The translations under genes were made by a program, and so were the position numbers. 64,000 nt of DNA from Flaccisagitta enflata. Taxonomy: Eukaryota. Below are positions 1 through 64,000 of the stretch, one piece after another. Within the stretch, counting starts at the first letter, position 1, and each line of letters opens with the position of its first letter. A model generated the notes under the pieces. The model was not told where the DNA came from. It ran no database searches and saw only the letters and a program-made list of their open reading frames with translations. The stretch is taken from NCBI GenBank assembly GCA_965153355.1, contig OZ231126.1:6014001-6078000 (forward strand), read 5' to 3'.

Positions 1-529
1 ACCTAACTGAAAAAAAGGAACCAGGGTGTCCATATCCCCAGCTGAGCCCCTTTATCCTAATTAGGGGGGTGGGAGAAAGGTGAATTTTTACTAAAATTGG
101 TTAAGGTTATAATTACTTCTTAGTGATTAAAGGGAAAAAGCCTTCATCTTCAAAGAAGATATATCATGGGATGATAGGTCACCATGAGGGGTAAAAGGTT
201 TTGTACATGTCCATAAAAATTAATAAAAATTGATAAAGTTAATATAATTTGATATAATAACAAACCATTCAGCTTCTGGTCATCAGTTGGTGTCCTGTAC
301 CCAAAAAAAGGGTTTCGCCCCATATATACATATATATTTAAAATACACATGTATATATTCACCAAGACCCAAGTACAGGTGGGGCACACCTTGAAGGTGT
401 CCTTCACTGCATGGTTTGTAGAATATAGAAATCATCAGGAACACGCCATGACATCAAAAGGAATATCATGAGTTTTCCCAATTATTTTCAAAATTCTTTA
501 TTATAGGAAAAAATCTTTTTAAAAAAATA

Positions 530-1270
530 TATTAGGAATAATAATTAAAACTATAGTAAAACCTAGAAGGTGTTTGGCTATGGTCTACGACAAGTGGGTC
601 AAAAGATTCTCATAGCCTCCCACCAATACTGTTCTCTGAAAAATATTAAAAAACATTAGAGAAATGTTGGAAAATAATAAAAGAATTTAATGAGGGGCAT
701 TATATACAACGCCTTCCTCCCCTGATATTTAAAGATGGTGTTTGGCTATGGTCTGCGACAAGTAGGTCAAAAAGATTCTCATAGCCTCCCACCCAAAAAA
801 TTATTTAATCAAAAATATTTTAAATCGCCTAAATCGCCTAAATCGCCTAAATCGCCTAAATCGCCTAAGTCCCAGTAAGATATTACTACATAAATAAATT
901 AGCTAATATCTCATGAACCAGACTTCAGATTTAATTCGAATTTTGCAGGGGCTGCTTATTCAGTGACCCTTACTTGTATACCAAATTAAAAATAAATTCA
1001 CATAAGTTTACTACCCTCTGCCTATGTAGATCGCCTAAGTCCAGTAAAATATTACCATAAAAATAATAGGCAAAGGGTAGTAAAAGTTAGTGAATTTTTC
1101 TGAAAATTGGTACACAAGCTCCTATTGACCTATAAACAACACCAGCAAAGTTTCATAAACTTCTGAAGTCTGGTTCCAAAAATATCAAGGGTTTTAAACA
1201 AACAGACAGACAGACTACACATCACTGCTACTTCATAGTCATCGACGAAACTGTTCGTCGGGGACAAAAA
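530..1270 (+). mobile_element. HINE/Helentron-like element with internal tandem units and 3' hairpin
   Basis: (AATCGCCTA)n, ~155-bp internal units, (CAGA)n, terminal stem-loop CGACGAAACTGTTCGTCG then GGGACAAAA; same family at 21020-21770. Left boundary uncertain. Confidence 0.55.
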
Positions 1271-1362
1271 AAAGACGTTCATCATCTTTGACATTCTCAT
1301 TATCAACCCATCATCAACATGCAACATGTCACGGCCTTCGTACATATACGCAAATGACTCAC

Positions 1363-4300
1363 CTACACGTCGTGTTGGTCTTTCTAAAGGCGACTTTGAC
1401 GGCTCTCCAAGTGGTTGATCGATGAGCGCGTTTTTGCTCGCGCATTTCGATGGCGCGGCCACAAACCGGATCCCCGAAATGAGGACTCTTCATCTCACTC
1501 CAAGACTCAGAGTGAAACATCATATCGCCTGTGTGGATATTAAAGCAAAAGATAGTATATGCAAATAACCTTAAACCAGATCCCCGAAATGTGGACTCTT
1601 CATCTCGCTCCAGCAGTCAGAGTGAAACATCATATCGCCTGCAGTTATGAAACAGCTATGTAGGTACGTTAGACATAACAGTACAATCAATCTATCATAA
1701 ATGCATAAGTCACATTAATGGACGTGAAATAAAATTGAGGACATTTTATTGTTCATTGTTAGTGAAAGATATAATACAATACACTTTTTTTTTTTATAAG
1801 AGACAAGATTTTTAAACTCAGCCTGGATAATCTTAAATTTTTTACTGTTATGAGGCTCAAATTCTCTTAAATTGTTCTTATTTTTTTCGACGCGTGAAAT
1901 ATCGAAAATTATGTATAAGTATACTATTTATATGGAAAACAATGTATTAATACACTATTTCGTAGTGTTCTATGTATCTTCAATTGAAAACTTGTTAGTT
2001 ACTATAAAACTTGAAATATCCTGTTCAATGTGACAAACAAAACCAAAAAAGAAAGTCTTTTTCTGAAAAATTTACAAATTTTTGAATAAAGTTTTAGGAT
2101 TGTCATAAGTTTTATCAAGAGACTCAAAAAAAAATTTTCTAAAAAATTTTCAAAAGTGAATCTCAGCCTGGGCATTCTCTTATTTTGTTCTTAAAATTTC
2201 GGCAAATCTCAGCCTCATGTCTCTTATAAACTGGTCTCTTATAAAATAAAGAAAGTGTACAATCAAACAATTACAAAAGGGCGATTTAACTGGACTGGAC
2301 TAGACACAACCTCACGAGTCGTTGATTTGTTTAACATTAGTCTGACATTGAACTCCGCTTCGCACCTCTTCCTTGGTAATCGATGAAGCCGATAAACTTC
2401 TCGGGAAACCAGGCGTTGATCTTGCCGCTAAATTCGATGCACCGAACGGGAGAAATGGAAGAAACACCATCCGCGCCGAAAGACTGCAGGAGGAACGGTG
2501 AGAAGGAGACTGAAGTTGGTGAAGTAGGAAAATTGGCGCGGCAAGGATAGTAAAACAATCAGACAGCATATCTACATCAGTAAAATCATGAGCATTGAGC
2601 ATAAAGCAACAAGGCCGTATTTACACCCCTTGTCGCGGACGGGTGGGCAGGAGAGGAAATCAGAAATGTGACGGACCGCCCGACTGAAAACTTATAAGAG
2701 TGATGAATTTTGCAGGCAGCATTCAGTCTCAACATCGAATTACCCCATCCTTGTTGACGAGGGTCTCGAGCTGATAATGGACCCAGTCTCCTTCTCTGAG
2801 GGTGAAATCAGTGTTGACCACTTCCTTGGCGAAGGGCAGACCAGGACCTGAGAACGGGAAAAAGGGATATAGAATTTCTAGTTGATAGGGACATAGGGTA
2901 GGGTAAGGTCAATGAGTCACCTGGGGTAAAGAGCGTCACCCCCTTTATTCTCACAAAACGGGAAAACCACTGGTATTTTTGATGCTTATATGTACAGTCT
3001 GTGAGTCTTTTTTCGTTAAACACAGATATTAACCGAGGGCATGATAAAGTGAGTGACCAATTTGACCCTGGATGACCCATTTCATCCCATCAACTCCAAG
3101 AGCACAAGGAATCATACCAATGGGACTCGTCAACGTAAAAACATGACTACTACACAGCATTATTAAGCGAATATTATCAGCCAACATATCCATACCGACG
3201 CTGCCGGTTCCATCCGGGTTCACGTGATGAATCCGGCCAACTTTCCGCCGAGATCGAGGAGTCTGATCTTCCGCCTCCTCCTCCACTTTATCCCCCTCCT
3301 CTTCTTTGCTCCTTCCGAATTCCTCCCCGTATGGACCCATATTCGTTTCCGATGAATTTCCAACCACGGCGTCATTCTCGTCAGCTTCGCTATCATCATC
3401 ATCTTCTTCGTCGTCGTCGTCATCATCGTCAACCCAAGGAGCGTCTTTGGCAGCAGGATTGGAATGAAAAGTCAGGACTCGCCATCCAGATAAAGCCGAA
3501 GATCGCACCGCTAATCCACTCACCTGAACCAAGCCAATACATCAGTACAGAACACATGTAACGACATGTCCATCACCCATTGCACTCCTTTTACTGCTTT
3601 TAACAGTAAATTCATGATTCATGCATGACTTAAAATCCGATGGCTACTGCAGAGTGAAGAGTAGTCAGAGACTTAAATGGCCTTCTTTGTAAACTCCACC
3701 TCCCCATAATGATTTTTAGATACTAAGATTAAGACATCCTTTGCAAAAATTCCCTGCTCCTACCAAGCCATTCATCGATACAACCTTAGACCCAGTCCTG
3801 AATTGTTAGGCCCTCCGCCCACTAAGAAGCATTGAATCCAATTACCAGGAAGGAGAGCAGGTGCCGCCCGCTTAATTAGGCTGTGAACAAAACCGACCAT
3901 GGGCCCCCAATCCTGAATTGCTAGGCCCTCCGCCCACCACAAAGAATTACCCCGCTTAGCCAGGCCCATCAATGAAACCGACCTTGGAGCCAATTCTGAA
4001 TTGTTTCGCTTTGTCGAATGCGTTTCGATCAAAGGTGATCTCGCCGTCGACTAATCCATGATCATCGTGCAGATTCGTTACGCGTCCTGAGAAACAAAGA
4101 GTCAGGAGAAAGGATACATCATAAATGAGCGAAATCATCGATTAGCCGATACTAGCTTGTTTGATATATACCGTTCATTGTCGGATCATAAACCATTGAA
4201 CCAAAGAAATACAATAGACGAGAGATCTGATAGAGATCTGTTCTTCCAAAGAAATCAGTGCGGATCTTTACTACCAATCAAACAATGACCGACGCCGCAC

Positions 4301-4752
4301 AAACATCGCCCGAAATGATATAAGAATCAAATTCATCATCCTCACCCTTTCTCATGTTGGTGTGATGTGTTCAAAACTGCTAGTCCTTTCCTCTTATTAA
4401 TACATAAAATGTGGGGTGAAGGGATTTCCTTGTAGTAAATCCATAACGTCCTTTTGTAATCTGCCCGTCTCTTTTGCTTGCATGTACAATATGTAAATGT
4501 CTTTCAATTCAATTTCTCACGTTGGTTTACAATCACGTTAATTCTAGACTCGCCTCTGAACTGTTTCTGTTCCTTTTTCTCCAAATGATGATATCGCAGC
4601 GCCGGCGCGCTTCCTGATTCGACGTCATCGCTCGTAGAAACGCCGCTTCTGGACTCGGCGTCGTCGCCATCGTCGTCGTCGTCGGCGTCGTTTTCATCGT
4701 CGTCGTCGTCGCCGACCAGATAATCAGCGATTCGATCCAACAGTTTAAACAT
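1363..4752 (-). CDS. MOV10L1: MOV10L1/Armitage-like RNA helicase, 5' part (N-terminal OB-fold repeats); gene continues beyond the window start
   Basis: Phase-compatible exons 4752-4554, 4086-3983, 3523-3196, 2847-2744, 2483-2366, 1528-1363. Translation includes KQFRGRVTNLHDDHGLVDGEITF..IGSKVSGLAVRS..GWRV, FTLREGDWVHYQL, ISPVRCIEFSGKI..GFIDY, DMMF..PHFGDPVCGRAIE..WRAVKV, matching the MOV10L1/Armi N-terminus (GVVT..YGMIDD.IYF, P.KGD, SVKPIRC, WRAISI). Helicase core not in the window. Confidence 0.8.
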
Positions 4753-5231
4753 TTCGGGGGTTGTGTAGAGATGGAAGGCAAGAGACTCCGACGGGGAAGC
4801 GGGCAGGAGAGAGATGTGGACGATGTAGGACGGCCGGAATGACGATCCACTAAGAGCCTATACGCTAATAATGTTCGTGATCACAGTCATGGCTTCTCTT
4901 TGATATAAATGAACGCTGGCTGGACAAATGATAGATAGAGCAGGTTCATCAAATTAAACAAGAAGAGAGAGTGGGAGACTGGTTTTCCTACAACAATCAA
5001 ATATTACAGATCGACATATCATTATTATCATTAAAATATTCATAAAAATGATTTAATTTGGCTATCAGACAGCTGGAGAGAAGTTTTCACAGATGCTTAC
5101 AGATACGGCAATTACGCCGTAACGTTTCAATCGAACTTTCGTATGTATGTATGTCTATTCAAATGAGTTTCATGCAGTGCAGTAAGGTAGTCGTGGCCGC
5201 CACACAAGTAAAGCGGGGAATCTCTTTTTCT

Positions 5232-7509
5232 TCAATCGAATTCTTGTCTGTATTTGAGTAAAAGTAACGTGTCTTGCAATTTGGTCTCCACGTCAGACAC
5301 GTATGACTCCATCGTCTGTCCTTCCAAAATCTTGGGCAAGTAAAACCGCATGTTATGGCTCTTAAGGTACGCGGCAACCTGATAAATGAGAAAAGATCAA
5401 TACAGTTGTATACAGTTACATACAGTTATGTACAATGAAAAAAACCGTTGTATACGGTCTCAGTGCGTTGAATAAAATAACAAGACATATTCAAGACACC
5501 AACACAGATTTAAGTACGATTTGGATAGGACAAATTCTTCTCTTCGAAAAAAATGGTGACATTGTGACATTGTGACATTGTTGAGGAATAGAAATGGCGA
5601 TGATGATGCTGAAAAAGACGCACGCACGCCGAAGATAGTGATGGGTATGACGACAAAAATGGTGCAGATGGAGACGAAGACAGAAATGATATAGATGTCG
5701 ATGATGAGAACGGTTAAAACTTACCTCCGAGTGTTGCTGGATCTTGGCCTTGGATTGTGCGAAATCGCCGCCCAATTTTGTGACGCCAAAAAGCAAAGAT
5801 TTCACTTCGGTCCCGGCGCTGTGCGGACATGAACCCACACACGACTGAGTAAATTACACGCTACTCGTAAATACATCGGTCCGTTTGTCTGTCCGCTTGT
5901 AAAGAGATATTTACGACAATATCGCGCCTGCCCAATTGCCAGCCGTAGGCAGATGAGATGTCAATCTGGTATTTTCTATGAATCCCATGTAAGCAGAACT
6001 GGTGATCAACATTGACTGACCAAATAACTACTACCAATTATCACAAACCAATTCACCACTACCAGCTATCACAAACCAATCGATCCTGAAGCCACCAATT
6101 CTACCGAAACAGAAACTGACCTCTCGGACGTATTTTCTTCATCATCCTCTCCGTCATCCTCTCCGTCATCCTCTCCATCATCTTGCGGTAAAAGAGTCGG
6201 GAACTGGACTGTCCAAGCCACGTGAGCGTGCTCTTGCGAGAAAATGACTTGGAAATTGTCAGGAATAATTTCTCTTTGCGTCTTCATGGCGGCGAAGATG
6301 GGATCTTCTGCCACGCCATCGCCGTCAGCGGCGTCGAAACCGCTTCCGCCGGCGCCGCCAATCATCAAGTTGGTGGATAAATAACGGCGCAGTTTGTCCA
6401 ATTGGTAGATCGAAGCCCAACGACGGATGTCCAGCAAGAGGTCCACAGTTGCTGGATGCGGAGCAAGGACAGGGAGAGAAAGAGAAAGCGTTATCGAAAT
6501 CCAAAGGACAAAGTGAAGATCTCCTCACTGTGATTGAACACTTGTCTTTTTTACGAATCCATGACGGCAAACTTACCCCAAGCCTAACATAACCTCTGGC
6601 CCTCTGACCCTACCCCTAACCCTAAACCAAACCCTACCCCAAACCCAACCCTAACCCTTACGTAAACCCCAGCCAAACCCCATCCGCGCAAAAGTATTGT
6701 TCAGCCGAAAAACAAAAGACCAATTTCCTTTTCTCCCCCAAGACCGATAAGACGATTGTCGGTTGTACTTATAGCAAGAAGGGAAGAAGGTCAGGGGCCT
6801 TAGGTTGAGAATAAGCCTCCTGTGACTTCAAAGTGCAATTTCAAATCTTACTCTGGGGTTCTTGAACGTTGTAGGCGAATAGCGCGTGTTCGTAACGCGG
6901 CCAGAAGTTCTTCCAGTCATCGTGAAGGATGTACAATTCGGGAAACAAACGAAGCTTCGGCCCGTAGATCAGGATGATGGGAAGGTGGGTGTCCGCGAAC
7001 GGCAATTGGATCTATAAATGATAGGAGTCAAAATTAGTTAGAACTCGACGTTCTATTCTTTGGCCGAATAAAACAGGTTTGCTCCTACGATTCAGCATCT
7101 TGTACAATAAACACCACTCCCGAGAACAGAAGCGGGGAAGCTCCGTTAATAATCGAGAAAGTTAATTGTCGAGAAATTTCCAATTAGAAGCAAGACTTTT
7201 AAAATGTTAGTGTTTCTGTTACATTCCTGTGTCTAATTTCTTTTTCTTTCCATCAGTGCTGGCGAGGGAAAAATAACAAATTGAAGTCAATAGAACACTA
7301 AACGTTGTGTTAAAGTTATCGATAGCCTAGTTCACTGTTAATACCAAATACTGCTGTACCTTGAATGCCTCGTCAATCCTGTGGCGATCGCAATCCTCAA
7401 TCTCCACCGGACCATCGTACATTAAATCCGGATGATACCGAACCGCGTCTAAATGTCTCTGAATAATCTCCGTTCGTTCTTTGATGTCCGCCGGAAACAT
7501 GAATGCCAT
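5232..7509 (-). CDS. BABAM2: BABAM2/BRE (BRCC45)-like protein, divergent and apparently lacking the C-terminal UEV domain
   Basis: GT-AG exons 7509-7360, 7011-6852, 6451-6121, 5818-5725, 5378-5232 join in frame. DEAFKIQLPFADTHLPIILIYG..FPELYI..FWP..YNVQEPQ..LLLDIRRWASIYQLDKLR and FYLPKILEGQTMESYVSDVETKL resemble human BRE [50 protein letters not shown] and [23 protein letters not shown]. Confidence 0.65.
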
Positions 7510-7659
7510 GATTTGTCTTTTCTTGTGTGTGGATTGGATTCAGGAATTGATTAACAACACTGTCCAATGTCAAACTGTGACTGAAAATGAAGCAGATCGC
7601 GCGTCGTGTGAACAAATAACGAATTCACGGAGCGACGGGATTTTAAAACGATCGCTAGA

Positions 7660-8093
7660 ATTATATAAAGAAAGAAAAAGAGAAACAGAGAATAAGAGGG
7701 AAAGAGAGAGAAGGAATGTGCTAAAGAGAGAAAGAGGGAAAGGTAGTAAGGAAGACAGAAAGAAAGGAGGGAAGAAAGAAAGGAGGAAAGAAAGGAGGAA
7801 AGAAAGAAAAGAACGGAGCGACAGATAAGAAGATTTCTTTCAGAAAGAAAGAAAGAAAGAAAGAAAGGAAAGAGAAGAAAGAAAGATAGGAAAGAGAGGA
7901 AGGAAAGATAGGAAAGAGAGAAAGAAAGAAAGGAAAGATAGGAAAGAGAGAAAGAAAGAAAGGAAAGTGAAGAAAGAAAGAAAGAAAGAAAGAAAGGAAA
8001 GTGAGGAAAGAAAGAAAGAAAGAAAGGAAAGTGAAGAAAGAAAGAAAGAAAGAAAGGAAAGTGAAGAAAGAAAGAAAGAAAGAAAGAGAAGAA

Positions 8094-8167
<74 letters not shown>

Positions 8168-8170
8168 AAT
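7660..8170. repeat. (AAAG)n-rich purine microsatellite complex
   Basis: Long runs of AAAG/AAGG/GAGA with higher-order ~27-bp units. Confidence 0.95.
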
Positions 8171-8204
8171 CTACTGAGCACAACTCATCAACAACTGAAA
8201 GAGA

Positions 8205-8522
8205 TCAATCCTCGTCAATGAGACAGAATCGCGCCAGAAAATCTTCATCTTCATCATTCTCCTGCTTCGATGTCGCAAGAGTCAACGGAAGTCGTTGTGA
8301 CGCTGGAGGTGTCCAAGGCCCGACGAGATATTCGTCCTCGGCAAATGTGGAGACGGAAGAACCTTTAACGAGAACGTAGAGGAAATATTCCATGATGCCA
8401 GCAGACGACGATGTCGACGAAGACGAAGCGGGAGAACGATCGAGAAAGGCGAAGAACGGAGGCGAAGAAGTTATCGGAAGCTGCAGCTGCTGCTTATTTC
8501 CGTGCTTGTCTGACTGACATAG

Positions 8523-8559
<37 letters not shown>

Positions 8560-9839
8560 GGTTGTTGTTGTTGTGGTTGTGGTGGTTGTTGTTGTTGTTG
8601 TTGTTGTTGTTCCTGATGCTGTTGTTCATCTTCTTTTTCCCGACGCTTACGCCCTCCATGAAGCAGCGGCAAACGGAAATGCGGTTGATCGAAAGAGATA
8701 GATATGAAGACGCCATCTGGTTTAAGTACGGCGTGCGTCTGCTCGACGGCGTCGGCGTAAAGACGCGTCAACTCCGACGGTGGATTCCAAGGGTCGTGTT
8801 TGACGCCGGCCGCCAACACGTCCAACACGCCCTTTTCGATGACGACGTCGAATGTCCCGCGAGCGTAACGCGTGAAATTGAGGGAAAGGTCGGGTTGGGT
8901 GGAAATACGTCTTTCAGTTGCAACGTTAACGAGGTCATCTTTGTCAGCGCCGCTGATACGATCCCTAGCGTCCTCGCCATAATCATCGTCGCTGTCATTG
9001 AAACTCCCATTAGCACCGTCACGTGGATGAAGAACACTGCGGTTACCGCAATCATCATCATCACAATCATCATCGCCCGCGGAAACGAGGGAGAACATGT
9101 CGGCGCAGTCGTATTTAAGACATTCAGCGACTTCCGGTGGCACCAGATCGCTATTTGCAGTCCGTCTCTTCATCGTGGCGACGGCGGCGGGCGAGTAGTC
9201 CATACAAGTCACTCGAGGACGAAGACCGGAACTCGATCCCGATCTCGACTTGAGCAAAAGATCGGCTGCCAACTCCTCAGCCAACAAAGAAGTCCCACCT
9301 CCCAAAATCAACACAGACAAGTCGGAGGAATTCGCTGAATCGCGTTTGTTGTCATTGTCCATGTTAGTGTTGTCGTTGTCCATATTAGTGTTGTCGTTGG
9401 CCATATTAGTGTTGTCATTATTCACGTTAGTGTTGTCATTGTCCTTGTTACTGTTGTCATTATCCACGTTAGCGTTGTCATCATCCTCATTAGTGCTGAC
9501 ATTGTCCATGTTAGTGTTGTTATAGTCTACGTTAGTGTTGTCATTGTCCATGGTAGTGTCATTGAGAATACTAGCGTTGTCATTTACAATATTGGCGTTG
9601 TCTTTGGCACTTTTAGCGTAGTCAACAGCATCGAAGTTGTTCTTCTCAACCCCCTCAAAAGTGTTGTCCTCAGCTCCGTAATTTTCCCTACGATTGGCGA
9701 CGAGTCTGTCGAGGATGCGCATGATGCGGTCGCGCCAGACTGAGTAAGGTCCGAGCCATTCAAAACCGGCCTCTCCCCGGGTGAACCGGTCCTCCCAGTA
9801 ATCCCGCCGGCCGTAATCCACGTTCGTCTCAGCCGGCAT
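8205..9839 (-). CDS. EEF1AKMT4: EEF1A lysine methyltransferase 4-like (ECE2 methyltransferase-like), single exon, 544 aa
   Basis: Y..RDYWEDRF..FEWLGPY, SAM motif I VLILGGGTS, VTCMDYS, FDVVIEKGVLDVL..DPWNP, VLKPDGVFISISFDQPHFR; large Asn/Asp and poly-Gln insertions. Confidence 0.88.
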
Positions 9840-10116
9840 TTTTAGTTTAATAGCCTATTCAATCAATTTTTTCCAGCTTCCACAAGTACAGAGAATCAAT
9901 CAATCTATCAATCTCAATCCCCTCGGGAGAGTTTGTAGCAACTAAAGGACAAATTCATTTGCCCTGTCTAAATTCCGCCCTGTGCGCCAGAATGTCAAAA
10001 TTAAACAAGGATTCATTTCCAACTCAAAAAAGGCTTTAACAGTCCATGAAACAATTTTTGGGTAAAGGTAGAAATGAGGTAAACAGAACGAGTTAACGAA
10101 ATACGTACAATCAAAT

Positions 10117-10256
10117 AACAAGGCCGGATACACGGCCACCAGTTGCGGACGGGTGGGCAGGGGCGGAAATGCGCGTTTTCACACTTTTCGACTCGATCAT
10201 TACGGACTGACCAACGGACGGACAAAGCCTCTTATACAGTTGCGTATCCGCAACTA
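10117..10256 (-). mobile_element. Short DINE-1/HINE-like interspersed element (TAGTTGCG...GGCCTTGTT family)
   Basis: Absent from the paralogous position near 22250 (caaataaaaacata), inserted in an A/T run with no evident TSD; (GTCG/GTCC) microsatellite; many related copies in the window. Confidence 0.7.
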
Positions 10257-10606
10257 AAAACATGTATTGCATATCAAAGCGTAACAAATAAATCAACATG
10301 TAACAAAGAGGGGTTGATTGTATCACAGAAAATACTAGAGCGTCAACTGATAACGACCGTCCCGTTTTTTATGTGTCCTCGCATATCTATAAGAGATCAT
10401 GTCAGTCGGCAGTTGGTTGGTTGGTTGGTTGGTTGAGCCATCACGCAAACATTTAAATTGCAAAATCCAAGGCTTTCATTCAAAATACAGCATCATGGTA
10501 CTCTCTCACTGATTTTTTCATACAATCATTCATTAATTCATTCTTTCATTCATTCATAAACAATCTATATTCAAACAGGACTCATTGTTGGCCTAATTGG
10601 ACTTGT

Positions 10607-22092
<11,486 letters not shown>

Positions 22093-22589
22093 TTGCCCTG
22101 TCTGAATACTGCCCTGTGCGCCAGAATGTCAAAATTAAACTAGATTCGTTATTTCATTTCCAACTCAAAAAGGCATTAACAGTCCATGCAACAATTCTTT
22201 TGGTAAAGGTAGAAATGAGGTGAACAGAACGAGTTAACGAAATACGTAATCAAATAAAAACATAACGAAGTGTAACAAACAAATCAACGTGTAACAAAGA
22301 GGGGTCGATTGTATCATAGAAAATACTAAAGCGTCAACAGATAACGACCGTCCCTTTTTAGATGCGTCCTGTCAGTCATGTCAGTCCGCAGTTGGTTGGT
22401 TCGTTGATCCATCATGCAAACATTTAAATGGCAAGGCTATGGCAAGGCTTTCATCCAAAATGCAGCATCAGCGTACTCTCTGATTCTTTCATCTAATCCT
22501 TCATTCATTCATCTATTCAGTCATTTTTTCATTCACTCATAAACAACGTACAATTTATGAGGAATGATCGTTGGCCTACGTGGCCTTGT

Positions 22590-24962
22590 TTAAAACTTTC
22601 GGGGAGAAGAATCAAACTCTTTGAGATTTTGAGGCCACACCAAACTCGGGCATCCAGCGACCGGACAAACGGGTTGTTTGTTCTTCTCAAGCCTCGCCGC
22701 AGTCATTTGCAAGACGGCTTCCTTTTCGTATACATGTCCACAAGTATTGACAACCGGGTTCACGAAAGGCAGTTTGGTGATTGGACAGACGCGTTTGACC
22801 TTGTGACGTGTCACGCAAATGTCGCTTTCAGCGAGACTTTCCGGAGCGTCAAAAACCTCGAAATCGTTCTCATCGGCGTTAGTGAGTTCCGGTGCAGAAA
22901 TCTCGATGACGTCATTGTGGTCATTGGAAACGGTATGTTGAATGGGCAGTTTGATTTGCTGGATTTTGTGAGGCGTCAGGCAAATGTCACTTTTGTGGAG
23001 GTTTTCCGTGAGGTCTATAAAGTTGTTCTCAGTGGCGCTGGTGGGATTGGATGCAGAAACGACGACATCATTGTGGTCGTTGGTGACGAGGTATTGGACA
23101 GACTGCTTGGTTATTGGACAGACATACTGGATCGTCTGACGCGTCGTGCAAATGTCGCTCCCGTCGTGGCTTTGGGAGGCGTCAATAATCTCAAAATCAT
23201 TCTCATCAGCGCTGGTGAGGTTGGGTGCAGAAATCACGACAACGTCATTGTGGTCGTTGGTGACGGGATGTTGAAAAGGCATCTTGGTGATTGGTCTGTC
23301 GCTTTCGTGGAAGTTTTCCGTGAGGTCGATAACCTCATTCTCAATGGGTGCAGAAATCACAACGGCGTCGTGGTGGGCGTTGGCGTTGGCGTTTCTGGCA
23401 TTGGCGTTGGCGTTTCTTCTGGCAGAAAGTTGTAGTTTTTTGCGATGTTTCTTTCCCGCGAGATGGCATTTCATCGCCTTTAGGCTACCGACATGTACGC
23501 CACAAACATCGCACATACCGGCTTCCTTTGACGGTTTATCAAATCCGCCAACACCGACCTTCTCGGCCGGTCCGTTGACACGGACTTGGCAAACGTCTCT
23601 TCCGCCGGTCTCACGGATCTTCTTAGCGTGCTTCTTTCCGTTTAGATGAATTTCGAAGGTGGCTGTATAAAAGGGAGGAGGAAGAGGAGGAGAGGATATG
23701 GACCGGAGAAAACGACTTAAGGGGATAATGATGAGGAAAAGATGGGTGAAATTTGCGGGTAGTGAGGGGAGAAACAAGGCTATTTGAGAAATCAATGTGA
23801 AAAGATCAAAGGAAAATAGCAATATGAAGAAAATTCTAGTAGGAAGAATTTTTAACTAGTCAATAGTCATCCAAAAATTGCAAAAGATCAGCGGTACCCG
23901 ATGCCATGCCCTGCTTAGAGTGATCAGGTGAAGCAATAGAGAGTGGGGCAGCAGCTCCAAAGGGCCGATGTCCTTTAAGAAACAGGAGTGTATTTCCAGA
24001 CGTCCTGTGAAGGCCTTTGGGGCTATTTTCCATAGAATCGAATGAGAAAATAGAATTTATCTCAATTTTTTCCCAATTTTCATGTTATCTAATCTGACTT
24101 TTGCATTTATTTCATACTTCTATCAATTTTCCATGCAATTCAATAGGGCTTTCACATTTTCAAAAATTTGGTAAACTACACGTAATTCAAGGGTAATTTT
24201 GAATTTTTAAAAATCATTTGTTGATTTTCCGTGTTATTCAATGGGAATTTTGCATTTCTTCATTCATTCTTCATTTCTTATTGTTTAATGAGAATTTGAG
24301 GCTTGTAAGCATTGGCGGGAGGGAAAGTGATGTACATACGGACTGACAGATATACGGATGGACAGACATATGGATTTTCACCCGTGTCCTAAAGGAAATC
24401 GGCCCTTAGGGGCCGCTGCCCAAAAGGGGGACCGACCACAATGCCATAGGTAAAGGAAGGAAAAAGTCATGAAGAAGAAAGTCAAGTACTTGAAGAACCA
24501 GTGCAAGAGACCTCGATTGCCGACAGCGACGTCGCAAAACACGCAATGAAAACGTCCGGTGGGGCCATTAGCTGTTTTGGCCGCTTTGGCCGCTCTGGTC
24601 ATGTGTTTCTTTCCCTGGCAATGCGACTCGAGCGACTTGTTGCTGATAAAGCCGATGTTGCAAACCTCGCAGATCTTACGTTTCCTTGTCGGCGTCGGAA
24701 TCGGCGTCGGTGGAAGAGTCGGTGGAAGCGTCGGTGGAAGCGCCGGAGGCAGTTCCGGAATTGCGATGGATTTGTAAGGGCCGAAGCGCATTACATTGGC
24801 GGCGTGCTCCTGCTCCGTCAGATGAATGTCGAGCAATGACCGCGTGTTAAAAAATTTGACGCATGGAGTACATCGATACTGATTGTTAATAATCTTAACC
24901 ATAGGCAATAGGGGCTTGGACCCCGCACCAGGGTGCGAAGCCGCTACGGGGGTGATGTCCAT
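22590..24962 (-). CDS. Matrin-type zinc finger (x4) / SIM-repeat / NSE2-type SP-RING protein, paralog 2
   Basis: Exons 24962-24512 and 23662-22590; phase-1 splice completes CVFCDVAVGNRATFEIHLNGKKH. Other fingers CTPC..HLTEQEH, CEVC..HCQGKKH, CDVC..HLAGKKH. C-terminal SDICVTRHKVKRVCPITKLPFVNPVVNTCGHVYEKEAV..CPVAGC resembles the NSMCE2/Mms21 SP-RING. Confidence 0.82.
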
Positions 24963-25652
24963 CACTCGCTTCACTCGATTCAGTCAATCGTGACGTGAAA
25001 TCAAAAAGTTAGGTATACAGCAACTGACGAGCCAAGCTCACTTTGATCACTCAAGTTTTAAACGTTACAAACTTCCTAGATTAAAGATCATTCTTTTAAA
25101 AGACGCGGTTTCGCGATTTCAGCATCGCAACCGCTCCGGCTCCACAATTGGCGCCACCAGGGACTAGAAAATGAAGAGATTGGATCGCACGATGAACGAT
25201 CGGTACAGCGCGCAATATTAAACATCAAATTAAGGGATATGCTTTCTAACCAGGTACTAGAAGCTTTGGGACAGCGACAAGAGATTGAAGAGGGAAACAG
25301 TGGCGGCATTCAAAGAGATTTAGAGAAAAGCTAGGACATATTCTTGTTTGTAAACACGTAACAAGGAGTGTAAGAACGTCACCAATGTTTTGTCATAGGT
25401 ATCTTAAATCACATGTGATCACATGCGATCACATGGGATCAATCTTTCTCTCTCCCGACAGAGATTATGATGAATGTGTAAAAAGCGTCACATAATACAT
25501 GTCCCATGGCGTACTATATGTCTCAAACATAACATAACATGATCTCTTTTAAAACCATTTTCCGTTCTTCCGTTTCGCCTCTTCCTATGACCTCTTTCGC
25601 CCTCTTCAAGAGATCATCAAGCATTATCTAGGCTAGAGAGATGTTTGATACT

Positions 25653-28600
25653 CTAGCTCTCGAGTGTGAGCAGTTCCGTTTGCGGCGTGAGATTAACTAG
25701 AGACGATGAGGCAGCGGCCAAGTCAGCGATGGAAATGCGGCCGTGCAGACGAATGAATTTGGCCACTTCTTGCATTTCCTCCGTGGAAATGTGGATGAAT
25801 TTGCCACGATCGTCGATCACGCCGGTCAATCGACCCATCGCTTGAAGATCCTGAAAAAAAGAGAAAATAGGGAGAGTAGGAAGAAGAAGTTAAAGAAGGT
25901 TAGATAGGGTTCACCGACCTGTTGCTTGATGATCCTAGAGGATGAAGGAAGAAGAGAGTACAGGATTGAATAGGGAAAATATCCCATGACTTGGTCAGAT
26001 AGGGTTCATCGACCTAAATTGCTTGATGATCCTGGAGGAGGAAGGAAAAACAGAGTAAAGGATTGAATGGAGAAATCAACCCATGACTTGGGGGATTGGA
26101 AGGGGAGAAGAGGGGAAGCTCCTGAAGAGAGGTCAAGGCTCGCAGGCAGGCCTGAGCGATTGTATTGGGTATTGGTATTGGGTTTACAATATTCTTGTGT
26201 ATTGGGTTTTCCCAATACACGTAGTTTATTTTGTTATTCTACCAATACAATACTATACAATACTGGGAATACCCCGCCAAAAGATACAAAAGAAAACAAC
26301 ATAATTCTGCATTGGAAAAAAATATTTAAAATCTGAAAAAAAGGTTAGAAAGCCCTGTAAAAACGATCTTATCCTGTTCTGATACATTCCAACCTCCTAA
26401 CGGTTTTGGCCCTCCACAGAATGTGTTTTAAAAACATCCAATTTGAAAAAAATCATTTTATCAAATTTCTCTCATTCAAAGCAGCTGAACCTTTCATCTT
26501 TAATTCATTTAATATCATTTCCAAACGAATTGAGCTAAATACATGAGATTGGGCTTATATTAAAGATAATTCAAAAAATTTTATGAAATTGTTGGAACAG
26601 ATACGGTGGGGACATTTCAAATCAAGAAAACTTTTTTTTTTTCACCACTTCCAATATATTGCTCAAAGAAGATGGATCCTCTGAGTTGTTTTCAATGGTC
26701 GAAATGTTTAATTTTTTAAACAAAGTGAGCATATCTAAAATTTAAATTGAATTTGAATCAAGTTTGGTAAAATCCTAAAACTTTTGCTCAATATCTTATT
26801 GGGAACCACTAATTTTATGTTCAAAACCAAGCTGTAGTTTTTCAAAACAATGTGAGCTCTAAGTAGCTCCTCCTCATAGATTCTGAACTGAACAGTAAAA
26901 AATCGTTTTTTAAAAGCTCTCTGGATCTTTTTACAAAATTGATCTACTATCTCTAGAAGCAAAGTTATGTCGTTTTCTTTTGTATCATTTGGCGCGGTAT
27001 TCCCTGTATTACAAAAAAGCTGATCTGAGGAAAGTGAAATATATAAGAGAAAGACTGAAAGAGATGAAGAGGAAGAGGAAAAGCATTTCTAGGTCTGAGG
27101 GAGAACAAAATAAGTGGAAAAGGTGAGAGATAAAAGGAGAAGAGGAGGAAAGTAAAAGTGGGTGAGGGATAAAAAGAGGAAGAGGAAGAAGAACTTATGA
27201 GATTAGGTGGGTTAGAAATAAAGACAAAGAAGAAGAAGAGGAATAAAAATCTATAAAAGAAACAATCAGTGGTCAGAAGCTGGAAGGATGAAAAGGAGGA
27301 AGAGGAACAAAATAAAGAATTTACAGGAGAGAGAGAAAGAGACAGGGAATGATAATGAAAAACAAAAACAAATAAACAAAAAAAAAAAAAAAAACAGAAT
27401 TGGATCTATACAAAAAAGAAACAAATAGATAAGTGTAAAAAAAAAGAAAAAAAATAAGGATAAGACAGAATAACAGACAGAATAACAAAAAAATAAAATA
27501 AAACTTTTATCACAATGAAAAAAAATATATATGAAAATTTTTCAGCTCTTCTAATATAACCAGATATTTATATGATGATCAAAATGACGATACTTTCTTT
27601 AAATTATTAGTATATCATCTATGATTAGTTTGATATATATTAATACTTATTACTTATTATTAAAACTATGTAATCTCATACACATATTATATTGTATTGT
27701 ATGATATGATAATGTATTATATACAATTTTAATAGATATTAGGTCTCCCAGAATAACTCATTTTGTTAAAAAGTACTAATCCCTGCGGCTTTTTTCGAAG
27801 ATCATACACCACTGAATAAGAATTCAGCAGCAAAAATTTTTTTTGAAATTTTTTTATGGCAGAAGTATTAGGCCAGAGGTGATATAAGATCAAAATTTCA
27901 AAATGAGAATTTTATAAATCTGATTGCAGATTCATAATCCTTGCAAAAAACTGTCAAAAGAAAGTGCTCTTCTTTTATTGATATTCCTTCAGGAACGTTG
28001 TCTAAATCAAGGTCAAAGATCTAGATCGGGTCAAAATTGCTCTTTTGTTTAAAATTGACCTTATTTAGATCTTTGACCTCAATCCCAGAAGGTCTCCCAG
28101 AATAACTCATTTTGTTAAAAAGTACTAATCCCTGCGGCTTTTTTCGAAGATCATACACCACTGAATAAGAATTCAGCAGCAAAAATTTTTTTTGAAATTT
28201 TTTTATGGCATCTAAATTTCTAAATCTAAAAATCTAAAAATCTAAATCTAAATCTAAATCTAAATCTAAAAATCTAAATTTCTAAATCAAGGTCAAAGAT
28301 CTAGATCGGGTCAAAATTGCTCTTTTGTTTAAAATTGACCTTATTTAGATCTTTGACCTCAATTTTGACAATCTTCCCGAAGGAATATCAAAAAAAGAAG
28401 AGCACTTTCTTGTGACAGTTTTTTGCAAGGATCATGAATCTGCAATCAGATTTGCAAAATTCTCATTTTGAAATTTTGACCTTATATCACCTTTGACCTG
28501 ACACTTCCACCATAAAAAAATTTTAGAAAATTTTTTTCCTGCTGAATTCTTATTCTTTGGTGTATTTTCTTTGAGAAAAGCTGCAGGGATGAGTACTTTT

Positions 28601-28978
28601 CAATAAAATGAGTTTTTCTGGGCGGTCTAATAGATATTGTATTGGTATTGTATTGTATTGTTCCAATACTTGAAAGTATTGTATTGGTATTGTATAGTTG
28701 ACAAAAATGCTATATAGCTCAGGCCTGCTCGCAGGAGGTAGAATAGAGGAAAAAGTATGTGCAGGGGGTAAAGGCAAGGTTGAGGGAAAGGGAAGGAGCA
28801 GAGGAGATGAAGAGGGAAAGGGCTGAAGAAAAGGAGGAGGGCTGGGGAAAAGGAGGGCTGGGGAAAAGAAGGGGGGCTGGGGAAAAGAAGAAAGAGGGGG
28901 TGGAGGGCAGTGAAGATTGAAACACACACACACACACACATTCACACATTCACACATTCACACATTCACACATTCACA

Positions 28979-29021
<43 letters not shown>

Positions 29022-30313
29022 CCACAGAATTGTGAATGAACTGACACACACATCATTCGACAGTATCACTAGCTCCACATTTCCACACTAACTTGCACTC
29101 TCTGGATCGCTTCTTGCGTCCTGAGAGAAAAATGCGAGGCTAAATCCTCCATGAGAACGACTTTTTGCTGGCGAATGAAGTCGACAAACTGTTGCAGCAG
29201 CGCCTGTGACTCCTCTTCCGTCGCCAACTGCGCTTCCCCTTCCTCCTCCACCGCGAATTCGGCTTTTAGTTTCAAATACTCCTCGTACTCCCGCGCTTCC
29301 TCCTCTTCTTTCCTCTTCCTCTCTTCTTCCTCTTTCGCCGCTTCGACGGCTTCTTTCTTCGCTTCCTCCTTCTTCCTCTCTTCTTCCAATTGTTCCTCTC
29401 TCTGCTTCCTCTCTTCCCTTTCTTCGATCTCCATTTCCCGCATTCGTCTTTTCTCCGCTTTTTCTTCCAGTTTTCTCATCTTTTTCGCGCCGATTTTTCC
29501 GTCCGGTAAATTCACGTAATCCAACAGATCGTCGTCAACTTCGTCCTCATCCACGTCCGCTCTTCCTCCGCCTCTTCCGCCACCACCACCTCTTCCACCA
29601 CCGCCACCTCCTCTTCCGGCGCCAAAATTGGCGTCGTCGTCATCGTCCGATTCGTCGGCGGGGCGTCCAGCGGCGGCGCCACGCATTCCACGACGCCGAC
29701 GAGCTCCGGCCGGCATCGCACGGGCGCCGGCGTTTCCACGCTGATTTAAAATTGAAAAGAGATTTTCATAAAGAAGCATGAAGAAAGAGACATCTGCAAG
29801 TCAGCTACTACTGCACAACTGCACGGTCTACTTCCACAGTCAAAAGTCCATGCATGTCTATTCCGAAGTCATCTCTCATCTAGAAAATTTCATCTACATT
29901 TCGAAGTCAACTGGAAAATTTGACTCTCCCATTCCTTTCTAATGTCAGTATAACTTGCGCAATGGTTTACACCGACCAAGAATCTCTCGCTCTCGATCTC
30001 TCTCGCTCTCGCGCTTTCTCGCTTTCGCGCTTTCTCGCTTTCTCGCTCTCGCTCTTTCTCGCTCTCGCGCTTTCTCACTTTCTCGCGCTTTCTCGCTCTC
30101 TCGCGCTTTCTCGCTTTCTCGCTCTCGCGCTTTCTCGTTCTCTCGTTCTCTAAATCTAAGCCATTTGCTTTCTGGACCTACCTCTCTGGCCGCGTTAGGA
30201 ATCCCTCTGGGGGCATCATCCTCCGCTTTCGATTCCTTGGATTTGGCGAGGAAACTCAGCAGCGCCAAAATCGCCACCAAGACACCCGCGACTCCCACCA
30301 ACAACTCGATCAT
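25653..30313 (-). CDS. DDRGK1: DDRGK domain-containing protein 1 (UFBP1, UFMylation adaptor)
   Basis: Phase-0 exons 30313-30182, 29740-29093, 25850-25653: N-terminal TM anchor, [14 protein letters not shown], coiled coil, [32 protein letters not shown]. Confidence 0.97.
26147..28727. mobile_element. hAT-like non-autonomous element in DDRGK1 intron 2
   Basis: 11-bp TIR CAGGCCTGAGC, 8-bp TSD CTCGCAGG (26139-26146, 28728-28735), subterminal (GTATT)n. Confidence 0.85.
27740..28629. mobile_element. Palindromic MITE nested in the hAT-like element, with an internal partial duplication
   Basis: 27740-28030 is the reverse complement of ~28335-28629; 8-bp TSD ATAGATAT; 28091-28210 repeats the left end. 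Confidence 0.75.
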
Positions 30314-30633
30314 TGTCTTGACTGTATCTTTTTATAACTTTGGAACAATACCAATTTAAGGAATGTCACGACAGCCCATTATTTATCTAATGAAGATCAG
30401 GCCCACATTTGATGGGAAATTCAACATATAAATTATATAACCATAAATCAGAACGTTAAATGTAACTTTTGTAACGCTATAACAGGAATGTATCACTTCT
30501 TTGACAGGAAACGATTGCATCGAAGGTGAATCGATCTCAGCTCCAAGTACATTTTTACTTCAATTCCGAGAGTGAACAGAAACACGCTTTCTTAGCGAGC
30601 GCAAATATCACGATCAAACACATTTTGTATAAA

Positions 30634-33600
30634 TCACACCGCAAACAGGTCGTACATGTTCCCTTCTACGCCATCTTCGCGCTTCAACGCGTCATTTCCA
30701 CTTTTCAGGGCGGCTTCCCATCTTTGGATGATCACAGCCAAATGGTTCTTGATTCTCGTCCCGTCCAAATCGTTGATGCGGTCGCGGATGTTGGATTGCG
30801 TCTTCCGGAGGCGTTCTAACAGCGGACGCAACTCGGCGTCGACTCCGACGACGACGGAAGTCGGGGATTCGGCATTGGCGTCGATGGCGTCACGAAGAGC
30901 TTCCGGTGAGACGAGGAGATCAAAAAGTTGGACGACGACATCGACCAAATAATAATCCACACCACCACCGCCGCCGGAACGCGCCGTCAACTGATGCAGA
31001 AAACGCGACGCTTGAAGAAAGAAGGCGAAAGGCGGAAGTCGATCGAAGTAAGCCGCGCTGAGGAGATTCTCGATGGGTTCGTCGATTTTGATGGGACGAA
31101 TCGTCGAGGAGGACGATGTTGTGGTAAAGGCGGAGACTCGAAGGATGCCGTGGAAGGACAAATAACGACGAAGTTGAATCTCGGGAAAACCAGGAGCCAA
31201 TCCCAGCAAAATCTGCTGAAGATGATGGAGATGAGACGCGACGGAGGAGGAAGATGAGGAGGAAGATGAGGATGAAGAGGTGGATGAGGAGAGAGAGGAG
31301 TTGGAGGGCGAGTCAAAGTCGACGGTGGTGAGGAATTCCGTCAATGACCACATGCCCGAACCCACGCGGATGAGCAACCTGAGGAAGAGAAGAAAGAGAG
31401 GTAAGAGAGGAAAAAGAGGAATGAGGAGGAGAAGATAAGGATAGGGATTGGTAGTTGGGAAAGGGAGGGAGAGACGGAAGGAAGAGGACAGGAGAAGATA
31501 GGATGAGGATGGGGATTGAATGGAAAGATCGAAAGAAAAAAGAGGAGATGGAAGAGAAAGAGAAAAGCAGAGGAGAGGAGAGAAATGGAAGGAAAAGAAG
31601 GAGAACAGGAGGAGAGAGAAGAGGAAAGGAAGAAAGAGAAGGAGAGATTGATGAATGAGGATGGGGATTGGGAGAACCGAACAGGAAGGGAAGACGGAAG
31701 GAAGAAGCAGAGCGGAGTCACAAAGAGAGAGAGCTCATATACATGCATATATCATTAACGACCACCATCCCGTCTACATAGGCTAAAAGGACACTACAGA
31801 TACGCAAAACAGTTTTCAGCACTATACTGTTCGATTTGACGATCGTCTTGCGCTTGATCGACGGCCGACTGCAACGCGGTCGAGATGCAGTCGTGAAGCA
31901 ACGATCTTGTTTCCACGTCACCGCTAATCGTCTCGTCCCAAAGCAGATAGAAGAACAACAACGCATACCGGATGTGAGTCCCTTCTGATTCTGACGAATC
32001 ATCGCTTACAGCGCCACATCTGATATTCAAATGATTGAAGTAAGAGGAATCATTAACAGTGGGGTATGTTTGATTAAAATGAGAAAATGAAGTAAAACAT
32101 GGGAAATAGAGTACATTATCCCTTTCCGATCATTTTTCTTTGATTCTTTTCGTTTTATATATAAACTCTTGGTCATTGAACAAACATCTGATCCATATCA
32201 TTTGGATAGGGCTACACAAATCGAAACGTCAGAGCTATCTTTGAAATAGAACCAGAACTGTAATCACAAATACAGAATCGTCAGCACGCAACCGGCAGAC
32301 GTACCTCGCTTGTTCAAAGTCGGCTTCCTTTGCGCTGTGACCATCGTCTTTGGTGTCTGGGTCATTCCGACCGTTCATCTCTTTTTTGTTTTCGTTTTCG
32401 TTAAATTTCTTCAATTCTTCTTCGTTATTTAGCAGGAGACATTCGCGAATTAATGAAAGCAGCTGGCGAAGAGAATCTCGAAAAAGGAACGGAAGGGGAA
32501 AGGATCGCAGACGGGAGGAGGGAGTCGGCGCTGTAGCACTTGAATTAGGCATGGAGGCATAAGAGGAAGATGTGGGAGAGGAAGCGTTGGTCGAGGAAGC
32601 AACAGTTGACGAGTGTTTTTGTTGATCAGTTTTCGACGGGAAATTGAGACGATCGCGAAGATAATCAATTTGCGAGTCACGAAAGAAGAAATGAGACGGA
32701 CTGGAGGAAGGAAAGGATAAAAGAAACAAGGAATTGTCATCTTATTCGAGTCAAACAAGCAAAGTAAACAACAATAACTTTGCAAAGTAAACAACAATAA
32801 TTTTGCTCTATCCCATGCAGGCAGTGAAACCAGCAACCATAAATATCAAAGAATTTTACAATTTTCCAATGTTGCACGAAAACGTCTTATCATTTTCATC
32901 ATGCCAAATATACAACCGTCTAACTTTCACTAAGATACATAAAAGATAATACGACACGAAACAACTACAGCATACATAGCGTCATCAGTTACTCCAAAAA
33001 CTAGGGCTAGGAGCTGCCTAATAGGAAGCGTCAACTTCCAAACGGAACCGCTTGGCAAGAGCTGCTTCGTTGAGAAACAATGACTCACTAAAACATACCT
33101 GAATGTCATTTGGCTTTGAGACGACGTCGGTGAGGCGGCGCCATTGAGCGGCGCTGCGCAAAATTCCAACGCCGATGCGGGAAAAACGACGCCGAGATTT
33201 TTCAACGCCGCCGCCCACGCCAAAGGCGAAGGAACGCGACGCTCATTGGCGTAATAGGCGCTCAAAGTGGAGACGGAGGAAGAGGAAGAGGCGGGATGAA
33301 AGGAAGGGATGGAGAAAGCCGTTGATGAGGAAGAATTCGCGGTTGGGGAATCCAAGAGAGAAGTCATTAACATCAGAAGAATGGCGTCTTTCTCCTCGTC
33401 GTCGTCGAGGCCATCGGGGAGGAGGGAAGAGAGACGAGATGAAGAAGAAGAAGAGGAGGAGGAAGAGAAGGAGGAAAGAAAGGAGGCGAAAACCGGAGGA
33501 CCAGAGTCAAGCGCCGTCTTCAATCGTCTGAATAGGATACAAAGGAAATTAGACAGAGAATATATGTGCAATATAAAACTTATCATCATCACGCTCCAAG

Positions 33601-34730
33601 AACAAATGACGAGAATCTCAAAGTCACAAGGCCGAATACAGACGTATGTAAAGGAAAGCGAGCATATCATCATTGAGCACACTCCAACCCCCCCTCCCCC
33701 CAAAAAAAACAACATTACTACATATTTTCGGACCCCTTTCCACTGTTTTTCCTCATGTCCATTACCTTAAACCTGGGTCCTCTTCCAAGCTCCCTCGATC
33801 CAACAAACAATGGAATCGTTCCTTGCGGAACAAACGGATCCCACCCCCACCTCCTCCTCCTCCTCCTGGAGGATATTTCAGCGCGGATTCCGATTTGATC
33901 GAGCAACGACGGATAATATAATCGGTATAATCCGGAGACAGATTCTCGAAGAAATTAGTGGCATTGGATGACGAGGTATGATCGGGAGAAGACGCGGGAG
34001 AGGAAGGGCACGACGAGGAGGAGGGATTCGTGGTGGAAACGGGAGTCGTCGTCTTTTTCGTCGTCGTCATCTTCTTCTTCATCTTTTTCATTTTGTTTCT
34101 CAACGAGAAAAATTTATCCCGCGCATCGCCATCTAAGCTTTTCCCCTTTTTTTTCGCCACTTCTTCCTCATCATCATCGTCCTCCTCTTGATCTTCCTCT
34201 TCAGACTGATCATCCTCGGCTTGACGCCGACTCTGCGTCCGGATTAGGTCGTCGAAATCCCACAAACTCGCCGTCGTCGATTTCGCGCTCGTCGTCTTTT
34301 TGGTACAATTCCCGACTTTGACTTGATTTCCGGTCGACTGACTGGTTCTGCTTTTACCACCTCTGCCTCTGCCTTGACCTCTACCACCTCCTCCTCCTCC
34401 CCCTCTGACCAAATTGTTATTCTTCCGTTTCCGACGAGGTCTTCCACTTTTTCCCGCGTCACCGTCGTTGTCCGAAGCAGACACGGACGGATTCGAGACG
34501 GACTCGTCTTCCGAAGATGGACCAACACCCGCGGCAACGACAGACGGACGGACAGAGGCGTGTCCGTCATGGAGGACGGATGAATCTTCTTCGTCGTGAT
34601 GATCGACGGACGGATTGGCCGCCAGCATCGAGGAAAAGGCGACAAGCGTGGATTCGTCCGCGGGATCGTTGGCCTTATCCAACGAGTCGTAGGATTCATT
34701 GAGTGAGGGGTCCATCATCGTCATCATCAT
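30634..34730 (-). CDS. SLF2/FAM178-like protein (SMC5/6 localisation factor 2-like), tentative
   Basis: Phase-2 exons 34730-33766, 33527-33099, 32700-32305, 32019-31804, 31378-30634. Disordered N-terminus, helical C-terminus ending SNIRDRINDLDGTRIKNHLAVIIQRWE..EGNMYDLF, similar to SLF2 [35 protein letters not shown]. Gene model stronger than the family call. Confidence 0.6.
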
Positions 34731-35410
34731 CGCCTCACAATGGCAGAAACATGGGGAGCAGCATCCGTGGCCAGTTGAGCAAGATGATCTACACTTGCGG
34801 AGTGGATACTAACCAGTCCAAATGTGGTGGGCACGAGATTCATTGGCACCGTCGTAACTTAAATTGAAATCGAGTCAGTTTAAACTTATCCATCATTATT
34901 TATTGTTATACACTACGTTGAATTTAGCTTTCATTCTGTAAATGAATAAATTTATTCAAATTCAATAATTCTCGACCAAAAGGTACAAGTCAGGGCTCAC
35001 ACATAGCCTATACGTATACCCAAACAGAAATAAGTGGAGGAGAGCCTCATAAGCCCTTGAGTAGTAATAGCAGTAGCGATCGATCCTCTTACGATCTCTG
35101 ATCTTAGCAATGATCAGTTAAACCACTAAATTAGAAAAACAACTAGGAAATTTCAGTTCAGTATTAATCGGTATCACAGTATGAAATGTAAACAAAAAGC
35201 TTCAAAATTTATAGTATATAATAGATAGTATAATAGATAGTATAAAATAGATAAATCACTTAATAAACGAGCTCATTAGGAAATCGGAAGTAATATGCAT
35301 CATCTGTTTTTCTCTGAAGCAAAGCAGACTAACGTGAACGAACGAAAGAAGCGGGGAAAAATCGCAACTGAAAAATTTCGAGACGACAAAAGATTCCCTC
35401 CCCACCAAAG

Positions 35411-38377
35411 CTGGGCTGGATCAACCTAAGCTAAGGGCTAAAACCTAAGGGCTAAAAGGGCTAAGCCCCGGGCCTCGCGCTTTGGTGGGGCCTCGCGCAT
35501 AAGGGGGAGAAAAGGGAAAAGGGGGTAAGGAGAGAAAAAAAAAAGAAAGAAAAAAGAAAAAAAGAAGAAGAGAAAGAAAAAAGAAGAAAAAGAAAAATGA
35601 GGAAAAGTCGCTGTGGGAATGTGATGAGAGGGGCAGCGGCCGCAGAGGGGCCGATGACCTATGATTCCACATAGGACAATTTTATCCGGTTTGAGAAGCT
35701 AGTTTAGAGGGCTAAGAGACCTGATTTTGGGTCTGAAAGGTCTGATTTAGGCGTGGTTTGGGGTCTGGGAGGCTTGATTTGGGGTTTGAAAGGACTGATC
35801 TGGGTCTGAGGGGTCTAATTTGGGGTCTGAAATGCCTAATTTGGGGTCTGAGGCCTAAATTGGGGTCTGAGAAGCTTGATCTTTGGTCTGAGAAGCTTGA
35901 CCTATGATCTGGGAGGCCTGATTTGGGGTCTGAGAGGCCTATTTTAGGGTCTGGGAGGCCTAATTTGTGGTCTGAGAGGCCTTATTTGAGGCTGGGGGGA
36001 AAGGGGGGACGCACGGAAAACAGAAACCGGAGAAAATTGCCCTATGTGGAATCATAGGTCATCGGCCCCTCCGGGGCCGCTGCCCAAAGAGGAGAAAGCA
36101 AAGTGACGCGGGGTCACAATATCGTTGCGGATGGGTGGGCAGGGGCATTCAACCCCCATCCACACCCAAACCCACTCCAAATATTTATTCAAACATACAC
36201 AAAAAGTATCAAATACGCTTGTTTTCCCACATTTCAATTCAATGAACCCGGACGGAGGGACGGACGGACGGACAAAGCCTCTCATAGAGTTGCATGTCCG
36301 CAACTAAACAGAAGTGAGCAACAAAAAAAAAAAAAAAAAAAAAGAAAAGGAAAAAGAAAAAAAAGAGACGAGGACAAAGAAAGAAAAAAAGGCCGGATAC
36401 ACGGCCAATACCAGTCGCGGATGGGTAGGCAGGGGCGGAAATGCGTGTTTTCCCACTTTTCGACTCGATCACCATGGCCCAACTGACCAACCGACGGACG
36501 GACAAAGCCTCTTATAGAGTCGCTAGTCCGCGACTAAAAAAGACTTATCATGTGTTAAGCTATAGCAATTGTCTTTTCTTGTGAATATGCATGTTTTCTT
36601 GTGCAATGATTTATTTGATCATGAATTGTAGATTGATTCAATATTCTGGGCAATGGTTCCTTGGGAAGCTTGAGCATCAACTCTGAAGTTATTTGTCAAT
36701 GAGCCTTTCACCAATTGCTGCATGCTGGTGTAATAGATGACTATGGCAAAAAAATTTTGCAGAGATTTTCAAACAACCAAAAATGGTAGTGAATATCAAA
36801 CAATTTGGATAAAAATTGAGGTATTACTAAGCCAAAAAATCATCAAGATGCCGTAAAAAATCAAGGATCTACTCTAAACCGCTTGGCAACATTTTCAGTC
36901 GCGGACAGGCAACTCTGCACCTTGCCGTGTCGGTCGGTCGGTCAGTCTGTCCATCCATCACATTTTTAGTCCGTCCGTCCGTCCATTGGTCGGTCCGTGG
37001 TGATCGAGTTGGAAAGTCTGAAAACACGCATTTCCGCCCCTGCCCACCCGTCCACGACTGGTATCGGCCGTTTATCCGGCCTTGTTGAATTCCGAGCGGT
37101 TTTTGCAATACTGCTCCTGCCTAACCTTCCGCTACTGGATTGCCGTGTATCCGGCCTTGTTAGTTGCGTGCTACGTGACTCTCAGCCATTTTTAAGTTGG
37201 TCCATCGGTCGGTCTGTTGGCGGTCCGTTACAAAACTTATTTTAAGGCTTTTTAAAGCGTTTTTAGTTGCGTGCTACGCGACTCTATAAGCCACTTAGTG
37301 GTGATCCATCGGTTGGTTGGTTGGTCAGTCCGTAACAAAAATGTTATTGAATGTTTCTAAGGCATTTATACGCCTCTATAAGCCACTTTTTAGGTGCGAC
37401 AAAGCACCTCTATAACTGGCTGTGTCCGTTGGTTGGTCTGTGGTCTGTCGGGTAACGCATTTGTTCGACGTTCCACACGTCGCACCTTATTGGCCTACTT
37501 GGCCTTGTTGGTTGGTCAGTTGGTCTGTCCGTCACGATGTTATTTAAAAGGTGTTTCACCCAATTCAAAAACATTTTGAGTGTTTTTGAATGTCCTTCAA
37601 ACACCTCTTTAAGCCACTTTTTGGTCTGTTTGTTTGTCCATCCTGTCAGTCAATCCATCCGTCGGTCCTTCCCTCTGTCTGTCCTTCCATCTGCTGTCTG
37701 TCCATTTGTGCACACGTCCGTTGGTCTGTCAGTCAGTTTGAACATCCGTCTATCTGTTCAACCATTTGTCAGTCTGTCCATTGGTTTGTCACGAAATTGT
37801 AGCAGCTAAAGAATCATGCAGAAATTCCAAAAACTTAAGCCATAAGAACATTTTTCCTTTAATTTATCAATTTCTTAACTTCGTTTTTTATAAACTAAAT
37901 GGAGGAATTTGTTAATTTTTATACCTACCCATCTACACAGTATACATAAGCTTCATTTTAGTTTCATGAAAATCGGACAATGTTAAGTATGGTTTTACAT
38001 AACTTTTGTTTTCTGCAAAATTATTTTTTTTGCCTTGGTTTGATAGTTATAATAATATTTGGGTACCATCTGCTCATATATGGTTAATCTGATCATTACA
38101 GAACCAATCAGTGCCATTTCGACAATCTGCTTCTGCAACGATACCTTGAAGATGCTTGTGTATGTTTTTTTGAGGATTCAAAGGAAAAAAGAATAAAATC
38201 ATATTGCATATCAGAAACTTTGAATTTCAAGGAGCTTGGCTGCACAAAAAGCAATAGCCAGTACAGAGAAGTTTGTCTGGATGTGCTGCAATAGGGGGGG
38301 GGGAGCTGGGCTTTTGGGAGAGAGAGGCCTCGCCCCACCAAGTGCCCAGGGCCTTGCAAATGGTTGATCCGGCCCAG
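35411..38377. mobile_element. hAT-like non-autonomous element packed with nested short repeats
   Basis: TIR CTGGGC(T/C)GGATCAACC, 8-bp TSD CACCAAAG (35403-35410, 38378-38385), GC-rich GGGCC subterminal motifs. Confidence 0.75.
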
Positions 38378-40799
38378 CACCAAAGCCTGGTCCAAGAAAA
38401 ATATAACAGACCCAAAAATACAAAATAATTGCAAAAGCGCATAAACGCAAAAGCATTAGATGTTCAGCGGTACCCTTGCAGTGCCTGAGTAAGTTGTACC
38501 TGAAGGAGTCAATGATATGATCTATGCAGCACACATATGGGGAATTTTCTCCTTCTCGATCCTTCTCCTCCTCCATCACTCCCCCTCAAATCCCAGTCTC
38601 AAGGCCCAAATTCCAGTCTCGAGGCCCAAAAATCAGTCTTGAGACCCCAATCCTAGCCTCAAGGACCAAATTCAAGCCTCAAGGCCCAAATCCCACCCTG
38701 GAGTTCCAGCTTCCAACCTTAAGCCCTAAATCTGGGTCCCTTGGCTGAGAGTTGGACCTCTAGACTGGGATTTGGACCTTGAGGGGGGGAGGGGTAGAAA
38801 GGAGGAAAAATTTCCCATATGTGTGAAAGCAGGTCATAGACCCCTTTGGAGTCGCTGCCCAAAACAAGTCATTCTAGGATTGTATATGGTCACTGGTCAG
38901 CAGAACCCGATGCTCTGCTTGCAGTGATTAGCTGAAGAAGTGGAGTGAGAACAGGGCAGCGGCCCTAAAAGGGCGAAGTCTTGTAGGACACAGGGGTGAA
39001 TTTCCTTACATCCATCCATCCTGAGAGGTCAGATTTTAGGCCTAAGAGGGTAATTTTGAGGAGTCATGGGGCCTATTTCAGGCCAGAGGGATAAATTCAA
39101 GCTTGGGAGGGATGATTTATGATTCTAGAGGGCTGGTCTTGAGCCAAAGAGGGCTGATTTTGGATCTGAGAGAGCCAATTAAGGATCTGATAAGGGTGAT
39201 TTTAGGTCTGAGAGGGTTGATATGTGCCTCTTAGGCCTGAATGAAGCAGATTTGGAATTAAAAGGCCTAGGGGGGACGTAAGAATGAATGTATGTACAGA
39301 CAAACAAAATGAAAATGAAATTCCCCCCTGTGTCCAACAGGACATCGGTCCCTTGGGACCGCTGCCCAAAAACGATGAGACATGACTCTTCCATCAATGT
39401 TGACACGCAGACGCCCCATTTTCGAGCATAGAGATGAATTTTGAAGTGCCCGGACACTACATCACCGCCAAAAAACACAGGTGGCTACGTGTCAAAAACA
39501 ATCTCATATAATTCCCAGGCCACCATTGTAAAGAACAATCAAACTACGAGCATTATATTCAGAATTGCAAATAAACATCTGTTTACCAATTATTGAGACA
39601 AAATCAATCTGTCAAATCTAAACAAAGATATTCTACGACATGTGGATTTTTCCACCGCTTTGGGCTTGAAAAAAATCTTTATTTTGCCCATGAATTTTAC
39701 CTGGATTGCTTGAGGCAAAATCGAAGGAGATAAAAGATGGTAAAAAAATTCCCTATGCAGATCGTTGCAAAATTACAAAAAAAATACCAATAAAATCTTT
39801 GTTACGAAAGAAAATACCTGTAAAATCTATATTACCAAAAAAATACCTATAAAATCTACATTACCAAAATAATACCTATAAAATCGATATAAGAATAGAC
39901 AATTAGATGCGGATTTCGCTTTTGAAAAGTTTTTTCAACTTTTATGATATGCCCATGGATTTCAATCGATTCCATAAAGTGATGGTTTTCAAAATTCAAA
40001 CTAAATCTGTAGAAAAATTGACAACTGCGTGTTGCTTACTAGTGGTTTAGAGGTAATAAAGTCGAAAACAAGCAACCAAATTGGGGCAATATATAGAAAT
40101 TGATGTGGAACATACCAGGAAATACTCATCTAATATCCAATATTTTATTGATGCTCACAAGCAGTAATGAAGCATCTACAATTGTAGCACTACTGTCTCA
40201 ATGATTGGTAAACAGATGTTGCGAGGTGGCCGGGGTGAAACAAGATTACTACCACTGTGCGCCGTGAGTTAAGCACGACAAACCGACCGACAGAGGTCAT
40301 GAGTTCTTATAGATGTACTTTGGCCGTTTGGCGCACGTCAAAAGAATGAACAAGGCAAAGTAGGCCAATAAGGTGCGACGTGTGGATCGTCATACGAATG
40401 CGTGACAGACAGACGGACGGACACAGCCAGTTATCGTGGTGCTTTGTCGCACCTAATAAGTTTGTCTTGGATATCACATGGGCGGTCCTTTTTTCCTGTT
40501 TCTGACTTTCTGCCTATATGTGTCTATCTTTGTCAGTCCATCTGTCTATCTTCAAATCGGTCCTGACGGGACAGGCTTTACATCCGAGGCAGTCATCCAC
40601 ATTTTATACCCTTCCAATGAAGTATGATGGGAAGAGAGAATCTTTTTTTAGTCGCGTGCACGCGACTCTACAACCCGCTCCGTCGGTCTGTCCGTCCGTC
40701 GGTCGGTCGGTAACACTTAGCTTTTTTGCGTCGTTTTTGGTCATTTTGGGTTATCTGGAGTTATTTCGAGTCATTTTAAGTCATCTGAAGACTTACTCT

Positions 40800-41043
40800 C
40801 AGTCTGGTCTAAGTCTGGTCTAAGTCTGGTCTAAGTCTGGTCTAAGTCTGGTCTAAGTCTGGTCTAAGTCTGGTCTAAGTCTGGTCTAAGTCTGGTCTAA
40901 GTCTGGTCTAAGTCTGGTCTAAGTCTGGTTTTAGTCTGGTTTTAGTCTGGTTTTAGTCTGGTTTTAGTCTGGTTTTAGTCTGGTTTTAGTCTGGTTTAAG
41001 TCTGGTTTAAGTCTGGTTTAAGTCTGGTTTAAGTCTGGTTTAA
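40800..41043. repeat. 10-bp tandem array (AGTCTGGTCT/AGTCTGGTTT variants) inside a HINE-like element
   Basis: About 24 units in three sequence blocks. Confidence 0.95.
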
Positions 41044-41939
41044 GCCAATAAAGTGATACAAGAAGGAGTCAGGTCAATTCAGTTATCTTTGTCTGGCACG
41101 CGACTTGTTTACTCTGCCTTCATTCTCTAGGATGACCTCAATTTTATGCGCAGCAAAGAAAGCTACCTAACGAGCAGCTGAGCATGGCATTGCTTCCAAA
41201 ACTAATTCACTCATGACAACCTTCATTTAGGTTTTTCGATCAAAACAATTAAAGAAAACAATGAGAGATGGAAGAAGATGAAATTCAATATAAGTGTAGG
41301 CGAACCAGCTGGATACAATGAAACAAACACATCACACAGGAGACCACAGCGCGACCACAAGGGACCACCAAACGCGACCACAGAACTCCAAATCTAACCA
41401 ACAATTAAGCATTTTTAAAGACGAGTTATTGTTTAGACATTTAGAACATACTTTCATATTTACAGCCCTAACAGTGAAAGTTTAAAATAAAATGGTGCAT
41501 TATATAATATGCAGTGTTTGAATAAAGGCAGAAGATATTCATGAAACAAATAAATAAAGCATCCAAATTCCAAGATTCAACGCGTCATCTCGCATCAAAT
41601 TTGCGGCACAAATGATGACAAAGGGTAAGAGACCAATAAGATTAACCATAAAGGCACCGTACAAATTCCAATGACCAGCAGAAATACATGTACAGAGGAG
41701 TCTTTTTTTTCAATGCATCTCCTTTTATGTGCATCTCAGGATGTTTAGTTGACTGCCTGTTTTTGTCATTCAATCTGTCTCTCTGCTTCTCTTTCTTGGT
41801 CTTCCTTGGTCTTTGAAGTTGTGTGTGTGTGTGTGTGTTTGTCCTCTGTCTCACTCTCTCTCTCTTATCTGGACCTTGCATGTGTATGTGTTTGAGGGTA
41901 ATGTGTCTTTCTTTGTCTTTCTCTTTGTCTTTCCCTTTC

Positions 41940-41980
<41 letters not shown>

Positions 41981-43000
41981 ATGCAGAGTAAAATGCAAAG
42001 CTAGCGTCATAAAAGTTTGGGTAATTTCTGTAACATCTTGACTCTTTCTCTTGTTGTTAATAGGTCGAAAAATAGGATCAATGAAAAATCTTGATATTTG
42101 CAAAATGCAAAATATAAAAAGATTAAAAATTCATAGCGCCAAAATTAATGATCGAGACTTTGGTTCGCCATTTGAAAGAGGAAAATGTTTCTTACATGAA
42201 TATCAAAAATGTGTCATCCCAGTCAGGAAATGGCTCAACTTTCTCAAATTCCTCAAATCGAAAATGGAAAACCCGATTTCTCCCCTACGTTTCAAAAAGT
42301 CGAATTCGTAATTCGACTTTTTTCCAATAACCATAAAGGCACCGTACAAATTCCAATGACCAGCAGAAATACATGTACTCCATGAAAGTGGAACCGTTAT
42401 CTCAGGAAAGGGGCTGGTCGATGGCATTTGACCGTTCATCGACCGACGATTAAGTATGAGAGGTATGCTTACGTGATGCTGAGACTCAATTTTGAGTGAC
42501 GTCAATTCAATGTAGGAAAATATGACGAAAAATTTTTTTTTCTGCAAACCCCCGGGTCATGGTATCAATCAATGCAGAATATCAAGAGCTTTCGATTGAT
42601 ACCCTATATAGCATGTTTTTACCATTTTTATAACAAATGTGGCCCTATGATGTATTGACTGCCCTAAATTCGAGCCTGTCACTTTTTTTTATTTCGCTTT
42701 CCTACTGACTGTGAACCTCTTAGCGACGCAAATTTGTCAATTGACATAAAGCATACCATACTGACATTACTGATAGTTATGTCGCCTATCAATGTCTACC
42801 TAAACGAATGTAGTTGAGCGTTTTCTCACCACAATAATGATAGGTGGATGATCAGAATTACTCTTTAAGTTAAGCGGAAATGGCGTTTTAAAAAACCATA
42901 AAAAACGGGAACCGTAACTGGCAGGGGCGGCGGTAAGATTGATGCCTGCCTGCCAGGTCTGCGTCTGTCCGTGCAGTGTGCACATACGTGCGTGAGAGAG

Positions 43001-43060
<60 letters not shown>

Positions 43061-43104
43061 CACACACACACACACATACATACACACATTATTACACAAT
43101 ACAG

Positions 43105-43137
<33 letters not shown>

Positions 43138-43142
<5 letters not shown>

Positions 43143-43468
43143 AAGGGATGCGATCCAGGATGCGAATGCGAACGCATAGGATGAAAGATTTTAAGTAATG
43201 GCATTATGATGAGAAAATTTTTTGCTAAACGCGAATATGATGCGAACGTATTTGATGAAATATGGGAGTGGATGCGAACGCGCATCCTTACTAAAGCGTT
43301 CGCATCCATGCGCCTTTGCGTTTGCCTTGTCCTAAACCTTTAAACTCAAAACATGCTGACATTGAAAAAAATAACATTCCTACATATTTTGTTCTCCTAA
43401 CTCGGAAAATTTTCTCTTTTACTGTTGTCCATCCATCCCTTTGTTTGTTGCTTTATAAGATGGAGCGG

Positions 43469-43520
<52 letters not shown>

Positions 43521-44920
43521 GTGCGAGCATATGCTTGGGGAGGGAAGGTCGTTCCACGATAATATTGCGACCCCGGCCCTGTTAATTTGTTTTAGATGGG
43601 ACACACAACTCTAAAAGAGGCTTTGTCCGTCCATTTGTTGGTCTGTCAGCATGAATCGAAAAGTGGGAAAATGAGACACGCCACGGGGGAGGCTTTCATA
43701 GGTCAAGAAAAATTCTCGGTCATAATGGAGAGTGGTTTTGGCCTTAGGAAGGTTTACCAAAACGAAAATTTTTTTACTTCAAAATTTTTTATAATGCCGT
43801 AAAATGCCGTAAAAAGCCGTACAATTGGCATTTTTGACAGTTTTTGGGTCCAAAATCCACTATGTCAAAAATGGGCAAACAATGATTATCTGGCACTAAA
43901 ACATATTCATGCATAAATACATGCCAACTCGTCATCAAAAATGCCATTTTTACGGCTACGGAATTTTACGGCACAAAATGATACTAAATGATGTCAGGTT
44001 GGCATGTATTTCTGCATGAATGTGTCTTAGTGCCAGATAATCATTGTTTGCCTATTTTTTTACAAAAGTGCCAATTTTACGGCTTTTTACGGCATTTTAG
44101 GGCATTTCAAAAAAATTTTGAAATAAAAAAAATTTTGTTTTGATATAAAGTGATAAAGTAAACCTTCCTGAGGCCCAAACCACTCTCCATTTTGACCGAG
44201 AATTTTTCTTGACCTATGAAAGCCTCTCCCGTGGCGTGGAGATTTTTAGAAGCTTTTTAGTTGCGGACATGCAACTCTATAAGAGGCTTTGTCCGTTCGT
44301 CCATCTGTCTGTCCGTTGGTCCATTGGTCTGTCAGTCCGTCGGTCAATCAGTAAGAGTCAAAAAGTGGGAAAATGAGCGTTTTGTTTACTTTTGGTGTAT
44401 TTGTGGGGTATTGGGGTGTGGATGGGGGTTGGACGCCCCTGCCAACCCGTCTGCAACGATATTGTGACCCCGCGTCACTTGATGTGTATAAGTCTGTGTT
44501 GAGAGGGAGTTGGGGCATTGGGTGTGAATGGGGGTTGCCCACCTGTTCACAACAATATTGTGACCCCGCGTCTCTTGTTTTAAAAGAAACAAGGCCGGAT
44601 ACATGGCCTTCAGTTGCGGATGGGTGGGCAGGGGCAGAAATGCGCGTTTTCCCACTCTTCAACTCGATCACCACGAACCGACCAACCGACCAACCGACCA
44701 ACCGACCAACCGACCAACCTACCAACCAACCAACGGATTGACGGACAAAGCCTCTTATAGAGTTGCGTGTACGCAACTAAGAAATGAAGGAAGCGTTGAA
44801 AACGCGTAACGCGAATGTGTTAGCAACCAAAAACGTTGGATGCGATGCGTAACACGATGCGCGAGCTGCTGGAAAACGTGAACGCGAACGCTTTTGAAAA
44901 TCCCGCGCATCCTTAGCCCT

Positions 44921-44921
<1 letters not shown>
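43138..44921. mobile_element. Possible hAT-like element inserted in a (CA)n microsatellite
   Basis: CAG..CTG termini with imperfect TIR (CAGGTAAGGGATGCG / CGCATCCTTAGCCCTG), GCGAACGC subterminal motifs, (CA)n on both flanks. Confidence 0.45.
43677..44238. mobile_element. Palindromic MITE, CAC..GTG termini, 4-bp TSD GAGA (Chapaev/CMC-like)
   Basis: Left half is the reverse complement of the right half (CACGCCACGGG.GAGGCTTTCATAGGTCAAGAAAAATTCTCGGTCA). Confidence 0.85.
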
Positions 44922-45015
<94 letters not shown>

Positions 45016-45654
45016 CAAAACCCGAAGCAGCAGTAAACGCGTTGCTAATCGTTTGCATCAATTTTACGCATTTCTTTTACTCGCGTGTTTGATTCTATCA
45101 TATTCATGGAACCCTCGCATGTTTTAAGTCACCGCGTTTTTTCGCGTCAAGAGAAAAATTTTCTGAAACCAGATTTGGAATCCTCAGACATTTTACAACA
45201 AGGCTATGTAGACTCCTTCGATTTACCAAGCCATTTGGAGACTCACAAAATGATTTTCTGGGTACTCCTCCTTTTTCTGAGTTTTTCATTGAATTTAACC
45301 AAAAAAAAATCGTGATACTGGTCATTCTGGTCAATGTTGAAGTTGATTTTAAGCGTATATTTGTAAAAAATACAATTTTCATACAACGACTAGGCTTAAT
45401 ATCGCGGTTTGCAAATTCTGACACTTTTTTTTTGCAATGAAATCATCGTGGTACCTCGCTTGATATTTCCCTATTCAATGACTTCTGTTTTGACTTTATG
45501 CAAAAGATATATGCAACCATTATGGTGAAGGTCCGCGCCGCTCTCATACCGCCATAAATATTTCTCCAGTTGATTTGTTGTTCTCGAAAAAGTCAATCTG
45601 TCTTAAGCCCATGCTGAACCCAACCTAACTCCAGATCAATTGTTTTAGGGATCA

Positions 45655-45830
45655 ATGCTTAAAATCAATTTTGCAACAACTTTCCCACAGTATGTTTTGT
45701 AAGAATGTCGCTCGTTTGGCCGTTGCTAGGGGTGGTCACACATAGTTACGCTCCCTTGAAACAGCCAATCGAGCGATATTCTTACAGAACATACTGTGGG
45801 AAAGTTGTTGCAAATTTGATTTTAAGCAAT
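45655..45830. repeat. Inverted repeat of ~70-bp arms (MITE core) downstream of the IkB gene
   Basis: TGCAACAACTTTCCCACAGTATGTT / AACATACTGTGGGAAAGTTGTTGCA. Confidence 0.75.
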
Positions 45831-46179
45831 GTTCCCTGAAAAAATTTCTAAAAATACTGATATTTTTGCGAGTATACATGGAAATGTGTTTCCATGACAA
45901 CCAGCTATCATGGGTAATAAAGCATCCTTTTATTAGTCTGTATTCCAAATATCACTCCCCTGACTTCATTTGTCTTTCCATAATACTTGCCCCCGTTATC
46001 TCAAGTCTAGACGGAATCTACTGTAAATGATAAGTAAGAAAGAATGAATAACCTTTCTAATTGACAAGACCGATCCAAAGAGTTAGCATTCTGACTTCTG
46101 TAACCTTGGTATCCGAAAAGTTTTTTCTTTTGTTTTTATGTTCCTTTTTTGTATTTTGCAAGGCGAAATTGAAATACGA

Positions 46180-49026
46180 TTACAACAAATTGGCAAAATC
46201 CTCGCTGGAGGATTGCTCGCAGTCAGACTCGTAATCCGATTCATCATGACGACCGCAGCCTTCGTCGTCGTCGTCGTCATCCATGCGGTCTTTCATACGG
46301 AAAGCCTGGATACCTCGACTGCGGTCGGCGCCGTAACTCCGAAGCAACGCCGCCAACGAAGTGAAACCACGCCCTTCGGCCAAACAAAGAGGAGTCGATC
46401 CGTCCATCGATTCGCTGTTTACATCGGCTTTGCAGTTCTGAAGGAGGGAGGAGGAGGAAAAGGAGGAGGAAAAGGAGAAAGAAAAGGAGAAGGAAAAGAA
46501 GCAGGAAGAGCAGGAGGAGGAGGAAGAGAAGGAAGAGGAAAAGAAAAGGAAAAGAGAAAAGGAAAAGAGAAGGAAAAGGAGAAGGAAGAAGAAGAAGAAA
46601 GATAAGGAGAGGGAAGAGAAGAAGGAAGAGAAGAAGGAATAGAAGAAGAAAGAGAAGAGGAAAGAGAAGAGAAAAGAGAAGAAGAAACAAGAGTAGTAGA
46701 AGAAGGAAGAAGAAGAAGAAGAAGAAGAAGAAGAAGAAGATGAAGAAAGAGAAACGGGGGGAAAAATCGTTTGAAAGAGAAAGAAAAAGGCAAAAGAAAA
46801 GGTTTTGAGTTTCTGTTGATGATTCATTTCCGCCCGTAACCACATAACATATGTAAACAACAAATTTGCGGTTTGATGAAAACCCTATGAATCATCGAGT
46901 ATATTAGGAATCGCTCAGACAAGCAGCCCAATAAAGACCAACATAAACATCCATCATTTCCGGCCAACACTGCTCACCTGTAGTAAATATTTGACGACAT
47001 CCGTGTCGCCTTTTTCAACGGCGAAATGCAGCGCTGTTCGGCCGCTTTTCGTGTCAGCCGCGTTGACGTCGGCTCCGTATCGGTACAATTCTTGCATGAT
47101 CCGCTTTCGTCTGGAAAGAAGAAAAAGATGAACTTTATAAATATAAAGCATTTTTTATTCTTAATTAATCCTTAATCTCTCTAATCTCTCAGCTCGTGCA
47201 TGATCAGTTTTCGTCTGGAGGCGGACAAAGACAAAGGGAACTTGATCATTGAAGTATGAAATCATTCTTGCCAATGACATCAGCGCCGTATCGAAACTGC
47301 ATGATCAGGCTTTTGCCGCTTCCGTCTGTGGGAAGAAGACAGAAGCCAAATAATGCGACGAAATACAATTCAAACCAATATAAAAAGAGCTCTGCGCTTA
47401 AAAAAACAAAGAGAAAAGGTCATTGACTTCGAGACCTGATTCCTCGAGATTGAACGATGAGGAGAAAAAAAAATCGTAGTTCATTGATTTATAAAAGAGA
47501 AAATTTGACAGACAGTTCAGTTGCACTGATAAAATTTTGTCCGGGGGTTACGCTCGTTTGTGTTAAGAAGAGAGAAAATTAAACATTTTTTGAGTATCAA
47601 CTAAACGGAGCTTTTACAAAGGACCAAAATCAAATAAGAATGTTTTCGTGAATGTCTATTGGCAATCTTATGCAACCAAATTGTCAGGCACACCTGCGAT
47701 CTCCAGAGCTAGACCCGTGTATCTGTGTGCATTACACAAACCTGTGTAAGGCGGCGAGATGGAAGCAAGTCAATCCATCGTAATTGGTCACTTCCAAATT
47801 CTGCGGTAGTCTTTGAAAGGGAGGCTTGTAGTCAGTGATGACGGGATCATCTCGGGACAAAGGACGGGTTAACGACACAACAGACTCCAAGTGCCTAAGT
47901 GAACAATTGGGAAGAGGAAAAGGAAGAAGTTAATACTCTGTTAGTAACACCTAACCCAATGTATACGGGTGCAGGGATGGTTCTCCGAACCATATCGTCC
48001 TTTTGGTCCTTCCAATAAATCCCATTTCTTCTTACCAAATAGGCAGTCCCACTGACAGTGACTCCCACTGTTCCAGCCCTGATTTAGTGATTTTGGCTCT
48101 CCACTATTTTTGCTTCTTTTTTTCTTGTTTCTTTTTCTTCTTTTTACTTCCTTTTTATCAAAAATGGTTTTCTTCTCATTTTTATCCTATCTCTCATCCC
48201 GCTAAACTTCGTCTTGCCTGTCGCGTAGGATTGCTACTCGGCTCAGCTGCCCAGAATCTGGATCTCTGCATCTACTTACTACCAAACTTACCCTCTAGAT
48301 GCGGCGATGTGTAGGGCGGTGTCTCCTCTGGCGTCTCTCTCCGCCACGTTGGCGCCGGCGACGATCAAATCCCTCAAGGAATTGGCGTTGTTGACTTTGG
48401 CGGCCAGATGGATCGGCGCTGACCAGGACTTGTTATGCATGTTCAATTGAGAAGGACTCGTGGCCCGACTGATTATGTACAAAGCCGCGTCTTCATCCTC
48501 GATCACTGTCATGTTCAGGAAAGAAGATTAAGAAAGATTAAGAAAGAAGATTAAGAAGAAGAAAGAAGATTAAGAAGAAGAAAGATGAGAGCGTGATATT
48601 ACATCCTCGATCACTGTCAAGTTCAAGAAAGAGAGAGAAAAGTTTGAGCGAGCATGATATAAAGGGGCTGGAAAATGTGAAATTGGCAGTAACAGGCGCT
48701 CATTAAGTTTTTTTTGGTCATCTCACGGTTTGAAGTTCAAATTTGATATTAGTTGTACATAGTGAGGGATGGTGTTCCTCCTATCATAAGGCAAGGGGCG
48801 GGAGAAAAGGGGGAAATGTACAGGATTTGCTAATTTGGTAAATATAACGATTTTGATTAAAGATTCGGTAGAGGGAAGCAAAGAACGAAAAAGAATGAAA
48901 GAGGAAGAAAAAGAGAGAGAGAGAGAAAAAGAGAGAGAAAGAAAGAGAGAAAGAGAGAGAAATAGAGAAAGAGAGAGAGGAAGGAGAGAAAGAAGTAGAG
49001 AAGGAGAAAGAAAGACAGAAAGAGTG

Positions 49027-49105
<79 letters not shown>

Positions 49106-50870
49106 ATGAAAGAAAGAAAAGAAAGAACGATCCCGATCTGCGACGTGTCAGTAAGGAACATCGATAAGATTTGTTAGGTGATTCACTCCTAACCAAACTT
49201 TCCACTCGCACCTTAAAAAATGAAATCTTTAAAAATAGGCGTTGTCACGCAGACATAGTAAAAGATGAAACAATAGAATGATGAAAAATTCTGAGGAATG
49301 GGTGAGAGATGAACCGGGGTGCCAATTCTGTATGGCTGTCGCGTAGCAAGGATTTGCCAACGAAGGCTGCCGCACTTTCTTTACATCTAAAATCCTTCTG
49401 CTTTCTTACTAAATTAGCCCTCTGACGCTTAATTGATAATCATGTTACTCACCTACTATTGTAAAAACAGGTTTAACTTCACATTATTAAGGTTATCACT
49501 ACATTTTGCTCTTTATTCTAGAATACTTCTAGACTCCTCTCTACTTCTAGACTTCTCTCTTCCTTTCCTTCATCCTCATCTTTTAATTTTGATCAGTTTT
49601 CCCCACCAAGTGCCACACCTGCCGCACCTGGCGACTTGCCTGCCGCGTAGCATTGCTACCCTGCTACCCTGAATCGGCACCCCGGGAGATGACCACGTTG
49701 AATCCCAAGATTACCGGCTACGTGCAGCGGTGTATCGTTGTCTTCATCCACTTGAAAATAGTCCACTTCCTTCTCGATTGGTTTCTCAGATTCGGCAGTG
49801 GCTGTATTGATCAATGACCTAGTAGTTGAGTCACACAATCCCGAGTCCAACCGTTCATCTTTGTAAATATCACAAGAGTCCGACTTCGCGTCAATCCCAA
49901 AATTCTGGGCGAAGCGACTAAAATCGTCTGGCATCATAGAATCGCATCTCTCTTCGAAAAAATCGTCATCTTCTTCGTCGTCGAATTCTCTCCGAATAAC
50001 CACATCTGCCGTCGTCGAGAGTTCGTGAGACGGCGTTGGTATTGTAGTAAGCTGTATTCGTGATTCAAGTTCCTCAATTCCGATAGCTGCATTGTCACTA
50101 TTGTCAATGTCCTCGCAAGCGGTTTTCAGTGAATGTAAGGATGTGACTTGAAGAGAAGAAGGGACAGAAGAAGAAGAAGAGGAAGAGGACGAGAAAGAAG
50201 AGTGGCGGGTATGCGGCGGAGGGGGTGGCATCTGGGTTGTGATTGAGTTCTGCGACATCGTCGATGATGGAGAGATTGTCACTTTGTAAGCCGCTTTATT
50301 GTTAGACTGTTGATGCCGGCGCGATGATAATTGTTAAGCCGCTTTATTGTTAGATTGTTGATGCCGGCGCGATGATGACTGTTCATGTTGTTGTTGTTTA
50401 GGTAACGATGAGTCTTCTTGTGACCAAGATTCCACCGCAACTCGGTTGTCGAGAGCGTAAGCGCATCTGAACTCGCCGCCTTTGGAGGTCGACGACGACC
50501 CGCTAAAGACGCCTCTCGTCGTCGATGACCCACTGGACATGCCTCTGGTTGTCGACGAAGCGTTGGAGGTGAAGGAACACGCCTTTGACGAGAAATAGCC
50601 TTCGTCCGCGGCGCCGGAAGAGGGACGGATGGAAGTGGTAGAGACGGTCGAGGATGCGGTGGAGGAAAAGTCCGTCATCCGCTTGGCAACGAAAGGATCG
50701 TCATTTGGATGTTGTTGTCGTTGAAGGCGTTGTTGTGGATGCGAGAAAGCGCACGAGGATGATGTGCGAGGCGGAGCGTCTTTGGCTACGAGCCGGGAGC
50801 TCAATGACTTCGTCGACGCCGTCGTTGTCCTCGTCGTCGTCGTCGTCGTCCGCGGGGGATCTGACGACAT
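46180..50870 (-). CDS. cact: NF-kappaB inhibitor Cactus/IkB (ankyrin repeats, DSGxxS-type degron, C-terminal PEST)
   Basis: Exons (50870 or 50258)-49715, 48505-48292, 47894-47742, 47110-46978, 46437-46180. RLDSGLCDS degron; DEDNDTPLHVAVI, RGDTALHIAA, LPQNLEVTNYDGLTCFHLAA, KSGRTALHFAVE ankyrins; acidic tail. An in-frame TAA at 50336-50334 makes the start ambiguous. Confidence 0.92.
49314..49685. mobile_element. hAT-like MITE in IkB intron 1
   Basis: TIR CCGGGGTGCC(A/G)ATTC, near-perfect 8-bp TSD GAGATGAA/GAGATGAC. Confidence 0.65.
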
Positions 50871-51136
50871 CTTTTCCTCGAATTGAGTCTTTATTAATAT
50901 TTCCTTTTCTGTATTTTTATTTCCTTCTTTTACACCCGATGGGCAAAGTAAAAGAATGAAATCGTCGTTGAGATATAAATCTATGTAAAATCCGTTCAGT
51001 GAGAGTCAGTATTGCCTATTGGAATAAACGTCGAAGAAGGTGCGTAGTTGGTAGTCGTTTACGAAGGGTAAGAAGCGAAGAGGATTGAATGAAATCTGCT
51101 GACGACGGAGAATGTAGAAAAGGGATTATTAAAGTC

Positions 51137-51422
51137 GGGATACCCAATGGGAATTTTACGTCAGACTTTCTTAGTCCCCCATACAAAATTGGGAAATTTT
51201 TTTTCAGATTCATTTTTGTCGACCCGATTTTGGGAATTTTATGGATCTATTGTTTCTCTAATTATAAATGCCAAACCGGAATTTTTTTCATTTTTTCCCT
51301 CTAATTGCCTATTATTCATGTCTGCGGGATGCGAATGCGACTAGTTACCTCCCTACTCTCATGACGGGAATACCAATCCTCTATATAGTCGATATACTTC
51401 CATTAATTGCAACGGGAATACC
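51137..51422 (-). promoter_or_regulatory. Putative proximal IkB promoter with kappaB-like motifs and a TATA-like box
   Basis: GGGATACCC 51137, GGGAATTTT 51149 and 51232, GGGAAATTT 51191, GGGAATACC 51366 and 51414; TATATAG near 51385. Confidence 0.5.
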
Positions 51423-51474
51423 AACTTATAAGCTTCCTCCTGTGCTTTCCGAGTCGCGGCGAAGTTATGTGCCG

Positions 51475-51572
<98 letters not shown>

Positions 51573-52316
51573 AAAAAAGAAAAAAAAACGAAAGAAAGAA
51601 AAAAGGAGAGAAAGAAAGAAAGAAAGAGAGAACCAGAGAAAGAAATTAACAGAGCAAGAAAGAAACAGAGCAAGAAAGATGGAAAGAAAAAGAAAATAGT
51701 CGCAAAAGTGATGGTCAATGGTACCTGCTGTTATAGAGTGTTTTGGGTGTTAGGTGGTTAGAGCAGTGCCCCGAAGGGCCGATGACCTATGCTGTTTTTA
51801 TTTGAACCTCAAGGCTTTAATTAGAGCCTGGAGGCTATATTTGGGGCCCATTTGGGCCCTGAGCTTGATGAGCTTGAGGCTGGGATTTAAGCTTGAGGCT
51901 GGAATTTGAGCTTTGAGGCTAGGATTCGGGCTTGAGACTATGATTTGAGCCTTGGGGCTGGGATTTGAGCCTTGGGGCTGGGATTTGAGCCTCGAGTCTG
52001 GATTTGAGCTTTGAGGCTTTGGTTTGAGCCTTCAGGCTGGAAATTGAGCCCTCAGGCTGAGATTTGAGCCTCAAGGCTGGGATTCAAGCTTCAGGTAGGA
52101 TTTGAGCCTCGAGGCTAGGATTTAGGCCTCGAGACTAGGATTTGGGCCTCGAGACTAAGATTTGGGCCTCGAGGGGGGGGGGACGGAGAAGAAGAAGAAG
52201 AAGGAGAAGGAGAAGGAGAAATTTCCCCTATGTGAGAAAGCATAGGTCATCGGCCCCTTCGGGGCCGCTGCCCAAAAGGAAATAGAAAGAAAGAAAAAGA
52301 AAGAAAAAGAAAGAAA

Positions 52317-52375
<59 letters not shown>

Positions 52376-52567
52376 GAAAAAGATAGAGTAGCAGAGAGAA
52401 AAATATCTGGGACAACCAAACAATCGAATGTGATGGACAGGGGCAGTAAACGTTAGATAAAACTTTGTTACCAACGGGCCGGAGAAAATTTTTAGGAATG
52501 AAGTGTTAGAGACGGACGGACAAACAGACTTAAGGAGTTAATATCGCAGAAAAACCCAAATCGGACT

Positions 52568-53087
52568 GGGTTTTCCCCCCGAGATTCTTTGACTAAAAGA
52601 ATTTTCTTTCGTAGATAAAACTCTTATCGTCGATTTTTGCTTTAATGAGAATTGAACTCTAACCTGTATAAAATCGCGCGTATGCGTATGAAAATCGACA
52701 ACTGTACATTGCGAAATATCTACTTCGTGGCGAGAATTGGTAAGTCTTTAGCAATTACGTCCGTCAGTCACTTGGTGATTTTGCACCAATGCCTCTATAT
52801 AGAGGCCCTATCAATCGGAAAGATTGGTTTTCCCCGTGACTTTTCTTGCCTATCCGCCCGCAACATGCGACATTTTGATTATCTGTACTTTTTTACCCCC
52901 ATTTTGGGACTTCAAAGATCAAAGAGGTTCCCCTTTCGTCAGCCGATAGAGGAGGTAGCGACTTCTGTTTTATACACTTTATAAGTTATTGTTCCTTATT
53001 CAATATCGGAACCACGGTTGTATAACCATTAACGGTCACGCAATGCACTAAAACTTACGTTCCTCGTTGGCAATTTTGGATTTCCCC
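52568..53087 (-). promoter_or_regulatory. Distal kappaB-site cluster upstream of IkB
   Basis: GGGTTTTCCC 52568-52577, GGTTTTCCCC 52826-52835, GGATTTCCCC 53078-53087. Confidence 0.5.
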
Positions 53088-53323
53088 AAAATATTAACTT
53101 TGCGTCAAGTTACTCGATCCTTCTCGATGATTGGCTGGGCGGCGGAGAAAGAGGAGGAAGAAGAGAAAGAGGAGGAAGAGACAGAGGAGGAAGAGAAAGA
53201 GGAGGAAGAGAAAGAGGAGGAAGAGACAGAGGAGGAAGAGACAGGGGAGGAAGAGAAAGAGGATGAAGGGAAACAGAGAAGGAGGAAGAGGAGGAAAGGA
53301 ATAAGAAATAAGATAATCTCATG

Positions 53324-53657
53324 CATGGGTGTACGGGGAGGGACGTCAGGGACGTCGGCCGACGTCCCTGTTTGTCGGACTTACACCCCTGTCGGACTTA
53401 AACCCATGTAGAAAAAGAAGGTAAAAAATTGGGAAAGATGAATGAAAAAGAAAACGGGAGAACAAAATGCATGATCAGGGGAAGAATGAGAGAATATGTG
53501 TGTTTTTCTTACAAACTAGGCTGTCATTTCTTGCATGAGAGTGTAACTTAAGATCTAAAAAGAATAGATAGGTAGTATAGCATGCTGGACTTGACGTTCA
53601 GTCGGACTTGAAACTGGTTGCCGACGGCCCTTTGAGTTCCCGCGCCATACACTTATG
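53324..53657. mobile_element. hAT-like MITE, 334 bp
   Basis: Imperfect 13-bp TIR CATGGGTGTACGG / CCATACACTTATG; 8-bp TSD ATCTCATG. Confidence 0.75.
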
Positions 53658-54912
53658 ATCTCATGTATGAGAGGTTGATGACTTATAATGCAAGAACGAA
53701 ATTAATCTCATTAGTACCACCGTAAACTTTATATGTAAATCAAAATTAAGTGGATCCTTAAGTTTTAACGCCGCATTGGGATATGTAAAGGTCGTAGAAT
53801 TACAGCCTTGTTCTTTCCAGGATGCAGAATTTCAGGTAGCATTTCTGCCTGAACGTGGACTGCATCGAGATCGCGAGAACGTTTCATTCCACCAAGTGTT
53901 TTTTCTTGAGTAATTTTGAAGAGCAAGTTTCTCTCTTTCAGACGCGATTCGGCAATTCGGGAAAACCTGAAATGTACAAATTTCATTGAAATTTATGATC
54001 CACGACCATACCAATGTATTACAAACAATTTGAAATATTGCAATTTGCAGGACTGTACCAGTACCAGTACCCCAACCCACACCCGCTGTAAAAAAAAAAA
54101 AATACTCGAAAATGAATGATGATCAAAGCGGTTATCACAGACACAGGTGAAAGGAATGCTATGAGTGGAAAATGCTGATAGTCGGTGGAAAGCAGTGATC
54201 GTGATGGAAAGTGATGATGATGATGGGCTTTTGATGGCAGTGAAAATGATGATTTCTGTAGAGACAATGATCGTGAAAGCAAATGATAATATCAGCGGAA
54301 AAGTGTTCATCAATGAAGACACTGATAAGACAGGGCAACCGTTGATGGTTGATTGCGAGGAATGGTGGGCCAACTATAAAAATTTCATCTACATTATCAA
54401 ATATTATTATAGTTTAATAAACAATCCAAAGAACTAAGTTTTTTTTTCTTGCATAGATATCCAGAGGAACAAGACTTAATTTAATCTAAAATCATATTCA
54501 TCACTTTGAATTGGTATAAAATCAATATAATTACCAGCTTTAAATGTAGTTCATTTAGTTGGCCCACCGTTTCCTGAAATCAGCCATATGGTCATGGGGA
54601 ATATTGGAGCGATTGCGACATAAAAAACTTGCATACAGCACCTCACATGCCAAGGCACATGTAAAGTTAAAGAATCAAGATCAAATTATCAAAGAAAGTT
54701 TGTGCAGTAGGATAAAATATCACTTTGGACAAAAAAAAGTTAACAATTCAAATCAGTAAAACAAAATGTCCAGCAATTACTTGGCTAAAACGATTTGTAC
54801 GGAAATACTAGACAGTATGAAATTTTTGCAAATTTATGAATCACTAACGATGATTGGTAATTCCGTTTTACCACCAAAATGGCGGCAATTCGCCTATAAT
54901 TTGATTACGGTA

Positions 54913-55313
54913 CAGTAGATCTCGTCAAGACTTGAGATAACGGGAGCAAGCATAATGTGTTAAATTAAACTTTTCGATAATATGTATTGTAAGTAAATCG
55001 CTTGTTTAGCTGTTGCTAAGGAGCATAACACCAAGTAACCACTAAATGATATTCGCTTATAACGGCTAAGCAGGTGTTATTCTTATAAAATATATTTTAG
55101 GAAATTTGTTTCAATTTGAATTATGAACAATGTTTTTATTTATTTTCTTTCACAATATTTTAGTGGGAATAGATGAAAACAAGTTTTTATGGCAACTGAC
55201 CATCATAAGGAATAGATCATCTTCATAATAATTAATACCTAAAACTATTCTTTATCTTAATTTGTATTCCCATTATGCTTACCCGTTATCTTATGTCGAG
55301 ACGAGATCTACTG
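54913..55313. mobile_element. Tc1/mariner (pogo/Tigger-like) MITE
   Basis: TA TSD; TIR CAGTAGATCTCGTC..GAC.T.AGATAACGGG; a related single end at ~45990-46025. Confidence 0.82.
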
Positions 55314-55503
55314 TAGCTACATTTAAAACTGGTAAACCAGGTACGTCATGAACAAGTTAATTAAAAGCGACATGAAAACAATACTAGTGGTCGAAATAAA
55401 CACTTTTTTTACCTCAATTTTGAGCGACAAATGGCAGTTGCCTTAAAAAAAAGGCACAGGAATACCAATAGAGGAACATGAAAAAGATTTTAACGGCTAC
55501 TAA

Positions 55504-55591
<88 letters not shown>

Positions 55592-57183
55592 ACTTCTTCC
55601 ATTTTGTTTCTCAACAGAGAGGAACTTATTGAGCAAGCCAGTGTAGCAATTTAAAGATAAACTAATAAGGTTCAACCAACCAAAACTAAACAACACCTCT
55701 CACAAAATCATGCCACCTGGTATCAGAAGTTCAGAACCAGCCTCAGATTAATGAGATTTTGTTTTAAAGTTCAGCAAACCAGGTTAATACGAAATTTGAA
55801 ACATGATTTTGCAACCGATATCCAAACCGAATTACCCCACGGTTTTAGCTTCTATAATAGTACCATGCCAATTTAATTGGTAATAATGTGAAATCAACTG
55901 GTAAAACCATCCTTGTGGTTAACTTCTTTTAATATTTTACTTTTGCTTGTGTTACTGACCATCTCTTCGCCACGGACCTACATTAGCATACTGGTCATTC
56001 AAGATACTGGGAACGGGATTTTTTGGCATAAATCATTGGCAAATTACAAGTCATGTTCAATGTATGTTGTTTTGGGTTTTCCATGAAAAAATATTTTGTC
56101 AAAATCTTCTCTCTAAATCTTGCATCATGCCTTCATATCAAATTTCTGCCCATAATTTTTTTCAATCTATTTCGATCAATATTCCAGCTTGCTTTATTTT
56201 GTGAGAGGAATTGATGCAGTTATGTTTTGTACGTTTCCTAGTGCGATCAGGTTTCAACCATGACAATTTTTGCTGTGGTTTATGTCATTCATGAAATCTT
56301 AACTTTTTACAATTAGTATTAGACTAGAGCTTAGTGCAAGATTTGATGCCTCGTTTTGGACTCGGGGTTGATTTTATCTGAATTATGAAAAATAGTGAGA
56401 ATGCCCGAAACGTAAAAACAGCGGAAAAAATTTCGAAGACGATACTGATCTTTTGTTTTTATCAGGTTTTCCCGTTTGGGCGAAGCTTTAATTCGAGTAG
56501 ATTCGGGTTGAAATGTATTACACAGCTCTCATCTTGCTCTAACGCTAGCTCTGAACCTAACCCTAGCCCTAAAACCACCCCAACCCCAACCTTAACCCTA
56601 ACCCTACCCCTAACCCTAAATAAAAACCCGCTTAGAGAGTCAGTAAAACAAAAGACATCACCGAATTCGAAAACAGTACCAAAACAGCGGCCCTCAATAT
56701 CGAAACCTAAATTACAACGAGAATATCAGCGCAGCATCGACGGATTGGAATAAGAACAACGCAAGTTCACCATTTTATACATAGTTCGTTGTTTATGATA
56801 ATTGCTGAGTTTCAAGAGAGGTAATACTGACGGCACGCGATGTATTTACAGTCTTTCACTTCGCCACTGATGCCACTCCATGCTGGGGACATGCACAGAG
56901 GCGATCGCTATGTCAACTGCATGAATGACCCATTGCCCCAATATGCCCCAATATGTGTACATCTGAGCTCGATAGTCGATACTCGGCATATGTAGTACTT
57001 CGAACTATTTTGCTTACTTGATGGAGTGGCCCAATGCCCAAATCTACAGGCTCTATGCTCTGTATACTTCATATATACAGTTTTTTCTCGTAACTCTTCA
57101 ATCCTTCCGTTTTGCAAATCAAACATATATGTTGCACATTTCATAAGCAAATGCCATCATCAAAATCGAGCGATGTGGCCACC

Positions 57184-60100
57184 TCATTCATAGCAGGCGT
57201 GGTCGTTGTTGCCGTTGTGATCGCACATGCAGTGATCATCCTGATCGTCATGGGTGTTGTCGTTGTCGTTGGTGGTGGTGGCAGTGGCTTTGTCGCTGGT
57301 AGTAGTGGTGGTGGTGGCAGTGGCCTCGCTGGTGGTGGTCGGAATCTGGCTTTTCAACCACTCCAAGTGGCGAGAGAGTGGTTGTCTTTGTTCCCAGAGA
57401 CGACGAATGAGTTCCTTGAGGATGACCGCCTCATCGGCCGAACAAAAAGAAGGGAAGACCTCGACTTCATCGAGCAAATCTAACGGAAGACCGGATAGAA
57501 GACGACGATGGATCTGATGTTGAAATGCGAATCAGGAAAAAAGGATGATGAGGGCGTGAGGATGTTTTGTAAATGGGATGCGCGCATGAGTGAGTTTATT
57601 TATCTTCTATTTTTAAACATTAGTCATGTTCCACCTACTAGCGGAACCAGGAACTATAAATATCTTTTAGTTGCGAACACGCGACTCAACAACTCACTCG
57701 GTCCGTCTGTCGGTAACGCTTAGTTTTTTTTTTGTCGTTTTACGCCATTGTAAGTCACCTTAAGTTATCTAAAGTTAATTTAAGTCTATTTACATTTTGT
57801 CTCTTAGTCTTTAGGTATTTTAGAGTTTAGTCAATTGGTCTGATGGTCTTAACAACCGCAAGCGACTGTAACATGTTGGCCTTGTTTTAATCATTGGCCA
57901 TTTTCCACCTACTGGCGGATCCAGGAGGCAGGAACTAAACGTTATTTCGCGGATATGCATGTCAGACTCGCCGAGGCAGAACACGGTTATCATGCGAAGC
58001 GCCGAGAAGGAAGTATCCCAAATTATGATTATAGATAATATCTGATGTCATCATTCTCTAAGTATAATTCCTCATAGCTTCCAGGGGAAGCCCACTTCAA
58101 ATCTACGAGTTATACAACTTCACGCAAATAGTCTTTACTCAATAGAGTTTGAGGAACATGGCCTTGTCAGTCGGTTTATTTCAAAATGGTCCGTCGGTTT
58201 CTCTCAGCTTTCTCGGCCTAGGAGTCGGTAATAGTCGCGGACTCGCTGCTCTACAAGAGGCTTTGTCCATCGGTCCCTAGGTCCGTCGATATTGAGTTCA
58301 AAAGTGTTTCATGATTTTAGATACTGCGCTTGTGTTCGTGCGTGCGAGGGAGTGTGGAAGTGGGTTGATATTAAGTTCAGCTTTGTCCAACGGTCCATCG
58401 GTCCGTCGATATTGAGTTCAAAAGTGTTTTATGATTTTAGATACTGCGCTTGTGTTCGTGCGTGCGAGGGGGTGTGGAAGTGGGTTGATATTGAGTTCAG
58501 CTTTGTCCATCGGTCCATTGGTCCGTCGATATTGAGTTCAAAAGTGTTTCATGATTTTAGATACTGCACTTGTGTTTGTGCGTGCAAGGGGGTGTTGAAG
58601 TGGGTTGAAATTGAGCTTGGCTTTGTCTATCGGTCCATCGGTCCATCGATATTGAGTTCAAAAGTGTTTCATAATTTTAGATACTGCGCTTGTGCTCGTG
58701 TGTGCAAGGGGGTGTGGAAGTGGGTTGTATGCCCCTACCCCCCCGTCCGCGACCATAGTGTAACCTCCGAGTTACTTGTTTAACAAATCATGTCTCCACC
58801 AATAGCATGACATGCTCAAGCACAGTGCCCCTGCTCATTCGCATAATACACCCAGTGAAGTGAACGAGTGACTTCAACTTCATGTTGCTTAGTCTGTAGG
58901 TCAGTCCATCTGAATTTTTGTTTGTTTTTTCTTGTTTTTTTTGTTTTTTTTTTTGTTTTTTGTTTTTTTTTTTTTTTTGAGGGGAAGAAACTTTTTTTCA
59001 GGGTTTGCGGGTAATGACCAAACTCAGCATCTGTACCACTGCGCGACATTTGCCCATGCCTAAAAACAAAGTAGTCCGCATATATCAGCTCCTAACATCA
59101 TTCCGCCTCTCATCTAATCCTTCCAATCGAAAGTTTTTTCTTCGTATAATAGATTTAAAGTGGAGGGAATTCCAACGGGATTTTCTTTCTCGTGCTTCGG
59201 ATCGGGACGACACGAGTTTTTATACTGTCTATAATAAGAAGGGAATCCCGCGATCCCGGGGCGGTATAATGGAAGAATGGGGCCTTCCAATTAGATCTAA
59301 TTCGCCAGCATGTACCGTCATTAATCTCATATTAATGTCAAAAGCAAAAATATTAATTCCTACTCTTCAGGCGGACCAAAGTTCCCATTCGAGGTTATAC
59401 AAAGAAAAAGAATTCTTGTAACGGATTGTTTAATCGATATGAGAAACGTTAAATCATGACAACCGTGTCAGCCTAAATTCAAATGGATCAGGTTTTCGTT
59501 TTTTTTTCTCCTTTTTTTAGTGTCGGGCACGGAACGAAACCACTTTTCAATCCGTCGGTCTGTCTGTCACATAGTCGTTTTCCGGGGTTTTCCACAACTG
59601 CCAACTAAATTGACCGTGTACATCATTCATCCATAACACATTTATCTATAAAATGAGTTAAGTGATGTGTTCATGGATCCCTTCGACCATTCAGCCATTC
59701 ACTCACCAAGTCAGTCATTCAATCCATCGATCACCCATTCAGTCATCCAATCCATCCATCACTTGGGCGCTTCACATGGCAAAAATTTGGAAATTCTTCT
59801 CGTCCCGCTTACCCAATAGAGGGACTGATTTTAAGGCCCTCATCGTTTTTTCTTTTCCGAAAATTGCCCAATTTCTGGTTTTTTTAGCAGCACTGTTTTA
59901 TATCCTAATTTGCATAACGCTGTGGGAGTTTCTGTCAGGCCTCAGTTAATTCATGACACTACGAACTTCTTCCTGTATCAGTTAGACCGCGCATCTGTGT
60001 AACAGAGAATGTCCAAAACATTTTTGTTCTTGTTTTGAGGATGATTTCTTTTATCAATAGGCGGTTTTCTGAATGATTTTTTTATCAATAGGCGGTTTTC

Positions 60101-61958
60101 TAAGGCAATTAGTCTCTTTAGCAGCGAAGTATCATGGGGAAATTTAAATCCCCATTGAACTCTGTTGAATACTTTAAGTGCTTAAAAAAACGAAAGATGG
60201 CCGAGTTTTGAGAAAAAGAAAACGGTCAACATCATGATTTTTCTCACTCCGTATTGGATTAGCGGGACGAAGGAATACACAGCAAACACGTTAAATAAAG
60301 CAACCAAAATCCATCATTCAGTCATTCATTTTATCAGTCCAACATCCAGTCTGTCTCTCAATCGCTCAGTCATTCAAACACCCAATCATTCAATCCATCA
60401 CCCAGTCAGTCATTCAATCCATCACCCAGTCAGTCATTCAATCCATCACCCAGTCAGTCATTCAATCCATCACCCAGTCAGTCATTCAATCCATCATCCA
60501 GTCAGTCATTCAATCCATCAACCAGTCAGTCATTCAATCCATCAACCAGTCAGTCATTCAATCCATCAACCAGTCAGTCATTCAATCCACCACCCAGTCA
60601 GTCATTCAATCCATCACCCAGTCAGTCATTCAATCCATCACCCAGTCAGTCATTCAATCCATCACCCAGTCAGTCATTCAATCCATCACCCAGTCAGTCA
60701 TTCAATCCATCACCCAGTCAGTCATTCAATCCATCACCCAGTCAGTCATTCAATCCATCACCCAGTTTTACGATCACCTAGTCGCTCAGACACCCAGTCA
60801 TCAACCATCCAGTCATACAATCACCCGTTCATTCAAGCACCCATCCATTTAATCATGAATCACCTGGTGGACCAATAATCACTCAAACATTCATTCATTC
60901 ATTCATTCATTTAATCATCCACCCACGCCCACTACGCATGTCAGAGTGCCAAAATTGGCCAAAACTGGCTTTCCCCCTGCCATCATCTTTTTCCTTTGCT
61001 TAAATGCTATCAAATGAGCCGTCGCACGACTTTCAAATCAATTGGGAACTATCGTTAGGGTGACCATGAAGTTTCAATAGGAATCTTTGAAAGAGGCAAA
61101 ATTTGTATTACAAGAATATTGATATTGATATTAATATTGATACAAACTTAAATCTCACCCTAACGATGGTTACTGATCGATTTGGAGGTCGCGTGATGGC
61201 TCGTTTGACAGAACTTCTGCAAAGGCAAATGATGATGGCGGGGGGAAAGCCAGTTTTGCCAGTTTTTGGCACCTTGACATGCGTAACGCCCACGGCGACG
61301 CCGTCTCTCATCTCTTCGCGTTACAAAGCTGAAACTTACCAGTTCGTTTTTTTCGCCGTAGAACAGTCGACGGCCGCAGGTAAGCAACTCGAAAAGAACG
61401 ACTCCAACCGCGTAAGCGTCGCTAAAATACGTTTGCGGTTGCGGAGCTGTGGAAGAAAGTGAATTAAGCTGAATCAAGAAGTTCAAATGAACAAATGTGC
61501 ACAAAGATGACGGAGAGATTCGTACAAGCTAGATTCGTACAAGCTTAGACTAGACCTTCTTACCAACAAATTATGGGGACTGTTAAAGAAAATGAGAAGG
61601 GGATAGTCAATCGAAAGAGTTGCTTTGTAGATAAGAGTTATCAACATATTCAAGCGGGGGGGGGGGGGGAAGAAGAGAAGGTATGCCTTCAGAACAAGAG
61701 GCAAGGGTGGAAGGAACTAAAGATCGTCTTACTCAATATGGGGCCCCTACAAAAGACGAAACAATGCAATTCAACCACGCGTACCATTTCGATTGAGGAT
61801 GTCTGGGCTCCAAAATGAGGCGACGCCGACTGGTTCTCTCTCCCGGGATCCGGTCCTTGGTTCGTCGGGACGCGCGAGACCGAAATCGACGACCCAAATT
61901 CGACCGGTTCTCAGGTCTAGTAGAAGATTCTTCGATTGTATATCGCGGAATATCACCT
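57184..61958 (-). CDS. Protein kinase (TKL/Raf-like), last three exons (subdomains VIb-XI); 5' exons lie beyond or were not found
   Basis: Phase-compatible exons ~61958-61785, 61446-61340, 57513-57184: VIFRDIQSKNLLL, VVDFGLAR, VGVASFWSPDIL, SDAYAVGVVLFELLTCGRRLF, LKELIRRLW. Confidence 0.82.
58260..58730. repeat. 120-bp tandem repeat x4 within a HINE-like element
   Basis: Four copies of GGTCCGTCGATATTGAGTTCAAAAGTGTTTCATG.. at 120-bp spacing. Confidence 0.92.
60386..60765. repeat. 24-bp minisatellite (TCATTCAATCCATCACCCAGTCAG), about 16 copies
   Basis: Direct inspection. Confidence 0.95.
60936..61282. mobile_element. MITE-like inverted repeat (~125-bp arms) in the kinase intron
   Basis: AAAACTGGCTTTCCCCC.GCCATCATC..ATCGTTAGGGTGA versus TCACCCTAACGAT..GATGATGGCGGGGGGAAAGCCAGTTTT. 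Confidence 0.65.
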
Positions 61959-61981
61959 CTATATGAAACCACAACAACACA

Positions 61982-62075
<94 letters not shown>

Positions 62076-62351
62076 AGGAGACAGAGAGAGGGAAACGGAC
62101 AGAGACAGAGATAGGGAGACAGACAGACAGATGGACACAAACAGACAGACTGAAAAAGAGAGACAGAGAGAAATAGAGAAAGAAAAAGAGAGAAGAAGAG
62201 AGACAGAGAAACAGAGACAGAGAGAGAGACAGAGAAACAGAGAGAGAGAGACAGAGAGAGAGAGACAGAGAGAGAGACAGAGAGAGAGACAGAGAGAGAG
62301 ACAGAGAGACAGAGAAAGAAAAAATCTCGAAAGAGTATGGGTCCGCGACAT

Positions 62352-63300
62352 CGAACGGCGGCTGTCGGCATCCAGTGCTGTCAACGGCGTTATCAACGCG
62401 CGTTGGTTAAACGCATGTCGAACGCAGCGCGTCAAACGGCTGCTGCTGGGAACGGCGCTGCTCAACGGCGCTGTCAAACGGCGCTTGTCAACGGCGTTGT
62501 CTAACGGCGTTGTCAAACGGCGTTGCCAAACGGCGTTAAGCCAAACGGTGTTGCCAAACGGCTGCCGGAACGGCGTTGTCAAACGGGCGGGTCAAATCGC
62601 GTTGTCAAACGGCGTTGTCAAACGGCGCTGCTGGGAACGGGCGCTGTCAAAAACGGGCAAGGCGCCAAACGGCAAGGCGTCAAACGGCGCTGCTAACGGC
62701 GCTGGCCGGGAACGCGTTGTCAAACGGCGTTGCCAAACGGCGCTTTTTGCCAAACGCGCTTGTCAAACGCGCCAACGGCGTTGTCAAACGCGCGTTAAGC
62801 CAAAGCGCTGCCAAACGGCGTTGTCAAACGGCGTTGCCGAATCACGCGATCAACGGCATTGCCAAACGGCGTTGTCAAACGGCGTTGTCAAACGGCGCGG
62901 TCAAACGGTGTTGTCAAACGGCGCGTTGGAACGCGTTGCCAACGGCTGCTTGTCAAACGGCGTTGCTAAACGGCGCTTTGTTGCAACGGCGCTTGTTTAA
63001 CGGCGTTGTTTAACGGCGCTGTCGAACGGCGTTGTCAAACGGCGCGTTGTCGAACGGCGCTGTCTAACGGCAAGCAGCCGAACTGGTGCAAGCACAACGG
63101 CGTTGTCAACGATGAAGTGTTATCGAACGCGCATATCGAACAAGATGTTGCTGAACGCTAATGTTGTCGGCGTTGTCAAACGGCGATGTTGCCGAGCAGT
63201 GATACGCGTTGTCGGCGCTTTGTCAAACGGCGTTGTCATCGGTGTTGGTCAGGCGTTGTCAACGCCACACAAATACTATTGTTTGGTAACAAAGTTGTCA
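62352..63300. repeat. Degenerate 13-bp minisatellite (AAACGGCGTTGTC)
   Basis: Dozens of variable copies. Confidence 0.9.
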
Positions 63301-63389
63301 AATGTCTTGCTTAAATGGTCTGTCACATAAAGCCGTCAGCCACGCTGAGAGATAAGCTGTTGTCATGCTGCCAGGTTGAGCCGACAATT

Positions 63390-64000
63390 CCTGAGTCTAC
63401 ATACCAAGTTTTCATTGCTGTTTAAACCAAATCGATTAAGAGAATCATCTGTTATGTACATTTTCTACTTTTATGTAGGCTAGGCCATAGTATGCTAAAA
63501 TCTTTACAAATCAACACATATGTTGAGTCCTTCCATTTAGAGAAAATATACCAAGTTTACACCTAATCAGTTGAAAAACGCCAAAGTTATGAACTTTTTA
63601 CTTTAAGAAGCTGGTAGGCTAGTTATGCATAGGCTGTTTCATGGTTAGCATGCTGAAATTCACGATTCAAACAAATACTTATATTGAGTCCCAGTATTCA
63701 GAAAACTACGTGAGCAAGTTTCAACTAATCGGTTGAAAAATGAGTTATGCACATTTTTCACTATTCGGCTGGTAGGCTGGTTGGGTGGTAGGCCGGTTTG
63801 GCTGATTAGCATGCTGCTGAAATCTTTACAATTCAAATACATAAGTTGAGTCCTTCCATTTTGAGACTACATACCAAGTTTTAACCAAATCGGTTGAAAA
63901 ATGCAGTAGTTATTCATGCACGTTTTTCTACTTTTCGGCTAGGTAGGTAGTTGGGTGGTAGGTTTGTTTGGCTGGTTAGCATGCTAAAATTTACACCAAA
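63390..64000. repeat. Diverged ~160-bp tandem units of an interspersed repeat
   Basis: Recurrent TACCAAGTTT..ATCGGTTGAAAA..TAGCATGCT.AAAT. Confidence 0.6.

Follow-up and report, generated by a model that had tools for sequence, protein, structure and literature searches.

The 507-residue protein predicted from a two-exon gene of a marine eukaryote in the window (the whole 64-kb stretch of DNA that was analysed) joins four Cx2C-x12-H-x5-H zinc fingers, an array of repeats carrying SIM-like motifs and an intact NSE2-type SP-RING, and the pairing of such fingers with such a RING was found in no described family. The protein is most likely a SUMO E3 that would act independently of SMC5/6 and be directed by its SIMs and fingers. 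The features on which this reading is built are collected in Table 1.

Table 1. Features of the gene and its tandem paralogue, in window coordinates.
Feature	Coordinates	Strand	Description	Basis or best match
Exon 1	24512..24962	-	aa 1-150 and first base of codon 151; ATG at 24962	ORF, sequence, spliced translation
Finger 1	24804..24872	-	aa 31-53, Cx2C-x12-H-x5-H, without GKKH	weak Pfam zf-C2H2 match, aa 29-49
Finger 2	24603..24671	-	aa 98-120, GKKH end	Pfam zf-met 2.1e-9, zf-C2H2_jaz 6.3e-9 (exon 1); best stretch aa 97-120
Finger 3, first half	24512..24545	-	CxxC and 7 residues, end of exon 1	
Intron	23663..24511	-	GT..AG, phase 1, interrupts finger 3	sequence
Finger 3, second half	23628..23662	-	H-x5-H with GKKH, start of exon 2; paralogue split alike	
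Exon 2	22590..23662	-	aa 151-507 and stop; TAA at 22592-22590	ORF, sequence, spliced translation
Finger 4	23445..23513	-	aa 201-223, GKKH end	best stretch of Pfam zf-met match, 1.4e-7 (exon 2)
Linker	23370..23423	-	aa 231-248, Asn/Ala-rich hexamer repeats, variable length	
Unit R1	23247..23369	-	aa 249-289, short type: VVIS, VIDLT, degenerate first RING loop (PITK..PF..PV.N)	
Unit R2	23070..23246	-	aa 290-348, long type: VVVIS, acidic run, EIID, SDIC.T, CPITK loop	
Unit R3	22914..23069	-	aa 349-400: VVVS, FIDLT, SDIC.T, degenerate loop	
Unit R4	22788..22913	-	aa 401-442: VIEIS, acidic run, EVFD, SDICVT segment	
SP-RING, NSE2 type	22650..22787	-	aa 443-488; C, H, C, C ligands	
Tandem paralogue	10607..22092	-	exons 22092-21844, 20195-19925, 11418-10607; 443 aa	model built by eye

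Gene structure, expression and selection

The interval 22590-24962, singled out in an earlier note on this DNA, proved to be exactly the coding span of the two-exon gene, whose spliced open frame runs to 507 codons. An in-frame stop lies seven codons 5' of the ATG, and a pyrimidine tract stands ahead of the AG of the intron; within the intron, around 23900-24520, there is also a repeat of very high copy number, over which the depth of DNA run X1 rises to as much as 177,000 compared with ~150 in adjoining unique sequence. Finger 3 (aa 140-162) is present in the spliced product only, and joining the exons restores it to the exact x12 and x5 spacing; because the finger is rebuilt by splicing and the same split is conserved in the paralogue, the exon join is supported. 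No read joining the exons at 24511-23663 was obtained in any RNA run searched. A DDRGK1 gene neighbours the locus, its ESM Atlas matches being DDRGK clusters of mixed phyla, and Rfam and tRNA scans of the 64-kb window returned no matches.

In the tandem paralogue the SP-RING is intact, as are three fingers, and the array has three repeat units; two ancestral fingers have lost their ligands there, and an intron of 8.5 kb contains inserted repeats. The finger is split across the exon edges identically in both copies, which also have intron sequence in common (86%; 24211-24552 versus 19631-19965). Between the two copies dN/dS is 0.37 over 268 codons at a dS of 0.45, with values of 0.215 for the RING, 0.27 for the repeats and 0.66 for the finger part, and this substitution pattern shows purifying selection since the tandem duplication.

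The same comparison bears on the reading of the gene as a decaying or non-catalytic duplicate, in which a finger-only transcript and a SIM-RING transcript (from an internal Met) would be made separately, or in which constraint would have been relaxed with little or no expression. Such a reading accords with poly-A RNA run X7, sampled to ~6% of the run, where signal is essentially nil (one read at the gene, which fits partially and lies in a low-complexity Pro-rich stretch). The metatranscriptome contigs (X3 and X4) reach only the 3' part and flanks (22300-23316); they represent a ~97% identical relative, and their source may be DNA. Differences from this relative and from DNA run X1 are mainly amino-acid changes (12 of 17 and 5 of 8 altered codons, respectively), and the dN/dS of the finger part, the finger ligands lost from the paralogue and the change in repeat number (four here, three in the paralogue) would likewise suit decay. 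Neither stops nor frameshifts were seen in DNA run X1 or in the metatranscriptome contigs; the sole indel, a 6-base insertion behind 23375 in run X1, is in frame and falls in the Asn/Ala-rich linker. Decay is opposed by the frames that have stayed open in both copies at this dS (507 and 443 codons), by the low dN/dS of the RING and repeats, and by the ~97% identical relative, which preserves all zinc ligands. Moreover, half-fingers are kept at both exon edges in both copies and would be purposeless unless spliced together. Weighing these points, we consider a decaying duplicate unlikely.

Fingers, repeat array and SP-RING

A pattern scan recovered the four fingers claimed in the earlier note, with the GKKH ending in three of them (fingers 2, 3 and 4). 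Both the spacing and the Pfam zf-met and zf-C2H2_jaz matches place them with the U1-like fingers of the zf-met/JAZ type, and the GKKH ends and long linkers are further points of likeness to JAZ/ZNF346, ZFa and zf-met (U1/matrin-type) proteins, which differ in being without an SP-RING. Finger 4 was modelled with a pLDDT of 57-84 in the AlphaFold model of exon 2; comparison of exon 1 with longer proteins yielded 3,084 candidates, none of them at E ≤ 0.001. Binding of double-stranded RNA by the fingers is a putative function, suggested by family membership and by a weak match of finger 2 to the ZFa structure 1zu1 (E = 0.0014).

Downstream of the linker, the four repeats reported earlier were confirmed as units of 41-59 aa, which are 67-71% alike at the DNA level (E-values of 1e-34 and 2e-25) and carry the motifs VVIS, VIDL, VVVIS, EIID, VVVS, FIDL, VIEIS and EVFD. 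Each unit is a partial copy of the pre-RING segment and includes SIM-like motifs, the first RING loop and the counterpart of Loop SIM1 of Nse2; unit R2 has no zinc ligands beyond its CPITK loop, and Pfam zf-Nse matches one stretch only, in the last unit. The SDICVT segment of unit R4, which is conserved across the family of relatives described below, can be aligned with the 'Loop SIM1' region that lies before the RING in human NSE2 and yeast Mms21; in PMC8636563, Loop SIM1 of Nse2 is the pre-RING loop that tethers donor SUMO. A loose pattern counted 6 SIMs, which is not significantly more than chance gives (3.3 ± 1.65 in shuffled sequences, with 6 reached by 198 of the 2,000 shuffles). Two DSVI[IV]-type motifs, in turn, stand at fixed pre-RING positions conserved in relatives, and the case for SIMs is made by this conservation of position rather than by the pattern count.

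The SP-RING had been described as intact, and all four of its zinc ligands do align with those of human NSE2, and none of them varies in the 26 sequences aligned. Its assignment is carried by the Pfam zf-Nse match (PF11789; 2.9e-18; 65.9 bits, cut-off 27) and by human NSE2 (9lwj_J, chain residues 151-216; E = 1.3e-9), with yeast Mms21 at E ~0.01. The domain is modelled at a pLDDT of 94-98 (AlphaFold). In the fold comparison it is most similar to the SP-RING of NSE2 (2yu4; Z 9.0, rmsd 1.9 with 67 aligned) and to yeast Nse2 (7qcd_C; Z 8.8), and a further NSE2/Nse2 structure also ranks high (Z 8.3). In the ESM Atlas, the best score of exon 2 (0.82) was to generic RING clusters and counts as no more than a lead.

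The layout also resembles that of an RNF4-like STUbL, in which a SIM array precedes a C-terminal RING or U-box-like domain that would recruit a ubiquitin E2 and not Ubc9. RNF4-type STUbLs read SUMO and then modify; here, too, several SIM-like motifs, in a number within the range of the shuffles, lie N-terminal to a RING at the extreme C-terminus, the protein ending 19 aa past it. The fold search placed the TRAF6 RING (Z 8.5) and the CHIP U-box (8.4) within 1 Z of NSE2, with RNF4 at 7.4, and Pfam zf-RING_UBOX also exceeded its cut-off (28.8 versus 25.2 bits). In sequence, however, the domain is far nearer to NSE2, as seen from the zf-Nse score and from the E-value of human NSE2 set against that of TRIM21 (0.083); the span of aa 443-488 has only five Cys/His rather than the eight of a two-zinc cross-brace RING, and the segment ahead of the RING lines up with the Nse2 loop for donor SUMO. 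A single-zinc RING of the NSE2 type makes SUMO, not ubiquitin, the expected modifier, and a ubiquitin ligase is distinctly improbable.

Among other SUMO ligases, membership in the Siz/PIAS group was rejected, with no zf-MIZ, SAP or PINIT match at E ≤ 1 in either exon (Pfam). ZNF451 resembles the present protein in holding SIMs and zinc fingers within one SUMO ligase; it is a tandem-SIM, chain-extending SUMO E3 that is not known to have a RING and whose fingers are of another C2H2 type. Here a RING is present, the Pfam family Zf-C2H2_ZNF451 gave no match at E ≤ 1, and we noticed no PxRP spacer between SIMs, which is a feature of ZNF451.

Relatives and the N-terminus

The earlier note had recognised the combination of fingers, SIM array and NSE2-type RING from no described family, and the searches bear this out: none of 154 best relatives combines such a finger with an NSE2-like RING, these being the best matches among 1.84 billion representatives searched together with four proteins from a separate relative search. 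By pattern scan, 83 of the 154 carry Cx2C-x12-H-x5-H fingers, none of these with an NSE2-like RING, and conversely the finger pattern occurs in none of the 60 RING-bearing proteins; in all 11 relatives from that separate search, the match takes in just the end with the RING, which makes up 25-31% of the query. No account of an SP-RING together with zf-met fingers turned up in the literature searched, nor did any paper there contain both 'SP-RING' and 'matrin'. Searches for related loci gave 18 pattern matches in JGI metagenome contigs and 27 matches in IMG/VR, none confirmed in either, and an exact 30-base pattern search gave no match.

The closest proteins form a SIM-SIM-SP-RING family (P0001, P0003-P0012, P0014, P0018 and P0025 with their cluster members) that is 45-67% identical to the present protein over the last ~100 aa, a region comprising two DSVI-type motifs, an acidic run, a DDSICVT segment and the RING. 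Its members differ in having no fingers, their N-termini being Ser/Ala/Pro-rich or of other kind, and in having a single pre-RING unit where the present gene has a repeated one. They come from metagenome and transcriptome assemblies only, and the clusters of 10 relatives have neither names nor accessions. The gene and its paralogue nest within the clade of this family (support 95/96; with P0001 and P0003, 97/94), whose nearest members have at least two other, unrelated N-termini. For P0001, the nearest relative without fingers, the model, built on a shallow 19-row alignment, has a pLDDT below 50 almost throughout residues 1-284, which suggests a disordered N-terminus. In the present gene, fingers are an addition to the module of a pre-existing, unnamed SIM-plus-RING family.

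NSE2/Mms21 (NSMCE2) itself has the same zf-Nse-type SP-RING with the same C-H-C-C ligands (one zinc site) and a pre-RING acidic/hydrophobic segment with which ESLAESDICVT aligns here, where SUMO tethering is putative. It differs in its N-terminus, a helical SMC5-binding domain in place of which the present gene has four fingers and a repeat array, and in that the present gene occurs as tandem paralogues and ends shortly after the RING. The statement that this is not a canonical NSE2 stands, for the helical domain has neither a match nor room: within NSE2, PDB matches are confined to the RING part; the stretch of aa 1-248 is taken up by four fingers of 23 aa each and by Pro-rich or Asn/Ala-rich linkers no longer than 44 aa; and the model of exon 2 has one helix, which continues finger 4. 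That the protein is nevertheless the ordinary NSE2 of its lineage, an SMC5/6 subunit with an unusual N-terminus, is very improbable. In its favour, the RING and the loop before it clearly belong to the NSE2 type; against it, the first 248 aa hold fingers and low-complexity linkers instead of the helical domain, the tandem copies have unequal numbers of fingers and of repeats, and the nearest relatives have unrelated N-termini, that of P0001 being predicted to be disordered.

Predicted activity and its meaning

That the protein is an active SUMO E3 ligase with an SP-RING of the NSE2/Mms21 type at its core, the SMC5-binding arm having been lost or never present, is a prediction for which we regard the balance as about even. 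In such a SUMO E3, directed by SIMs and fingers and independent of SMC5/6, the RING would bind Ubc9~SUMO as in Nse2, and the SDICVT segment ahead of it would tether donor SUMO in the manner of Loop SIM1. The upstream SIM-like motifs, whose number may have risen as the pre-RING unit underwent unequal crossing-over, would hold backside SUMO and/or dock the enzyme on SUMOylated or poly-SUMO proteins, and SUMO would be spread or extended where it is already present. In SP-RING ligases, according to PMC8636563 and the review PMC12751080, SIM-like elements clamp both the donor and the backside SUMO, a task for which two correctly spaced SIMs can suffice (PMC12751080), and Nse2 is activated when Smc5 binds DNA (PMC8636563, PMC12751080). 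In the present protein, the four fingers may bring the enzyme to double-stranded RNA or other nucleic acid, and would replace the Smc5 arm, which by binding DNA switches on canonical Nse2.

A more specific and tentative form of this proposal, which we think rather unlikely as a whole, is that of a self-contained, nucleic-acid-sensing 'SUMO-targeted SUMO ligase': a lineage-specific NSE2 derivative in which four dsRNA-type fingers would serve as the on-switch sensor in place of the Smc5 arm, an expanding SIM/pre-RING array would spread or extend SUMO on SUMOylated targets, and the role would lie in genetic conflict, for example in silencing repeats or invading nucleic acids. If so, the tandem duplication, the variable repeat number and the many amino-acid changes would be marks of that conflict.

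To our knowledge, all characterised NSE2-type ligases act within SMC5/6. If the SMC5/6-independent reading is true, the NSE2-type catalytic module could be re-aimed independently of that complex, the protein would be a natural ligase that both reads and writes SUMO, and it would offer a compact tool for studying how the activity of an SP-RING is tuned by nucleic-acid binding and by the number of SIMs. The SIM-SIM-SP-RING family, represented so far by environmental data only, would thereby gain its first genomic anchor.

Gene structure and domain composition

The window is eukaryotic in character, with GT..AG introns, microsatellites, high-copy repeats and a GC content of ~42%, and the gene carrying the fingers, repeats and SP-RING comprises two exons that, once spliced, give 507 codons in frame; its coding span is exactly the interval 22590-24962 claimed in the earlier note. 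The intron splits a zinc finger, of which the end of exon 1 supplies CxxC and seven residues and the start of exon 2 the remainder with H-x5-H; after splicing, the x12 and x5 spacings are identical to those of the other three fingers.

Features of the focal SP-RING gene, its product, its tandem paralogue and the neighbouring gene (window positions, or residues where marked aa)
Feature	Position	Strand or molecule	Remarks
Exon 1, focal gene	24962-24512	minus	ATG at 24962; in-frame stop seven codons upstream
Intron, focal gene	24511-23663	minus	GT at 24511, pyrimidine tract, AG at 23663; phase 1
Exon 2, focal gene	23662-22590	minus	TAA at 22592-22590
Asn/Ala linker	23370-23423	minus	GCCAAC-type hexamer repeat; in-frame length difference, assembly versus DNA run X1
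Zinc fingers (four)	aa 31-53, 98-120, 140-162, 201-223	focal gene product	last three with terminal GKKH
NSE2-type SP-RING	aa 443-488	focal gene product	46 residues, C-terminal; Pfam, NSE2 alignment, fold matches
Paralogue exons (predicted)	22092-21844, 20195-19925, 11418-10607	minus	by-eye model, script-checked; open 443-codon frame
DDRGK1 (UFM1 pathway)	25653-29800	minus	two or more exons; Pfam match to DDRGK at 2.6e-33 (29069-29800) and 8.1e-19 (25653-25889)

The proposed NSE2-type SP-RING is intact: Pfam zf-Nse matches it at 2.9e-18 (65.9 bits against a cut-off of 27), human NSE2 residues 151-216 match at 1.3e-9 and yeast Mms21 at ~0.01, and the four zinc ligands are unchanged throughout a 26-sequence alignment. 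In the AlphaFold model the domain has a pLDDT of 94-98, and its top fold matches are the NSE2 SP-RING 2yu4 (Z 9.0, rmsd 1.9, 67 residues) and yeast Nse2 (Z 8.8 and 8.3). Pfam returned no match to zf-MIZ, SAP or PINIT in the product. The four Cx2C-x12-Hx5H fingers, three with GKKH, hold in the spliced frame and match zf-met (2.1e-9 in exon 1, 1.4e-7 in exon 2) and zf-C2H2_jaz (6.3e-9); their sole solved relative is the dsRNA-binding ZFa, a weak match (E 0.0014).

Between the fingers and the RING, where four SIM repeats of 40-60 aa had been described, there are indeed four units (41, 59, 52 and 42 aa; DNA 67-71% alike) with VVVIS- and VIDLT-type motifs, but each is a partial duplicate of the segment preceding and starting the RING rather than a free-standing SIM cassette, and the loose SIM pattern count of six is not above chance (198 of 2000 shuffles reach six). 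Each unit runs through a VVVIS-type motif, an acidic run, EIID or VIDLT, SDIC.T and the first RING loop (CPITK..PF..PV.N), stopping where the true RING goes on with Cys-Gly-His; the rest of the RING is present only behind the last unit, and Pfam gives a single zf-Nse match. Because its modelled pLDDT is below 50, the repeat region is probably flexible. SDICVT of the last unit lines up with the acidic stretch just before the RING in human and yeast NSE2; in yeast this stretch is 'Loop SIM1', a tether for donor SUMO (PMC8636563).

Relatives, expression and the tandem paralogue

A word-indexed search across 5.8 billion proteins found 11 matches, every one confined to the last ~100 aa; HMMER, run exhaustively on 1.84 billion representatives, returned 280 at E <= 0.001. 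Among 154 proteins scanned for patterns (the best 150 of the 280 HMMER matches and four from the word-indexed search), a finger was found in 83 and an NSE2-like RING in 60, the two together in none; the weaker 130 of the 280 lie outside the scan, and a protein with both parts should rank high. For exon 1, no longer relative was found in the database among 3084 candidates. In the literature searched, no paper was found that describes an SP-RING together with zf-met fingers or that pairs 'SP-RING' with 'matrin'; the earlier note, likewise, did not recognise the combination from any described family.

The close relatives, environmental sequences, share a conserved end (a DSVIVLDD-type motif, VF.F, a DSVII.SP-type motif, an acidic run, DDSICVT and the RING) and differ in their N-termini, which are Ser/Ala/Pro-rich or, in P0003, of another kind; fingers are absent from all of them. 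A tree built on 65 RING segments unites them in a clade (support 95/96), the focal gene and its paralogue being sisters (100/98) next to P0001 and P0003 (97/94); the more distant SIM-bearing P0034, P0078 and P0111, counted as family beforehand, fall outside, in an unresolved part of this short, 84-column tree, whose deeper branches are weakly settled. The P0001 model has a pLDDT below 50 over nearly all of residues 1-284 (shallow alignment, 19 rows). The finger-less relatives, the clade placement and this model indicate that the fingers were joined onto an already existing family of SIM-bearing NSE2-like RING proteins, in which an SMC5-binding domain is not evident. None of the ten relative clusters looked up carries a name, and ENA, JGI or Logan assemblies are their only sources. 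The finger-less P0001, P0004, P0005, P0007, P0010 and P0011 have in common an N-terminal PPSPR.LLR...SFASISAASF block, RYNTRS then KEN, R.ALPE and an invariant STPS(K/R); since these presumably resemble degradation and CDK-site motifs, they hint that the parent family is under cell-cycle control.

The DNA run X1, labelled with the same organism, covers the focal gene in 30 of 30 bins, with eight changed codons (three silent, five nonsilent) and a single in-frame 6-base insertion within the Asn/Ala linker. Marine metatranscriptome contigs, which may be RNA from a close relative or DNA carry-over, span 22300-23316 at ~97% identity with 17 changed codons (5 silent, 12 nonsilent), all RING ligands being retained. 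The organism's poly-A RNA run X7 (~6% sampled) yielded one partly fitting read, in a Pro-rich low-complexity stretch, and expression looks low in this sample; the exon join is therefore without read support, no junction reads having been found in the sampled part of X7 or in the contigs.

In the paralogue, the exon 2 copy at 11419-10610 is 52% identical, and the 5' part of the focal intron with the end of exon 1 matches 18927-19965 (86% across the donor region). In the predicted product three fingers are intact, among them one that the same intron divides, and there are three repeat units and a complete RING; two ancestral fingers have lost their ligands. Between the two genes dS is 0.45 and dN/dS 0.37 (268 codons), with dN/dS of 0.215 for the RING, 0.27 for the repeats, 0.32 for the last unit and 0.66 for the finger part. 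These codon comparisons argue that both copies have been retained under selection since an old duplication, with shifts in repeat and finger numbers. A decaying duplicate, or one whose fingers and RING are never joined, would fit the missing junction reads; weighed against this constraint and the restored finger spacing, we regard it as unlikely.

Genomic surroundings

All recognisable coding stretches in the window, which span 3029-51005, are on the minus strand, among them 8208-9839, both SP-RING genes, DDRGK1 and long ORFs at 30634-34808 and 49656-51005; plus-strand ORFs look like antisense of low-complexity sequence or repeats. Such gene clusters in a single direction may bear on the lineage. 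The 544-codon ORF at 8208-9839 has methyltransferase-like ends, with a weak Methyltransf_12 match (E 0.0067), and long low-complexity inserts, Asn/Asp-rich and poly-Gln, break it up. DDRGK1, its exons parted by a large AT-rich intron, lies directly upstream of the focal gene, and a functional link to the SP-RING genes is not evident.

A very high-copy repeat occupies 23900-24520 within the focal intron (X1 depth ~88,000-177,000 versus ~150 in unique flanks), with short copies at 19631-19965, 13826-13876, 17215-17265, 38954-39371 and 52249-52279 and no match in Rfam or tRNA scans. The paralogue's proposed first intron contains, at 20780-21050 and 20380-20560, a long (CA)n(GA)n compound microsatellite along with tandem repeats rich in T. 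Its 8.5-kb intron holds a 152-aa minus-strand ORF (16424-16882) without a Pfam match, which we take to resemble a retroelement ORF fragment; this ORF and a tandem array at 14264-14817 are part of the intron's expansion.

Proposed activity and comparison with known ligases

Beyond the observed architecture, family placement and selective constraint of the gene, we give roughly even chances to a product acting as an SP-RING SUMO ligase aimed by its SIM-like motifs and fingers. PMC8636563 and PMC12751080 describe a yeast Nse2 that is activated by DNA binding of the Smc5 arm and whose C-terminal SIM2 holds the backside SUMO. By analogy with these accounts, the RING would bind Ubc9~SUMO, the pre-RING SDICVT segment would grip the donor SUMO, and a single upstream SIM could grip the backside SUMO; a SIM2 counterpart is absent, because the protein ends 19 aa past the RING. 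The remaining SIM-like motifs may dock the enzyme onto SUMOylated or poly-SUMO proteins, and the fingers might recruit it to dsRNA or other nucleic acid, in a role analogous to that of the Smc5 arm.

A STUbL-like ubiquitin ligase is more doubtful still than a decaying duplicate: ubiquitin RING and U-box domains are less than one Z unit behind the NSE2 fold matches, and RNF4 follows a similar logic of reading SUMO and then modifying, but the product is not a member of that group and its RING is of the NSE2 type. ZNF451, a SUMO ligase with SIMs and fingers, also resembles it in logic without including it. That the gene is the ordinary NSE2 of this lineage is very improbable: NSE2/Mms21 is most alike in the catalytic part, yet its defining N-terminal feature is missing, and the product is therefore classed with SP-RING proteins derived from NSE2 and not as NSE2 itself. 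That domains shuffle around small RING modules is no surprise in itself; the combination of fingers, repeats and SP-RING is real and apparently unique.
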